In this document: in pieces, positions 1 to 64,000 of the stretch | Numbering within the stretch: the first letter of the stretch is position 1 | Layout of the letters: each line of letters opens with the position of its first letter | NCBI GenBank assembly: GCA_034520565.1 | Contig: JAXHNL010000002.1 | Location: 1,408,001-1,472,000, forward strand | From: Halodesulfurarchaeum sp. | GTDB lineage: Archaea; Halobacteriota; Halobacteria; Halobacteriales; Halobacteriaceae | DNA: 64,000 nt | Direction: 5' to 3' | Position numbers and translations under genes: made by a program | Notes under the pieces: model-generated | Database searches by the model: none | What the model was told of the DNA's origin: nothing | The model's input: only the letters and a program-made list of their open reading frames with translations

Positions 1-513
1 GACACCGACGATTGCCGAGTTGAGAACGAGAACGCGTTTTAGCCGTGAGATCGGGAGTCCAGTGCCGTTCAGGAAGTCAGAGGCATAGAGTACCCAGGAA
101 AGTCCGGGAACCAGCGTGATCGCCAGCGCGAGTGGCCCGCCAAAAACCGAGACCGTGATCGCGAGGCCATAGGCCCCCGCTGATGCGATCGAGAGGGGAG
201 TTTTGTAGCGATTCATGAACTGGCTTCTTGCCGAGGTCGCCTCGGGTTCACGCTTGGTGTCGCTGATTCGATCCCCGACGTACACGGCGAAGGTAACGAA
301 GGCAATGACCAGTGGGGCCGGTGAGGGCGGAAGCCCGAGCAGCAACATAACGGTTACGACCCCCGCGACGCCCATTGCGATAAGGTCGAGCTGTGTGTAG
401 TTCGCGACCTGTTTCAGTCGGTGCCCGTACCGCAATAACACGGCGAAGAACTCCCCGAGTTCCCCGCTGAGGAGCCCCGGTTCGATCGATTGGGTGGTTG
501 TTTTACTCGACAT
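1..513 (-). CDS. UbiA-family prenyltransferase-like membrane protein (5' part; runs off window start)
   Basis: Manual translation from ATG at 513: MSSKTTTQ...IAFVTFAVYVGDRISDTKRE...; open to position 1, multiple hydrophobic segments, YxxDRxxD motif. Confidence 0.65.
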   Translation of the reverse strand, partial: MSSKTTTQSIEPGLLSGELGEFFAVLLRYGHRLKQVANYTQLDLIAMGVAGVVTVMLLLGLPPSPAPLVIAFVTFAVYVGDRISDTKREPEATSARSQFMNRYKTPLSIASAGAYGLAITVSVFGGPLALAITLVPGLSWVLYASDFLNGTGLPISRLKRVLVLNSAIVGV

Positions 514-716
514 GGTTGAATCGGTACCGAACGGGCCAGGCCCGCAGTCGATACCTTGCTAATGGTATCCAGGGTTACCACATTAATCCTTGTAGATGGC
601 GAGTGGTCGGTGTCTTCCGCCCAGGGCGGTTCGTTTCTGACCGTGCGGACGCTTCGCGAACACCCGTTGAACGAAAGTCAGGCCTTTACCCGTCGGCCCG
701 CTCTCCCCGCATAGCA

Positions 717-1154
717 ATGACCCAGACTGCCCAGCGGTGGTGGGTTCGCCTCGCCGCCAGATGGCTCGCTCGCGTCGACGGCGTGAGCGGGATGATCCGC
801 CTCGCGATGCTCGGAATGACCGGCCTCTCGACGGCCACGCTCACGCTCAGACAGTACGGCCACGGCGAGTACGCCTGGCCGCTCATCGCCGTGGTCATGA
901 GTGGCACGCTCGTCTTCACCTACCTCTACACCGAGGGCGGGGTCTGGAACCAGATGTCCCGGGACCGCCAGGACCTCTCGAACAACTTCGCCGGCCCCTC
1001 GATGCGCATCAACGACGAACTCCTCGCCCGGGCGTTGCTCGCGGCCCAGGAGAAACGGGAACTCTCCGAGACCGAGCGGCAGGCGATCAAGACCGAACTC
1101 GACGACGCCTTCGACGAGTATCGGGACGGGCTGCCACTCGAAGACGCACCGTAG
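717..1154 (+). CDS. Hypothetical membrane protein (two TM segments, acidic C-terminal helix)
   Basis: ORF 498..1154; coding-like codon usage begins at ATG 717 (MTQTAQRWW...). Confidence 0.6.
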   Translation: MTQTAQRWWVRLAARWLARVDGVSGMIRLAMLGMTGLSTATLTLRQYGHGEYAWPLIAVVMSGTLVFTYLYTEGGVWNQMSRDRQDLSNNFAGPSMRINDELLARALLAAQEKRELSETERQAIKTELDDAFDEYRDGLPLEDAP

Positions 1155-1212
1155 ACCACAGCCCTGGCCAACGAACCCAGCCGAGGTCGAAACCGCAGCC
1201 AAAATCAGCCCG

Positions 1213-2130
1213 CTACCACTTCCAGGTGCCGTAGAGATACCCGCTCCCGACCATCGCGGTCAACAGGAACAGCATCACGAACTGCTTCAGCTTCGCGACC
1301 GACGGCCCACCGACCAGTGATCGTACCCGACCGGGCACGAACTCGGTCAGCAACTGCCCCAGGAACTCGCTCTCGGTCCCGCCGGATTCGGGCACCAGCG
1401 TCTCCATCGCTCGCTTCGAATACCCCTGCCAGAAGGCCCGATCGAGCAACCACCCGATTTCCGTCCGATAGGCAAACACCTTGTGGGCCACTTCCGCCTC
1501 GGGCTCGTACCACACCCCGTCGCCGTATTCGCTCGCCATCCGGGCCGCGAGTTCAGTCTCACCGCCCTGCAGGTTCGCATCGCCCTTGCGACCGCCGATC
1601 TCCGTGTCGAAGCCGCCCAGGTCCAGAAACACGTCCCGCTTGAACGAGATGTTCGACCCGAAGGTGTTCCGCACGTATCCCGGTCCGTCGGCGAACCCGC
1701 GATGGGTTACGCCAACCAACCAGTAGAATTCTTCAGGGAGAAACGCCGGCTTGCCAGCCACCCATGCAGGTGTCATTTTCCCACCCGCAGCCGGCGGGTC
1801 CTGCGCCTCGTAGGCCTCGACGAGCCGCCTCACCCAGTCCGGGTCGGCGATGGCGTCGTCGTCGATGAATGCCACGACATCGCCGCTCGCAATCTCGGCC
1901 CCGGTGTTCCGGCTCTCCAGCAATCCGACGTTCTCGTCGTTACAGTGAACGACCACCCTTTCCTTGCTCCCGTAGTCCTCCTGCACTCGCTCACAGACCG
2001 CACGATTCCCGTCGACGACGATCACGAGTTCCACGTCCGAATAGGACTGTGCCAACACGCTCTCCGCCGCCTCCGTGAAGTGCTCGTACGCGTCCATTGA
2101 GTAGGTGCAGAGGACGACGGAGACCTTCAT
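1213..2130 (-). CDS. aglG: GT2 glycosyltransferase, AglG-like
   Basis: MKVSVVLCTY start, VAFIDDDA (DxD), GGETEL, RAFWQGYSK motifs; glycosylation cluster context. Confidence 0.8.
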   Translation of the reverse strand: MKVSVVLCTYSMDAYEHFTEAAESVLAQSYSDVELVIVVDGNRAVCERVQEDYGSKERVVVHCNDENVGLLESRNTGAEIASGDVVAFIDDDAIADPDWVRRLVEAYEAQDPPAAGGKMTPAWVAGKPAFLPEEFYWLVGVTHRGFADGPGYVRNTFGSNISFKRDVFLDLGGFDTEIGGRKGDANLQGGETELAARMASEYGDGVWYEPEAEVAHKVFAYRTEIGWLLDRAFWQGYSKRAMETLVPESGGTESEFLGQLLTEFVPGRVRSLVGGPSVAKLKQFVMLFLLTAMVGSGYLYGTWKW

Positions 2131-2177
2131 TGCACCCTCGTAGGGGGGGTTTGCGAAAAGATGTTTCCTTCTCCGGG

Positions 2178-2492
2178 GTAGCCCGCAAACCGATTCGGGT
2201 GGGGCTACGAAAGGGTTCCCGCGAGGTCCGCAGGACCGAGGGGGAGCAAGCGAGAGCCGAAGGCTCTCGCCATGGCCGAGCGCTCGTGTTCGTCTCGCGG
2301 AGCCCTATCGCGACTGAGCGTAGCGATGGAAGCGATATCTCCGCGAGCGGGCAGCGAGACGACCGAAGGGAGTCTCGAAATAAACGAACGGCGAACGTGA
2401 GACGCGAGTGAAACGAGCGTCTCAGACTGGGCGAACGGCGATAGCCGTGAGCCGGAGTGAGCCGTGAGTTGCGAGCGGGAGGGGGCTTTCGA
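2178..2492 (+). repeat. Non-coding multi-hairpin element with GNA triloops and tandem GA mismatches
   Basis: Perfect hairpin gcgagagcc-GAA-ggctctcgc (2250-2270) plus five more nested stems; 23-mer at 2400-2422 recurs as reverse complement at 36703-36725. Confidence 0.75.
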
Positions 2493-2636
2493 GGGGATTG
2501 GGTTTGTGTCCCGCGTTTCCGATAAGCACGAGGGGCTTTCGGAGGTGATGAGAAGAAGTCTCGACACTTCGAACACCGAGAGACCTTCAAAAGACGTCCA
2601 CTCCCGAGTCCCCAGCTCTCACCAACCCCAACACCT

Positions 2637-2670
2637 ATTATGCATACAATCATATTATCACGTGCATAAT
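2637..2670. promoter_or_regulatory. Inverted repeat ATTATGCA-N18-TGCATAAT overlapping the ATPase start
   Basis: Perfect 8-bp IR in an AT-rich promoter, ending on the ATG at 2669. Confidence 0.5.
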
Positions 2671-4045
2671 GATCGACCGGGAACCGGAACTCGAGTGGCT
2701 CACCACCCACCTCCAAAACGAATCACGCCAACTCCTCGTCCTCTACGGCCGACGTCGCGTCGGGAAGACGACCCTCATCACCGAGGCCCTCGAAACGATG
2801 GCCATCCCATCGGTGTATTACCTCTGTGACGAACGCGGCCCGAAGTCGAATGCCCGGGCTTTTGCCGAGCAGTGTGCCACCACCTTTGACGACGTTCCTC
2901 CCGATGTCGACGGGTTTCCCGAAGCCTTTGCATACCTCAAACGTCGGGTCGATGGACCGTTCGTCGTCGCCCTCGACGAGTTCTCGTATCTCGTCGATTC
3001 CGACGAGACGATCCCCTCGGTCTTCCAGACGATACAGGATGCTGTCCTCGCCGAGACGAATATCTCGCTCGTTCTCGCGGGCTCTTCGATTTCGATGATG
3101 GAAGAGGGCGTCTTGAGCTACGAGAGTCCATTGTACGGCCGACGAACCGGCCAGTGGGAACTGGATCCGCTCGAATTTGCTGCCGCACGGGAGTTCTTCC
3201 CGGACACGAACATCGAGACCCAGATACAACTCTACAGTGTATTGGGGGGCGTTCCGGCGTACCTGGAACAGTTCGATCCGGAAACCCCACTGTTCGACAA
3301 CGTCGAGGGATCGATTCTCTCGAAAGGGGAATTCCTGTACGAGGAACCGGAATTCCTCCTGCGCCAGGAACTCCGGGAGCCCGCGACCTACATGGCCATT
3401 CTCGAGGCAATCGCGACAGGCGCCACGCGCGTGACCGAAATCGCGAACGAAATCGACAGGGACGCCAGTGCCCTCTCGCGCTATCTAAAGAACCTGACCC
3501 AACTGGCGATTCTGGAACGGGAAACGCCGGTAACTGATCCGGACGATCGAGGGCTGTATCGACTGACCGATGATTTCCTTCGGTTCTGGTTCCGCTACGT
3601 GGCCCCCAATCGCAGCGTGCTCGAACAGGGACGAACTGAACCAGTCCGAGCGGCCATCGAGGAGACACTGTCGACCCACACGAGTGATACCTTCGAACGC
3701 GTTTCACAGCAGGCAGTGGCGATTAGCGGATTTGGCGGCTCCTTCGCCCGGATCGGTCGCTGGTGGTATGGTGGGGAGGAAATCGACGTGGTGGGAGTGG
3801 ATCCGAAATCGGAAACGCTGCTACTCGGTGAATGCAAGTGGACTGAATCGCCGGTGGGCACGAGACTTTTCGACGAGCTCCGGGACCTCGAAACGAATGT
3901 ACGGTGGCATGGAGACGAGCGAACTGTCGAGTATGCCCTGTTCTCACGCTCGGGGTTCACAGAGGATTTGCGCGCTCTCGCTCGTGAACGGGTGGACCTT
4001 CGGCTTCTCGGACTCCAGGATTTGGACGAACTATTTGGCGTCTAG
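2669..4045 (+). CDS. Archaeal AAA ATPase with wHTH and C-terminal DUF234/PD-(D/E)xK-like domain
   Basis: Walker A YGRRRVGKT, Walker B ALDEF, SPLYGRRT, C-terminal EEIDVV...GECKW. Confidence 0.9.
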   Translation: MIDREPELEWLTTHLQNESRQLLVLYGRRRVGKTTLITEALETMAIPSVYYLCDERGPKSNARAFAEQCATTFDDVPPDVDGFPEAFAYLKRRVDGPFVVALDEFSYLVDSDETIPSVFQTIQDAVLAETNISLVLAGSSISMMEEGVLSYESPLYGRRTGQWELDPLEFAAAREFFPDTNIETQIQLYSVLGGVPAYLEQFDPETPLFDNVEGSILSKGEFLYEEPEFLLRQELREPATYMAILEAIATGATRVTEIANEIDRDASALSRYLKNLTQLAILERETPVTDPDDRGLYRLTDDFLRFWFRYVAPNRSVLEQGRTEPVRAAIEETLSTHTSDTFERVSQQAVAISGFGGSFARIGRWWYGGEEIDVVGVDPKSETLLLGECKWTESPVGTRLFDELRDLETNVRWHGDERTVEYALFSRSGFTEDLRALARERVDLRLLGLQDLDELFGV

Positions 4046-4065
4046 TGTGACTGCGGTACGTGCGT

Positions 4066-4746
4066 TCACCCCTCGACCGTCGGCGTCAACGACTTCAACG
4101 AAAAATCCGATTTCGAACAGTACCGCTGGGATAACCGTCCCAACTCCAGCGTCCGAGACACGTCGGCGACGTTGTGCAACACCAACTCCAGGTAGTCACC
4201 CGTCTCGAACGCAGCTACGGCCTCCTCACTGTCCACGAACGGATCGATCGAAGAAGCGTCCCCACTGACCAGCGTCTCGTACACCCCGACCAGATCCGAC
4301 ACCGACTCCCCGTCCACGACGGCCGTGTTGAACCGTCGATTCAGCACCGGCATGAGATCGGCGTAGGGAACATTGCCGAACGGCCAGTCAACGTCGTGGC
4401 TCGCCAGCCGCGTTCGCAGGAACGGCAGATCGAATCCCGACTGCCATCGCTCGCCGTTGTACGCCACCAGCAACAAGTCCCCGTCCGCCAGCCGGGAGCC
4501 ACCGAACGACCCGACCGCCTCCAGCAGATCCCGCTCCGTGTCGTGGACCGACAGTTGCACGGGCGTTCCACTCGCTTCGCGAACCCGTGTCTCCAACTCG
4601 TCCTCGGCAATCGACTGATCCCCGCCGACCTGCAGGAATACCCGCGTCCCCATCTCGAATTCAAATCCGACGACCGTCACCTTGTCCTCGACGGCAAAGC
4701 CAGTGGTCTCGATGTCGAAGGCCACGAGTTCGAGGACGTCACTCAT
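4066..4746 (-). CDS. RNase H-like / DnaQ-type (DEDDh) 3'-5' exonuclease domain protein
   Basis: ExoI AFDIETTG, ExoII YNG...FDLPFL, ExoIII HNVADV. Confidence 0.75.
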   Translation of the reverse strand: MSDVLELVAFDIETTGFAVEDKVTVVGFEFEMGTRVFLQVGGDQSIAEDELETRVREASGTPVQLSVHDTERDLLEAVGSFGGSRLADGDLLLVAYNGERWQSGFDLPFLRTRLASHDVDWPFGNVPYADLMPVLNRRFNTAVVDGESVSDLVGVYETLVSGDASSIDPFVDSEEAVAAFETGDYLELVLHNVADVSRTLELGRLSQRYCSKSDFSLKSLTPTVEG

Positions 4747-4859
4747 TTTCCACCCCGCGGACCGGCTCCCAACGTGCGTGTTCGTCCATGGACCACTCAC
4801 TTCGCGGCGCTCCGAAATGAGTGTCCGCCAGGCGGGGTGAAAGTGAAATCCTTGTTGTC

Positions 4860-6347
<1,488 letters not shown>

Positions 6348-6434
6348 ATAAACCCGATTCTGGAACCGGCTCCCGCTTACCCTCAAGTGAGATTGGACGG
6401 CGAAATATGCTGTGGGAAACGTGCTAGTCAACCC

Positions 6435-6815
6435 TCACTCGGTTTGTTTGGACTCGATCGGGATCCGTTCGGCAGTCACCCGGTCGATTCGCTTGTCCGA
6501 TGAAATGATCGGGTCGTCTGTTGCGTAGGCGACGTGATACGCGTCGAATGCAGTCAATCCGTGTCGATCCATGTAATCTGCAGCCCGGAACAGCACGGAT
6601 TCGTCTTCTGCTACCTGCGCGATTTCGAGTGCGTAACTGAGTGCCTCGATCCGGTCGAAGTCAAACCGATCCGAAATGACGAGCAATTCCAGCAACGTCG
6701 CCCGCGAGGTGTATATTTCGTTCTCGTGTTTTCGTGCGAGATCCGTTGCTTGTCCTTGGAGCCAGTCGTCGTCCTTCACGAGTGCGATGAAAAAATCAGT
6801 ATCGGCATAGATCAT
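6435..6815 (-). CDS. vapC: VapC-like PIN domain toxin
   Basis: MIYADTDFFIAL, E in TLLELL, TAFDAYHVA, SSD. Confidence 0.85.
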   Translation of the reverse strand: MIYADTDFFIALVKDDDWLQGQATDLARKHENEIYTSRATLLELLVISDRFDFDRIEALSYALEIAQVAEDESVLFRAADYMDRHGLTAFDAYHVAYATDDPIISSDKRIDRVTAERIPIESKQTE

Positions 6816-7069
6816 GCCGATTCGTCAGTCTCGTGGAGCGCGTGCTTCTGTGCCGCAGAGCGGGCCTCGGCCTTGATTTCCGCGATCGACTTGCCCGCAA
6901 ACGCGTCCCCGACGGCCTCACGGAGGCCCTCGATCGGATCGGAACGAAGCGGAATGAGTTCGACCCGATCCGCGAGTTCGACGATCCGATAGTGCTCGCC
7001 ATGCTTCTCGCGGATCTCGCGGGGGAGAACGATCCGCCCACGGTCGTCCGTCGTCGTGGTTCCACTCAT
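6812..7069 (-). CDS. vapB: AbrB/MazE-type antitoxin
   Basis: DDRGRIVLPREIR motif; 4-bp overlap with PIN gene. Confidence 0.85.
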   Translation of the reverse strand: MSGTTTTDDRGRIVLPREIREKHGEHYRIVELADRVELIPLRSDPIEGLREAVGDAFAGKSIAEIKAEARSAAQKHALHETDESA

Positions 7070-7182
7070 TACGTCGAGTATTGGGTGGGAAGAACTATTA
7101 AAATTTCCCCTATTTATTGGCCAATTCCCACAAACAATGAATTGCTGGGAATACCATAAAATAAGCCCATACAGCTAACTCG

Positions 7183-8982
7183 TTACTGCACCGTCACGCT
7201 CTTGGCCAGATTCCGCGGCTTGTCGATCGCCCGGTCCTTCAACCGCGCGACGTGATACGCGAACAGCTGCATGTAGACGTTCGCCACGACCGGCTCCAAC
7301 AGCCCCGCTTCGGGTACCGAGAACGAATAGTCCAGCACGCCTCCGTCACCCGCAGTTTCGCCGAACCCAACTGTCGCCGCGCCCCGGGTATCCACCTCTG
7401 CGACGTTGTGCAACGTCGCGTCCGGCCGTGAGCCCTCGGTCAACACCGACAACACCAGCACGTCGTCGGTCACCAGCGCCAGCGGGCCGTGTTTCAACTC
7501 CCCGGCGGCAAACCCCTCGGCGTGATCATACGAGATCTCCTTCAGCTTCAGCGCCCCCTCCAGCGCGACCGGATACCCGAACCGCCGCCCGAGGAAGAAA
7601 AACGCCTCCCGATCCGCGTACTCCGCCGCAATCGCCTCGATCTCGTCCTCGCGATCGAGCACCTGCTGGATCGCCCCGGGTAAACTCCGGAGTGATTCGA
7701 GCACGTCACTCGCCCGCTCGCGACTCAACACGCCTCGCAGCCGGCCCAGTGCGACCGCGAGCATCGTCACGGTCGCCACCTGCGAGACGAAGGTCTTGGT
7801 CGCGGCCACGCCGATCTCCGGGCCGGCGTGGATGTAGACGCTCTCATCGGCCTCGCGGGTCACGGTGCTCCCGACCGTGTTCGTCACGGCCATCGTTCGC
7901 GCTCCTGCCGCCTTGGCCTTCCGCAGCGCCTCCAGCGTGTCCGCGGTCTCGCCGCTCTGGGTGATCGCCACGACCAGGGTTTGCCACGGATCTCGACCCC
8001 CACCGACGTCGTACTCGCTTGCGACGTGGGTGGTCACCCGGACGTCCGCCAGGTCCTCGAAGAGCCGTTCGGCGTACAGTCCGGCGTGATACGAGGTCCC
8101 CGCCGCGACGATCTGGATCTCGTCGAGTGACTGGAGGTACTCCCGCGGGAGGTCGACGTCCAGATCGACGTCCCCCGAGAGCGCGTCGACGCGCCCGGTC
8201 AGGGCCTGTCGCAACGCCCGGGGCTGTTCGTGGATCTCCTTGAGCATGAAGTGCTCGTAGCCGCCCTTTTCGGCGGCTTCGGCCTCCCACTCGATGTGGA
8301 TCCGCTCGCGCTCGACCAGCTCCTCGCCGCGGTAAATCTCGACGCCCTCCGGCGTGATCCGGGCGACGTCCCCGTCCTCGAGGAAGGTCACGTCCCGGGA
8401 GTGCTCGACGAACGCCGGGACGTCGCTTGCCAGGAACTGCTCGCCGTCGCCGTGACCGATCACGAGCGGACTGTCCTGTCTGGCCGCGACGATCTCGGCC
8501 CGATCTTTCACCATGACTGCGATGGCATAACTCCCTTCGAGTCGATCGACAACCCTGCTCACTGCCGTGCGGAGATCGCCTCCCTCCCATTCCTCTTCGA
8601 TCAAGTGGGGAACGACCTCCGTGTCCGTCTCGCTCGTGAACGTGTGCTCCTCGGCCAGTTCTGCCTTTAGAGCGGCGTGGTTTTCGATGATCCCGTTGTG
8701 AACGACCGCGATCTCACCCGTACAGTCGGTGTGGGGGTGGGCGTTTTCGTCCGTCGGCGGGCCGTGGGTCGACCAGCGCGTGTGCCCGATGCCGGTTTTC
8801 GCCGTCGAACTGTCCGGGAGGGTCAACTCGCCGATCTTCCCTTCGGCCTTGTAGACGTCGAGGGCGGAATTCCCCAGGGCCACCCCTGCAGAATCGTAGC
8901 CCCGGTACTCGAGGTTCGCAAGCGTCGAGGCCACGATCGGCAATGCGTCTCGATCGCCCACGTAGCCGGTGATCCCACACAT
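7183..8982 (-). CDS. glmS: Glutamine--fructose-6-phosphate aminotransferase
   Basis: MCGI N-terminus, EYRGYDSAG, GHTRWSTHG, PRNLAKSVTV. Confidence 0.97.
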   Translation of the reverse strand: MCGITGYVGDRDALPIVASTLANLEYRGYDSAGVALGNSALDVYKAEGKIGELTLPDSSTAKTGIGHTRWSTHGPPTDENAHPHTDCTGEIAVVHNGIIENHAALKAELAEEHTFTSETDTEVVPHLIEEEWEGGDLRTAVSRVVDRLEGSYAIAVMVKDRAEIVAARQDSPLVIGHGDGEQFLASDVPAFVEHSRDVTFLEDGDVARITPEGVEIYRGEELVERERIHIEWEAEAAEKGGYEHFMLKEIHEQPRALRQALTGRVDALSGDVDLDVDLPREYLQSLDEIQIVAAGTSYHAGLYAERLFEDLADVRVTTHVASEYDVGGGRDPWQTLVVAITQSGETADTLEALRKAKAAGARTMAVTNTVGSTVTREADESVYIHAGPEIGVAATKTFVSQVATVTMLAVALGRLRGVLSRERASDVLESLRSLPGAIQQVLDREDEIEAIAAEYADREAFFFLGRRFGYPVALEGALKLKEISYDHAEGFAAGELKHGPLALVTDDVLVLSVLTEGSRPDATLHNVAEVDTRGAATVGFGETAGDGGVLDYSFSVPEAGLLEPVVANVYMQLFAYHVARLKDRAIDKPRNLAKSVTVQ

Positions 8983-9004
8983 CGTTATTGGACCTCACTC
9001 ATGG

Positions 9005-10156
9005 TTACTGGACCGTGCCGTTCGGCTCGATTCGCCCGTCGATCCGTGCGCCATCTCGGACACTCGCCCCGTTCCCGACGAAACTGCCCGGGAGGACCGT
9101 CGCCGCGCCGCCGATCCGTGCGTTGTCGCCGATCACCCCGCCGAGGGTCACGTCCCGATGGACCGTGTCCTGGAGGACCACGTCGGCCTGCCCGCCGACG
9201 ATGGTGGCGTTCGCGCCGATGGTGACGTTCTCGGCGACGATCGCATCACGAACGACGGCACCGGCCTCGACCGTCACGTCGGCCATCAAAAGCGAGTTCG
9301 AGATCGTGGCGTTCGGACCGATCGAGACGTTGTCGCCGAGTGCCGTCCCGCTCAGGATCGTCGCGTTCGGATACACCTGAACGTCGGCGCCGAGTTTGAC
9401 CGCCGAGGTAACGGATGCACCTGGATCGATCGCCTCGCCGTCCGGAGCCGGCTCCCTCTCGAGAAGGGCCGCGTTGACCGCGAGCAGGTCCCAGGGCCGG
9501 GTCACGTCGAACCAGCTTCCCCGGTCCGGGACGGCCTGGATCGGCGCGTTTTCGAGGTACCGGGAGAGCACGTCCGTCAAGGCCAGTTCGCCGTGGACGG
9601 TCGTCTCGCGAATCGCCGGAAAGATCTCCGGGCCGAAGGCGTACACGCCGGCGTTGATCACGTCCGAGCTGATCTGGTGGGGCTGGGGTTTCTCCACGAT
9701 ACGGGTCACGCGATCGCCCTCGAGTTCCACGACTCCGTACAGGGAGGGCTCGTCGGCCCGCGTGACGGCCATGACCGTCTCGTCGGTCTCGCGTCGCCGG
9801 TCGATCACGTCCTCGAGGACGGCGCTGTCGATGACCCGGTCCCCGTTCAGCACGAGGAAATCCCCGTCCACGAACGGTTCTGCTTCGAGGACGGCGTCCC
9901 CCGTCCCCAACTGCTTGTCCTGTGTGACGTATTCGACGTCGACGCCCCAGTCGTCGCCGTCGCCGACGTACTGCTGGATGCGGTCGGACTTGTACCCGAC
10001 CACGAGCAACACGTCCTCGAGACCGGCTTCAGCAACCGCCGAAATCACGTCGGCCAGGATCGGTTCGTTCGCGACCGGGAGCATCGGTTTCGGTCGCACG
10101 TTCGTCAGGGGAGAGAGCCGTCGGCCCTCGCCGGCGGCCAGGATGACTGCTTTCAT
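9005..10156 (-). CDS. Sugar-phosphate nucleotidyltransferase with hexapeptide repeats (GlmU-like)
   Basis: LAAGEGRRLSPLT...PKPMLPV; C-terminal left-handed beta-helix repeats. Confidence 0.9.
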   Translation of the reverse strand: MKAVILAAGEGRRLSPLTNVRPKPMLPVANEPILADVISAVAEAGLEDVLLVVGYKSDRIQQYVGDGDDWGVDVEYVTQDKQLGTGDAVLEAEPFVDGDFLVLNGDRVIDSAVLEDVIDRRRETDETVMAVTRADEPSLYGVVELEGDRVTRIVEKPQPHQISSDVINAGVYAFGPEIFPAIRETTVHGELALTDVLSRYLENAPIQAVPDRGSWFDVTRPWDLLAVNAALLEREPAPDGEAIDPGASVTSAVKLGADVQVYPNATILSGTALGDNVSIGPNATISNSLLMADVTVEAGAVVRDAIVAENVTIGANATIVGGQADVVLQDTVHRDVTLGGVIGDNARIGGAATVLPGSFVGNGASVRDGARIDGRIEPNGTVQ

Positions 10157-10226
10157 GAATGGTGTGTACTGGTCTCACGGACCGACCGAGCTACTCGAAC
10201 GGAACCGCTCCAGACGAAAAAACCCA

Positions 10227-10376
10227 TCAGTCGTCTGCTGATGCTGCAGCTTTGGACCGCTGTTCGCTGAGCGTCTCCCAGATTTCCGTACAGCCAGCGC
10301 CGCTCTCGACGTCCTCGAGGTGACTTCTGTCGGGATCAGCCCCACCTTCTTTCGGCTCTGAGACCTGGTTACTCAT
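10227..10376 (-). CDS. Small acidic hypothetical protein (49 aa)
   Basis: ATG 10376; HLEDVESGAGCTEIWETLS core; co-oriented upstream of glmU-like/glmS. Confidence 0.6.
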   Translation of the reverse strand: MSNQVSEPKEGGADPDRSHLEDVESGAGCTEIWETLSEQRSKAAASADD

Positions 10377-10388
10377 TTTCTTAGTAAC
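10368..10388. promoter_or_regulatory. Palindromic operator GTTACT-N9-AGTAAC
   Basis: Perfect 6-bp arms over the ATG; near-identical site at 16128-16148. Confidence 0.55.
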
Positions 10389-10600
10389 TCCAATGAACCC
10401 GGTGACCAAAAAGGTACCGGACGGGACGAAATCATTGCGCCTCCATGGTGGAACGACCCAGTAGGGTTCTCTTGTTCGCACTGACATCGGTCACCGGACC
10501 GACGAAATTCGCACTCATCACTGAATCCATCCTCTTATTCTAATACTCAATAATCAACAAAAACGTAGAGTTTAAGCATACGAAATAAGAATATGATACT

Positions 10601-11272
10601 GTGACTGACCTCCGTGATTGGGCCGCAGATCAGCCGCTTTTCGGGCTCAACGAAGCCCAACGAGCGACGGGGATGCAGCGCCCGACACTCCGGGAAACGC
10701 TGTCGCGAGCCGTCAAACGGGGTGACTTGATCCGCGTCGAACGGGGTAAATACACGGCTCACGCCGATCCGATGATTTACGCATCACATATCGAGACGCC
10801 TTCATATCTCTCGCTTTGGTCCGGACTACGGTATTACGACGTGACGACTCAGCAACCGGCTCGCGTTCAAATCATCGCGGCACGGAACCGGGAGGACCTG
10901 GAATCAGTTGAATTCTTCAGGTCCCGATCACTGTTCGGGTTCGGAAAGCGGCGATATGCAGATTTCGAGATCTTTGTGGCCGATCCCGAACGATTGCTCC
11001 TCGATTGTTTGGAGCGGAAAGCCGTCCCAGTGGAGGAACTTTTTGAACTGGCCGAGATCGTCGATATTGATACAAGCGTCGAATACGCCACTCGTCTGGG
11101 GATGGCTTCAGTAAAGAAACGCCTGGGATATCTCCTTGAAGTGGTGCGCGGTGAATCCGTTGATATCCTCCAAGTGGGGGATCGAAACTATCCTCGATTG
11201 GATCTCACACGTCCCGGGAATGGCGAAATCGATTCGAAGTGGCGCCTCAAGGTGAATACGGATGTTACGTAG
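10601..11272 (+). CDS. Type IV TA antitoxin, AbiEi family
   Basis: N-terminal wHTH (LIRVERGKY), PSYLSLWSGLRYY, ADPERLLLDCL. Confidence 0.85.
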   Translation: MTDLRDWAADQPLFGLNEAQRATGMQRPTLRETLSRAVKRGDLIRVERGKYTAHADPMIYASHIETPSYLSLWSGLRYYDVTTQQPARVQIIAARNREDLESVEFFRSRSLFGFGKRRYADFEIFVADPERLLLDCLERKAVPVEELFELAEIVDIDTSVEYATRLGMASVKKRLGYLLEVVRGESVDILQVGDRNYPRLDLTRPGNGEIDSKWRLKVNTDVT

Positions 11273-12020
11273 GTCTCAAATCGAATCTTACGCACGAACT
11301 TTTACGAACGGGAACGCGGGCCAGGCAGAAACCCTGTATCTCCAGGATCTCGTGCTGTCGACGATCAGTCGGGAGACTGCGGACCAGCTCGTATTCAAAG
11401 GTGGTACGGCACTGTTGAAGTTCTATCAACTCGATCGATTTTCCGAGGATCTCGATTTCACTGCTCGGGTATCGATCGATGACGATGCGTTGGTTCGGGC
11501 AGTATCTCGTGACCTCGAGGCCTATGGGGCCAGTCCCGAGGAGACGGACATCGAACGAGAGAATCGTTCCGTCCAGATACGATTGGGCATTCAGGGGCCG
11601 TTGTACACGGGCGATCGACGCTCACTCAACTTTCTTCGGCTCGAGATCAATACCGAAAGCTCGATTCGTTCCGTCGATATCAAGCGATACAATCCGCACT
11701 TCCAGGATATTCCGGCCTTCGAACTTTCCGTATTGTCAGAACGAGAGATCTTGGCCGAAAAGATTCGAGCACTCCTGACCCGGGATCAGCCGCGTGATCT
11801 GTACGACATCTATCACCTGCTCTCGAAGTCGGTTTCCATCGACCCCGACGTAGTCGGACGAAAACTCGAGTACTATGATAGACAGTACGATCCCTCAGCG
11901 GTCCTCGAGGCGGCAACTGAGCTTGAAATACGGTGGGAAACGCTCAGTCCCTTGGTCTATTCCACACTGCCGGAGTTTACGACGGTTATCGATCTGTTGG
12001 GCGAGGAATTGAGGGTGTGA
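11262..12020 (+). CDS. Type IV TA toxin, AbiEii nucleotidyltransferase
   Basis: FKGGTAL, RFSEDLDF, AEKIRAL, RDLYDI. Confidence 0.92.
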   Translation: MLRRSQIESYARTFTNGNAGQAETLYLQDLVLSTISRETADQLVFKGGTALLKFYQLDRFSEDLDFTARVSIDDDALVRAVSRDLEAYGASPEETDIERENRSVQIRLGIQGPLYTGDRRSLNFLRLEINTESSIRSVDIKRYNPHFQDIPAFELSVLSEREILAEKIRALLTRDQPRDLYDIYHLLSKSVSIDPDVVGRKLEYYDRQYDPSAVLEAATELEIRWETLSPLVYSTLPEFTTVIDLLGEELRV

Positions 12021-12123
12021 GACTTACTCTCTACAATCGTCGGTCGATTTCGCCCTGACTTTTTACCGCCTCTATCGCCATTCCCGATTCCTTTTTGCCC
12101 ACTCCGATTCATTCCCCGGATGA

Positions 12124-12969
12124 ATGGACTCCCGCACGGACCCCGATCGACTCCTCGAACGCCTCGATCTGGGCGAGTACGAGTCGACCGCCCTCGAGGA
12201 GCTCTTGACGATCGGCCGCTCGACTGCCCCGACCCTCTCGGAGGCGACGGGGATTCCCAAGGCACGGATCTACGACGTCCTCTCGGATCTCAACGACCGC
12301 GGATTCATCAAGGTCGTGCCCGGCCGGCCGAAGGAGTATCAGCCCAAGGATCCGGAGGTGATCCTCGACCGGGCGATCGAGAACCGCCGCCAGACCTTCG
12401 AGTCCGATCGGCAATCGATCGAGTCGATACGCGAGACGTTCCTCGAGACCTTCGAACCCCGATTCGAGGACGCCTCCCGCGATATCACGCCCACCGAGGA
12501 ACTCTTCTGGGTCGTCGATGTCGGCGAGGTGAGCGAGCGGGAGACCCGCCAACTGTACGCGGAGGCCGAGAATCGGGTCCACGTCTTCACCAAGAGTTTC
12601 GAGTACCTCCCGAGCGTCGAGGAGGCACTGCGGGACGCCGTTTCCCGGGGCGTGGAGGTGCAGGTACTCTTCGTCCATCCGGACCACATCGAACCGGAAA
12701 ACCGGTCGATTCAGGACGAGCGGATCGATCACATCGAGTCGATCGAGGGGGTCCAGTACCGGATCAGCGAATCCAAACTCCCGGTTCGGGGCACGCTTGC
12801 CGACCCGAGCATGGAGTACGACACCGGCAAAGCACTCTTTCTCGTCGAGGAGGAGGAGATTCCGTTGCACCTCCGGCAGGCGGCAGTGACGGAGAACGCC
12901 TCGTTCGTGGCGGGGATGAACCGGCTGTTCGAGTTGATCTGGGAGTACGAGTCCCTCGGGAGTTATTGA
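12124..12969 (+). CDS. TrmB-family transcriptional regulator
   Basis: LSEATGIPKARIYDVLSDL wHTH, GRPKEY, C-terminal effector domain. Confidence 0.9.
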   Translation: MDSRTDPDRLLERLDLGEYESTALEELLTIGRSTAPTLSEATGIPKARIYDVLSDLNDRGFIKVVPGRPKEYQPKDPEVILDRAIENRRQTFESDRQSIESIRETFLETFEPRFEDASRDITPTEELFWVVDVGEVSERETRQLYAEAENRVHVFTKSFEYLPSVEEALRDAVSRGVEVQVLFVHPDHIEPENRSIQDERIDHIESIEGVQYRISESKLPVRGTLADPSMEYDTGKALFLVEEEEIPLHLRQAAVTENASFVAGMNRLFELIWEYESLGSY

Positions 12970-13029
12970 TCGACTTCCGCCTCATCTACGTTCGAGCCGA
13001 CAGCATGCCTGTTTCCGTGGAACGGTAAT

Positions 13030-14017
13030 CTATTGTTCAGACCGTTTCTCGAGCAACTCCCGAACCGTCTCCTCGACGCTGTGAGTGGGCTCCCACCCCA
13101 ACTCCGCCTTCGCTTTCGACGTGTCGACGGCGAACTCGCTCACCAGCGTCTCGTTCCCGCGGGGATTCTCGACCAAATCGACGTCGGTCTCGATGCCCTG
13201 CTCCGCCGCGATCTCTTGCACCAGCTTTGCCACCTCCATCACGCTTGGATCCTCCGAACTCGCGATCTCGTAGGTCCAGGTGCCGGTCTCCCCACCATCG
13301 AGCTGCTCGAGCAACCGCTCGGCACTCCGGACGTAGGCGTTTGCCACGTCTTTCACGTGGATGTAGTTCCGCGCCTGCGTCCCGGGTTCGTAGACCGTGA
13401 TCGGCTCGTCGGAAAACACCCGGTCCACGAAGAAGTTGATCACCGTCCCCTTCGTCACCGTCTTACCGCCCACCTCGTGCTCACCGTACAGATTCGACTT
13501 CAGGTAGAGGTGCGCCGGGAATGCCCCATCCGCCATCGTCTCGATTGCCCGCTCTCCCAGCACCTTCGTCCGGCCGTACCAGTTCATCGGATCGCGCTCC
13601 TGATCGGCCGTGATGGGGAACTCGTTCGGGATCGCCCAGCGTGGCCATACTGAACGGGAACACGAGCCCGGCACCGGTCTTCCGACAGAACCAGGCGACG
13701 TTGTTCGTGCCCTGGACGTTGACCTCGTAAGCGAGATCGGGGTTGTTCGTGCAGTCGTCGACGCCGCTGACCGCAGCGAGGTGAAGGACGATATCGCTCC
13801 CGGCGAGCGCGTCCTCGAGGGCGTCTCGATTTCGGATATCGACGTACTGGACTTCGACGTCCCCGATCTGGCGGACCTCCCCGAGGTAGAAGTTATCGAG
13901 GGGGATCAGCTCCCAGTCGGGATGCTCGTCCCGGATGAGCTTCACGACGCGACTGGCGATGAACCCGGCTGCGCCGGTGACCGCGATCGTCGGGTTTGTC
14001 GCTGTCTCTGCGTTCAT
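13030..14017 (-). CDS. NAD-dependent epimerase/dehydratase (one frameshift near 13630, probably sequencing error)
   Basis: TGAAGFIA in ORF 13481..14017; YGRTK catalytic motif in ORF 13030..13674; removing one base restores GDP-NEFPI. Confidence 0.8.
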
Positions 14018-14955
14018 GCCTGGAACTGTGCGGCGAGGTCCCGAATACCTTCCCGTAGCGTTTCCCGGGGCTCGAAGTCCGTGTCTGCGGCCAGCCGATC
14101 GAAGTTCACGTGATAGGACGGCCCCGGCTTGCGATCTTCGAGATACGTGATCTCGAGGTCGGTGTCGAGTTCCTCCCGGACGACTTCCGCGATCTCCCGG
14201 ATCTGGTAGTTCTGGTCGTTCGCGCCGACGTTGTAGACCGGGTGGTCGTACTGTTCTGGATGCCCGGCCGCGTGCGCGAACGCCCGCGCGGCGTCGCGAA
14301 CGTGGATGAACGGTCGCCAGTTCGTTCCGTCCCCGTAGACCGTCAGCGGCCGATCAGTCAACGCCCGGAAGACGAAGTGATTGACGACCAGGTTGAAACG
14401 AACCCCTGGTGCGTCCCCGAAATTCGTGCTCATCCGGAGCGCGGTCGCCGAAAATCCGTTGTCCGAACTCGCCTTCCGGAGCAATTCCTCGGACTCGAGT
14501 TTCGACTCTGCGTAGGGGTTCAGCGGATCGGCCTCGGTCTCCTCGGTGATGTCCGCAGTCGTCGCCCGGCCATAGAGGTTACACGATGAGGCAAAGACCA
14601 CGTTCCCAACGTTGTACTTCTCGGCGGCCTGAACGACGTTCTCGGTACCCCCGTAATTGATGGCAAAGGTCTCGTCCTCGCGGTCGTGGGTGCTCTCCGC
14701 GCCGGTGATCGCGGCGAGGTGGATCACCGTATCGACACCTCGCATCGCGTTCTCGACGGCCCCGTACTCCCTGACGTCACCGCGATAGACGGTCAAATCG
14801 TCGTCGGTACCCAGACCCGTCCCGAACAGATTGCGGGGGCTCCCCGTGGACTGGTCGTCGAACACCGAAACGGTGTCGACAACGTCGCGATCCAGCAGGT
14901 ACGGCACCAGCGCGCTGCCGATGTAGCCCAGGCCACCGGTGACGAGGACGTCCAT
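14014..14955 (-). CDS. NAD-dependent epimerase/dehydratase
   Basis: TGGLGYIG, HLAA, YAESK. Confidence 0.92.
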   Translation of the reverse strand: MDVLVTGGLGYIGSALVPYLLDRDVVDTVSVFDDQSTGSPRNLFGTGLGTDDDLTVYRGDVREYGAVENAMRGVDTVIHLAAITGAESTHDREDETFAINYGGTENVVQAAEKYNVGNVVFASSCNLYGRATTADITEETEADPLNPYAESKLESEELLRKASSDNGFSATALRMSTNFGDAPGVRFNLVVNHFVFRALTDRPLTVYGDGTNWRPFIHVRDAARAFAHAAGHPEQYDHPVYNVGANDQNYQIREIAEVVREELDTDLEITYLEDRKPGPSYHVNFDRLAADTDFEPRETLREGIRDLAAQFQA

Positions 14956-14956
14956 C

Positions 14957-16126
14957 TCAATCCTCAAGGACGCCCGGGAGGAACCGGTCCTCGTGGGCCG
15001 TGATGGCCTCCTCGTATTCGCTGATCGTGCCGATGGTCTCCCGCATGCCCGCCTCGAAGGTCACGCTTTGCCCGTCGATGAGGTCTGCATAGCGGTCGTT
15101 CTCGATCTCCATCTTGTGGGTCTCGTCCTCGTCCCGGGGGTTCTCGAAGTGCTCGACATCGACGTCGTACCCGAACTCCCCGGCCACGTCCGCGATCGTC
15201 TCGGCGACCTCGACGATGCTGATTGCTCGGGTGACCTGATTGTACACGGTGAGATCGTCCGGTCGGTCATCGACGTCCGCGAGTGCCAGCCGCGCGAGTC
15301 CCTCGACGGCGTCTTCGAGGCTGATGAACGGCTTCCGCTGTTCGCCCTTGCCGTAGACGGTCATCGGGTAGCCGGCGACGGCCTGGGCGGCAAAGCGGTG
15401 CGCGACGACGCCGAAGTAGTAGTCGAAGTCGAAGCGGGTCGCCAGCCGGTCGTCGGCGTTGGTCTCGGAGGTGCCAGCCCCGTACGTGATGGCCGTGCGG
15501 ACGTCCGAGATGGGGATGTCGAACTGCGAATGGGCCAACCGCATGTTCGCCGCGTCGTGGCTCTTGGTGAGGTGATACCAGCTGCCGGCCATCGCGGGGA
15601 ACGGGACCTCGTCGCGCTCGCCCTGGTTCTCCATGACGGCCCCACCCTCGGGAATCGGGAACTCGGGCGCGCCGTAGACGCCCGTGGTGGTCGTCTCGAT
15701 GAAGTGTGTGTCGGTGAGATCCTGTTCCTCGAGTCCCCAGAGCAGGTTCCGCGTGGCCTGCATGTTGTTGTGCTGGGTGTAGTTCGCCCGCTCGCCGTTG
15801 ATCTGGGAGTACGGCGCGGAGGGCTGTGCGGCGGTGTGAACGATGACGCGGGGCTCGTGGACGGAGATGATCTCGTCAGTGAAGTCCTTGTTCGCGAGGT
15901 CGCCCTCGACGAAGGAGAGGTTCGTGATCCCGAGGACCTCCTCGGCCGCAGCGATGCGCTCCTCGATCGGCGCGACGGGGGTCGCACTCCGTGAGCCCAC
16001 GTTTTCGACCCACTCGCGACGGGCGAAATTGTCCGCAAGCAGCACGCGTTCGTCCGTCTGTTCGGCCGTTCGGAGGGCGGTCGGCCAGCCGATGTAGCCG
16101 TCGCCGCCAGTGATGAGGATGGTCAT
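14957..16126 (-). CDS. agl3: UDP-sulfoquinovose synthase (Agl3/SqdB family)
   Basis: TGGDGYIGWPTAL, DNFARR, AQPSAPYS, GSWYHLTK, TRFDFDYYFG, YGKGEQ. Confidence 0.85.
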   Translation of the reverse strand: MTILITGGDGYIGWPTALRTAEQTDERVLLADNFARREWVENVGSRSATPVAPIEERIAAAEEVLGITNLSFVEGDLANKDFTDEIISVHEPRVIVHTAAQPSAPYSQINGERANYTQHNNMQATRNLLWGLEEQDLTDTHFIETTTTGVYGAPEFPIPEGGAVMENQGERDEVPFPAMAGSWYHLTKSHDAANMRLAHSQFDIPISDVRTAITYGAGTSETNADDRLATRFDFDYYFGVVAHRFAAQAVAGYPMTVYGKGEQRKPFISLEDAVEGLARLALADVDDRPDDLTVYNQVTRAISIVEVAETIADVAGEFGYDVDVEHFENPRDEDETHKMEIENDRYADLIDGQSVTFEAGMRETIGTISEYEEAITAHEDRFLPGVLED

Positions 16127-16127
16127 A

Positions 16128-16148
16128 GTTACTCAGATCATGAGTTAC
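16128..16148. promoter_or_regulatory. Operator GTTACT-N9-AGTTAC immediately upstream of agl3
   Basis: gttactcagatcatgagttac; same geometry as 10368-10388. Confidence 0.55.
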
Positions 16149-16258
16149 TTTTCCAGGTGCATAAGCGTACCTACCTGCGGACGGTATTGGTGTGACGGGG
16201 CTCTCCATTTTCCGGATTTGACCAGCACCCTTTTGCATTTGTATGCGTATGCATATAC

Positions 16259-16489
16259 ATGGGTGACACCTCGATTCGGGTCTCCAAGGAAACGAAGCAT
16301 CGGCTCGACCTTTTCAAATCCGAGGGGGAGAGCTATGAGGATGTCATTCGACGATTGACTGAGCGAGACAAATGGGCAGGATTTGGCGTCCTGGCCGAAA
16401 CTGAGGGAGATACTCGTGCAGGCATGTCCAAAATGCGGAGTTCAATGCGTGACGGGATGGCCGAAGATCTCGAGGCAGACGACGAATGA
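16259..16489 (+). CDS. vapB: VapB-like antitoxin (RHH-like)
   Basis: TSIRVSKETKHRL...ESYEDVIRRL; ATGA overlap with PIN gene; RTATRC repeats upstream. Confidence 0.8.
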   Translation: MGDTSIRVSKETKHRLDLFKSEGESYEDVIRRLTERDKWAGFGVLAETEGDTRAGMSKMRSSMRDGMAEDLEADDE

Positions 16490-16893
16490 TCGTCTTGGAT
16501 AACAATCTTCTCAGTGAGTATTTGGACGGAACATCGTCGGCCAGTTCGTTTCTCAAACGGTACGAGGCGGAAGCGTGGGCCGTTTCTGCAGTTGTGCTGT
16601 ACGAGGCGTATATGGGGGCCGTACACGGATATATCGATGGTTCACCAGAATCGGTTCGGCAGGCAGTGACCGCTTCGATGGACGTATTGACGGTTACCGA
16701 GCGGACAGCGATGGAAGCGAAGACGCTTCAGGAGGAGTTATTGGTGCGGGGTGTCCCGGCTGATCATCCTGATGCGTTGATCGCCGCGACTGCTCGGGAA
16801 CATGGGGCGACCTTCGCAACCGCGGAGAAGCATTTCTGGAAAGACGAAGTTCGGGACGTGCTCGAAGTTGCCGAGTATCATCCCGAGAAATGA
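16486..16893 (+). CDS. vapC: VapC-like PIN domain toxin
   Basis: MIVLDNN, VLYE, DALIAATA. Confidence 0.85.
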   Translation: MIVLDNNLLSEYLDGTSSASSFLKRYEAEAWAVSAVVLYEAYMGAVHGYIDGSPESVRQAVTASMDVLTVTERTAMEAKTLQEELLVRGVPADHPDALIAATAREHGATFATAEKHFWKDEVRDVLEVAEYHPEK

Positions 16894-16931
16894 ACAGTCC
16901 TGGCTCTGGGAGTCGAAACGAGGTGCCAAGA

Positions 16932-17141
16932 ATGAAAACACTCCGGATACGTGAGGAGGTGTACGAAAAGTTACAGGTCCTGAAACGGCCCGATGAGAGC
17001 ATCTCAGACCTTCTTTCTCGCTTATTGGATCGGGAAAATCAGTTCGAACGTGGATTTGGCGAGTTCTCGGATGTCAACTTCGAGCAGGAATTGGACGAAT
17101 TAGACGAACGGCTCGACGATGAATCATCTCGATCTGGATGA
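16932..17141 (+). CDS. Orphan VapB-like antitoxin
   Basis: MKTLRIREEVYEKL...DESISDLLSRLL. Confidence 0.7.
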   Translation: MKTLRIREEVYEKLQVLKRPDESISDLLSRLLDRENQFERGFGEFSDVNFEQELDELDERLDDESSRSG

Positions 17142-17218
17142 TTTTGCTGGAACGAAGTCACGAACCGATCTGAGCTCGACCCGTTAGTTCTTTGCCCTAT
17201 GGCACTCCCAGTGACTCC

Positions 17219-18408
17219 ATGGACGCAGTCGTCTTGGCCGCCGGCGAGGGAACCCGGATGCGGCCGCTCACCGCCGACCGACCGAAACCGATGCTCCCGG
17301 TTGCGGACCGGCCGCTCCTCGAGCATACGATCGAGGCCGCGCGATCGGCCGGCGCCGACCACATTATCCTCGTGGTCGGCTATGAGGCCGATGTTATTCG
17401 CACCCACTTCGGCTCGGAGTGGGACGGCCTCGAAATCGAGTACGTCGAGCAGGAATCCCGAGACGGGACCGCAGATGCACTCCGGCAGGCCGCGTCGCGT
17501 CTGAACGGCGAGCAGTTCGCGGTCCTCAACGGCGACGGACTCTACGATCCGCCATCGCTCAGGGCCGTGTTCGAATCCGGCCCCGCAGTCGGCGCGATGC
17601 GCGTCGAGGACCCCTCCCAGTACGGCGTGCTCGAACTGTCCGCGGACGGTTCGCGGGTGACCGGCGTCACTGAGAAGCCGGCAGACCCCCCGTCGGACCT
17701 CGTCAACACTGGCGCGTACGTCTTCCCCGGCGAAGCGGTCGACTGGCTCGACGTGGGCGAAAGTGAGCGCGGCGAGCGCGAACTCACGGACGTCCTCGAA
17801 CGGGCCTGCGCGGAGTCGACGGTCGCGCCTGTCGAGATGGAGGACTGGCTCGACGTCGGTCGGCCCTGGGACCTCCTTGAGGCAAACGAGTGGCTGATCG
17901 GCGAGCGCTCCCGCGCGATCGCCGGGAACGTCCACCCCGGAGCCGATCTTCAGGGTCCCGTGGTCGTCGAACCGGGGGCCACCATCCACTCGGGCGTCGT
18001 CATCGAAGGGCCGGCCATCATCCGCGAGGGTGCGACTGTCGGCCCGAATGCCTACATTCGGGGGACGACCCTCGTCGATCGAGACGCAGCGATCGGCCAC
18101 GCCGTCGAGATCAAAAACAGCGTCGTCATGCATGACGCAAGCATCGCACACCTCTCCTACGTCGGTGACAGCGTCATTGGGCCGCGAGTCAACTTCGGTG
18201 CGGGAACCGTCGTCGCCAACCTCCGTCACGACGATGCAACGGTCCCGACGATCGTCAAAGGCGAAGTGGTCGATACCGGGCGCAGAAAATACGGGTGTGT
18301 CTGTGGACCGGACGCGAAAACGGGAATCAATACCAGCCTTGACCCGGGCGTGGTCCTCGATTCGGGGCGAGGACTGCGCCTGGGGAAGTGCGAACCCGAT
18401 CGGAGTGA
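17219..18408 (+). CDS. glmU: Bifunctional sugar-1-phosphate nucleotidyltransferase/acetyltransferase (GlmU-like); probable indel near 18365
   Basis: LAAGEGTRMRPLT, VEIKNS, HLSYVGDS, NFGAGT; adding one G in the run at 18364-18367 gives stop at 18408 (ORF track reads to 18490). Confidence 0.85.
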
Positions 18409-18562
18409 TCGTCTCCTGGGGGGGGGGGATCACTCCCATTTGCCGGTAGCGGAATCGAGAGGTTCGGGCACCCGGAGGGAGATGCCATGAGAAACGGGTC
18501 ACTGAACAGTTTCGGACCAGGATATAGGACGAACATGAACCCCCATCTCCACGACGCTGACC

Positions 18563-19459
18563 ATGACTGAGCAACGCGTCGGCATTCTCGGCTGCGGATA
18601 CGTCGGAACCGAGCTTGCGCGGCAGCTGCGTGACGAGTACGAGGTGTACGGTGTCCGGCGATCATCGGCGGGGCTGGAGGCTGTCGCGGAGACGGGCGCC
18701 GAACCCATTCGAGCCGACCTCACCGATCCGGACGACGTCACCTCGCTTCCGGATGCGGACGTCCTCGTGTTCACCGCGAGTTCCCGCGGCAATCCCGGGC
18801 CCGGGGCAATCTACAATACAGCCCTCGAATCGGTCATTACGAACTTCGGTCCACGCAGGCATCCCCCTGATCGGCTCATCTACACCGGGAGCACCGGCGT
18901 CTATGGTGACTTCGGCGGTGACTGGGTGGACGAGGAGACGCCGATCGAACCCGAAACGGACCGCCAGGAGATCCTCCGCGAGGCGGAGCGACTCACCCTG
19001 GAAACCGCCCCCGAGTTCGATATCGATGGAACCGTGGTCCGTTTTGGCGGGCTGTACGGGCCGGATCGATACCGGATGGATCGGTACCTGGAGGGACCGG
19101 TCACGGCGGGATACCTGAATCTCGTCCACCGCGAAGACGCGGCCGGGGCCGTCGCGTTTCTCATCGAAGGAGACCGGCTCCGGAACGAGACGTTGCTCGC
19201 AGTCGACGACGAACCACTCGACAAATGGCAGTTCGCCGATTGGCTGGCGGAAGCGATCGGCGTGGCACAGCCACCAAAACAAACCGTCGACGATCGCCTG
19301 GAAGTGGGAACCCGATCGACGGCCACGCGCCAGCGGATCGTCGCGAGCAAGCGGTGTTCGAACCAGAAACTCCGGGAGATCGGCTACGAATATCGCTTTC
19401 CCACTGCCTATGACGGATACGAGCCCGCTATCGAAGCCGCCCGAGACGGAGCCCGGTAG
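18563..19459 (+). CDS. SDR / NAD-dependent epimerase family protein
   Basis: GCGYVG Rossmann motif, STGVYG, GLYGPDR. Confidence 0.85.
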   Translation: MTEQRVGILGCGYVGTELARQLRDEYEVYGVRRSSAGLEAVAETGAEPIRADLTDPDDVTSLPDADVLVFTASSRGNPGPGAIYNTALESVITNFGPRRHPPDRLIYTGSTGVYGDFGGDWVDEETPIEPETDRQEILREAERLTLETAPEFDIDGTVVRFGGLYGPDRYRMDRYLEGPVTAGYLNLVHREDAAGAVAFLIEGDRLRNETLLAVDDEPLDKWQFADWLAEAIGVAQPPKQTVDDRLEVGTRSTATRQRIVASKRCSNQKLREIGYEYRFPTAYDGYEPAIEAARDGAR

Positions 19460-19528
19460 TCGATATTCCACGTCAGTGACCCATTCGGAAGGATACGTTT
19501 TTGGCATCGGCCCCGCGACTCCCTTGTA

Positions 19529-20491
19529 ATGGAAGCCGACGGGGACGTCTGCGTGCTGATTCCGACGCTCAACGAGGCCGAGACCATCGGCGACGTCATC
19601 GAGGGCCTCCGGGCGGCGGGCCTCGACAACATTCTCGTCATCGACGGCGATTCGGCCGACGACACGGCCGAAATCGCCGAGTCAGCAGGCGCCCGCGTCA
19701 TGGTTCAATCGGGGAGCGGCAAGGGCCAGGCCGTTCGCGAGGCGCTCGAACACGTCGAAAGCGAATACGTCCTCATGCTCGATGGTGACGGCACCTACGC
19801 TCCCTCGCAGGCCGAACGGCTGCTGGAGCCGCTCCGGTCCGGGAACGCTGATCACGTCGTCGGCAACCGGTTTGCCGACATGGAGGCAGGCGCGATGACG
19901 CGGCTCAACAAAGTCGGAAACAGGATCTTCAACGGCGTGTTCAAGCGCGTTCACGGCGAGGACCACGGCGACATTCTGAGCGGCTATCGAGCGTTCACCC
20001 GGGACTCCTTCGACCGGATGCACCTCCAGGCGGAGGGATTCGGCATCGAGACCGAAATCGCCGTCGAGTGTGTCAAACGCGGCCTCGAGGTGGCCGTGGT
20101 CCCGATCACCTACCGGGCTCGTCCGGCCGAATCGGATCCGAACCTCAACCCCATCGCGGACGGCGGGCGGATCTTGCTCACGCTCTACAGCCTCGCGAAG
20201 ACGACGAACCCGCTTTTCTACTTCGGGAGCATCGGCGCGGTGATTTTCGGCGGGGGCGTGGTCCTGGGCGGGTACGTCGGGATCGAGTACTTCACGCAGG
20301 GGATCTCCCACGAGATCATCGCCGTCGTGGCGACGCTCGCCCTATTGCTCGGGGGGCAGTTGATCCTCTTCGGCTTTCTCGCGGACATGCTCGCGAGCCT
20401 GCACCGCGAGCGGCTTCGGCGGTTCGACGAGCTCGACGAGCGCCTCGAGGCCCTCGACGACCGGACCGAGGGCTCGAGACTAGCGATGTGA
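19529..20491 (+). CDS. aglJ: Dolichol-phosphate glycosyltransferase AglJ
   Basis: LIPTLNEAETI, QSGSGKGQAV, DGDGTY, ILSGYRAF, two C-terminal TM helices. Confidence 0.85.
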   Translation: MEADGDVCVLIPTLNEAETIGDVIEGLRAAGLDNILVIDGDSADDTAEIAESAGARVMVQSGSGKGQAVREALEHVESEYVLMLDGDGTYAPSQAERLLEPLRSGNADHVVGNRFADMEAGAMTRLNKVGNRIFNGVFKRVHGEDHGDILSGYRAFTRDSFDRMHLQAEGFGIETEIAVECVKRGLEVAVVPITYRARPAESDPNLNPIADGGRILLTLYSLAKTTNPLFYFGSIGAVIFGGGVVLGGYVGIEYFTQGISHEIIAVVATLALLLGGQLILFGFLADMLASLHRERLRRFDELDERLEALDDRTEGSRLAM

Positions 20492-21134
20492 GCGCACCAA
20501 GCCACGCCTGCGGGAGTCGTCGGCGAGCGCCGGCAAGCGACCGGTCGAGCGCTCGCGTCGCGTTTTCGTGGATGCCCGGGCCGTGGCCCACGAGTATTCG
20601 GTCCGGGTTCAACCCGGCGAGTGCGGTCGGCGGCGCGATTCGAACCATCGGATGGACGCCGATGCGCTCCGGCCCGACCGTGAAGTAGGAGGCATTCCCC
20701 AGCACGTCCGCGGTAACCAGCGTCTCACCGTCGTACAGGGCTGCCTCTCTCCACCGTGGCCAGTTAAGGGTTTGAATGACCTGGACATCCTCGTCTGGCA
20801 GGGTTTCTCCGAGGATTTCGACCGGCGCGTCGAATTTCCGATCCACGTAGTGCGGGCGGAAAACCGGGACGTCGAATCGGTTCGCGAACGCTGCGGCATC
20901 GCGTTCGTGCCGGTCGAGCAATACCACCACGCCCGTGACCTCGCCGAGGGCTTCGATCTCCTCGTCGATCCCACCGGCATCGACCGGGTCGATGATCCAG
21001 ACGCCGTTTCCGAAGTCGATGGCGTGACTGGCCCGTTGCATCGTCTCCTCGGGGTGGGCGATCCAGCCGAAGCCGTCGTCGAATCGATCGACGATCTCGG
21101 GTTCGATCGGGGAGCCGTCGTCCCGGAATGGCAT
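20316..21134 (-). CDS. Hypothetical metallo-beta-lactamase-fold protein (3' end uncertain)
   Basis: QRASHA, IDPVD, LDRHERD, VGHG; last ~55 codons overlap aglJ and look non-coding. Confidence 0.65.
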   Translation of the reverse strand: MPFRDDGSPIEPEIVDRFDDGFGWIAHPEETMQRASHAIDFGNGVWIIDPVDAGGIDEEIEALGEVTGVVVLLDRHERDAAAFANRFDVPVFRPHYVDRKFDAPVEILGETLPDEDVQVIQTLNWPRWREAALYDGETLVTADVLGNASYFTVGPERIGVHPMVRIAPPTALAGLNPDRILVGHGPGIHENATRALDRSLAGARRRLPQAWLGALTSLVSSPRSGRRGPRGARRARRTAEAARGAGSRACPRESRRGSTAPRAIGRASPRRR

Positions 21135-21227
21135 ACCGGTGCTACGGGCCCTGTGCTGTTAATGATTCGTCCAGCGGCGACGGGTCCGATCGTGGTTTCT
21201 TGCAGGGCTGTCGTGGAACGAAGACCG

Positions 21228-21530
21228 CTACAGCCGTTCGGTGTCGATCACGACTCCCGGTGGCCCGACCACGAGAAACCGGCGGAAGTGGGTCAACGTG
21301 CCACCGCCTTCCTTGATGTCGCGGGCGAAGCCGGCAGCCAGCTCGTTGATGTCACCCTCGATGGCGAGGATGAGCACGTTGCCGGCCTCGATTTCGGCGA
21401 TCCACTCGTCGTCGGGCGTCGTCCCGTCGAGGGTACCAAGGACGATTCGTCCGCCAAAGGCGCCTTCCTCGGTCTCCTCGATGTCGAGTTCCTCCTCGGC
21501 GTCGCGGAGGTCGAGGCTGAAATCGCTCAT
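21228..21530 (-). CDS. Conserved haloarchaeal protein (DUF5779-like)
   Basis: MSDFSLDL...LVVGPPGVVIDTERL, acidic 100 aa. Confidence 0.7.
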   Translation of the reverse strand: MSDFSLDLRDAEEELDIEETEEGAFGGRIVLGTLDGTTPDDEWIAEIEAGNVLILAIEGDINELAAGFARDIKEGGGTLTHFRRFLVVGPPGVVIDTERL

Positions 21531-21625
21531 TGGCTTTGAGAAGGCCGCCGGCAGATAAAAACGTTCGTCCGAGGGGCGGTCTCGAGGCCGCCCACGAGGG
21601 AGGCACTGTCCGTCTCGTGGCCGCC

Positions 21626-22336
21626 CTACAGTTCGACGGTCTCGTCGCCTGCCAGAATCTCGACGCTCGCCCCGCTACCAGTCGCTTCGACGGCTGCCGC
21701 GAAGTCGTTCGGATCCTGTTCGATCGGCGGGAACGTGTCGTAGTGCATCGGGAACGCGCGCCTGACGCCGAGCCAATCGACGGCGAGGGCGGCCTGCTCC
21801 GGGCCCATGGTGAAGTGATCCCCGATGGGGACCGCGGCCGCGTCCGGTTCGAGGTGAGCGCCGATCACGTCACGCATTTCGCTCATCAGGGCCGTGTCGC
21901 CGGCGTGGTAGAAGGTCGTGCGCTCGACTGTCTCCGCGTTCGGATCGGTGTCGCCGATCAGGAACCCGGCTGGCATCCCGGCCGAGTTGGCGTAGTCGGT
22001 TTCGATGCCGTTCGTGTGATCGGCCCGGTGCATCGTGACGAAGGCGTCACCGGCTTCGACGGTTCCGCCGAGGTTCATGCCGATGGTGTCCTCGACGCCG
22101 TACTCGTCGCCGACGTAGGCCGCGAGTTCCGGGGTCGCGATGACAGTGCTCCCAGTGAACTGGGGGACGTGTGCGATGTGGTCCGCGTGCCCGTGGGTCA
22201 GCAGGACGAAGTCGGGTTCCGTCACGCCCGCGGGTCCGAGATCGGTTTTCGGGTTGTCGAAGAACGGGTCGATCAGCAGGTTCGTTTCGCCGACGGTCAC
22301 CGCCCAGGTCGAATGGCCGTGCCAGGTGAGTTCCAT
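21626..22336 (-). CDS. Metal-dependent hydrolase (MBL fold, UPF0173-like)
   Basis: WHGHS, LIDPF, THGHADH, YHAGDT, PMHY. Confidence 0.9.
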
Positions 22337-22426
22337 ACCCTCGTGTTCGAGCAATACGATCAAAAACGTGATGGCGAGGAACTCCCGCTCGCAACCCTTA
22401 GGCCCCGGGGGGTCAAAATCCGGCCC

Positions 22427-23161
22427 ATGCGAACCGTACGCTTTCGGGATCCAGCAGGTGCGACCCGGGTTGGCGAGTGGACGAGTGCAGGCATCGAGTT
22501 CGGCGGCCGGGTGTACGATCCGGGCGACGTCGACGTGCTGCCACCGGCCGAACCGACGAAGATCATTGCGATCGGGCTGAACTACGCCGACCACGCCGCA
22601 GAGCGGGACTCGGAGATTCCCGATCGCCCACTGCTTTTTCTCAAAACGCCGAACGCTGTCGCGGGCCACGGCGACACGATCACGCTCCCGGCCGGAAAGG
22701 AGCGGGTCGACTACGAGGCCGAATTCGGCGTGGTGATCGGCGAGCAGGCCCGAAACGTGGACGAAGCCGACGCCTGGGACGTCGTCAAGGGCTTCACCGC
22801 CGTCAACGACGTCTCTAACCGGGACGACCAGGAGCGAGAACAGAACTGGATCCGCGCGAAGGCCTTCGACGGAGCCGCCCCGATGGGACCGGTCGTCGCC
22901 GCCCCCGGGGACGTCCCCGCGGACGCGACGATCGAACTGCGAGTGAACGGGGAGGTCAAACAACACTCCTCCCGGGCCGAGTTCATCTTCTCCGTCCCCG
23001 AACTGATCGCCGAGATCACGGCCCTCATGACCCTCGAACCGGGCGACGTCATCAGCACGGGGACGCCGGCAGGCGTCGGCCCGCTCGAGGACGGGGACAC
23101 CGTCGAAATCGAGATCGAGGGCGTCGGCACCCTCGAACACGACGTCGAACGGGTCGAGTGA
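22427..23161 (+). CDS. Fumarylacetoacetate hydrolase family protein
   Basis: [27 protein letters not shown]. Confidence 0.92.
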
Positions 23162-23210
23162 CTGTCGCGCGGTGACCACGCTTAAGCCGCGGCCCCGTTT
23201 TCCTTCTCTC

Positions 23211-24283
23211 ATGCACCCACGGGACCTCTCCGCGAACCCGGAGTACGTCGCCGGCAAGGGCATCGAGGAGGTCGTCCGCGAACTGGGGATGGACCCCGCG
23301 GAGCTCGTGAAACTCGCGTCGAACGAGAATCCGCTCGGACCGAGTCCGAAGGCCGTCACGGCCATTCGCGAGACGGCCCCGGACGTCCATCACTACCCGA
23401 AGTCGGTCCACACGGACCTCACCGACGCGATCGCCGCAAAGTGGGACGTCGAACCCGCACAGATCTGGCTCTCGCCCGGTGGGGACGGGGCACTGGACTT
23501 TCTCGCGCGGGCGATGCTCGATCCCGGTGACGGCGTCCTCGTTCCGGAGCCGGGATTCGCCTACTACGAGATGTCCGCGCGCTTTCACCACGGGACGGTG
23601 GCGCCGTACCGGATCGAGGCGGGGAACGGGTTCGCCCTCGAACCGGAAACGGTCCTCGGGAGCTACGACGGCGAGCGGATCGTCCATCTCACGAGTCCCC
23701 ACAACCCGACCGGCCACCGCTTCACCCTCGACGCGATTCGGGAGATCAGCGATCGAACCGACGAGGAGACCCTGCTGATCGTCGACGAAGCGTACGGCGA
23801 GTTCTCCGACGGGGAGAGCGCAGGGACCCTCTTCGACGAGCGGGAGGACATCGCCGTCCTCCGGACCTTCTCGAAGGCCTACGGGCTGGCCGGACTTCGG
23901 CTCGGCTACGCCATCGTGCCCGATTCCTGGGCGGATGCGTACGCGCGAGTCAACACCCCCTTTTCCGTCAGTTCGATCGCCTGTCGAGCGGGGCTGGCCG
24001 CCCTCGAGGATGAGGCCCACGTCGAAGCAACCGTCGAGACCGTCGAGGAATCCCGCGAGCACCTGGAGTCCGCAATCGACGCGCCGGTTCTCGCGAGCCA
24101 CGGCAATTTCGTCATGGTCGAGGTTGGGGATGGGACGGCCGTCGCGGACGCCATGCGTGAACGAGGGGTCATCATCCGGGATCTGTCGAGTTTTGGCCTC
24201 CCGAGTACGTCCGGATCACCGCCGGGACCGAATCGGAGACGGAACGGGCGGTTCGGGAACTCAACGAGGTGCTCGCGACGTGA
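23211..24283 (+). CDS. hisC: Histidinol-phosphate aminotransferase (indel near 24200)
   Basis: [36 protein letters not shown]; shifted frame gives EYVRITAGT to TGA 24283. Confidence 0.9.
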
Positions 24284-24786
24284 AAGTGGCCGTCACTGGA
24301 ACGCCGGGGACGGGGAAAACGACCGCGACCGAACGGCTCGATACCGTCCTCGACGTCGTTCACCTGAACGAGGTCATCCGCGATGAAGGGCTCTACACGG
24401 AGCGAGACGAGGAGCGGGATACCGTGGTCGCCGACCTCGAGGCCGTCGGGGAGTATCTCGTGGGGATGGACCACGTCGTGATCGAATCACATCTCTCACA
24501 TCACCTCGACGTGGACCGGGTGATCGTCCTTCGCTGTCGTCCCGAGACCATCGAATCACGCCTTCTCGATCGAGGCGAATCCGCCGAATCGGCCCGCGAG
24601 AACGCCGAAAGCGAAGCCCTCGACGTGATCCTCACCGAAGCAGTCGAAGCCAACGGTCGGGACGCGGTGTTCGAAATCGAGACGACCGACCAGTCCCCCG
24701 ACGAAACGGCCCGGGCGATCGAATCGGCGATCGCGGGCGATCGCGAACCGAGTGCAGGGAGCGTCGATTTCACTGACTACCTATGA
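24280..24786 (+). CDS. Adenylate kinase, AK6/Fap7 type
   Basis: GTG start; TGTPGTGKT, IESH, ENAESE. Confidence 0.88.
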   Translation: MKVAVTGTPGTGKTTATERLDTVLDVVHLNEVIRDEGLYTERDEERDTVVADLEAVGEYLVGMDHVVIESHLSHHLDVDRVIVLRCRPETIESRLLDRGESAESARENAESEALDVILTEAVEANGRDAVFEIETTDQSPDETARAIESAIAGDREPSAGSVDFTDYL

Positions 24787-25382
24787 CACTCGATAGACTG
24801 AGACCGATTGCGAACCTGTTCCTCGATCCCTTCGTCGGCACCGCCAAGCGCATCGGGCTGACTCCGGACGTCGTTTCGCTCGTGGCGTTTACGGTGGCCA
24901 TCGCGGCCGGAATCTCGTTTTTCCAGGCCAGGCCGGCGTGGTATCTCGCCGGGGCGATCTTCGTCGTCATGAACGGCTGGCTCGACCTCCTGGATGGCGC
25001 GCTGGCCCGCGAGATGAATATCGATTCCCGGGCCGGCGATCTTCTCGATCACGTGCTCGACCGGTACGCCGACCTCGTGATCGTCGCGGGTCTGGCCGGT
25101 GGTATCGGGCGATACGGACTCGGATTTGCCGCCGTGACAGGGGTCCTCCTCACCTCCTACATGGGGACACAGATCGAGGCCGTGGGCCTCGAACGGGAGT
25201 ACGGCGGGCTCGTGGGTCGGGCAGACCGACTCGCCGGGATCGGGATCGTCGCGGTCGTCGTGACGGTGGTGCCCGAGGTCGCTGGCGTCTCGCTCGTGGC
25301 GATCCTGTTGGGGGCCCTTGCGGTCGTCGGTCACGTCACCGCCCTCCAGCGCTTTTACGGGGCCTGGACCGCACTTCGGTGA
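24783..25382 (+). CDS. CDP-alcohol phosphatidyltransferase
   Basis: DLLDGALAR...GDLLDHVLDRYAD signature. Confidence 0.93.
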   Translation: MTLDRLRPIANLFLDPFVGTAKRIGLTPDVVSLVAFTVAIAAGISFFQARPAWYLAGAIFVVMNGWLDLLDGALAREMNIDSRAGDLLDHVLDRYADLVIVAGLAGGIGRYGLGFAAVTGVLLTSYMGTQIEAVGLEREYGGLVGRADRLAGIGIVAVVVTVVPEVAGVSLVAILLGALAVVGHVTALQRFYGAWTALR

Positions 25383-25425
25383 GCCGGTCGTACCATTTAA
25401 GGCCGGTGACAGGGAATACTCGCCC

Positions 25426-25950
25426 ATGGTTCAGTGTGAGATGTGCGGCGCCGAGACTCCCGCTCCGAACACGGTCAAGATCGAGGGCGCCGAGTTGCAG
25501 GTCTGTGATGACTGTGCCGAGTTCGGCACCGAAGTCAAGACCCAGAAGACCACGAGCACCTCGAGTAAGTATTCGACCAAATCGAGCGGGTCGAGTTCCT
25601 CGACTGGGTCGGCGACCACCGGCGGCAGTGGCGGCTCGAGCGGCCGACGTCGCGACCTCTACGACGAGATGGAGGAACTCGCGGAGGACTACGACGACCG
25701 GATTCGCAACGCACGGGAAAGCCGGGATCTCACCCAGGAGGAACTCGCCAACCAGATCAACGAGAAGGTGAGTCTCATCCGGAAACTCGAACACGGGGAC
25801 ATGCTTCCAAGCGACGAGGTGCAGTCGAAACTCGAAGGCCACTTCGGCATTTCGCTGACGGCCGCTGCCGAGACGAGCGAGGAGGAGTGGGACTCAGGCG
25901 GGAGCGATTCGGGATTGACCCTCGGGGACATGGTCGAGCGGAAGGACTGA
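25426..25950 (+). CDS. mbf1: Archaeal multiprotein bridging factor 1
   Basis: CEMCG/CDDC zinc ribbon plus HTH ([13 protein letters not shown]). Confidence 0.9.
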
Positions 25951-26006
25951 CCGACCCGACACCGACAACCAGCAATCTTTTTCGCCGTCCGCCCAGTTTC
26001 GCCGGT

Positions 26007-26648
26007 ATGTTCGTCCTCGTCAATTTGAAAGCATACGCCGTCGACCCGGTCGAGATTGCCACCGCCGCGGCTGCCGTTGACGACGCGAGCGAGACCGACA
26101 TCGCCGTGGCGCCGCAGGCCGCAGACCTCGCTTCAGTCGCCGAGACCGGTGTCGGGACCTGGGCCCAACATACGAGCCCGGTCGAACCGGGGAGTCACAC
26201 CGGCCAGCCCCTCGCGGAGGGTCTGTCCCGAAACGGCGCGACCGGGACCCTGATCAACCACTCCGAGCGACGACTCACGCTCGCGGAAATCGACGCGGCC
26301 ATCGAAAGCGCGGATCGGGCCGGCCTCGAAACGATCGTCTGTGCGAACAATCCGGACCAGATCGCCGCCGTGAGTGCGCTCGGCCCGGACGCCGTCGCCG
26401 TGGAACCGCCGGAACTCATCGGGACCGGCACCCCTGTCAGCCAGGCCGACCCGTCGATCGTCTCCGAGGCCGTCGAGGCCGCCGCGGCCGTGAATCCCTC
26501 CGTCGACGTGTACTGTGGGGCCGGGATCAGTACGGCCGAAGACGTCGCAGCGGCCGCGGACCTGGGTGCAGATGGGGTGTTGCTCGCGAGTGGCGTCGCG
26601 AAGGCGGACGATCCGGCCGCCGCGCTCGAGGGCCTCGTTTCGGAGTAA
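26007..26648 (+). CDS. tpiA: Triosephosphate isomerase
   Basis: [30 protein letters not shown]. Confidence 0.96.
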
Positions 26649-26652
26649 CTTC

Positions 26653-27888
26653 TCAGCCCTCCTCGCCGAAGGTGTCGAAACGTGCCTGCCCCCTGATCTC
26701 TGATTCGCGATTCGGATCGTCCATGTCGGCAGAGGCGTCGGACCAGTCACCGAGTCCGGCCTGCTCGTTGTCGGCAAAGCTCAGGTTCGACACGCGGACG
26801 CCCAGTTTGCGCACCCGGCCGCCCGCGAATTCGTCGAAGAGGGACTGGGCCGTCTCCCGAACGAGTTCCGGATCGTCCACGGGGCCACTGAGCGAGCGCT
26901 CGCGCGTGTTCAGCTCGTAGGGCGGCTGGATGACTTTGATACCGATGGTCCGGTAGAGGGCCCCCTTGTCGGTGGCTCTGGAGGCGACCGCACGGGCCAG
27001 CGCGTCGATCTGCTCCCGCGCCCCTTCGGGATCCGAAATCGGATCGCCGAAGGAACTCTCCCGCGAAAGACTCTTCGGCCTGCCGCGCGATTCGACCTCG
27101 CGCTCGTCGATCCCCCGGGCGCGGAAGTGGAGGTCTCGCCCGCGCTCGCCGAAGCGGTCGGTGATGTCCTCGAGGTCGGCCTCGGCGAGATTGCCGATGG
27201 TGTCGATTCCGAGGTCGTGGAACGTCGCGGCGCTTTTCGGGCCGACGCCGTGCAGGTCCTCGATGGGAAGCGGGTCGAGGAAGTCCCGAAGATTTTCGGG
27301 TGGGATGACAGTCAGGCCGTCCGGTTTGTCGTGATCCGAGGCGATCTTCGCCGCGCTCATGTTCGGCGCGACGCCGACGCTTGCCGGGACGCCCACCTCT
27401 CGCTCGATGCGCTGTTTGACGTGGCGGCCGAATCCCTCCGCGACCTCCCAGGCGGTCCGCTCGGTCACGTCGAGGTAGGCCTCGTCGATGCTCACTTCTC
27501 TGACGGTTTCGGCCAGTTCGGACAGGATCGATTTCACGTCGCTCGCGACGGACTTGTAGTAGTCGTGATCGACCGAGCGGTAGTAGCCGACAGGCTCCTC
27601 GCTCGCTTCGGTTTCCCCGGGTGGGTGATCTGCTCGCGGGAGTCGATCGAGGGCCTCGGAGATCGGTTGGGCGCTCTGGACCCCGTACTCCCGGGCTTCG
27701 TAACTGGCGGTGGCGACCGCGCCGATGTTCTCACCCGGCTTGTAGCCCATTCCGACGACGACCGGCTCGCCCTCGAGTTCGGGCTCGCGAAGCCGCTCGC
27801 AGGACGCATAGAAGCAGTCCATGTCCACGTGAAGCACGATGGCCGGATCGGACTCGGTTGCACCCGGAAGCCGGCCCTCGCGTGGCAT
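26653..27888 (-). CDS. dinB: Y-family DNA polymerase IV
   Basis: HVDMDCFYAS, SYEAR, SIDEAYLD, KPDG. Confidence 0.95.
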   Translation of the reverse strand: MPREGRLPGATESDPAIVLHVDMDCFYASCERLREPELEGEPVVVGMGYKPGENIGAVATASYEAREYGVQSAQPISEALDRLPRADHPPGETEASEEPVGYYRSVDHDYYKSVASDVKSILSELAETVREVSIDEAYLDVTERTAWEVAEGFGRHVKQRIEREVGVPASVGVAPNMSAAKIASDHDKPDGLTVIPPENLRDFLDPLPIEDLHGVGPKSAATFHDLGIDTIGNLAEADLEDITDRFGERGRDLHFRARGIDEREVESRGRPKSLSRESSFGDPISDPEGAREQIDALARAVASRATDKGALYRTIGIKVIQPPYELNTRERSLSGPVDDPELVRETAQSLFDEFAGGRVRKLGVRVSNLSFADNEQAGLGDWSDASADMDDPNRESEIRGQARFDTFGEEG

Positions 27889-27967
27889 AGGTCATCCTCG
27901 GACCTGCGAGCATTTAACGAGTGCCCACGGCGGCCGATTCGGTTGACTGCCGAACGGAACCGACCGT

Positions 27968-28726
27968 TCAGACGCCTTCGATCTGTGTGCCCTTCTCTCG
28001 ACACGTTTCGAGGCCGTGTTTTGCGGCCATACCGGCGTCGTGGGCCGTCGTTCCGGATCCCACGCCGACCTGGAGGGTCACGTCGGCGGTCGCCTCGACG
28101 TGCTCGATGACGTCGCGGTAGTCCGCTTCGTCGAGATCCGGGCAGATCGCGATGACGTTGTCGCCACCCACGAAAAAGGAGAGGCCGCCGTACTCGTCGT
28201 GGAGGTGCTGCATGAGGGCGAAATAGCCGTGTTCGATGTGGATGAAGGTGGAGAAGGCGTCGAGTTCGTCGGTGTACTTCCCGGTCGCGTCGATCACGTC
28301 GAAGTGGGCGATGTGCACGTCCTCGTCGGTCCGTTCGTCACTCGAGATCGTGCTGCCGAGGAGTTCTTCGGTTCGATCCCGGTCCTGGGCACTCCCGCGG
28401 TCTTGCAGCCGGGCGGTGGCCTCGACGAGCGCTTCGCTCGGCGTCGGACCGTGCCCGATCGCCATGCTGATGGTGACCGGATAGCGGTTGCCGATCGATT
28501 CTTGGACCCGGGCGTGATCCGAGACGTCCATCCCGTTCGTCACGGCGATCATGTTGTCAAAGCGGGTGAAGAACGCGTACCCGCCGTGTTCCCCGAACTT
28601 CTGGGAGAGGTCGGCGAAGAGTCGCGACTGGAGGGTCTGGAGGTCGACCTCGCGACGAGGGGAGGGGGTGACCGTCCACGGGCCGTAGTTGTCGATCTGG
28701 ATGAGGGTGACCTGCGTGTTCGTCAC
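27968..28726 (-). CDS. gch3: GTP cyclohydrolase III
   Basis: IQIDNYGPWT, RFDN, FVGGDN. Confidence 0.92.
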   Translation of the reverse strand: MTNTQVTLIQIDNYGPWTVTPSPRREVDLQTLQSRLFADLSQKFGEHGGYAFFTRFDNMIAVTNGMDVSDHARVQESIGNRYPVTISMAIGHGPTPSEALVEATARLQDRGSAQDRDRTEELLGSTISSDERTDEDVHIAHFDVIDATGKYTDELDAFSTFIHIEHGYFALMQHLHDEYGGLSFFVGGDNVIAICPDLDEADYRDVIEHVEATADVTLQVGVGSGTTAHDAGMAAKHGLETCREKGTQIEGV

Positions 28727-28923
28727 GGTGAGTCGTCCTTTTCGCCGTTTGACTTAACCGTTTACGGTCCACCGCGAGCCCCTCCAAACCCGTCAGGTGC
28801 CACGAGGTGAACTGGCCCTCGTTCCGTATCGTCTGAGTTGGGACTGCTGTTAACGCGCGAGCGGGTCGTATCGGCCAGCACGCTTCGGCGGAACCTTATA
28901 GCGGAGAGAGCAAAACTGTCGAT

Positions 28924-29391
28924 ATGGAGCCGATCGGAACGATCCACTCGCCATACACCGATGAGTCCGGGATGCCGATTCAGGGGGCGTTTTCGGACGC
29001 GAGGGGCGTCGTCGAACTCGATCCGGAATTCGAAGCGGGCCTGCTCGACGTCGACGGGTTCTCCCACGTGATCCTGCTCTACGAGTTTCACAACGCGGAC
29101 GGCTACGACCTCCAGCCCCGGCCGTTCATGGAGGACGAGGTCCACGGCGTCTTTGCCACCCGGGCTCCCCGGCGCCCAAATCCGATCGGGCTGTCCGTCG
29201 TCGAACTGGAGAAGGTCTCCGGGAATTCGCTTTTCGTCTCCGGGATCGACGTCCTCGACGGGACGCCGTTGCTCGACGTCAAACCCTTCGTGCCGGCCTT
29301 TAACGGCGTCGAGGAGGCAAGAATCGGATGGCTCGAAGACGCGATCGAAAACGAGGAGCGTCGGGAGGCGGACGATCGATTCCTCGACTGA
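28924..29391 (+). CDS. tsaA: TrmO/TsaA-like tRNA methyltransferase
   Basis: PIGTIHSPY, GVFATRAPRRPNPIGLS, DGTPLLDVKP. Confidence 0.9.
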   Translation: MEPIGTIHSPYTDESGMPIQGAFSDARGVVELDPEFEAGLLDVDGFSHVILLYEFHNADGYDLQPRPFMEDEVHGVFATRAPRRPNPIGLSVVELEKVSGNSLFVSGIDVLDGTPLLDVKPFVPAFNGVEEARIGWLEDAIENEERREADDRFLD

Positions 29392-29474
29392 TTCGTGTCG
29401 GTTCGGGCCTGTAACCCTGGCACCGGATTCGGAGAGACGCGGGTTTTTGGTTCCGGCTGTCCTGTGACTCGAAC

Positions 29475-30695
29475 ATGGGAGACGCCGAGTCTGTAAGAGG
29501 GTCCGGGTTCGTCGAGCGAACCCGGGTCGATGAGGCACGCGAGATCCTCCGGGCGGAGACGCCGGTCGCGGGGACCGAAACGGTCCCGCTCGAGGCGGCG
29601 GACGGTCGGGTGCTCGCCGAAACGGTCACCTCGCCGCGGAACGTTCCGGACTTCCCGCGAGCGGCGATGGACGGCTACGCGGTCCGGGCCGAGGACACCT
29701 TCGGAGCGGCGGACCGATCACCCGCCGCCCTTTCGGTTCACGGGGAGGATCCCGGCACCGAACAGGCGACCTGGGTTCACACGGGCAGTCCGGTCCCGGA
29801 GCCGGCTGACGCCGTCGTGAAAACCGAACACGCCACGGAGGTCGGCGAGATGGTGGAGATCACGACGGCCGTCGCCGTCGGACAGAACGTGAGTGACGTG
29901 GGCGAGGACCTCGAAGCGGGTCAGCACCTCTTCGATCCCGGTCACCGGCTCCGCCCCTCGGATCTCGCACTGCTCCGGTCCGTGGAGATCGAATCGGTGA
30001 CCGTGCGAAATCAACCCGCAGTCGCCGTGATTCCCACGGGGGAGGAACTCGTCGAGTCGGATCCCGACCCCGGCGAGGCAATCGAAACGAACGGGATCAT
30101 GGTCGCCTCGCTCGTCGAGCGCTGGGGCGGCGAGGCGGCCCACCGGGAGGTCGTCACCGACGACTGGGACGCCCTCGCCGACGCGATCGAATCGGACCTC
30201 GACGCCGACCTGATCGTGACGACCGGTGGCTCCTCCATCGGCAAGCGAGACCTCCTTCCGGCTGTGGTGGAGGAGCTGGGCGAGTTGCTCGTTCACGGTG
30301 TCGGGCTCAAGCCGGGTCACCCAGTGGCACTCGGGCAGGTCGAGGGGACGCCGGTGCTCATGCTTCCGGGGTACCCGGTCGCCTGTATCGTCAACGCCTG
30401 GCAGTTCGTCAGGCCGGCGCTCAACTGGGCGGCTGGAACCACGCCCGACGAACCGGCACGGGTGCAGGCCCGTCTGGATCGGAAAATCCGGAGCGAACCC
30501 GGCATCAGGAGTTGTGTCCGGGTCAGGACCGAATCCGGCGATGACGACGTGACGGCCTCGCCGGTGCACGAGAGCGGGGCGAGCATTCTCTCGAGTGTCT
30601 CGCTCGCGGACGGGTGGGTGCAGGTCCCCGAATCGATCGAGGGGTACGACGCTGATGCTGTCGTGACCGTCGAGTTCTGGGAGGCGATGCCATGA
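29475..30695 (+). CDS. moeA: Molybdopterin molybdenumtransferase MoeA
   Basis: GRVLAE, AMDGYAV, TGGSS, KPG, LPGYP. Confidence 0.93.
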   Translation: MGDAESVRGSGFVERTRVDEAREILRAETPVAGTETVPLEAADGRVLAETVTSPRNVPDFPRAAMDGYAVRAEDTFGAADRSPAALSVHGEDPGTEQATWVHTGSPVPEPADAVVKTEHATEVGEMVEITTAVAVGQNVSDVGEDLEAGQHLFDPGHRLRPSDLALLRSVEIESVTVRNQPAVAVIPTGEELVESDPDPGEAIETNGIMVASLVERWGGEAAHREVVTDDWDALADAIESDLDADLIVTTGGSSIGKRDLLPAVVEELGELLVHGVGLKPGHPVALGQVEGTPVLMLPGYPVACIVNAWQFVRPALNWAAGTTPDEPARVQARLDRKIRSEPGIRSCVRVRTESGDDDVTASPVHESGASILSSVSLADGWVQVPESIEGYDADAVVTVEFWEAMP

Positions 30696-32593
30696 CCGAG
30701 CGCAAGCAGTTCCGCGACCTCGCCGAGCCGGCCGAACTGCACGAAGCAATCGCCGAGCTTTCGCTCTCGGGTGGAACGGAAGCCGTCGATCTCCTCGAGG
30801 CGGACGGCCGCGTGGTCGCAGAACGGATCGAATCGACCATCGACGTTCCCGGCTTCGACCGCTCGACGATGGACGGGTACGCCGTGATAGCCCGAGACAC
30901 CTTCGACGCCTCGGAGGGGGATCCATACGAGGCTCGTCTCGGCGGGGTCGTCGAAGCCGGGCAAAAACCGGACGTCGAAGTCGAGCGTGACGCCGTCGTC
31001 AGCGTGGCAACTGGTGCGTCGCTTCCGCCGGGCGCAGACGCAGTGGTCCCGGTCGAGCGGACGAGCCGCCTCGAAGCGGACGATGAAACTCGGGTTTCTA
31101 TCCGGACGTCAGTAGCTCCTGGCGAGAACGTCATGCACGCAGGGGACGACGTGGCTGCCGGCGACCGGGCGGTCGGCCCGGGGACCGTCCTGACGACCCG
31201 CGATATCGGTCTTCTGGCCGCCCTGGGAATCGAATCCGTGCCCGTCTACGCCAATCCGACGGTGGGGATCGTCTCGACGGGGGACGAACTGGTCCGTCCG
31301 GGCGAGCCGCGCGACGACGAACGGGGGCAGATCTACGACCTCAATACGTTCGCACTCGCCGCGGCCGTGCGCGCGGCCGGAGGCGAGCCGGAGGTCGTGC
31401 CGCACATCGCGGACGACTACGATCGGATGTACGAAACCCTCGAATCTGTCGGGAAGCGGTGTGATCTCGTGCTCTCCTCGGGGTCGACGAGCGCGAGCGA
31501 CGCGGACGTCCTGTACCGAGTCGTCGAGGACCACGGTGAACTCGACCTGCACGGTGTGAGTGTCAAACCGGGGCGGCCGACCATCGTCGGCGAAATCGCC
31601 GACACGGCCTACATCGGGCTCCCGGGCAACCCTGTCTCCGCGCTCAGCGTGTTTCGAACCTTCGTCGCGCCTGCGATCCGAAAGGCAGCCGGTCGGCCCC
31701 CGGAGTCCGTCCCGACCCTCGACGGTCGGATGGCAGCCCCGAAACGTTACGCCGAGGGGCGGACCTACCTCCTCCCGGCGGCGGTCATCGAGGACGAGAC
31801 GGGCGAGGTCCTGGTTTATCCGGTCGATAAGGGAAGTGGCGCAATCACGAGTCTCACGGAGGCCGACGGCGTCATCGAGATGCGCCCGGAGACCGAACTT
31901 CTCGAGGTGGGACAACGGGTTACCGTCGACCTCTTTTCTGCAGACACGCGGCCACCAGCCGTCCTCGGTATCGGGGAATCGGATCCGCTCTTCGCGCGGC
32001 TTCTGGATCACGTGGACGGGCCGCGGTATCTCCCACACGGGAGCCGGGAGGGTCGGCGCCGGCTTCGGGACGGAATTCCCGACTTCGCCGTCCTCACCGA
32101 GGCGGATGCGGCAGCGGTCGAGGGGGAGCAACTAGCCACGTTCGCGAGGGAGTGGGGCCTTGTCGTTCCGAAAGGAAATCCGAACTCAGTCGACGGTCTC
32201 TCCGACCTCGAGACGGACGGAGCGTTCGTGAACGTCACAGAGGATATCGGCCTCCGTTCTGCTCTCGACGGTGCAGTCGCCGACGTCGCGAACTCGGCGG
32301 GACGGAGTCCGGATGCGTATAAAAACGGGATCGACGGCTACCGGCGAACCGTTAACGGCATCCAAAGTCCGGCCCAGCGGGTCGCCGACGGGGTGGCGGA
32401 CATCGGGGTCGGATTGCGTTTTGGAGCGGGAGTACTCGACGTGGATTTCGTCCCGATCGGCACCCAGCGGCTGGTCGTCCTCGCGGCCGAGGACCGCCTG
32501 GAGAAACCGGGGACGGCGGCCCTTGTGTCCACGCTCGAAAGCGAGCTTTCATCGCTGGCTGAGGGTCTGGACGGGTACGAGGTACCGCTGTAA
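30692..32593 (+). CDS. moeA: MoeA paralogue with C-terminal periplasmic-binding-protein-like domain
   Basis: MDGYAV, SSGSTS, KPGRP, LPGNP, C-terminal REWGLVVPKGNP. Confidence 0.9.
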   Translation: MTERKQFRDLAEPAELHEAIAELSLSGGTEAVDLLEADGRVVAERIESTIDVPGFDRSTMDGYAVIARDTFDASEGDPYEARLGGVVEAGQKPDVEVERDAVVSVATGASLPPGADAVVPVERTSRLEADDETRVSIRTSVAPGENVMHAGDDVAAGDRAVGPGTVLTTRDIGLLAALGIESVPVYANPTVGIVSTGDELVRPGEPRDDERGQIYDLNTFALAAAVRAAGGEPEVVPHIADDYDRMYETLESVGKRCDLVLSSGSTSASDADVLYRVVEDHGELDLHGVSVKPGRPTIVGEIADTAYIGLPGNPVSALSVFRTFVAPAIRKAAGRPPESVPTLDGRMAAPKRYAEGRTYLLPAAVIEDETGEVLVYPVDKGSGAITSLTEADGVIEMRPETELLEVGQRVTVDLFSADTRPPAVLGIGESDPLFARLLDHVDGPRYLPHGSREGRRRLRDGIPDFAVLTEADAAAVEGEQLATFAREWGLVVPKGNPNSVDGLSDLETDGAFVNVTEDIGLRSALDGAVADVANSAGRSPDAYKNGIDGYRRTVNGIQSPAQRVADGVADIGVGLRFGAGVLDVDFVPIGTQRLVVLAAEDRLEKPGTAALVSTLESELSSLAEGLDGYEVPL

Positions 32594-32686
32594 AACTCCC
32601 GATTAGGGCGGGCAATTCCTATAATGGCGACGATAATGCAACGGAGGGGTTAGGAGTGTCTATCGATTAGTAACGGGTGATTCGCT

Positions 32687-33838
32687 GTGAGTGAGGATTT
32701 GGACCCGTGGCGCTCGGTATTCGATCATCTCCTGACGGATTTCGACCCCGAGGTCGTTCCGTCGATAGCCTGGGGCCTGTTCGTCACCGGGCTGGGTTTC
32801 GTGTTCGCCTTCGGTCATGCCATCCATCTGCGCGAATCCCATCCCCTCGGGACAGTTCTCATCGGGGTGGTCATCCCGCTTCTCATTGCCGTGGGCATCA
32901 TGATCCCCTTCGGGCTGATCCTTGCACTTCCGAATGACTCCTTTCAGAAGAACCGCGTCGCGTTCATTCGCCAGCTCGGCCCCTGGATGGCCGGATGGAT
33001 GGCCGTCGGGATGGGGTGGATGGGAATCGCCGGCGTCGGATCGGTCCTCTATCAGGCGGGTGTGGGACTCTATACGGTTGATTCGGCCTATCTCGTCGCG
33101 ATCTTCGCGTCCTACGGGGTCATTCCGGGAACCATCACGGGCTATTACTACGGCCGGACCGTGCAATCGGCGACTGAAGTCGCCGAGCGGGAACGCCACC
33201 TGACGGTTTTCATGCGGGTGCTTCGCCACAACTTTCGCAACGAGATGAACGTGATCCTCGGCGAACTCGGCCTTGCCGAAGAGCTGTCGCCACAGGAGGC
33301 GGCCAAACACGTTCGAAAGGCCTCGAGACACGGGCAAAGTCTCATGGAAACCGTCGAAAAACAGCGCTACCTCGTTGGGATCGTGACCGATCCCGAACCG
33401 CCCCAGGTCCAACTGCTTTCGGGGATCGTGGAGACGGCCGTCGAGGAGATCAGGGAGCGCTATCCCGGCGCGGTCGTTTCGGCACCCGATCCGCCCCAGA
33501 TCTCAGTCAGCGCCCATCCACAGATCGATCGGGCTCTCGTCGAACTCCTCGAAAACGCGATCGTGCACAGTACGGCCGAGACCCCCCGGGCGGTCATCGA
33601 AATCGGCCGGGAAGCCGACCAGGTCGCCCTCTCGATCCACGATTCCGGGACTCGAATTCCAACCGAGGAGATCTCGATTCTCGCCGGCGACACCGATCCC
33701 GACCAACTCGAGCACGGGAGCGGACTCGGGCTCTGGATCGTCGATCGGCTGATCGACCAGTCCGGCGGGAGCTTCGAGGCCGGGACCGGCCCGGATGGCG
33801 GAAACGAGGTCGTCCTGTGGCTCCCGCTGGCTGACTAA
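32687..33838 (+). CDS. Membrane sensor histidine kinase (no adjacent response regulator)
   Basis: ~4 TM helices; H-box LRHNFRN, N-box LENAIVH, HDSG, HGSGLGL. Confidence 0.88.
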   Translation: MSEDLDPWRSVFDHLLTDFDPEVVPSIAWGLFVTGLGFVFAFGHAIHLRESHPLGTVLIGVVIPLLIAVGIMIPFGLILALPNDSFQKNRVAFIRQLGPWMAGWMAVGMGWMGIAGVGSVLYQAGVGLYTVDSAYLVAIFASYGVIPGTITGYYYGRTVQSATEVAERERHLTVFMRVLRHNFRNEMNVILGELGLAEELSPQEAAKHVRKASRHGQSLMETVEKQRYLVGIVTDPEPPQVQLLSGIVETAVEEIRERYPGAVVSAPDPPQISVSAHPQIDRALVELLENAIVHSTAETPRAVIEIGREADQVALSIHDSGTRIPTEEISILAGDTDPDQLEHGSGLGLWIVDRLIDQSGGSFEAGTGPDGGNEVVLWLPLAD

Positions 33839-33867
33839 ACCGGTTCTCCGAACGGACCGATCGGGTT

Positions 33868-34548
33868 TTACTCCTCGCCGCGGAACAGGTCGATGACCTC
33901 GTTGACCAGGTGACTGTCAACCGCGACCAGGTACCGCCGGCCACCGACGAGTTTCTCGTCGGCCTGGGCCGCCACGTGGCCGTTCGTTCGGGAGATCACC
34001 TGCACGCCGGCCGGGAAGTCAACGTCAGTGATTCGTTCTCCCTTGATCGGGGCGTCGTATCCGACCTGGATGTCGAGAATCTCGAGATCGCCAGTGACGT
34101 CCTCGAGCGTTCGGATATTGCTCCCGCTGAGGGCGTTCACCGCCGCTTTGATGCTCGCCCGTTCGGGGAAGTACACCTGGTCGACGTACTCCGCAAACTC
34201 GTCACCGTATTCGTCTTCGATTCGGGCGACCGTCCGGATGTCCTCGTTTATCTGTCTGGCGATCAGACAGACGGCCAGGTTGGTGTCCTCCCGATTCGTG
34301 AGTGCGCCAAGCGTGGTCGTCTCGGGGGTCATTCCCGATTCGAGGACGGTCGGGCGAGTTGCGTCACCGGTGATCACTTCGAAGTCCTCGTCGGATTCGA
34401 CGATTCCATCGGGGTCTTTTTCGATGACGGTGACGGATTGTCCGCGATCCGCGAACCGTTTTGCGACACGACGACCGACTCGTCCGCCACCGGCGATAAG
34501 GATATGGTCCGATTCGTCCATGTATGACGGTAGTTCGTGAACCCCCAT
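33868..34548 (-). CDS. TrkA-family RCK domain protein
   Basis: AGGGRVG, GDAT, DTNL; TrkA-C domain. Confidence 0.88.
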   Translation of the reverse strand: MGVHELPSYMDESDHILIAGGGRVGRRVAKRFADRGQSVTVIEKDPDGIVESDEDFEVITGDATRPTVLESGMTPETTTLGALTNREDTNLAVCLIARQINEDIRTVARIEDEYGDEFAEYVDQVYFPERASIKAAVNALSGSNIRTLEDVTGDLEILDIQVGYDAPIKGERITDVDFPAGVQVISRTNGHVAAQADEKLVGGRRYLVAVDSHLVNEVIDLFRGEE

Positions 34549-34641
34549 AAACGTTCATCGAATACGATGGCCTGGTCCCCGAACCTGCCGACGGTCGAAA
34601 TCGGCGGACCGTTTATCGTCACGCGGGCCGAAAAATCAGGC

Positions 34642-34929
34642 ATGCCGGAAACAGTCCTTTTCGAGTCCGAGAACCGCCAGACACGTGCCGAGATCGCGAC
34701 GTACCTTCGCCAGGTGGCCGAGAAACTCGACGCCGGCGAGTCGATTACCCTCCAGGCTGGATCCCAGTCCCGGACCCTCGAGCCCCCTGCCAGGCTCACT
34801 TTCGAGGTCAAGGCCGAGCGTGAAGGACCGGAGACGGGGCCTGGCGAATTGAGCGTCGAATTCGAACTCGAATGGGACGAGGCCGGCGAGGACGCGAGCG
34901 AGGGACAGTCGGGGCTCGAAATTCGATAA
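34642..34929 (+). CDS. Amphi-Trp domain protein
   Basis: RAEIATYLRQVAEKL...LSVEFELEW. Confidence 0.85.
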   Translation: MPETVLFESENRQTRAEIATYLRQVAEKLDAGESITLQAGSQSRTLEPPARLTFEVKAEREGPETGPGELSVEFELEWDEAGEDASEGQSGLEIR

Positions 34930-35157
34930 CCGGCGCCTTCGATCCCGTTTGTTGCAAAATCCCCGAATCCGTCCCGCCACGTTTCGTTCGGTCGTCGCCT
35001 GACCGTCGGGGGCATCGCCCTCTCGCTCGGTCAGGGGTTCCCGAGGCATGGAAGAGTTAAGACGAGGGGGCCGCAAACCGTCTGACAGCGAGAACCGTGA
35101 GTCGTCTACCCTCGAACGGAGAACCGACACGACAGCACGTCGCTACACGGAGGTTCC

Positions 35158-36570
35158 ATGTCCAAGCGTAACTGGGGTTCCGGGGAGGTGTTGAGCCGAA
35201 AGGTCGGCGCGAACATCGAGGAGTTGTTGCCACCGAACCTCGCGACGGCGGATAACGTTCACTTCACCGCTCACGGCCCGCTCCGCCGGGAGGTTCGTCC
35301 CGAACGGGCTGTCGGGGGAACGATAGACGTCATTGGTGTCGTCGGCGAGGACTCCCAGTTCAAAGTTGTCCTCGAACTGTCGATGCAGAAGCGGGCGGGG
35401 AGCGGTGCCGATCCCGAGGACCTCGAGGACTGGACGGTATGGACCACGTTTTTCCGTTCGAAAGGGACGGGGCCGGGGGATCTCGACCCGTTTCAGTACT
35501 ACGTCGAGTGGCACGAGACGATCGGTGAGTGGGCGGCCTCGGATTCTGTCGTCGTCGACCTGCACACGATCGGGGAGCAGTATCGATACGGGTGCTCGGA
35601 TGGGTTGGCGACGTTGCTCTTGACCGAGATCATGGCCAATCGGCGTGCCAGTGCCCAGACGTCCCGCGCGGACCGCATTTCCCATTCCGGCTCGCTGGCG
35701 ATGATGGGATCATTTAACACGGCCCTCGATAACGGGCGGATCTCCGGCCAGGGGTGGAAACTCGACTGGTCACAGGTCGCCGAACTGCTGGGCCCCGATA
35801 CCGAATCCGTCGCCGCCCGGATGGCCGTGGAAACCGCCGTCCCGGAACGACAGCGCCGGGCCGCGATGAAGGGTGTCGATTTCCTCGCCGACGAGACGAC
35901 GGATTCGGGCAGGAGTGGACTGGACCGGACGGTCGGTCAGCGATTGTCCTCCTTGCTCGAGGAAATCGCGGCGATGAACCTGCGCGAAGCACGTCCGGCG
36001 AGCGACCTCGCCACGGGCGACGTGAGCGTCACACAGCAGCGATTGGCCGGGATCGTCCGCGGCTATCCCGACGGGTTCCCCTCGGCCCTCGAAGACGGAA
36101 ACTTTGGGGTCGCCAGGAACATCGGAAAGTCGAGCGACGAGCCCTACGAGAAGATGGTCCTCATCTATGCCTTCCACGAGTTGTACGCGGCGATCGGTCA
36201 GCTTCAGGAGTCGGATCGGGCGGTCCGGGACATCGCGTCGGCGATCACCGCCTTCGGGACGGCGATCGACCGTGGAAACACGGACATGGCCCAGCTCTCG
36301 CTCAAAAGAGCCTCGGATGCCTTCATGACTGTCACCCGGGAGCTGGTCGATGGCGCCCAGTCGCGTCTCGAATCGCTCAAGGGTCTCCTGGCCTATCACG
36401 ATCTGGCCGAAGCCTTCGATTCGCAGGTCGCAAAGCGGGAGGACCTCACCGGCGCCGAACTCGAGTACTACCTCGAGGCAACCGAGTCGCTCGTGGAAAC
36501 TGCACGGCGGCAGCACGAGCGCACGGAGAAAGCACGGGAGGCGTACCACTTCTACACGAAGCAAGAATGA
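35158..36570 (+). CDS. Hypothetical protein (470 aa)
   Basis: Long ORF with host-like codon bias and ggagg upstream; no family recognised. Confidence 0.65.
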   Translation: MSKRNWGSGEVLSRKVGANIEELLPPNLATADNVHFTAHGPLRREVRPERAVGGTIDVIGVVGEDSQFKVVLELSMQKRAGSGADPEDLEDWTVWTTFFRSKGTGPGDLDPFQYYVEWHETIGEWAASDSVVVDLHTIGEQYRYGCSDGLATLLLTEIMANRRASAQTSRADRISHSGSLAMMGSFNTALDNGRISGQGWKLDWSQVAELLGPDTESVAARMAVETAVPERQRRAAMKGVDFLADETTDSGRSGLDRTVGQRLSSLLEEIAAMNLREARPASDLATGDVSVTQQRLAGIVRGYPDGFPSALEDGNFGVARNIGKSSDEPYEKMVLIYAFHELYAAIGQLQESDRAVRDIASAITAFGTAIDRGNTDMAQLSLKRASDAFMTVTRELVDGAQSRLESLKGLLAYHDLAEAFDSQVAKREDLTGAELEYYLEATESLVETARRQHERTEKAREAYHFYTKQE

Positions 36571-36672
36571 TGGGCGGGCTGGACGTCGGCGAAATCGCGG
36601 TACAGCTCTCTCCGTGTGCAGATTGGGAGTACACGGAGTACACGCCACTCACTACTGTGTAATATTGGCGAG

Positions 36673-36800
36673 GTGGGGCCGGAGGGATGTTGAACTACCT
36701 GAAGACGCTCGTTTCACTCGCGTCTTCCGTCGTTGGATCCGCAAATCCACCACAAAATGGCCTCTCGCTCGGCGCCGTACGCGCCTCGCGAGAGAAGGGA
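36673..36800 (-). repeat. tRNA-Trp-linked mini-element bounded by a duplicate of the tRNA 3' end
   Basis: gtggggccggagggat identical at 36673-36688 and 36801-36816; two GA-mismatch hairpins between. Confidence 0.75.
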
Positions 36801-36801
36801 G

Positions 36802-36974
36802 TGGGGCCGGAGGGATTTGAACCCCCGATCGACTGATATCCCCGGTGCGCCTCGGCACTCCAGAGGGTCGTCATCGCGCCCGAGAGCCAGTCGAACGCTC
36901 GGTATACCAGTCTGGAGTGTCGTCGTCGGCAAACCTCTGGAGTCAGTCGCCATTCCTGGCTTGGCCACAGCCCC
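36802..36974 (-). tRNA. tRNA-Trp(CCA) with 99-nt intron
   Basis: Acceptor GGGGCTG/CGGCCCC, anticodon arm ACTGA-CT-CCA-G|A-TCAGT, T-loop GTTCAAATC. Confidence 0.95.
36838..36936 (-). ncRNA. tRNA-Trp intron encoding a box C/D guide RNA
   Basis: Guides CTCTGGAGT and ACTGGTAT complementary to exon-junction regions, each followed by a CCGA D-type box; established for euryarchaeal tRNA-Trp. Confidence 0.8.
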
Positions 36975-37071
36975 GTACACCCGGATTGTCGGGTACGGCT
37001 AAAGGGCGTTACGGTTCACTACCCCGTGGCGACCTCGCGGGCTGCTGCTCACCCGTGGAGAAAAATTCCCC

Positions 37072-37935
37072 TCAGACCCAGGGCGCCCGGTCGTCCTCAC
37101 TCTCGCCCGGGTACCCGTACTGGTCCTTGCTCGGCTCGTCCCCGGTCGAGACGTCGCCATTTCCACCGTTGGCGACCGCGGCCTCCCCCGTCCTCGGCGT
37201 TCTCTCTGGCTCTGGAGTGGGGTCGATTGCGAGCAACGCGGCCATGGCGAAGACCGGGAGCGGCGCCGATTCGGGAACGATATCGATGAGCGAAAGCGCC
37301 AGCGTTCCCAGAGCGACCGCGCTGCCGAAACGGAACCGGTCGATGTCGACCATGTCCTCGATTCGGGGGCGGAGGAGGACCAGCAGCAACGCGAAACCAA
37401 CCCCGACGCCGCCGGCGGCCATGCCCCGGGCCACGAGTTCGAGGTCCGTCGTGAGCACGAAGGCGAAGGTGCTGGGATTCAAGCTGGCGATGGCACCGAG
37501 GCCGATGATGACGCTCGCGTTGGGGAGATACTCGCCGATAGTCGAACTCGCGGTCTTTGCGGCGATGGCCACGATCACGAGGGCGGCAAAGCGCTCGAAG
37601 ATGATGATGTCGATGAAGCTGGCGATCGTCGGCGCCAGTGCGGACTCGATCCCGGCGATGATGATCAGCGGGATTCCGATCATGAGCACCTCCTTCGTCT
37701 GCTGGATCGGGTCCCTGTCCATCTCGACGAGCACCACGGCGACCGTGGCGCTGCCGCCGAAGACCAGGAGGCCGACCTGGAGGATGCCTACCGTACTCGA
37801 GAGGGCGTCTGCGAGGACGAGTGCCGGGAAGATTCCGTCGATGAGGGGCAGGAGCATGACCGTCGCCAAGAGCTTCGTGGCGCCGCCGACCTGCTGCTCC
37901 AGGCGAAGTGCAATCGGATGTCGGGAGCTACTCAT
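37072..37935 (-). CDS. Conserved haloarchaeal membrane protein (DUF5794-like)
   Basis: MSSSRHPIALRLE...LPLIDGIFPAL; multiple TM; ends RAPWV. Confidence 0.75.
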   Translation of the reverse strand: MSSSRHPIALRLEQQVGGATKLLATVMLLPLIDGIFPALVLADALSSTVGILQVGLLVFGGSATVAVVLVEMDRDPIQQTKEVLMIGIPLIIIAGIESALAPTIASFIDIIIFERFAALVIVAIAAKTASSTIGEYLPNASVIIGLGAIASLNPSTFAFVLTTDLELVARGMAAGGVGVGFALLLVLLRPRIEDMVDIDRFRFGSAVALGTLALSLIDIVPESAPLPVFAMAALLAIDPTPEPERTPRTGEAAVANGGNGDVSTGDEPSKDQYGYPGESEDDRAPWV

Positions 37936-38230
37936 CGACTATGCGGGATGCCCGTAACCATGTAGGGCCTGGCGGTATCCGCGTTGGAGCCTCCGCTTTC
38001 GCTGGGGCCAGACCGATTTCCCCGCGTTCCCTGTTTTATTGCCGAAAAATGTGACCTCGCCGGTGGCGATGGGCTGGTCGCCGGCGATGCACTCGGCAGT
38101 GGGACTTGCGGGGTCCATACGCAATATTCGGTGACAGGGGAACATAAATATAGTGTGAGGGAAGGTTACAAGCCACGAGGGACGTACCCGGTCTCGGAAC
38201 CCTTTTGTCGCCCCGGTCGCTGCGTACTAC

Positions 38231-39730
38231 ATGGCGAAGGATTCTCCCCCGAGTGGGACGTTCACCGAGAAATTACAGGTTCCAGAGGCCTTGACGTTTG
38301 ACGACGTGTTGCTTCGACCGGCAGAGAGCCGGGTCGAGCCCGACGAGGCCGACGTGAGTACCCGTCTCTCGACGAACATCGAACTCCAGATTCCGATTCT
38401 CTCCGCTGCGATGGATACTGTCACGGAGGCCGAGACGGCTATCGGTATGGCTCGGGAAGGTGGTCTGGGCGTCCTCCATCGCAACATGGACGTCGAGCGG
38501 GCCGTCGAGGAGGTCGAACGGGTCAAGCGTGCAGACGAGACGATCATCCGGCGCGAGAACGTCGTCACGGCCGACCCCGACCAGACAGTGAGCGAGGTCG
38601 ACGAGATGATGAGTAAAAACGGCGTGAGCGGCGCGCCTGTCGTTGACGACGACGACACGGTTCTCGGCATCATTTCCGGCACCGACATCCGCCCGTATCT
38701 CGAAGTCGGCGATTACGACGCGGTCCGGGAGGCGATGACCGACGAAGTCATCACCGCCCACGAGGACGTGAGCCCGCGTGAGGCGCTCGAGTTGATGTAC
38801 GAGCACAAGATCGAACGGGTCCCCATCGTCGACGACGAGAACCACCTCGTCGGACTCGTGACGATGCAGGGGATTCTCGCTCGCCGCGAGCACCAGAACG
38901 CCGCCAGAGACAGTAAGGGGAGGCTCCTCGTTGGCGTCGCGGTCGGACCCTTCGAGGCGGACCGGGCAACGGCCGTCGACGAGGCCGGAGCGGATGCCAT
39001 TTTCATCGACACCGCCCACGCGCACAACCTGAACGTCGTGGACAGCGCACGCGAGATCAAAGAGACGGTCGAAGCCGACGTCATCGTCGGGAACATCGGA
39101 ACTTCCGAGGCCGCGAGGGACATCGTCGACTTCGCCGACGGTCTCAAGGTCGGGATCGGGCCAGGCAGTATCTGCACCACCCGCGTCGTCAGCGGAGCAG
39201 GGATGCCACAGGTGACGGCCGTCGCCGAAGTTGCGGACGTTGCAGCCGATCACGACGTGCCGGTGATCGCCGACGGCGGGATTCGGTACTCGGGCGACGC
39301 CGCGAAGGCCCTCGCAGCCGGAGCCGACGCCGTCATGCTGGGCTCGTACTTCGCCGGGACCGAGGAAGCTCCCGGTCGGGTCATCACGATCAAGGGCAAG
39401 AAGTACAAGCAGTACCGGGGATGGGTAGCGTCGGGGCGATGCAGTCCGGCGGCGGCGACCGACTACCTGAAGGAGGAACCGGAAGACGAGGAGTTCGTTC
39501 CGGAGGGCGTGGAGGCCGCGACGCCCTACAAGGGAACGCTGTCGAGTGAACTCCACCAGTTGGTGGGTGGCATTCAGTCGGGGATGGGCTATGCCGGTGC
39601 ACACAGCGTTGCGGAACTCAAATCGAAGGCCCGATTCGTCCGGGTTTCACAGGCGGGCCAGCAGGAGAGTCACCCACACGACGTGATGATTACCGACGAG
39701 GCCCCGAATTACAAACCCCAGCGGGACTGA
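38231..39730 (+). CDS. guaB: IMP dehydrogenase (compensating indels ~39417-39462)
   Basis: [19 protein letters not shown] pair, [15 protein letters not shown]. Confidence 0.96.
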
Positions 39731-39787
39731 GCCGTTTCGGTGATGGCCATTCGCGGTATTGGGGGGTAGCGAACGATTGGTCCGATT

Positions 39788-41569
39788 TCAGGGCCCCCGT
39801 TCTTGCTTCGAATTCGTCTCGACACCACGAAACTCGAATTTCGCTCCACCGGCTTCCGATTCTCCGAGGCGCAGTTTCCACCCGTGTGCGTCCGCGATTC
39901 GCCTGACAGCCATCAGATCGAAGTCTTCCGCTTCCGACCGTCCGAGGTGGGAACTTGTGACTCCCAATCCCCGGTCGTCCAGTTGCAGTTCCGGTCCGTC
40001 GAAAGCGACGAAGAACCCGGAACCGACCGGCAATGCATCCACTGTGACCGTGAGTTCCGGCTCGCCGAGGTCGGCGCTGCGCTGAAAGAGCGTCCTGAAG
40101 AGGTAGCTCAATCGTCCGTAATCTCCCCGGACCGTGAGGTCGATATTGGATTCCAGTGTCGCTAACTGCGGGTCGACGGCGAGCCAGCTTTCCCGAATCA
40201 CGTCGTTCAAATCGACACTCGACAGGTGGCCGATTCCATCTCCCTCGTGGGCGAGGGTGAGGGTATACTCGATTATCTCGTCCATTCTATCGAGTGACGT
40301 CTCGATCTTTTCGAGATTTTCGAAGGAGTGAGTTTCCCGGACCATCCGTGTCCATCCCTTGGCGACCGTCAACGGATTTCGCAGATCCTGGGTGACTATC
40401 GTGGCGAACTCCTCGAGTCTCGCATTGGCCGTTTCGAGGTGTCGCTGGTACTGTTTGTGCTCGGAGCGGTCACGCGCGATCACCAGCGTCGCTTCGGTGG
40501 TAAAATAATCGATCCGTGTCACTGCAACCTCGATGGGAACGGTCGTGCCATCTCTGGTCACGAATTGGGTCTCGAAGACGACTGATTCCGGGTCGCCGTC
40601 TCGAAGTCGCGACTCGATCCATTCCGTTCTCCCCTCGAGCAACAGATCGTCGAACGACGAATCGAGCAATTCACTCGTCGAATATCCGAGCAAGTGTTTC
40701 GTGGCCTGATTGACCTCGATAATTCCACCATCCGGTTCATACAGGACGATCGGGTCCGGAATGGCCGCCACTAACTCTCTGTACGTTTCCCAGGCTTCCC
40801 GAAGGGCGTGGGTTTGTTGTTTGAGTTCGGTGACGTCGCGGATGGTCGCGACACCGCCCACGACCTCGCCGTCCCGGGTATCGATGGGGTAATATTCGAC
40901 GTAAAACTCGTGGAGCGATCCGTCTGGGCCCTGCCGTTCCATTTCGAAATCGAGGGGTTCGCCTGTCGAAAAGACCCGTTCGATCCGGGAGTCGATGGTG
41001 GCGTAGGTTTCGGCCGGAAGGAGGTCCGAGAGATGTGCTCCTTCGACTGGGGAATCGATCCCGTGAAACTCTCGGTACCGGCGATTTGCAAAGATGACGC
41101 GTTTCTGCCGGTCCAGCGCGGCGATCATGTCCGTCGACTCTTCGACCGCTTTTCGAAATACGGACAGTTCATCCGTTCCCACCTCCACTCGGGAGCGACC
41201 TATTCGTGAAACTGTCTCGAGCAGGCAGTAAATCCTTTCACCGTCACTGGCTACAGGAATCAGTTCGAGCTCGATCCGGGCCCCGGATGCCTTCGTCGCG
41301 GTGATTCTCGCTGTCTGTTCGGTCTTTTCCGCCCGCCCGGCCCGGCTAATAGTTTCGATCAGCGACTCGAGTCGGTCCGCTTCGGTCGCCGTGAGTGAAA
41401 AGAGGTCAGCAATCGATTCACCGGTGGCCTCACAGGACGGATAGTTGAAGCGGTCAACGGCTGCCTCGTTCCATCGCGTAACCCGAAGATTCGAATCGAG
41501 TGCACAGACTGGATCCGAAATAGTTTCCAATATGTTATGAAGGGGGTCAGCGTCTTGCCGATCACCCAT
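39788..41569 (-). CDS. Multi-PAS protein with degenerate histidine-kinase core
   Basis: Three PAS/PAC repeats; H-box reads VTQDLRNPL. Confidence 0.85.
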   Translation of the reverse strand: MGDRQDADPLHNILETISDPVCALDSNLRVTRWNEAAVDRFNYPSCEATGESIADLFSLTATEADRLESLIETISRAGRAEKTEQTARITATKASGARIELELIPVASDGERIYCLLETVSRIGRSRVEVGTDELSVFRKAVEESTDMIAALDRQKRVIFANRRYREFHGIDSPVEGAHLSDLLPAETYATIDSRIERVFSTGEPLDFEMERQGPDGSLHEFYVEYYPIDTRDGEVVGGVATIRDVTELKQQTHALREAWETYRELVAAIPDPIVLYEPDGGIIEVNQATKHLLGYSTSELLDSSFDDLLLEGRTEWIESRLRDGDPESVVFETQFVTRDGTTVPIEVAVTRIDYFTTEATLVIARDRSEHKQYQRHLETANARLEEFATIVTQDLRNPLTVAKGWTRMVRETHSFENLEKIETSLDRMDEIIEYTLTLAHEGDGIGHLSSVDLNDVIRESWLAVDPQLATLESNIDLTVRGDYGRLSYLFRTLFQRSADLGEPELTVTVDALPVGSGFFVAFDGPELQLDDRGLGVTSSHLGRSEAEDFDLMAVRRIADAHGWKLRLGESEAGGAKFEFRGVETNSKQERGP

Positions 41570-41799
41570 CAGTTACACCTTTGGTATGCTCGATAAATAA
41601 GTATGCGGGTGAATGTTACCCACACGTACCGGTGACTTGCGTTCCGGGAGGAAATACGAATCTGATGACCGATACTGACGCACCTGTTGTGTCCCAATCG
41701 TTTCATTCGGTTTATATTATTTACCAAACAGTCGGACTGCGAGTACCGTTGACGGAAAAATGGGGGTCACATTTTTCGTCGTGCTACCTGGATGCCATC

Positions 41800-42213
41800 A
41801 TGAACCGACGAATCACGGGATTTACGCTCGTCAGTTTTGGTGCAGTCCTTCTTATCACCGGGATCGGATCGGCGCCAGCCGACCTTCCGAGTGCGGTCGT
41901 TGGAATGGGCCCGTTTCTGCTGATCGCAACCGCGATTGCGTTCGTCGGCGGATGGATCAGTTACCGACAGTTCAGGTCACGATCCGTCGGCTCCCCGGTG
42001 CCGAGTTGCTACTCGGCGCTCCGTTCGGCCACGATCGACCCCTCAATTCTGAGCTGGACGGTCAAATTCCTCGGATCGTCCCCGTACGTCGGTAGTGCCA
42101 CCTCTCGTGTTTCCGTTTCTCCGGGTCCGACAGTCAGATCCCCCACTTTGGCGAAACTGTCGTTTTCGACGTACCGAATGGCGATCCCGACCGTCGTGCC
42201 GTTCGGTCCGTGA
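41800..42213 (+). CDS. Possible small two-TM membrane protein (3' end doubtful)
   Basis: MNRRITGFTLV... two hydrophobic helices; tail overlaps the opposite-strand lipoprotein gene. Confidence 0.35.
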   Translation: MNRRITGFTLVSFGAVLLITGIGSAPADLPSAVVGMGPFLLIATAIAFVGGWISYRQFRSRSVGSPVPSCYSALRSATIDPSILSWTVKFLGSSPYVGSATSRVSVSPGPTVRSPTLAKLSFSTYRMAIPTVVPFGP

Positions 42214-42440
42214 TTGGTGACGGCGATCGTCGCATAGACGACGTCGTTTTCGACGACATTCGACCGGATGGATCCGACGACTCCTTCCGGTTCTGCTGTC
42301 GTCACTGTCGGCGTCGGCACGGCGGTCGTCAGTTCGCCCGTAGTCGTCTGGTCGGACGGCGGACTTCCGGAGGGTGCTGGTGCGGCACACCCGCTCAGGA
42401 CCACGAGAACGAGGACGATTCCGATGCGGATCCTCATCAT
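42009..42440 (-). CDS. Predicted lipoprotein with Thr-rich linker and Ig-like domain
   Basis: Signal peptide with lipobox LSGC. Confidence 0.75.
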   Translation of the reverse strand: MMRIRIGIVLVLVVLSGCAAPAPSGSPPSDQTTTGELTTAVPTPTVTTAEPEGVVGSIRSNVVENDVVYATIAVTNHGPNGTTVGIAIRYVENDSFAKVGDLTVGPGETETREVALPTYGDDPRNLTVQLRIEGSIVAERSAE

Positions 42441-42534
42441 TCGAAAGTCACACTGCCTGGCATCGGAAAGGTTTCGATACGGGTGTTCGTCCGGAACGGC
42501 CCGACCGACCGTACCCGACCGAATGAGCCGTACG

Positions 42535-42714
42535 TCACGCGATGTACAGGTTCCGAACTCTGTATACCATATACGCCGTGGCCAGTCCCATCAGCAAGCC
42601 GATGAGCAGGAAGAGCTGTTGCCCCGTTTGCAGCCATCCGAGGAGGAATACGATGGCCGCGAGGGCGAAGAGGAGGACGGCGGCGAGGTCGAACGTGAGG
42701 TCCGTGTCGCTCAC
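42535..42714 (-). CDS. Small two-TM membrane protein (59 aa)
   Basis: GTG 42714; two hydrophobic helices. Confidence 0.55.
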   Translation of the reverse strand: MSDTDLTFDLAAVLLFALAAIVFLLGWLQTGQQLFLLIGLLMGLATAYMVYRVRNLYIA

Positions 42715-42839
42715 GGAACCCACCCCACGTCGATACGCGGTTGTCGGTCGGGAGCCGGATAGTCGGTCATGTACACGTCTATCGATGGGGTGTGATTTGA
42801 TGGTTTGCTTTCCGAAACTCCGTCGAACGGTGTCACAAG

Positions 42840-42936
42840 CGGGCCGGCCGCGATTGGAAAACACGGTCGGAGCAAAGTTCCTCCCCGCGTTCAAATCCTG
42901 CCTGCCGGTTCACTCGTCACTGCGTGACTCGCTGTA
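42840..42936 (-). repeat. tRNA-Lys-linked mini-element bounded by a degenerate duplicate of the tRNA 3' end
   Basis: cgggccggccgcgattggaaaacacg (42840) vs cgggccgggcgcgatttgaacacg (42937); inverted T-arm copy and CGAG-tcac-GCA-gtga-CGAG hairpin. Confidence 0.7.
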
Positions 42937-43010
42937 CGGGCCGGGCGCGATTTGAACACGCGACCGTCTGATTAAGAGTCAGACGCTCTGCCGGACTGAG
43001 CTACCGGCCC
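42937..43010 (-). tRNA. tRNA-Lys(CTT)
   Basis: GGGCCGGTAGCTCAG...TCTGA-CT-CTT-AA-TCAGA...GTTCAAATC...CCGGCCCG. Confidence 0.96.
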
Positions 43011-43117
43011 TCACCAGTGATTGGAACGCCCCCCGACAAATACGTTCTGACTTCCCGCCGCCCAGTCTCCGTGAAGTGTCGTGGGGGTTAAGTCCGATGG
43101 CCCGGAATATGAAATGA

Positions 43118-44569
43118 ATGAGCACACGCGGCACAATCTCTTCGATGTCTTCCTACGTTATTTTGGGGTGTGGTAGCGTCGGCCATTCGGTGGCCGAGGA
43201 ACTCGTCGAACGGGGGAAAACGGTTCTCATCCTCGACAAGGACCAATCGCGGGTCGAAGCGCTCCGGGACCAGGACCTCGAGGCGCGACAGGCCGACATC
43301 AGCGACCCGGAAATCAAGGAGGAAGTGGTGGGCTATGACGTCGCGCTGATCCTCGCCTCCGACATCGAGGCCAACAAGGCTGCGGTGGAGCACATTCGCG
43401 AGCAGGACACAGAACAGTTTCTCGTCGCGCGCGCGAGCGATCCGGTCACGAGTGACGAACTCTCCGCGCTCGGCGCCGACGTCGTCATCAACCCCTCCTC
43501 GGTCATCTCCGATGCCGCGCTCCGGGCGCTCGAATCCGGTGAGCTGGAGTACAAGGCCCGAAATCTGGCCGACGTGCTGACCGGAGCGAAAGGCAAAGTC
43601 GCGATCCTTACCCACGACAATCCGGACCCCGACTCGATTGCCAGTGCGGCCGCCCTCGAGGCGATCGCCGATCACCTCGACGTGGACGCTGATATCCTGT
43701 ACTTCGGGGACATCGGTCACCAGGAAAACCGGGCTTTCGTCAATCTACTCGACATCGAACTGACACACCACGACGCCGTCGACATCGAGGAGTACGACAC
43801 CTTCGCGATGGTCGACCAGGCCAAGGCCGGAACGGTCTCCATCGACGCGACGATCGACATCTACATCGATCACTTCGAGGCCGACGGGGAGATCGACGCG
43901 GAATTTTCGGACGTGCGTCCTAACGTCAGTGCCACCTCGACCATTCTGACGAAATATCTCCAGGAATTCGACATGACCGTCAGCGAAACCGTCGCGACGG
44001 CGTTGCTCTACGGCATTCGCGCTGAAACCTACGACTTCCGTCGGGACACGACACCTGCGGATCTCACTGCGGCGGCGTATCTCTATCCGTTTGCGAACCA
44101 CGACACCCTCGAACAGGTCGAATCGCCGAACATGAGTCCGGAGACCCTCGACGTCCTCGCGGAGGCCATCGCGAACCGGGAGGTCCAGGGGAGCCATCTC
44201 GTGTCGAACGCGGGGTTCATCAACTCCCGAGACGCGTTGGCCCAGGCTGCCCAGCAGCTCCTCAACCTCGAGGGCGTCACCACGACGGCCGTCTTCGGAA
44301 TCATCGACGATACGATCGATCTAGCAGCCCGTTCGAAAGACATTCGGCTCAATATCGGGTCCGTACTCCAGGACGCGTTTGCGGATATCGGCGAAGCGGC
44401 TGGCCACTCCACGCAGGCGAGCGCGGAAGTTTCACTCGGGATTTTCACCGGCATCGAAACGACCGAAGAGAACCGGGAGACGCTCCTGTCGCTCACGGGC
44501 GAGGCGGTAACCCGGACGCTCTTCGACGCGATGGGAGTCGAACAGGAAAACAGTACAAACGGCGGGTAA
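43118..44569 (+). CDS. DHH-family phosphoesterase with N-terminal TrkA-N domain
   Basis: GCGSVG; THDNPDPDSIAS; IDHF; AGH (alternative start 43145). Confidence 0.88.
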   Translation: MSTRGTISSMSSYVILGCGSVGHSVAEELVERGKTVLILDKDQSRVEALRDQDLEARQADISDPEIKEEVVGYDVALILASDIEANKAAVEHIREQDTEQFLVARASDPVTSDELSALGADVVINPSSVISDAALRALESGELEYKARNLADVLTGAKGKVAILTHDNPDPDSIASAAALEAIADHLDVDADILYFGDIGHQENRAFVNLLDIELTHHDAVDIEEYDTFAMVDQAKAGTVSIDATIDIYIDHFEADGEIDAEFSDVRPNVSATSTILTKYLQEFDMTVSETVATALLYGIRAETYDFRRDTTPADLTAAAYLYPFANHDTLEQVESPNMSPETLDVLAEAIANREVQGSHLVSNAGFINSRDALAQAAQQLLNLEGVTTTAVFGIIDDTIDLAARSKDIRLNIGSVLQDAFADIGEAAGHSTQASAEVSLGIFTGIETTEENRETLLSLTGEAVTRTLFDAMGVEQENSTNGG

Positions 44570-44570
44570 C

Positions 44571-44864
44571 TCAGGCCGCCGTTTCCGCTTCTTCGTCTTC
44601 GTCGCGAAGTCGTTCGATCACGTCGCTGATCAGGATGACGTCCCCGACGGATCGGACCCATCGGTACGGGATGATGACGCCTTTCGAACCGGTTTCAGTG
44701 TTGCCAAAAAGCGTCGGGTTCAGTGTCGAGACCGCCAGTCCGTTTACGACTTCGGTGTCGAGATCCAGTCTGAGGTCTTCGACTTCCCCGACGAATACCC
44801 CGTTGTTCGAGTAAACCTCCCGTCCCACGATGCTCGTGATTTCCTGCGGGTCGTCCACGTCCAT
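44571..44864 (-). CDS. cdpB1: PRC-barrel protein, CdpB1-like cell-division factor
   Basis: EITSIVGREVYSNNGVFVGEVEDL...IPYRWVRSVGDVILI; paralogue assignment is from recalled synteny with the DHH gene. Confidence 0.7.
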   Translation of the reverse strand: MDVDDPQEITSIVGREVYSNNGVFVGEVEDLRLDLDTEVVNGLAVSTLNPTLFGNTETGSKGVIIPYRWVRSVGDVILISDVIERLRDEDEEAETAA

Positions 44865-44910
44865 CAACGAACTGACCGGACCCCCTTAACTGTTTAACCG
44901 ACAGCTTCGC

Positions 44911-45966
44911 TCAGGAAAGGAGCGGTTCGATATCGACGTGGTCGAACAGCAACCCGCGCATCGTTTCCACGGTTCGGGCATCCCGTACCCGGCCTCCGCG
45001 GATGAGCTGTTCGGCCCGTTCGACCGTCGCGAGGGTGTCCGTCCGGACGGACAGCACGGGAACGTTGCGTTCGCTTGCGGTTCCGAGTACTGCCGCCCGG
45101 TGGCCGAATCCGCCCGTCAGAATCAGTGCGTTGACGCCGGGTGCTTCGAGCGCAGCTCGTTGGATGTCTGCTCGGTCCCCGCCGGTGACGACGGCGGCGT
45201 CCTTCGTTCGACGGAAGTGCGACAGGGCTGCTTCACCCCCCATTGCCCCGACGAGCACCCGTTCAATGAACACCTCCTCGTCGGATCCGGTAAGGACACT
45301 GCCTCCGAGTTCGTCCGTGAGGTCGGCAACGGTTACACCGGCCAGTTCTCGATTGTGGGGGATGACGCCCAGGACGGGGATGTCACGCCCCTCGAGGAAC
45401 GGAACGATGTCCGACTCGACGAGGTCGAACATGGCGTCGGTCACGCCGTTGAAGACGACTCCGGCGATGTTGTCCTCGAGTTCCGCGGCGACGCTAAGTA
45501 ATCGATCGACGTCGTTGACTGTTTCGAGTCGTTCGAGCAGGAGGACTTCGGCGTCGAACCGCTCTGCGAGGTCGTCGTCCGCGAGGTCGACGATACTGCC
45601 CGTGGACACGCGGTCCCCACCTTCGACGATCATCAAATCCTGCCCCTCTGCGAGTGTTTCGAAGGCGTCGTCGATACGATTGTGGAGGTCCGAGACGTTC
45701 TCGCGGCCCCGAATCGCTCCTTCGACGAACGTCGTCGAGTAGACGATCGGCTCCATCTCGTGCATTTCGGCCTCGAAATCGAGTACTTCCCGGGCGAGCA
45801 TGGGGTCCGTGTCGAGCGTTTTCCCCACGTTCGATTGGAGGCGTGTGCCTTTCGGCTTCATGTAGCCGACAGACTGGTCTCGCTCCTGGGCGAGTTGGCC
45901 GAGGGCGAGTCCGACCGCAGTTTTTCCCGTGCTGTTCTGGCTCGATGTGAGCAGTAAGGTCTTCAT
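44911..45966 (-). CDS. Phosphotransacetylase N-terminal-like protein (BioD-like + DRTGG)
   Basis: STGKT, GYMKP, VEGG, TGGDRADI, LILTGG. Confidence 0.88.
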   Translation of the reverse strand: MKTLLLTSSQNSTGKTAVGLALGQLAQERDQSVGYMKPKGTRLQSNVGKTLDTDPMLAREVLDFEAEMHEMEPIVYSTTFVEGAIRGRENVSDLHNRIDDAFETLAEGQDLMIVEGGDRVSTGSIVDLADDDLAERFDAEVLLLERLETVNDVDRLLSVAAELEDNIAGVVFNGVTDAMFDLVESDIVPFLEGRDIPVLGVIPHNRELAGVTVADLTDELGGSVLTGSDEEVFIERVLVGAMGGEAALSHFRRTKDAAVVTGGDRADIQRAALEAPGVNALILTGGFGHRAAVLGTASERNVPVLSVRTDTLATVERAEQLIRGGRVRDARTVETMRGLLFDHVDIEPLLS

Positions 45967-48058
45967 AGTTTGTCTGGGTCAACAGTGAGTCGTGTGTCCA
46001 CGGCCTGTACGCCATCCGGGCTCACGACGAGGGGATTGATGTCCAGTTCGAGGATGGCAGGGAAATCGGTGACGAGCTGTGAGAGTCGCTGAATACTTTC
46101 CACGAGTGCCTCCTCGTCAACTGGGTCCCGTCCCCGTGCGCCGCGTAGCAGGGGTGCAGAATCGATCTCTCCGATCATCGATTCGGCCTCTCGCTCGCTG
46201 ACTGGCGCCACTCGAACGGTGGTGTCCTCGAGGACCTCCACGAAGATACCCCCGAGTCCGAACAGGAGCAGCGGTCCGAACTGCGGGTCTCGATTCATGC
46301 CGAGTATCGTCTCCGTTCCCGCATCGACATCGACCATTGCCTGCACCTGTACCCCGAGAATCTGGGCGTCCGGTTGGTAATTCCGTGCGCGCGTGAGGAG
46401 GTCTTCGAACGCGTCGGTGACCCCCTCATCTGGGACGCCCACTTTGACGCCGCCGATGTCCGATTTGTGGAGGATGTCCGGACTGACGATTTTCATGACG
46501 ACGTCGCCCTCGATTTCTTTCGCGACCGACTGTGCGTCCTCGGGCGTTTCGACGATTGTACCGGGCGGTGTTTTGATCCCGTACGCGTCGAGAATCCCCA
46601 TCCCTTCGACGCCGATTCGGTTCGACCGTTTCGATGCCGATTCGAGGATTTCTTGGACGGTTTCTCGATCGACGTCGAATTCCGTGGGGGCTTCGTACTC
46701 CAGTTGCGTGATATTTCGGTAGGTGAGCAAGGCGTCCAGACTGCTCACGGCACGAGCCGGATCGAAGTAATTGGGGATTCCGTGTGCCCTGAAGGGTTCT
46801 TGGCAGGTTCCTTGATTCGATCGCCCCCCATCAAGGCCGTTGCGACTGGCGTTCCGTATTCGGCTTGGAGGGACGTGATGTCTTCTGCTAACTCGTTGTA
46901 ATCTAGGATGGCGATCGGGGACGCGATGACGATTGCGGTTCCGACGTTGTCGTCATCCAGCACGATTTCGATCGCTCGTTTGAAACGTTCGTTGTCGGCG
47001 TCCCCGATGACGTCGACGGGGTTGTAGATGTTGGCTCCGTCGGGAAGACCCTCCGAGAGCGCTTCCATCGTCTCGGTATCAAACGAGGCCATTTCGAACG
47101 CCGATTCCCCGATTGCGTCCGTTGCCATGACGCCTGGACCGCCAGCATTCGAGATGACGGCGATCCCGTTTCCGTCCGGAATCGGCTGCCCGTCGAGGAT
47201 CTGGGCGTAATCGAACAGCGACTGGACGTTTTCTGCTCGAAGCACGCCGGCTTGATCCAATCCGGCCTCGTAGGCACGTTCACTCCCTGCGATCGTGCCC
47301 GTGTGTGAAGAGGCCGCCTGTGCTCCGGCTTCCGTTCTTCCCGATTTCACGAGGACGATCGGCGTATTTTTCGTGACGGTTCTTGCCGTGTCGATGAACT
47401 CCCGGCCATCGGCGATACCTTCGAGGTAGCCCAAAATGACCGACGTGTCCGGGTCGGTATCCCAGATGTCGATGAAATCGGCCTCGTCGAGGACGGCCTT
47501 GTTGCCGAGTGAGACGATGTCTTTGAATCCGATTCCCTGTTCGTTCGCCCAGTCGACGACGGCAGTAATGAACGCTCCGGACTGACTCATGAAGGACAGA
47601 TTGCCCGCCAGTGGTTCAGCGGGACCGAACGTCGCGTTCATTCGACTGGGCGTACTTATCAGTCCGAGACTGTTCGGTCCGACGAGGTTCATCTCGTACC
47701 TGGCGGCGATTTCGCGGAGCTCCCGCTCTCGTGACGCACCCTCGCTCCCCGTTTCACCGAATCCGGCCGTGATGACCACGACGTTTTTGACGCCGTGTTC
47801 GCCCAGCTGTCTCGTTGCGTCCACCGCGATTTTCGGTGGAACGACGACGACGCCGAGATCGATTTGTCCGGTTAGCTTTGAAACGTCTGTGACTGCCTCC
47901 TTGTTCAGTACTGTCTCTCGTTTCGGATTGACCGGAACGACCTCACCGTCGAAGGTTTCGAGGTTCTCCATGATCGCCCGCCCGATCGATCCGGCTCGTT
48001 CGGTTCCACCAATGACGGCAATTCGCTCCGGGTCGAACAACCCGTTCGCGTCTGGCAT
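45963..48058 (-). CDS. acd: ADP-forming acetate--CoA ligase (alpha-beta fusion; indel near 46795)
   Basis: GPNSLG, SQSGA, SHTG phospho-His, NAGGPG; ATP-grasp HKSDIGGV, ELDINP in second frame. Confidence 0.88.
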
Positions 48059-48245
48059 CCGTTATCCTCTTGCCGGGCGACCGGCTTAAACCCAACCGAG
48101 TTCGTTTTGAAACTTGCAGATTTTGCCATCCTGTGACCTGTGCAGGATTGGCTGCTGTGTGGCTCTGACGATGTACCTCATTTCGACCACAATTGGAGCC
48201 GGAGGTCTCTTCCCCTTTTGATATAGCGAGATACAGTTTATATGG

Positions 48246-49259
48246 TCACGATTCGTCGAGAAGTGAGTAAATATTCGCCTCGTAGACCGCTCGTACCCGA
48301 TCGCCCCAGTTGTGCGTGTAGGTATCGATAACGTCCGTCGCGACGTCCCCTCTGAGATACTTGACGATGCCCCGATCCCCCGTCCGATCCCGGAGATGCG
48401 TGGTGAAAAAGTGACGGAAGTAGTGGGGGGTGACGTTTTCTCCGGCCCCAGCTCCGGATTCGTACCACCCTCGGTCTCGAGCCCGGGACGTAACCAGATG
48501 GTGGACGTCGTTTCCCGTGAGACGCGTTCCCCAGTTACGTTCTGTGCTGGTAAATAGTGGCGAAGCTGGTGAGGTCGTATCCGGGCGAATCGCGAGCCAT
48601 TGGACGAGGGCGGTTCGAAGCTCATCGTCGATCGGGATGACCGTTTCGCGCTTTCGTTTGTTCGACATCTTCCGCTTTTCGCCGTTGTGTTCCTCGTTTC
48701 TGGTGGGTTCGTTCGAGACGTAGATGGTCTGTGGTCGGCCTTCCAGTTGTGGTCGGATCGGTCCTGACGGGATCGGTGTTTCGCCAAGATTGATATCTCG
48801 CAAATCGAGATTACAGGCTTCTCCCGCCCGTATACCCGTTTTTAACAGTAGTACGATGACTGCTTTCGCGAGTGGGTGGCCGACGGATCCGACGAAGGCT
48901 CTCATTTCGGGAACTGAAATGTCCCGACGGTTCGGATCCGTCGTGATTTGCTCGTCGAGTTCTTCCATTACGAGTGTCATCGGATTCTGGTCGAATATCC
49001 CGACTTCGTTCATGTACGCATAGAACCGGTGGAGGTAGGCCGCGTAACTCGCGACGGTACTTTCTGCGGCTTCATCGCGCAGCGTCGATATCCAGGCGAG
49101 ACAATCCCGGTGGGTGACTGTATCCAGTGTCGTCTCGGGGTCGAGCGAGTCTTCGAACTGGTGTAAGACGCGATCGTAGGCGTCTCGGGTGCGGTCTGAA
49201 CGGCCGTGGTAGGCCATGTCATCGAGGAAGTACTCGATTGGGTCGGTGGTTTCCGTCAT
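48246..49259 (-). CDS. Tyrosine recombinase (XerC/D-like)
   Basis: TGIRAGE (R), NKRK (K), HYFRH, LRGD, YTH (catalytic Y). Confidence 0.92.
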   Translation of the reverse strand: MTETTDPIEYFLDDMAYHGRSDRTRDAYDRVLHQFEDSLDPETTLDTVTHRDCLAWISTLRDEAAESTVASYAAYLHRFYAYMNEVGIFDQNPMTLVMEELDEQITTDPNRRDISVPEMRAFVGSVGHPLAKAVIVLLLKTGIRAGEACNLDLRDINLGETPIPSGPIRPQLEGRPQTIYVSNEPTRNEEHNGEKRKMSNKRKRETVIPIDDELRTALVQWLAIRPDTTSPASPLFTSTERNWGTRLTGNDVHHLVTSRARDRGWYESGAGAGENVTPHYFRHFFTTHLRDRTGDRGIVKYLRGDVATDVIDTYTHNWGDRVRAVYEANIYSLLDES

Positions 49260-49645
49260 TGCTCTTCGATGAGGGTGTACGTCCCGTTGCGGGGTTTGTG
49301 TGTAATTTTTCCCTCCTCCTGGAGTTCGATGACTGTGTTTTCGAGTTTCGACTCGAGATCGTTTGCGACCTTCTCGAACAGCTCTTCCCAGGTGAGGTCG
49401 CCATTTGTCTCGAGTGTTTGCAACACCGTTTCCCGGACGTTACCCCTGGGGTTTGACCCTGGAGAATCGGGTTCGTCGGGCTCGGTATCGCCGAACCCCC
49501 GGCGGCCGGCCTGCACCATCGTTCGAACGAACTCCGACTGGCTCATTTCGAGTTCGTCCGCGTCTGTCTCCCATTCTTCTTTCTGGAACGCGGGAACGTA
49601 GGTGGTTATGGCAGCCCGGTCGGTCTCTTTGCCAGATTCACTCAT
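49256..49645 (-). CDS. DUF5805-like protein (RHH-like + wHTH) coupled to the recombinase
   Basis: TYVPAFQKEEW...MSQSEFVRTMVQAGR; 4-bp overlap. Confidence 0.75.
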   Translation of the reverse strand: MSESGKETDRAAITTYVPAFQKEEWETDADELEMSQSEFVRTMVQAGRRGFGDTEPDEPDSPGSNPRGNVRETVLQTLETNGDLTWEELFEKVANDLESKLENTVIELQEEGKITHKPRNGTYTLIEEQ

Positions 49646-50620
49646 ACAGACGATTAGGACGACGTTCCTCTTAAAACTTGTACCTGTTAAAATAAACTAT
49701 CTTATTTGGATATACACTGTTGAAAATCGGCGGAATATTAGGTAATATTTTCTTTAATGCATTTCTCTCGTTACGAACACGTTGAATGTGTAAATAAAAA
49801 TTTCCCGAATTTGGATTTTTCATTTTGTTCGGGCGGGCTGCCAGAATTGAAAATTTGGCGTTGCGCTTTGCTGGTCCCCGCTGAAAAGATTCGATCGGTT
49901 CAAACGGCATGTATTGTCTGGATTGGACGGGCAGTAATATACTCTGTCAAATACGCCAGCTGATGTTACTTCTTTACTGAACCGCAATGGAGTGGCTTCC
50001 TTCTTGATGCGGTGGTTGTTTTTGTGGCATATACATACGTTAGAAGCTTGGTTCGATTTGATCCGAAGTGATTTTTCAGTTTGTTTCACTTTCCGCTGGT
50101 GGTGTGGTTTTCGGCTCGATCGTTCGAAATCAGGAAGTTCGATTTCGTGGTAAGTGATGTGGAAAGGACCGGAAATTCGTATCTCCGGCCATACGAGGCA
50201 GAGGAACACGACGTCAGCGTTTCATTTGTGGCTGGGCTGCATACTGGCCGAAATACGAAACATAAACTGTATGCTGCAATACAATTATGGGGGGACGGGT
50301 TGTTTGTCAGATGAATGGGTTCCGTCCACCACGATTGCAAAACTTGCAGTACCTTCGGCATTTCGCCATCACCTGCTGAATTGTCGCTGGCATAGTGGGT
50401 TGTCGGAGATGTTCATGCCACGGTTTTAAAAGCGAAAATTGCGAATCGAGGCTTCTCGTCATCCGAGATCCCTCCTATATATAATGGAAATAATTTAGTG
50501 CTGCTATCTCATTTAACAGTATAAACGTGGCGTTGAGGCCCGATATCCGCATTTTAGGCGCAATCACGCCATCTATATAGAAATCGATTAGTTTACAGGT
50601 AATCGACGTTCAGTGGTCAT
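49646..50620. other. ~1 kb AT-rich non-coding region
   Basis: Visibly lower GC than flanks; no ORF with haloarchaeal composition. Confidence 0.7.
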
Positions 50621-51625
50621 ATGGAACAGCGAAAGGTCCAGCTCACAGGGGGGTCGACGTTCACGATTTCGATTCCAAAGGACTGGGCCCGGGATCACGA
50701 CATCAGTGCCGGCGAGGAGATCGTCTTTCATCCGGATAACGGCTCCCTCCTTTTGACCCATTCCGCTTCGAACGAGCCGACGCGGGGCGAACTCGACATT
50801 TCGGGTCGTGATGGTGACGCGTTGATGCGGGGGGTCATGACGATGTACGTCAGCGGGTTCGACGAAATCGAACTCACCGCTGATCAGATCTCCCCTTCAC
50901 AGCGACGGATAATTCGAGAAGCGACACAGAGCCTCGTCGGGCTGGAAGTTCTCGAGGAGACTGTCGATACAGTCTTGATCCAGGATCTCCTCGATTCTGC
51001 GGAACTCTCGGTTCACAGTGCGGTCGAACGGATGCATCTGATCGCTCGATCGATGCTCGAAGACAGCATACAAGCCCTGAAAGACCACGACATGGACCTT
51101 GCGACGGACGTTATCGCCAGGGACGATGACGTCGATCGGCTCTGGTATGTCGTCTCTCGTATTTTCAGAGGGACGCTTCGCTCACCACAGATGGCCCGTG
51201 AAATCGGTCTCTCGCGGGAGAACTGTTTCGACTATCACTCAAGTGCACGGCAGCTCGAACGAATCGCCGACCACGCGGCGAAGATTAGCCAGTTGACCCT
51301 GGAACTCGATGCAAGCATTCCGGAACCGGTCGTGGATTCGCTCGATTCGCTCTGTACGGCGGCCACGGATATCATCGAAACCGCGGTCGAGGCACTGTTC
51401 GAGACCGAACCAGGGCTTGGAACGGAACTCGCGAACGATGCGAGAACTGGCGTGAGTGAAATCGACGACCAGGCCCGGGTGATCGACGATCAACTGCGAG
51501 AACTCGATCCCACCCGTGCGCGACATCTCGGGTTGATCGTCGACTCGCTCTCCCGAAGCGCCGATTACGGGGGGAACATCGCCGAAACGGCCCTCCAGAA
51601 GGCGGCCCCCGCGCCGGACGTGTAA
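50621..51625 (+). CDS. phoU: PhoU-family regulator with N-terminal AbrB domain
   Basis: RKVQLTGGSTFTISIPK, DDDVDRL, LERIADHA. Confidence 0.92.
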   Translation: MEQRKVQLTGGSTFTISIPKDWARDHDISAGEEIVFHPDNGSLLLTHSASNEPTRGELDISGRDGDALMRGVMTMYVSGFDEIELTADQISPSQRRIIREATQSLVGLEVLEETVDTVLIQDLLDSAELSVHSAVERMHLIARSMLEDSIQALKDHDMDLATDVIARDDDVDRLWYVVSRIFRGTLRSPQMAREIGLSRENCFDYHSSARQLERIADHAAKISQLTLELDASIPEPVVDSLDSLCTAATDIIETAVEALFETEPGLGTELANDARTGVSEIDDQARVIDDQLRELDPTRARHLGLIVDSLSRSADYGGNIAETALQKAAPAPDV

Positions 51626-51668
51626 CGAATCCGTTCTTTTATCCCTCCTGACTGCCAAGTCGCCGCCG

Positions 51669-52640
51669 ATGCGCGACGGATTTCCGGACTACGTCGACGT
51701 CGATTACACAGCAGGCGACGGGGAAACCGCCGCGAGTTACCCCGATATCGAAGCAAAAATCGAGAAAGGAATCGAAGTCGTTCGCCAGGCACTCGAGGAG
51801 TACGAGAACCCCGCCGTCATGTGGACCGGCGGCAAGGACTCGACGCTGACGCTTTATCTGGTTCGGGAGGTGGCGACCGAATTGGGATACGAGATGCCTC
51901 CTGCGGTCTTCATCGACCATTACCAGCATTTCGACGAGTTGATGGATTTCGTCGAACACTGGGCCGAGGAGTGGGATCTTGATGTAATCTGGGCCCGAAA
52001 CGAGGATATCGGCGAAATCGTGGCCGAACGCGGTCTCGAGCCGGGTGACGACATCGAAATTTCGGAACTCTCCGAGCACAACCAGCACCACGTCAGGAAC
52101 ATTCTGGAGTACGAGGAGGAAACGTTTCCCTTCCTGCTGGACACGTACGTCGGTAACCACCTTCTGAAGACCGTTGCCCTGAACGATGCCCTCGAGGAGT
52201 ACGACATCGACGGTGTCATCTCCGGGGTCCGCTGGGACGAACAGGAAGCCCGCGCCGAGGAGACCTTCTTCAGCCCACGCCACGACCCGGACATATACCC
52301 GCCCCACGACCGCATCCAGCCGATTCTCCAGTTCGACGAAGGGGACGTCTGGGACGCCTTCTGGTACTTCGTCGTTCCGGAAACCGTCGCGGCATATCCC
52401 GAGGAGGGATACGTTCCACAGGCCTTCGACGACCTGCCCGAAGGCGTCGAACGCGACGACATTCCCGTCTCGCCGAAGTACTTCGAGGGGTTCCGGTCGC
52501 TTGGAAGCCAGATTAGCACGGAGAAATCCGATCAGGTGCCCGCGTGGTTGCAGGACCTCGAAGGGACGACCGAACGTGCAGGACGCGCCCAAGACAAAGA
52601 GGACCTGATGGAGCGGTTGCGGGACCTCGGCTACATGTAA
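51669..52640 (+). CDS. PAPS reductase family protein
   Basis: WTGGKDS, SGVRWDE, GFRSLG, LRDLGYM. Confidence 0.88.
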   Translation: MRDGFPDYVDVDYTAGDGETAASYPDIEAKIEKGIEVVRQALEEYENPAVMWTGGKDSTLTLYLVREVATELGYEMPPAVFIDHYQHFDELMDFVEHWAEEWDLDVIWARNEDIGEIVAERGLEPGDDIEISELSEHNQHHVRNILEYEEETFPFLLDTYVGNHLLKTVALNDALEEYDIDGVISGVRWDEQEARAEETFFSPRHDPDIYPPHDRIQPILQFDEGDVWDAFWYFVVPETVAAYPEEGYVPQAFDDLPEGVERDDIPVSPKYFEGFRSLGSQISTEKSDQVPAWLQDLEGTTERAGRAQDKEDLMERLRDLGYM

Positions 52641-52683
52641 TATCGGCTTTTTGAACCGCTACGGCCGAATTAGAGCAAATCGC

Positions 52684-53503
52684 TCAGTTCCAGGGCGCAA
52701 AGCCCGGATCGACCTGTCGGTCGGTTCGCGAAATCCCGTCGATTTTCTCGATGTCTTCGGGATCGAGTTCGAGTTCGAGACTCGCCCAGTTGTCCGCGAT
52801 ATGGGCTCTGGACGTGGCTTTTGGAATCGCAGTGACGCCTTTTTCGGCCAGCCACGCGAGACTGATCTGTGCCTCGCTCACGTCGTGTTTCTCGGCGACG
52901 GCGGAGATTTCTGGAACGTCGAAAACCGCGCCTCGGGCGAGCGGCGAGTAGGCGACCAGTTCGGTTTCGGACTCGGCCATTGCCTCCCGGAGTTCCGCCT
53001 GAGGCAAAAGCGGGTGCATTTCGACCTGATTTGCGAAGGGGAATTCGCCGAGGACCTTCCGAACGGTCTCCAGATGGCGCGGTTCGAAGTTGCTCACGCC
53101 GATATGGTCGATCAGACCGTCCTCCCGAAGTTCTGCGAAGGCCGGTACGGTTGCCTCCGGTTCGTAGGCGTCTGCGGGCCAGTGAACGTACAGAAGGTCG
53201 ACGAAGTCCACACCGAGTTTTCCGAGACTCTCCCGGGTCGTTCGGTGAACTGCCTCGGGAGCGAGACTGTCGATCGCAGACTTTCGTCGCGAGAAATACC
53301 TCCTCGCGGTCGACGGCCGCGGCGGCGATGCCGCGCCCGACGGCTGCTTCGTTGCCGTACGCCTGTGCCGTATCGACGTGTCGATAGCCCATCTCCAGGG
53401 CTGTTTTGACGGCGTTCTTGCAGGCTGCTGGATCGGTGTTCTCCCAGGTACCAATACCCAATCGGGGAATGTCCGCTGCCGTTTTCGGGGCCGAGGTTGG
53501 CAT
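52684..53503 (-). CDS. Aldo/keto reductase (indel near 53277)
   Basis: GYRHVDTAQAYGNE, LATKV; then DLLYVHWP, IGVSNF, AYSPL, IPKA in second frame. Confidence 0.88.
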
Positions 53504-53575
53504 ATTTCGGGCTACGGTTGGATGCCAAAAAACCGTTGGGTCAGTGATTCCGTCCCGGACGGCTGGGGTCGTGAT

Positions 53576-54945
53576 TCAGTACTTCGGCTCGGCGCCGGTG
53601 AGTTCGTAGACGCGGTCGTAAATCTCGTCACGACGCCGTTTGCCACTCCTCGAACCCGTCCGGGCTCGTTGGATAGTCCTCGTATACGTCTTTGAGGTCG
53701 AGGGCTTGCTGGTGGACTCGATAGAGGCCGAAAAGTGTGCTCCAGTGGCCGAACGTCCGACGAAGGGTGTCGAGTTTGAGGCCGAAAGACATCCCTGCGG
53801 CTCCCTTACCGAGCGCGTCGATAAGAGCCTGTCCGGGAAGGGCTGTCACGACCCCGGTCAATTCGTCGACTTCGTGAGTGCCCGCCCAGATATTGTAGAG
53901 ATCGATCGCGGCAAACCGCTTCCCGAAATCCGTCATGACCTTTCGATTGTACTCCCAGAGGGCTTCCTCGCTCACGTCACCGTTCTCGATACCTTCGATC
54001 GCCGCTTCTGCGGCCCAGTGTGCGGCTTTTGCGGCCCCCGGAATGCCACCTCCGGTCGCCGGGTTGACGTGGGCGGCAGCGTCTCCGACCGCGGCATAGC
54101 CCGGTGCGACGGCGGCAATCGTCAGGGCGTCGAGTCGGTAGCGCGGCCCCGAGTTTGTCGACGACTTCGGCGTTTTCGAACTCCTCGCGGGTGCGGACGT
54201 CCTCGTCGAGGTGATCGACCAGTTTCATCGGCGGCTTGTTCATCTGGAACCCGAGGCCGGCGTTTACCGTCGTTTCCGAGCGGGGGAAATACCAGAGGTA
54301 GCCGAGTTCGGCCGTCGGCATGAAGACGATCGAGTCGTCGTATTCGACCGGCTCCTCGACTTCGATGATCTCGCGGTAGGCCGAACAGTACTGCTTGTAG
54401 TGGACGTTCGTATCGAAGGTACTCCCGGAGAAATCCACCGCGTCCTGCAGGATGGACATCGCTCCGGCGGCGTCGATGGTGACGTCCGCTTTGAAGGTAT
54501 TGGTCTCGCCGTTTTTCGAACTCGTGACGCCGACGACCTGTCCGTCATCTTGCAACACGTCCTGGACGACGTGACCGTACCTGATGTCGACGCCGAGGCG
54601 GTCGGCTTCCTCGAGGAGGACCTCCCCGTAGCGTCTTCGGTCGACGACGGCTCCGGGTTCCTCGAACGGAATCTCGAGGATTTCGCCTGTCTGGGGGTTC
54701 TCGAAGCGGGCGTACTGGATGTTCTCGTTCGTGAAGGCTTCGTCTTTGAGGTACTCGCGATCGATGACGTCCGGAAACGTGGACTTGCCCTTGATCGCGT
54801 CGCCACAGGCGATGTGGCCCGCCTCGGATTCGGGTTTGCGCTCGAGGAGGACCACCTCGAGATCCGCGTCCGCAATCGTCGCGGCGGCGAAGGTTCCGGC
54901 GGTTCCTCCGCCGACGACGATCACGTCGTGGGACTCCGTGGGCAT
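53576..54945 (-). CDS. Geranylgeranyl reductase family flavoprotein (indels near 54117 and 53635)
   Basis: VGGGTAG, ACGDA, YLWYFP; shifted frame gives VGDAAAHVNPATGGGI. Confidence 0.85.
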
Positions 54946-55042
54946 TTGTACGTCACTCTCAGTCGGCGGGTCCTAAAAAACTCGCGGGACGGGCCCGGAT
55001 CGCCCCTTTTCGGCCGGCGATTTTCGTCGCTTTTCCCGGAAC

Positions 55043-55615
55043 TCAATCCGAAACGTCGTACTTGTACGTCGCCGTCTCCGGATCGATGCCGAAGTCTTCG
55101 GGGCGCTCTTCCGGTTCGGCGTCCTCGTCTTCAGCGGTTCCGAAGCGATGTCTGAGCCGTCTGGGAACGTGAAAGTCCTCGATATCGACGACTGCGGGCA
55201 TCGCGTCGGGATGAGTCTCCCGAATCGCTTTGTGGCGGTTCTGTAGTGCCGGCGGAAGCGTTTCCGGATCGACCGGCTCGAAGCCGAACTGTTCGAGGTA
55301 CGACGGGGCCGGGGAGAGTGCATAGACCCATTCGAACCCCTCGTTACGGGCCGTTTCCAGCAGGCGCTCCAGGATGTGGGCGCCCGCGCCGTTCCCGCGA
55401 AAGTCCTCGAGAACGCCCAGGTTCGTTACTTCACAGACTTCACCGTCCTCGGTCCGGTGAACGCGAAGCCGCCCGAACCCCTTTTTTTCTCGGGGATGTT
55501 CGTCGATAGCGAGGACGTAGTCGCGGGACCGAAACGCGGCGTCCTCGAAGCCGAATTCCTCGAGGCGGTCGAGGAGCCAGACTTCCTCGCGATTTTTCGC
55601 GTCCCGAACGTACAT
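55043..55615 (-). CDS. GNAT-family acetyltransferase
   Basis: GVLEDFRGNGAG acetyl-CoA motif, YLEQFGF. Confidence 0.85.
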   Translation of the reverse strand: MYVRDAKNREEVWLLDRLEEFGFEDAAFRSRDYVLAIDEHPREKKGFGRLRVHRTEDGEVCEVTNLGVLEDFRGNGAGAHILERLLETARNEGFEWVYALSPAPSYLEQFGFEPVDPETLPPALQNRHKAIRETHPDAMPAVVDIEDFHVPRRLRHRFGTAEDEDAEPEERPEDFGIDPETATYKYDVSD

Positions 55616-55663
55616 GCTATGAGACTGGGCGGCACGGGCAAAATGGTTTGTGGGCCGGTTGGA

Positions 55664-56824
55664 CTACAGTGACTGGCGGATCCGATCGAAAAAGCCCTCG
55701 CTCACGTCCACCGCTTCGCCGCCGGCCTCCGCGAACTCCTGGAGCGCTTCCCGTTGTTCCTGGGTCAGGTCTTCGGGTGTAACGACCTGGAGGTGGACGT
55801 ACAGATCCCCACGGCCACGCCCTCTGAGGTGTGGAATCCCCTCGTCTCGCAGGCGGAGCGTCTCGCCGCTCTGGGTCCCCTTGGGAACGTCGACCTCGAG
55901 GCTCCCCTCGATCGTTTCGACCGTAATGGTGTCGCCGAAGACCGCCTGGGGGAACGAGATGGGAACCTGTGTGTGCAGATCGTCGCCGTCCCGTTCGTAA
56001 TCCGGGTGGTCCTCGACCGTGACTTCGATGAGTAAATCGCCGTTCGGAGCACCCTGGTCCCCTGGCGCGCCTTCGCCGTCCATTCGGAGGGTCTGACCGT
56101 CCCGGATGCCCGCCGGAATGTCTACGGAGAGGGTCGCCCGCTGTCGTGCGGTCCCGTCGCCACCGCAGTTCGAACATTCCTCTTCGTAGATCTCGCCCCT
56201 GCCCTCACAGCGTGGACAGGTCCGTGTCTGTTGGACCCGTCCCAGCGCAGTCCGCCGTACTTCTCGGACCTGTCCGTGCCCACTGCATTCGGGGCAGGTG
56301 CGGGCGTCGGCGTCTTCCGGATGGCCGCTCCCACCACAGACCGAACAGGTCTCCGGACGGGTGACCGTGACTTGCTTTTTGGCGCCTTTTGCGGCCGCTT
56401 CGAGGTCGATTCGAAGCGACGTCCGCAAGTCGCGGCCGCTCGAGGGACGCTGACGTGACCGGGTTTGCCCGCGGCCGCCACCGAAAAACTGGTCGAATAT
56501 ATCGCCGATGTCTCCCATGCCGCCGAACGGGTCGCCGCCGGGTCGACGTCCGCCCCGGGCGCCACCGCGACGGCCGGTGTCGGTGGCTCCCTGCTTGTCG
56601 GCCTGCATGAACTGATCGTGGCCGAGCTGATCGTACATCCGCCGTTTCTCCTCGTCCGTGAGGACTTCCTTGGCCTTTTGCAGCTTTTTGAAGTGTTCCT
56701 CGGCGTTTTCGTCGTCGCTGACGTCGGGGTGATTCTTGGCGGCCTGCTGTCGGTAGGCGCGCTTGATCTCCTCCTCGCTCGCGTCGCGAGACACCCCGAG
56801 CAACGAATAGAAATCCTCACTCAT
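55664..56824 (-). CDS. dnaJ: Chaperone DnaJ
   Basis: HPD motif, G/F-rich region, four CxxCxGxG repeats. Confidence 0.97.
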   Translation of the reverse strand: MSEDFYSLLGVSRDASEEEIKRAYRQQAAKNHPDVSDDENAEEHFKKLQKAKEVLTDEEKRRMYDQLGHDQFMQADKQGATDTGRRGGARGGRRPGGDPFGGMGDIGDIFDQFFGGGRGQTRSRQRPSSGRDLRTSLRIDLEAAAKGAKKQVTVTRPETCSVCGGSGHPEDADARTCPECSGHGQVREVRRTALGRVQQTRTCPRCEGRGEIYEEECSNCGGDGTARQRATLSVDIPAGIRDGQTLRMDGEGAPGDQGAPNGDLLIEVTVEDHPDYERDGDDLHTQVPISFPQAVFGDTITVETIEGSLEVDVPKGTQSGETLRLRDEGIPHLRGRGRGDLYVHLQVVTPEDLTQEQREALQEFAEAGGEAVDVSEGFFDRIRQSL

Positions 56825-56911
56825 CTGCTCGAATCCGGGTAGCGGAGACACGTACTTGATCTTGTTGCATCAGTGCACGACCGAAAACTGGCGTGACTCG
56901 CAGGTTCGCCG

Positions 56912-58810
56912 TTATTCCTCGTCTTCGTCGTCGACGTCCTCGAAGTTGGCGTCGACGTACTCCTCGCCGGCCTCCGCCCCGGCCGCGCCGCCAGGTCCGG
57001 CCGCTCCGGCAGCTCCTGGTCCAGCGCCGGGTCCGGCACCGGCGGCCCCTGCGGCGCCAGCCGCCCCCTCAGCCTGCTGGTAGGCCTGCTTGCCGATCTC
57101 CTGGAGGGTCTCGGTGAGTCCCTCGGTCGCCTCCGTGAGTTCTTCGGCGGTCGCGTCCTCGTCCTCGAGTACCTCCTCGACGGTCTCGATCTCGACTTGA
57201 ATCTCGGACTCGAGTTCCTCGTCGACCATCTCCTCGTTCTCCTCGAGCAGGGTCTCGGCCCGCTGCACGGCGCTTTCGGCCTCGTTTCGGGCCTCGATGC
57301 GCTCGCGGCGCTTGCGGTCCTCTTCGGCGTGGGCCTCGGCTTCCTCCTTCATCTCCTCTATCTCCTCGTCGGAGAGACCGACGCCGCCCTCGATGGTGAT
57401 TTCTTCCTTCTCGCCGGAGCCCTGGTCCTCGGCGGACACGTTGACGATCCCGTTCGAGTCGATCGAGAAGGTGACCTCGATCTGTGGCGTTCCGGCCGGG
57501 GCCGGCGGGATGCCAGTCAGCATGAATTCACCGAGCAACTCGTTTTCCTCGGCGATCTCGCGCTCGCCCTGGAAGACCCGGATCTGGACGGAGGTCTGAT
57601 TAGGCGCGGCCGTCGTGAAGATCTTTGACTCCTCTGTGGGAATGGTCGTGTTCTTCTCGATCAGGCGCTCGAACAGTCCGCCCTTGACTTCCACGCCCAG
57701 TGAGAGCGGCGTGACGTCGAGGAGGACGATGTCCTCGACCTCACCCGCGAGCACGCCACCCTGGATCGCCGCGCCGAGGGCGACGGCCTCGTCTGGATTG
57801 ACGTTCTTCTTCGGTGCCTGGCCGGTGAGCTCCTCGACTTTTTCCTGAACCTGTGGCATTCGGGTCGACCCGCCGACGAGAATGACCTCGTCGATGTCGC
57901 TTTTCGACAGGTCTGCGTCTTCGAGTGCCTGCTCGGTCGGATCGACGGTCCGTTCGAGGAGATCCTGCGTGAGCGATTCGAACTTCGCCCGAGTGAGATC
58001 CCGTTCGAGGTGGACGGGACCGTCGTCGGTCGCCGTGATGAACGGGAGGTTGATCGTCGTCTCCTTCCGGGAGGTGAGTTCGATCTTCGCCTCCTCGGCG
58101 GCGTCTTTCAGCCGCTGGAGGGCCTGCCGATCCTCGCGGAGGTCGATTCCGTGCTCGTTCTCGAAGTTGTTGGCGAGCCAGTCGATGATGGCTTCGTCCC
58201 AGTCGTCCCCGCCGAGGGTGTTGTCACCGTTCGTGGCGACCACTTCGTAGATACCGCCACCGAGTTCGAGAATGGAGACGTCGAAGGTGCCACCGCCGAG
58301 GTCGAAGACGAGCACCGTCTGCTCGGATTCGTCGTCGAGGCCGTAGGCCATGCTGGCGGCCGTGGGCTCGTTGACGATCCGCTCGACGTCGAGGCCGGCG
58401 ATCTCGCCGGCGTCCTTGGTCGCCTGGCGCTGTTTGTCGTTGAAGTACGCGGGGACGGTAATGACCGCCTTTTCGACGTCCTGATCGAGGTACTCCTCGG
58501 CGTCCCGCTTGATCTTCTGCAGGATCATCGCGGAGACCTGCTCCGGGCTGTATTCCTCGCCGTCGAGTTCCACGGTGTAGTCCTCGCCCATGTGGCGCTT
58601 GATGGACTGCACCGTGTTCTCCGGGTTCTGCACGGCCTGGTTCTTGGCTGCCTTGCCGACGATCTTCTCGCCGTCGTCGAACGCGACGACCGATGGAGTC
58701 GTCCGGTCTCCTTCGCCGTTGACGATGATTTCCGGGTCACCGCCTTCCATGATTGCAAAGGCGCTGTTCGTGGTCCCGAGGTCGATTCCGAGAATTTTCT
58801 CAGTGGCCAT
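56912..58810 (-). CDS. dnaK: Chaperone DnaK
   Basis: [23 protein letters not shown]. Confidence 0.98.
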
Positions 58811-58987
58811 CTTGGGTGGTTGTATACCTTCTTTGCCCTTTAAGCCTTGCTAGTGCGACGTGTGAGCGAAACTCACTCCCTCGCCGCAGTCATGTGGTTT
58901 TAAAAATCGGGAACCACCCTGGCCACAGGATATAAGCGGACCGCAATGTCACCAGCCATCTCCCCGGTCTGGGGTACTGACGGTGAG

Positions 58988-59698
58988 TTACGCGCCTGAC
59001 GCCGAACCCGACTTCGGTCCCTGTGAATCGCCGTCAGTCTCGGCTTCGTCCTCTGCCGGTTCCCCGGCGGCCGCGGATTCGGTATTCGTCTCAGAATCGG
59101 ATTCCTCCTCTGTTCCCTCGGCGACCGTGACCTGGGCCGGTCGGAGGATTTTGCCGGCCATTTCGTAGCCCGGGCGGTATACAGAGTCGATCGTGTCCGC
59201 CGGCTTTTCGCTCTCGACTCGCATCATCACTTCGTGGCGGTTCGCGTCGACCTCGGTTCCCGGGTCGGGGTCGAGACGCTCGACGTTCTCCTCGTCGAAG
59301 ACCCGATCGAACTGCTTTCTGGTGAGTTCGACGCCCTCCCGCAGCGAATCGACGTCCCCGGATTCGTCCTCGAGGGCACGGCCGAGATTGTCCCGAACCT
59401 CGAGCAGTCGCTCGATCAAGTCCTCGGTCGCCCGCTCGCGGATCTCATCCTGTCGGCGCTTGGCCCGCTCCTTGTAGTTCCTGAAATCCGCGCGGGTGTG
59501 TTCGAGCCGCTCTTCGACGGTCTCCAGTTCGTTCTCGAGGGATTCGACCTCGGCCTCCAGTTGGTCGAACTCGTCGAGTCGGTCCCCGACCGTCGTTGCA
59601 AGCTCCTCGTCGAGGGACGCGATTTCGGCGAGCAGCTGTGTGTCCCCCGTGGTCGCTTCCTCCGGTGGCTCCTCGGGGGACTCCTCGGTATCGCTCAT
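58988..59698 (-). CDS. grpE: Nucleotide exchange factor GrpE
   Basis: ADFRNYKER, DNLGRAL, GYEMAGKILRPAQVTV; upstream of dnaK. Confidence 0.95.
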   Translation of the reverse strand: MSDTEESPEEPPEEATTGDTQLLAEIASLDEELATTVGDRLDEFDQLEAEVESLENELETVEERLEHTRADFRNYKERAKRRQDEIRERATEDLIERLLEVRDNLGRALEDESGDVDSLREGVELTRKQFDRVFDEENVERLDPDPGTEVDANRHEVMMRVESEKPADTIDSVYRPGYEMAGKILRPAQVTVAEGTEEESDSETNTESAAAGEPAEDEAETDGDSQGPKSGSASGA

Positions 59699-59776
59699 GG
59701 AGGGGAGAAACCGCTGGCGCCGTTTAAGCGTATAGAATTGGCGATGCACCTGGGCATCAATCCCTGTCCTGACCGG

Positions 59777-60124
59777 TCACTCCCTCGGCTCGACACTCGT
59801 CTTCATGCTGAACGTGCTGACGTTCTCGTAGGCGACGTCGTATCCGATCTCGATCTCGCTCGTCTCGTGTGGTTCGAGTGTCACTTCCCTGACCCTGACG
59901 AGTGAGTCGTCGTTGACCTCGGTCCGCACGTAGACCGTTCCCGTCTGGCGCTCGTTGCCAGGATTCGAAATCGTGACCCACACCGTTAGGTTCCCGTTCG
60001 GCCCGGGGCCGAAGTCCCGATGGACATCGCGGAGCTGGAATTCGGGCTCCGGGTCCGAGAGACAGCCGGCTGTCAGGCCGAGAGCGAGGGCCCCGGCAGC
60101 GCGTAGCACGCATCGACGCTCCAT
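59777..60124 (-). CDS. Predicted Tat lipoprotein (Ig-like)
   Basis: MERRCVL twin-arginine and TAGC lipobox. Confidence 0.75.
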   Translation of the reverse strand: MERRCVLRAAGALALGLTAGCLSDPEPEFQLRDVHRDFGPGPNGNLTVWVTISNPGNERQTGTVYVRTEVNDDSLVRVREVTLEPHETSEIEIGYDVAYENVSTFSMKTSVEPRE

Positions 60125-60162
60125 CGTCGGATCGTTCGGGCAGGGTGCCGAAATACGTTTCC

Positions 60163-60684
60163 TCATCGAAATACACGGCGGCGTCCCTTCGGTATCATCG
60201 ATTGCAGCGTCCCGTAGGTATACAGGCCCACTCCGATCGGTTCCGGGTCTCCCGCGAGGTCGTGGCTGACGATCAGGTACCCCCAGTCGCCGTGCCAGTC
60301 GAGGTCCTGATCCTCGCCGGCGATGAATCGGTTCGCCGCATCGGGTTCGAGGTGAATGACGTTTTTCGATGCCGTCGAGCCGAACCGTCTGGCCGCATCG
60401 GTGGTCGGTTTCCAGAACTCCTGGCGGGTCCTGAGGATGGGGAGTCCGAGGGCTTCGATCTGCACCGGGCCCGACAGCTCGTGACTCAACGCCCAGATAC
60501 GTCCCGCACCTTTCTCCCAGAAACTGACGCCCTCGAATGAATCCGCTGGAACCTCGAACCGGTCGATCCAGTAGCCGACGACCGCCGTCCGAGTTGGTCG
60601 GTTTGCCACCTCGCGGGCCGAGTCCGTCGCCGGCAGGCGCTCGAACGTGTCGCTCCTGTTATCGACCGTGGACTTTTCGGTCAT
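60163..60684 (-). CDS. Conserved protein coupled to the m5C methyltransferase (Nip7/PUA-like)
   Basis: FWEKGAGRIW, WKPTT, LQSMIPK; 4-bp overlap with upstream gene. Confidence 0.7.
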   Translation of the reverse strand: MTEKSTVDNRSDTFERLPATDSAREVANRPTRTAVVGYWIDRFEVPADSFEGVSFWEKGAGRIWALSHELSGPVQIEALGLPILRTRQEFWKPTTDAARRFGSTASKNVIHLEPDAANRFIAGEDQDLDWHGDWGYLIVSHDLAGDPEPIGVGLYTYGTLQSMIPKGRRRVFR

Positions 60685-61589
60685 CTTTCCACCGCCAGTT
60701 TGGCGACGTAAAACCCGCCACCGTCGGTCTGGTGTGGATAGTACCGCTTCGTCTTCTGCGTCGCCGATTCGAAGACAACACCCTCCCAGGATTCGAGCCC
60801 CGGTTCCGAGGGAAGCGGGCTCTCGAAGTCGACGAGAGTCGCGTCTGTATCGGCCACAGCCGCGTCGACGACGCCTTCGTTTTCCTCGGGGGCAAAGGTG
60901 CACGTCGAGTAGACCACGGTGCCGCCGGGTCGAGTTGCTTTGATCGCGCGCACGAGGATGTCCTTCTGGACCGTCGAAAGCCCGCGACTCGCATCGGGGC
61001 CGGCGTCGTCGAGGGCGTCCGGGTTCTTTCGAAGCGTTCCCTCACAGGTGCAGGGGGCGTCGACGAGGGCACGATCCACTTCCTCGATTCCGAGCGGCCC
61101 GAAGGAGTAGTTGCGGGCATCCTGGTTGGTGACCGCCATCGCGGTGACCCCGAGTCGATCGGCGTTCGACCGCATCGCGGAGAGCCGGCCGAGGTTGTCG
61201 TCGTTCGCGATGACAAGCCCTCGGTCGTCCATCTGAGCAGCGAGCTGGGTGGCTTTGCCACCAGGAGCGGCAGCAGCAGCCCAAACGGTTTCCTCGGGAT
61301 CGGGGTCGAGGACGAGCGGAGGGATCGCCGAGACCGCCTCTTGACCGTGGATCCAACCGTGAACGTGTGGCCACGTGTTCCCCGGCTTCTCCGTGCCGAG
61401 TTCGAGAACCGTCTCGTGGACTGGCCGCCGCTCGACGCGGACGCCGGCCTCGTCGAACGCGTCGACGACCCGGTCGGGAGTGGCCCGGATCGTATTCACC
61501 CGCACCGTCGTCGGAAGTGGCCGTCCGAGAGCAGCGAGGAACGCGTCGAACTCGGGGATCATCGACTCGTACCGCCGCAGGGTTTCCAT
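60681..61589 (-). CDS. RsmB/NOP2-family RNA m5C methyltransferase
   Basis: RVNT, AAPGGK, DAPC, YSTCTFAPEENE. Confidence 0.93.
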   Translation of the reverse strand: METLRRYESMIPEFDAFLAALGRPLPTTVRVNTIRATPDRVVDAFDEAGVRVERRPVHETVLELGTEKPGNTWPHVHGWIHGQEAVSAIPPLVLDPDPEETVWAAAAAPGGKATQLAAQMDDRGLVIANDDNLGRLSAMRSNADRLGVTAMAVTNQDARNYSFGPLGIEEVDRALVDAPCTCEGTLRKNPDALDDAGPDASRGLSTVQKDILVRAIKATRPGGTVVYSTCTFAPEENEGVVDAAVADTDATLVDFESPLPSEPGLESWEGVVFESATQKTKRYYPHQTDGGGFYVAKLAVER

Positions 61590-61698
61590 TCGACCCGGTT
61601 TTGGTGGGTGCGGGCTAAGATGTTTCGGACGGGCCAAGTGCGGGCTACGATGGTTCGGACGGGCCAACGTTGAACAGTGTCGCTCTCCAAGCGCTTGT

Positions 61699-62450
61699 AT
61701 GGGATCAGTTGTCACGACCAGTGACGTGAATCTGGACCGACCCGTCATGATCGAGGGGCTTCCGGGTGTCGGACTCGTCGGAAAGATCGCGACGGACCAC
61801 GTGATCGACGAGCTCGACATGTCGGCCATCGGCTACGTCGACTGCGACGGGCTGCCGAAAATCGCCGTCTACGGGGACAACGGCCACAAGGTCGAAACAC
61901 CGGTCAGGATCTACGCCGACCCGGAGCGGGATCTGCTGGCGTTACAGAGTGACGTTCCGGTATCGAGGCAGGCAGCCCCCGGCTTTGCCGAAATTCTCGT
62001 CGATTGGCTCGATTCGGTGGATGCACTCCCGCTCTTCTTGAGCGGACTCGCACTCGAAGAGCCCAAACCTGACGTGTCACCGACGGTGTACGGTGTCGCC
62101 ACGGGGGAGAGTGCGCCAAAACTCGAGGAAAACGACATCGAGCCACCGGGCGAACGGGGCGTCATAGGCGGACCGACCGGGGCCCTGGGTCAACCGGGCA
62201 AGTCACCGACCTGCATGGAACCTGGTGTGGCCTCATCGTCGAGAGCGATCCGCAGTTCCCGGATCCCGCGGCCGCCCGACAGCTCATCACACACGCGATC
62301 GAACCGATCGCGGACATCTCCGTGTCGACTGACGACCTCGTCGAACGCGCGGAGGAGATCCGGTCTCAGAAGGAGGCCCTCGCCAGGCGGATGCAACAGG
62401 CCGGCGAGGAGGAGAGCTCGCAGGCCCAGCCGCTGCGTATGTACCAGTAA
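61699..62450 (+). CDS. PAC2-family proteasome assembly chaperone (indel ~62185-62225)
   Basis: EGLPGVGLVGKIA; shifted frame gives QFPDP and C-terminal MYQ (HbYX) at TAA 62450. Confidence 0.85.
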
Positions 62451-62515
62451 TCCCTCGGTCCGGGTGACGGTGGGTTTTCCGTAGATTTAACAGGCAACTC
62501 GTCGCCATTTGAGAC

Positions 62516-63637
62516 ATGGTGGAGTTTGCAGACCGCGTCGAGTCGGTCTCGATTAGTGGGATCAGGGAAGTCTTCGAGGCGGCCGGCAGCGACGCGATCA
62601 ACCTCGGGCTCGGACAGCCGGACTTTCCGACGCCCGAGCACGCCCGGGAGGCCGCCGTCGAGGCGATTCGGGCCGGCGAGGCCGACGCATACACCTCGAA
62701 TTTCGGCACGGAATCGCTCAGAGCGGCGATCGCCGACAAACACGCTCGGGACAACGACCTCGAGTTGACGAGCGAACAGATCATCGCCACGGCCGGTGGG
62801 AGCGAGGCACTGCACCTGGCACTCGAGGCGCACGTCGATCCGGGCGAGGAGGTCTTGTACCCCGATCCGGGATTCGTCTCTTACTCGGCGCTTTCGAAAC
62901 TGGCCGGCGGTCGGCCGGTTCCGGTTCCGCTGCGCGATGATCTCACGCTTTCCCTGACCGCCGTCGAGGAGCGGATCACCGAGAACACTGCTGCAATCGT
63001 CGTCAACAGTCCGGCCAATCCGACGGGTGCGGTCCAGCCGGTCGAGGACATGCGTGAGTTCGCCCGTATCGCGGACGAACACGACGTCCTCCTGATTTCG
63101 GACGAGGTCTACGAACACATTGTCTTCGAGGGAACCCATCGCTCACCGATGGAGTTCGCCGAGTCGGACAACGTGATCCTGGTCAATGCTGCCTCGAAAG
63201 CTTATTCGATGACGGGCTGGCGGCTGGGCTGGGTCGTGGGAAGCGAGGAGCGGGTCGAACGAATGCTCCGGGTCCACCAGTACATACAGGCCTGCGCGAG
63301 CGCCCCAGCCCAACACGCGGCCGAAGCCGCGCTCCGGGGACCGCAGGACCAGGTCGAGGAGATGGTCGAGGCCTTCCAGACCCGGCGGGACGTCCTCCTC
63401 GAGGGGCTCGAGGACATGGGCCTCACCGTCCCCGAACCACGCGGCGCGTTCTACGCGATGCCACAGGTTCCGGACGGGTGGGTCGACGCCGTGATCGATC
63501 GCGGCGTGGTGGTCGTCCCGGGCGAGGCGTTCGGTGAACGAGGCGAAGGGTACGCCCGAATTTCGTATGCGACCGACCTCGAAACGATTCGTGACGCCCT
63601 CGACGTCATGCGTGAAGCGACCCGGGCCGTTTCCTAA
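62516..63637 (+). CDS. Class I PLP-dependent (aspartate-type) aminotransferase
   Basis: GQPDF, NSPANPTG, SDEVY, SKAYSMTGWRLG. Confidence 0.93.
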   Translation: MVEFADRVESVSISGIREVFEAAGSDAINLGLGQPDFPTPEHAREAAVEAIRAGEADAYTSNFGTESLRAAIADKHARDNDLELTSEQIIATAGGSEALHLALEAHVDPGEEVLYPDPGFVSYSALSKLAGGRPVPVPLRDDLTLSLTAVEERITENTAAIVVNSPANPTGAVQPVEDMREFARIADEHDVLLISDEVYEHIVFEGTHRSPMEFAESDNVILVNAASKAYSMTGWRLGWVVGSEERVERMLRVHQYIQACASAPAQHAAEAALRGPQDQVEEMVEAFQTRRDVLLEGLEDMGLTVPEPRGAFYAMPQVPDGWVDAVIDRGVVVVPGEAFGERGEGYARISYATDLETIRDALDVMREATRAVS

Positions 63638-63643
63638 CCGAAC

Positions 63644-64000
63644 TCACCTGACTGCAGGTTCGGTAAGAACCACGACCGTCGCGAGTCCGCCGACAGCGAG
63701 CGCGGCGGCTGCGGCAAAGACGGACACGTAGCTCCCGGTCCCTTCGATCACCGAGGCGACGATCGGCGGGCCCACGAACATTCCGAGCCAGCCCAGGGCG
63801 CTCACGACCGACACGGCCGTCCCGCCGACGTTTCGGGGCACGTACCGCTGGACGAGCGTGTACAGGAGACCGAACTGCAGCTGAATCGCGAAGCCAGCCA
63901 CGATCATTCCGCCGGCCATCAGGAGCAACGTCCCGCCGAACCCGAGGATCACCGCGACGAGCCCGGAACCGACCAGGGAGATCCCGATGACCGGGAGGGA
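63644..64000 (-). CDS. MFS transporter (3' part; starts beyond window)
   Basis: Open to window end; consecutive TM helices, GTAVSVV...VGPPIV...TGSY. Confidence 0.75.
   Translation of the reverse strand, partial: SLPVIGISLVGSGLVAVILGFGGTLLLMAGGMIVAGFAIQLQFGLLYTLVQRYVPRNVGGTAVSVVSALGWLGMFVGPPIVASVIEGTGSYVSVFAAAAALAVGGLATVVVLTEPAVR

Follow-up and report, generated by a model that had tools for sequence, protein, structure and literature searches.

A probable expanded copy of a transposase-less palindromic repeat family of Halobacteria in the genome of a Halodesulfurarchaeum species

In the genome of Halodesulfurarchaeum sp., some 300 bp of DNA between a glycosyltransferase gene and an ATPase gene read as a set of branched hairpins, which raises the question of whether this is a structure unique to one locus, a structured RNA, a DNA site maintained by its host or a member of a mobile repeat family. 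In the window (i.e., the whole 64,000-nucleotide stretch of contig JAXHNL010000002.1 that was analysed), positions 2197-2491 on the + strand are, on balance, probably an expanded copy of a transposase-less, non-coding, palindromic repeat family found across Halobacteria. By analogy, the family itself would, with slightly better than even confidence, be the archaeal counterpart, in behaviour, of the bacterial REP/BIME sequences and of what Haloquadratum carries as "small mobile repeats".

Architecture of the copy in the window

A reading of window positions 1500-3300 recovered, in place, every hairpin that the initial annotation had listed (Table 1). The branched element of ~300 bp that it described is real, and its boundaries are corrected from 2178-2492 to 2197-2491. 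The repeated unit begins at 2197 (GGGTGGGG), and its closing stem ends at 2491 (CTTTCG); metagenome contigs matching from 2195 or 2197 carry unrelated sequence upstream. The leader at 2178-2196 pairs with 2197-2208 in the window copy only. Pairing of the leader with the GGGTGGG motif (P0) found no support across the family, the mean longest helix being 6.38 in 64 copies versus 6.31 in permuted flanks. The element had also been placed at the left edge of an accessory block, which is not borne out, as it sits within a surface-glycan island.

Table 1. Features of the element and its neighbourhood, in window coordinates
Feature	Position	Strand	Details
Family 2 glycosyltransferase gene	1213-2130	-	Transcribed away from the element 5′ end; Pfam Glycos_transf_2, E 4.8e-21
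Local leader hairpin	2178-2208	+	GTAGCCCGC..GGGTGGGGCTAC; upstream 19 nt with conserved 5′ motif; minimum-energy folds
Conserved 5′ terminus	2197-2215	+	GGGTGGGGCTACGAAAGGG; all own-genome copies, 42- and 110-copy alignments
P1 outer stem, 5′ strand	2209-2213	+	GAAAG
Accessory module 1, three-way unit	2216-2275	+	Stem TTCCC/GGGGA; C-GA..GA-G tandem sheared pairs; two hairpins
Module 1 hairpin	2226-2236	+	GTCC-GCA-GGAC, within CGAG-gtcc-GCA-ggac-CGAG (2222-2240)
Module 1 hairpin	2250-2270	+	GCGAGAGCC-GAA-GGCTCTCGC (gcgagagcc-GAA-ggctctcgc)
P2 closing stem, 5′ strand	2276-2288	+	GCCGAGCGCTCG; CGCTCG 2281-2286 pairs with 2472-2477 in folds
"Type I" core interior	2294-2347	+	Stem CTCGCGGAG/CTCCGCGAG (ctcgcggag...ctccgcgag), then CCCTATCGCGA..AGCGATAT stem
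Apical mini-hairpin of type I core	2316-2326	+	GA-GC-GTA-GC-GA
Accessory hairpins 2-4	2354-2471	+	All of stem-GA-xx-GNA-xx-GA-stem type
Accessory hairpin	2355-2377	+	cgagac-GA-cc-GAA-gg-GA-gtctcg
Enclosing domain	2384-2470	+	aacGAacggcGAac / gtGAgccgtGAgtt; surrounds the 2398-2424 and 2430-2453 hairpins
Hairpin	2398-2424	+	tgagacgc-GA-gt-GAA-ac-GA-gcgtctca
Hairpin	2430-2453	+	ggc-GA-acggc-GATA-gccgt-GA-gcc
Conserved 3′ terminus	2472-2496	+	CGAGCGGGAGGGGGCTTTCGAGGGG; P2 3′ strand 2472-2477, G-run, P1 3′ strand CTTTC 2486-2490
Second, minimal 3′-end copy	2518-2551	+	CCGATAAG..GAGGGGCTTTCGGAGGTGATG; ~50 nt downstream of first 3′ end
G-poor tail	2552-2668	+	Reaches promoter and ATG of ATPase gene
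Archaeal ATPase_2/DUF234 protein gene	2669-4045	+	Co-oriented with element; Pfam ATPase_2, E 6.3e-24; DUF234, E 1.1e-22

At 295 nt, versus ~105-128 nt in typical copies, the window copy is the largest seen in this analysis. The region of accessory hairpins 2-4 is 85% identical to another copy of the same genome (C2:1365944-1366096), and a compensatory change from T-A to C-G separates the two (GA-GT-GAA-AC-GA to GA-GC-AAA-GC-GA). The same hairpins are exactly missing from metagenome copies, with joints at 2394>2459, 2353>2472 and 2349>2471. The doubled 3′ end recurs in two other copies of the genome (C2:1367790-1368014 and 1365893-1366347) and at loci L040, L037, L024 and L032, and comparisons of other copies with their empty sites indicate that the 40-105 nt following CTTTCG are part of the insertion.

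Folding and covariation across the family

Copies of the family share conserved ends, GGGTGGG..CGAAAGGGGCC (GGGTGGG-N-GAAAGGGGCC) on the 5′ side and CGAGCGGGAGGGGGCTTTCG on the 3′ side. The inner parts of these ends pair as P1 (GAAAG/CUUUC) and P2 (~10 bp, with arms of 8-12 bp across copies), giving one long imperfect hairpin of the G-rich strand. The interior is modular, as hairpins of the type stem-GA-xx-GNA-xx-GA-stem are gained, lost, swapped and occasionally inverted, and copy length ranges from ~105 to 300 nt with a median of 119 nt (113 copies).

The initial annotation had proposed a structure specific to one strand, built from GNA triloops and tandem G.A pairs; at the level of the family, the fold is asymmetric between strands, GNA triloops predominate and the tandem G.A pairs are conserved. 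Window positions 2178-2492 were folded on both strands with DNA and RNA parameters, using 100 dinucleotide shuffles per run, and no shuffle matched the native fold in any of the four runs. With DNA parameters, the + strand reached -82.1 kcal/mol (z -4.9) and the - strand -74.1 kcal/mol (z -4.5), while RNA parameters gave -164.8 kcal/mol (z -6.9, the most extreme of the four) and -134.6 kcal/mol (z -4.3), respectively, the + (G-rich) strand being better under both parameter sets. That the - strand also lies far from random is expected of palindromic DNA. Across the family, RNA parameters make the G-rich strand the more stable one in 104 of 113 copies, and DNA parameters do so in 101 of 113.

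The closing stems are maintained by covariation. Over 110 copies, 96.4% of the P1 and P2 cells are paired versus 81.1% in shuffles, both sides have changed in 12 of the 14 pairs, and the covariation score is 0.360 versus 0.098 in shuffles (0/500 reach it) and at most 0.051 with the partners slid; the copies are related, so that counts across them overstate independence, and alignment A3 was fitted to the covariance model's structure. A separate RNAalifold run on P1 and P2 in 42 copies gave 10 of the 14 pairs. The type I core architecture is common to 12 type I copies, in which RNAalifold finds covariation of the three pairs beside UAUC/GAUA (UUC/GAA, CCU/AGG, CCC/GGG, CGG/CCG and CUGC/GCAG). 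In module 1, examined as nine homologous modules from five genomes, 96.5% of cells are paired and 5 of the 20 pairs show compensatory change; the tandem G.A pairs (G11 A12 / G26 A27) are invariant and the flanking pair switches between CG and UA. The G.U wobble U4.G34 is kept in all nine module 1 copies, and the covariation includes G.U intermediates. At the base of P2, the tandem GA is swapped for Watson-Crick pairs in other copies.

Among 187 predicted loops from 86 copies, GNA accounts for 72 of the 99 triloops, and the 37 tetraloops include nine GNRA and no UNCG. The G-rich top strand contains 67 GA-xx-GNA-xx-GA units, the bottom strand one. At one locus (L031), the interior is inverted between the P2 arms and the covariance model matches both strands.

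Distribution, placement and mobility

The suspicion that the element belongs to a multi-copy repeat of REP, MITE or SMR (small mobile repeat) type, rather than being a unique structure, proved justified. The genome holds nine loci, seven of them within a 46-kb surface-glycan/archaellum region (C2:1,364,553-1,410,495), and a genome of another genus (G090) gives 108 covariance-model matches. The model matches 66 of 101 related genomes and 28 of 45 genera, per-genome counts being lower bounds, capped at 38 scored candidates; in addition, model R1 fails to recover the 295-nt window copy with a cutoff of E <= 0.001, so that large variants escape the copy counts. Within the genus, the element is patchy (7 of 11 genomes). 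The exact 19-mer of the 3′ terminus was found at 32 haloarchaeal loci in the genome contig collection. Carriers of the family known by name include Salinarchaeum laminariae R26, Halomarina halobia and Halobaculum spp.

A typical copy of 118 nt matches 10 haloarchaeal plasmid records from eight genera, and the window copy itself gave no BLAST match to plasmids. At the match, seven of the records have no annotation and one has a "hypothetical protein", one record is unannotated altogether, and none marks a repeat or an RNA. The phage collection gave no match to the family, and none of the five exact 17-mer matches in viral contigs was confirmed by the covariance model. Logan metagenome contigs break at the element. 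An Rfam 15 cmscan of window positions 1-8000 at E <= 1 returned nothing at 2178-2551, and full-text literature searches found no published name for the family. Well studied as haloarchaeal genomes are, the repeat goes unmarked in these plasmid records, matches nothing in Rfam and has no published name that could be found. A name would make for better annotation and account for breaks in assemblies. Elsewhere in the scanned 8000 nt, the cmscan listed only sot0042 and a sub-threshold HgcC match at 4864-5050.

The copies examined are flanked by unique intergenic DNA beside housekeeping genes, and no promoter-like motif is common to the upstream flanks. Divergent genes often have a head-to-head pair of copies between them, which lies upstream of the BRE/TATA of these genes and therefore outside the mRNAs. 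In G090, copies count as adjacent when they are less than 700 nt apart, and 23 of 23 such cases are head-to-head; pairs separated by 25-48 nt also occur in HArc-gm2 loci, the two arms of a pair having different interiors. Genes were called by a crude procedure (ORF plus GC3 filter). On these calls, 75 of 86 canonical copies fall outside ORFs; of the 67 copies whose 3′ neighbour could be called, 37 share the orientation of that downstream gene, and 21 of these 37 genes start 85-111 nt after CTTTCG. Among 30 convergent genes, 10 have their stop 47-63 nt after CTTTCG. The start spacing implies that the ~50-nt tail stops a few bases short of BRE/TATA. Distances to the gene on the 5′ side are broad, the tight spacing being confined to the 3′ side.

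In an array at C2:1364553-1368014, four co-oriented copies alternate with small genes. A 5′-UTR or riboswitch was rejected for these copies, three of the four facing gene 3′ ends, and for the many copies upstream of promoters. Integron R″/R′ core sites have the consensus GTTRRRY; the ends of the element have no core site and the 54 ORFs around arrays no integrase domain, and an attC/cassette array was likewise rejected. A resemblance to origin recognition boxes was also dismissed, since those beside orc1 of the same genome (GTTCCAGTTGAAAC-AAAGGGG-TGGGGGG, C2 ~564.9-565.6 kb) have only AAAGGGG and a G-run in common with the element, and the order of the two differs.

Two loci of the genome have empty counterparts in the same genus. 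The copy at C2:792721-792900 is absent from G001 and G010, and G007 has a copy with a different interior; the one at C2:71564-71684 is absent from the same two genomes, and G007 is without the core. Neither of these two loci shows a target duplication, terminal inverted repeats of known insertion sequences or a conserved flanking tetranucleotide, and the insertion boundaries are fuzzy. No 5′-flanking oligonucleotide is conserved across copies, and CTAG was rejected as a target site, as it ends the tail in 11 of 111 copies (40-49 nt bin) and lies on the 5′ side in one of 111. The patchy presence in the genus and the empty orthologous sites imply that individual copies are dispensable. Whole-hairpin insertions and deletions separate orthologous copies and are also seen in metagenome copies.

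Between G090 and G056, two of four loci were informative for orthology, the other two (L117 and L112) having broken synteny or extra intervening DNA. At the two orthologous sites, the termini are 95-100% identical, the flanking coding sequences 78-85% and the spacers 33-53%. The termini are thus better conserved than their flanks. Simple selfish DNA would be expected to show less constraint, and the pattern fits either a host function or concerted evolution.

The family needs neither Y1 nor IS6 transposases, the two families screened against element presence (Y1 as PF01797, and IS6 DDE as PF13610). The co-occurrence with HUH enzymes (TnpA/RAYT) envisaged at the outset did not materialise: Y1_Tnp is present in 25 of the 66 genomes with the element versus 15 of the 35 without it, and PF01797 is absent from G000, G090, G056 and G088. 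IS6 DDE occurs in 33 of 66 genomes with the element versus 11 of 35 without, and in none of the 11 genomes of the genus, though seven carry the element. Both enzymes are missing from the high-copy genomes G090, G056 and G088. No recombinase gene lies beside any copy examined. Similarly, an autonomous element between copies in (+...-) arrangement was rejected, as the two enclosed regions carry tRNA-binding, PAC2 and aRF1 genes and no transposase, and an IS26-like 18-nt leader upstream of two adjacent copies of the genome has no inverted partner there. How transposase-free small haloarchaeal repeats move was reportedly left open by Pfeiffer and colleagues in 2011. Since the family is dense in complete genomes devoid of HUH and IS6 enzymes, a comparative search for the enzyme is feasible.

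Competing readings and relatives of the family

As a mobile repeat, the element would work and spread at the DNA level. In its folded form, the G-rich strand may be single-stranded DNA or part of a cruciform, arising, for instance, on the template of the lagging strand or where the DNA upstream of promoters is negatively supercoiled. A putative enzyme would recognise this form, and gene conversion between copies could homogenise the ends while interiors are exchanged.

A structured non-coding RNA family, or a cis-acting UTR RNA, in which the transcribed G-rich strand would be a protein-binding scaffold with tandem G.A pairs, is unlikely. The strongest z-score (-6.9) does come from the + strand with RNA parameters, and G.U intermediates in the covariation, termini that exceed neighbouring genes in conservation at two orthologous sites and the co-orientation of 37 of 67 copies with the downstream gene would all suit an RNA. 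However, no Rfam family matches at E <= 1, the upstream flanks have no common promoter-like motif, many copies form head-to-head pairs between divergent genes and outside mRNAs, the loops are mainly GNA triloops with no UNCG, and one copy (L031) has an inverted interior. In a rather improbable reading, the family would be a cis-acting DNA structure that the host maintains, and no selfish DNA, such as a supercoil sink or cruciform, a site where a DNA-binding protein loads, or an insulator set immediately before core promoters and after stop codons. The spacing, which is tight on the 3′ side alone (21/37 at 85-111 nt and 10/30 at 47-63 nt), termini 95-100% conserved across species at two orthologous sites and the lack of transposase association are consistent with it, but single copies are dispensable, judging from their patchy presence in the genus and the empty sites, and the spacing, which rests on crude gene calls, may reflect very short intergenic regions where only flush insertions survive. 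Highly improbable is that the copies are cargo or remnants of IS200/IS605-type PATEs, or of ordinary MITEs that a DDE (IS6-type) transposase mobilises in trans. The somewhat higher frequency of IS6 in genomes with the element (33/66 versus 11/35) favours this origin and is set against genomes without IS6, namely all 11 of the genus (seven with the element), and G090 (108 copies), G056 and G088, which are devoid of Y1 as well; two empty sites show no target duplication, and the 18-nt leader of two adjacent copies is without an inverted partner.

The flush placement upstream of core promoters, together with ends conserved beyond the flanking genes, suggests a functional role. A distinctly doubtful extension of this idea is a Halobacteria-wide, host-maintained single-stranded or cruciform DNA element, in which arrays of mini-hairpins held in a conserved clamp would be the platform for a putative structure-specific enzyme. 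If so, the clamp would be set flush against core promoters and stop codons, with ends more constant than the neighbouring genes, and the enzyme would be neither HUH nor a known DDE transposase, candidates being a primase, a helicase, a nuclease or orphan Orc/Cdc6-type proteins. Such an enzyme might have a new way of copying the element, or might use it in organising supercoiling, the restart of replication or the boundaries of transcription.

Returning to the mobile repeat, its closest bacterial analogues are the REP/BIME sequences and REPIN doublets, which, according to the available text of PMC3116915 and PMC3733652, are likewise high-copy, extragenic, imperfect palindromes in mosaic with other short repeats. 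Like REP doublets, the family forms inverted pairs (23/23 head-to-head in G090), and, like REP/BIME, it persists at orthologous sites across species and keeps its fold by compensatory change. Unlike REP sequences (20-40 nt), the copies are three to ten times longer (~110-300 nt), with a branched modular interior, and are associated neither with a RAYT/Y1 gene nor with a general GTAG or CGTC tag. REP sequences lie mainly at gene 3′ ends, whereas the family is archaeal and often found upstream of promoters and between divergent genes.

Among archaeal repeats, SMR-A of Haloquadratum walsbyi (HqIRS42/43/55) is described, in the available part of PMC3119063, as ~110 bp long with inverted repeats, transposase-free, present in dozens of copies and making no target duplication, its mobilisation being called enigmatic. 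The family resembles it by description (median of 119 nt, P2 arms of 8-12 bp, no transposase, no duplication at two sites), which is the level at which the two were compared. In the same account, SMR-A elements insert in near-terminal palindromes of PATEs or IS605-type elements and are >95% identical within one species, whereas copies of the family sit in unique intergenic DNA, span many genera and have variable interiors. Like PATEs, other IS200/IS605 derivatives and MITEs, the family is short, non-coding, structured and polymorphic for presence, and breaks short-read assemblies. It differs from PATEs (two subterminal palindromes) in having one long closing hairpin, no fixed flanking motif and no dependence on Y1, and from MITEs in lacking dependence on IS6 and, at the two empty sites, target duplication.

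At a smaller scale, the building block is identical to known DNA mini-hairpins. According to the available text of PMC13037366 and PMC3201870, GCGNAGC and CCGAAGG owe an extraordinary stability to DNA and are much less stable as RNA, and the first of these sources places such hairpins at the single-strand initiation sites of phage G4 and of plasmid RSF1010. The strand-specific combination of sheared G.A pairs with a GNA triloop is common to the family and to these hairpins (PMC13037366, as far as its available text goes), which are single, functional and located in origins of small replicons, whereas those of the family are arrayed in a dispersed chromosomal repeat. In the family, nature offers hundreds of covarying hairpins that use this motif as their unit, and the window copy contains GCGTAGC at 2318-2324 and CCGAAGG at 2255-2261 and 2363-2369.

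Fold of the element and its conservation

All the hairpins listed in the initial annotation, which had proposed a branched element folding as single-stranded DNA on one strand, are present at their given coordinates in the sequence of window 1500-3300. For positions 2178-2492, the predicted energies are -82.1 kcal/mol (z -4.9) on the + strand and -74.1 kcal/mol (z -4.5) on the - strand with DNA parameters, and -164.8 kcal/mol (z -6.9) and -134.6 kcal/mol (z -4.3), respectively, with RNA parameters. None of 100 shuffles reached the native energy in any of the four runs, hence the fold is far above chance. As anticipated, the G-rich (+) strand is the more stable under each parameter set. A permissive Rfam scan (E <= 1) of window 1-8000 gave no match at the element, its only matches being the sot0042 RNA, presumably of the omega-RNA class, and a weak HgcC at 4864-5050, adjoining the TnpB gene. 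Public metagenome contigs align from 2195/2197 on, the DNA before that point being unrelated, and fragment into short pieces within the element; their variants omit exactly the accessory hairpins (joints 2394>2459, 2353>2472 and 2349>2471).

Coordinates of the element, its neighbours, the family loci on the contig carrying the window (C2) and other features
Feature	Coordinates	Strand	Remark
Element proper	window 2197-2491	+	
Optional 60-nt module	window 2216-2275		first two hairpins of the initial annotation
GCGTAGC	window 2318-2324		mini-hairpin motif
CCGAAGG	window 2255-2261, 2363-2369		mini-hairpin motif
Family-2 glycosyltransferase gene	window 1213-2130	-	left neighbour of element region
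ATPase_2/DUF234 gene	window 2669-4045	+	right neighbour of element region
RNase_H_2-like ORF	window 4066-4800	-	
sot0042 RNA	window 4886-5050	-	overlaps TnpB 3' end; Rfam 96.5 bits, E 1.2e-24
TnpB gene, IS1341-type	window 4926-6275	-	OrfB_IS605 and Cas12f1-like TNB domains
Family locus	C2:71564-71684	+	motif scan
Family locus	C2:792721-792900	-	motif scan
Family locus	C2:1364553-1364674	-	motif scan
Family locus	C2:~1365140-1365259	-	motif scan
Family locus	C2:1365893-1366347	-	motif scan
Family locus	C2:1367790-1368014	-	motif scan
Family locus	C2:1392430-1392542	+	motif scan
Family locus, 5' part only	C2:1397788	+	motif scan
Family locus, window copy	C2:1410197-1410495		motif scan
Four-copy array	C2:1364553-1368014		L011 4553-8014
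Low-GC island	C2:1372000-1402000		down to 40% GC
tRNA-Cys with partial duplicate	C2:793040-793205		L012 ~4040-4205; intact gene at L012 4127-4203
AT-rich stretch	C2:564650-565600		probable replication origin

Blast of the element region against its own 1.86-Mb assembly recovered partial copies with a common 5' end, GGGTGGG(4-7 nt)AAAGGGGCCGACCGGTCG, a common 3' end, CGAGCGGGAGGGGGCTTTCGGAGG, and an interior ranging from nearly nil to ~400 nt. The RNAalifold consensus of 42 copies has two stems, the outer P1 (GAAAG/CUUUC) and the closing P2, with double changes in 10 of 14 pairs. When 110 copies were aligned to the covariance model, a fit that favours the structure, 96.4% of the P1 and P2 cells pair vs 81.1% in shuffles, two-sided changes occur in 12 of 14 pairs, and the covariation score is 0.360 vs 0.098 in shuffles (0/500 reach 0.360) and at most 0.051 with slid partners. 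Both the slid control and the independent 42-copy prediction speak for a genuine signal. P1 exists in two versions, GAAAG/CUUUC in 69 copies and GGAAG/CUUCC in 33. P2 most commonly starts with a 5'-GA/3'-AG tandem; the same two columns are Watson-Crick pairs in other copies (e.g., GGGCGCTCGA/TCGAGCGCCC), therefore the G.A pairs lie within a continuous helix.

Among the interiors, two types are seen repeatedly. Type I, to which the window copy belongs, reads CCCUAUC-NNN-GAGCGNAGCGA-NNN-GAUAUG, and its three variable pairs covary (UUC/GAA, CCU/AGG, CCC/GGG, CGG/CCG, CUGC/GCAG), while type II is organised around GACGCAAGCAC...GCGCAGCGAG. The optional module has nine homologues in five genomes, in which 96.5% of cells pair, 5 of 20 pairs show double changes and the covariation score is 0.292 vs 0.148 in shuffles (0/500 reach 0.292), the count of covarying pairs alone being equalled by 93/500 shuffles. 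Its G-A/G-A positions are invariant and the adjoining pair switches between C-G and U-A. Both the covariation within a multi-copy family and the conservation of the G.A mismatches (nine 60-nt modules) are in line with the structure initially proposed.

Of 113 distinct copies, 104 fold more stably on the G-rich strand when RNA parameters are used, and 101 when DNA parameters are, the copies being related and hence not independent trials. The predicted folds of 86 canonical copies contain 187 hairpin loops, including 99 triloops, 72 of them GNA (GAA 37, GGA 22, GTA 8, GCA 5), and 37 tetraloops, with nine GNRA and no UNCG. The strand asymmetry extends to the unit GA-xx-GNA-xx'-GA (complementary xx), found 67 times on the G-rich strand vs once on the opposite strand. 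According to a 2026 review on mini-hairpin DNA (PMC13037366), GCGNAGC and CCGAAGG fold into DNA hairpins of extraordinary stability that contain a sheared G.A pair, whereas the RNA counterparts are considerably less stable; phage G4 and plasmid RSF1010 carry such hairpins at their single-strand initiation sites. PMC3201870 likewise describes d(GNA) loops as extraordinarily stable in DNA and less so in RNA. This loop grammar is the main, indirect reason for favouring folding as DNA.

Distribution and arrangement of copies

A 126-nt copy matches 21 of 61 genomes, including its own, by blastn, often at contig ends in fragmented assemblies. An exact 19-mer of the 3' end occurs at 44 loci in a species-representative genome collection; 32 are Halobacteria by record title (Haloferacaceae and Halobacteriales MAGs, Salinarchaeum laminariae, Halomarina halobia, Halobacterium spp. 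and HArc-gm2), and the other 12, from bacteria or a methanogen, are expected by chance because the 19-mer is GC-rich. The covariance model R1, built on 42 short copies (alignment A2), matches 66 of 101 genomes (44/57 of high quality, 28/45 genera, 7/11 own-genus genomes), copy counts being at least those found among the best 38 candidates per genome. With 108 matches at E <= 0.01 in the complete genome G090, of another genus, these searches bear out the suspected multi-copy status across Halobacteria. R1 gives no match on the window's own expanded copy, therefore expanded copies are undercounted. A typical copy matches ten haloarchaeal plasmid records (from Halobaculum, DL31, Halobacterium DL1, Haladaptatus, Haloarcula, Natrarchaeobaculum, Natrinema and Natrononativus), annotated at the match as nothing in seven and as 'hypothetical protein' in one, with one record wholly without annotation. 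No phage record matched, and none of five viral contigs with a 17-mer was confirmed by R1.

Seven of the nine own-genome loci cluster inside 46 kb encoding AglB, two archaellins, many glycosyltransferases, a sulfatase and an S-layer-type protein, with a low-GC core (down to 40% GC vs 62.6% for the contig). Dense in genes for glycosyltransferases, a sulfatase, a phosphodiesterase and an epimerase, this island probably serves variable glycosylation of the cell surface. Between the two archaellin genes and AglB, four co-oriented copies alternate with small opposite-strand genes (DUF7387, HTH_20, MarR-like); the layout is cassette-like, yet no integrase domain turned up in the 54 ORFs scanned near the arrays, and an integron-like array was rejected.

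All 23 copy pairs lying within 700 nt in G090 are head-to-head, with abutting leaders and arms that are different family members. Spacers of ~120 nt between such pairs are conserved (L105, L108, L111, L118, L123, L127), with motifs such as GGTGGATCGTCC and GAGCTACGCTCC, while spacers of another class contain CCTCCCCAACC. Together with other short repeats, the elements thus make up BIME-like mosaics.

According to crude gene calls (ORF plus GC3 filter), the gene on the 3' side is co-oriented with the copy in 37 of 75 intergenic canonical copies, with the start codon 85-111 nt after CTTTCG in 21 of the 37; in these flanks, the ~50-nt tail, G-poor DNA after CTTTCG, ends a few bases before a BRE/TATA-like motif, as judged by eye. 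Another 30 copies face a convergent gene, whose stop codon is 47-63 nt away in ten. On the 5' side, the spacing to genes varies widely (36-1763 nt). The tight 3' distances thus place the element and tail flush with the next functional feature, reflecting either targeting of such positions or the survival of only flush insertions in compact genomes. In a subset, CTAG, a rare tetranucleotide in haloarchaea, ends a ~47-nt tail directly before the BRE/TATA of the next gene (11/111 copies in the 40-49 nt bin, e.g., L104, L107, L108, L117 and L077, from G090 and others).

Insertion, persistence and mobilisation

Empty-site alleles, sought following the initial annotation, were found for two own-genome loci in the same-genus genomes G001 and G010. 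At C2:792721-792900, the copy is bordered by a gene start and by the tRNA-Cys promoter, with flanks 489 nt apart vs 89 nt in both empty sites; G007 carries a copy with a type II interior there. The copy at C2:71564-71684, flanked by the promoters of tRNA-Arg and of a divergently transcribed protein gene, is absent from G001 and G010, and G007 is without the core. Both insertions exceed the core, since the tail (40-105 nt past CTTTCG) is inserted too, and neither locus shows an evident target duplication against G001 and G010. Near the first, the initial 42 nt of tRNA-Cys are repeated ~140 nt upstream of the intact gene, probably a remnant of an integrative element with its attachment site in the tRNA.

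Of four loci compared between G090 and G056, two carry the element in orthologous position and two were uninformative.

Identity between orthologous copies of G090 and G056
Segment	L107	L124
5' terminus	97%	100%
3' terminus	95%	100%
20-37-nt leader motif	86%	92%
Flanking coding sequence	82-83%	78-85%
Spacer after stop	53%	42%
Tail (L107 whole; L124 first 18 nt / remainder)	44%	78 / 33%
Interior	35%	58%

Whole hairpins were gained or lost in these copies, and paired arms were swapped for unrelated yet complementary sequence, suggesting that copies exchange sequence by gene conversion, that the ends are under selection, or both. At locus L031, the interior is inverted between the P2 arms and R1 matches both strands.

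The proposed co-occurrence with an HUH transposase was not borne out: Y1 (PF01797) is present in 40 of 101 genomes, 25/66 with the element and 15/35 without. The IS6-type DDE transposase (PF13610) occurs in 44 (33/66 and 11/35, respectively), in none of 11 own-genus genomes. Neither domain is found in the high-copy genomes G090, G056 and G088, assembled in one to three contigs (completeness 93% for G090, 99% for the others); a link to IS6 thus did not prove necessary. In G090, the two regions examined between outward-facing copies carry no transposase and hold housekeeping genes (tRNA-binding, PAC2, aRF1).

Nature of the family

The family is real, abundant and without a name, and belongs to the transposase-free structured intergenic repeats; the initial reading is supported in part, by copy number, covariation and strand asymmetry but not by the HUH co-occurrence test. 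On balance, the slightly favoured reading is a transposase-less DNA hairpin repeat that would adopt a single-stranded or cruciform form. An RNA family would account for the excellent RNA fold, the retained G.U pairs and the constrained ends, but it is unlikely given that no common upstream promoter motif was seen, that numerous copies precede promoters or separate divergent genes, and that the loops are DNA-like. A cis-acting DNA structure maintained by the host is slightly less probable still, and ordinary MITE or PATE cargo is improbable.

As a DNA hairpin repeat, the family behaves like bacterial REP/BIME/REPIN sequences; however, these are defined by a RAYT association that fails here, and the haloarchaeal copies are much larger. 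By description, a further similarity is to SMR-A, the 'small mobile repeats' of Haloquadratum, portrayed in PMC3119063 as ~110 bp with inverted repeats, no target duplication and 'enigmatic' mobilisation, but the preference for PATE palindromes as target given there was not seen for the present family. Full-text searches of the main body of non-subscription articles yielded no description of it. Its unusual features are the DNA mini-hairpin grammar, a clamp kept better than the genes beside it, pairing that is strictly head-to-head, a position flush with promoters and stop codons, and no identifiable mobilising enzyme.

Elsewhere on the contig, the AT-rich stretch listed as a probable replication origin lies between inverted boxes GTTCCAGTTGAAAC-AAAGGGG-TGGGGGG and adjoins the sole clear orc1/cdc6 gene.
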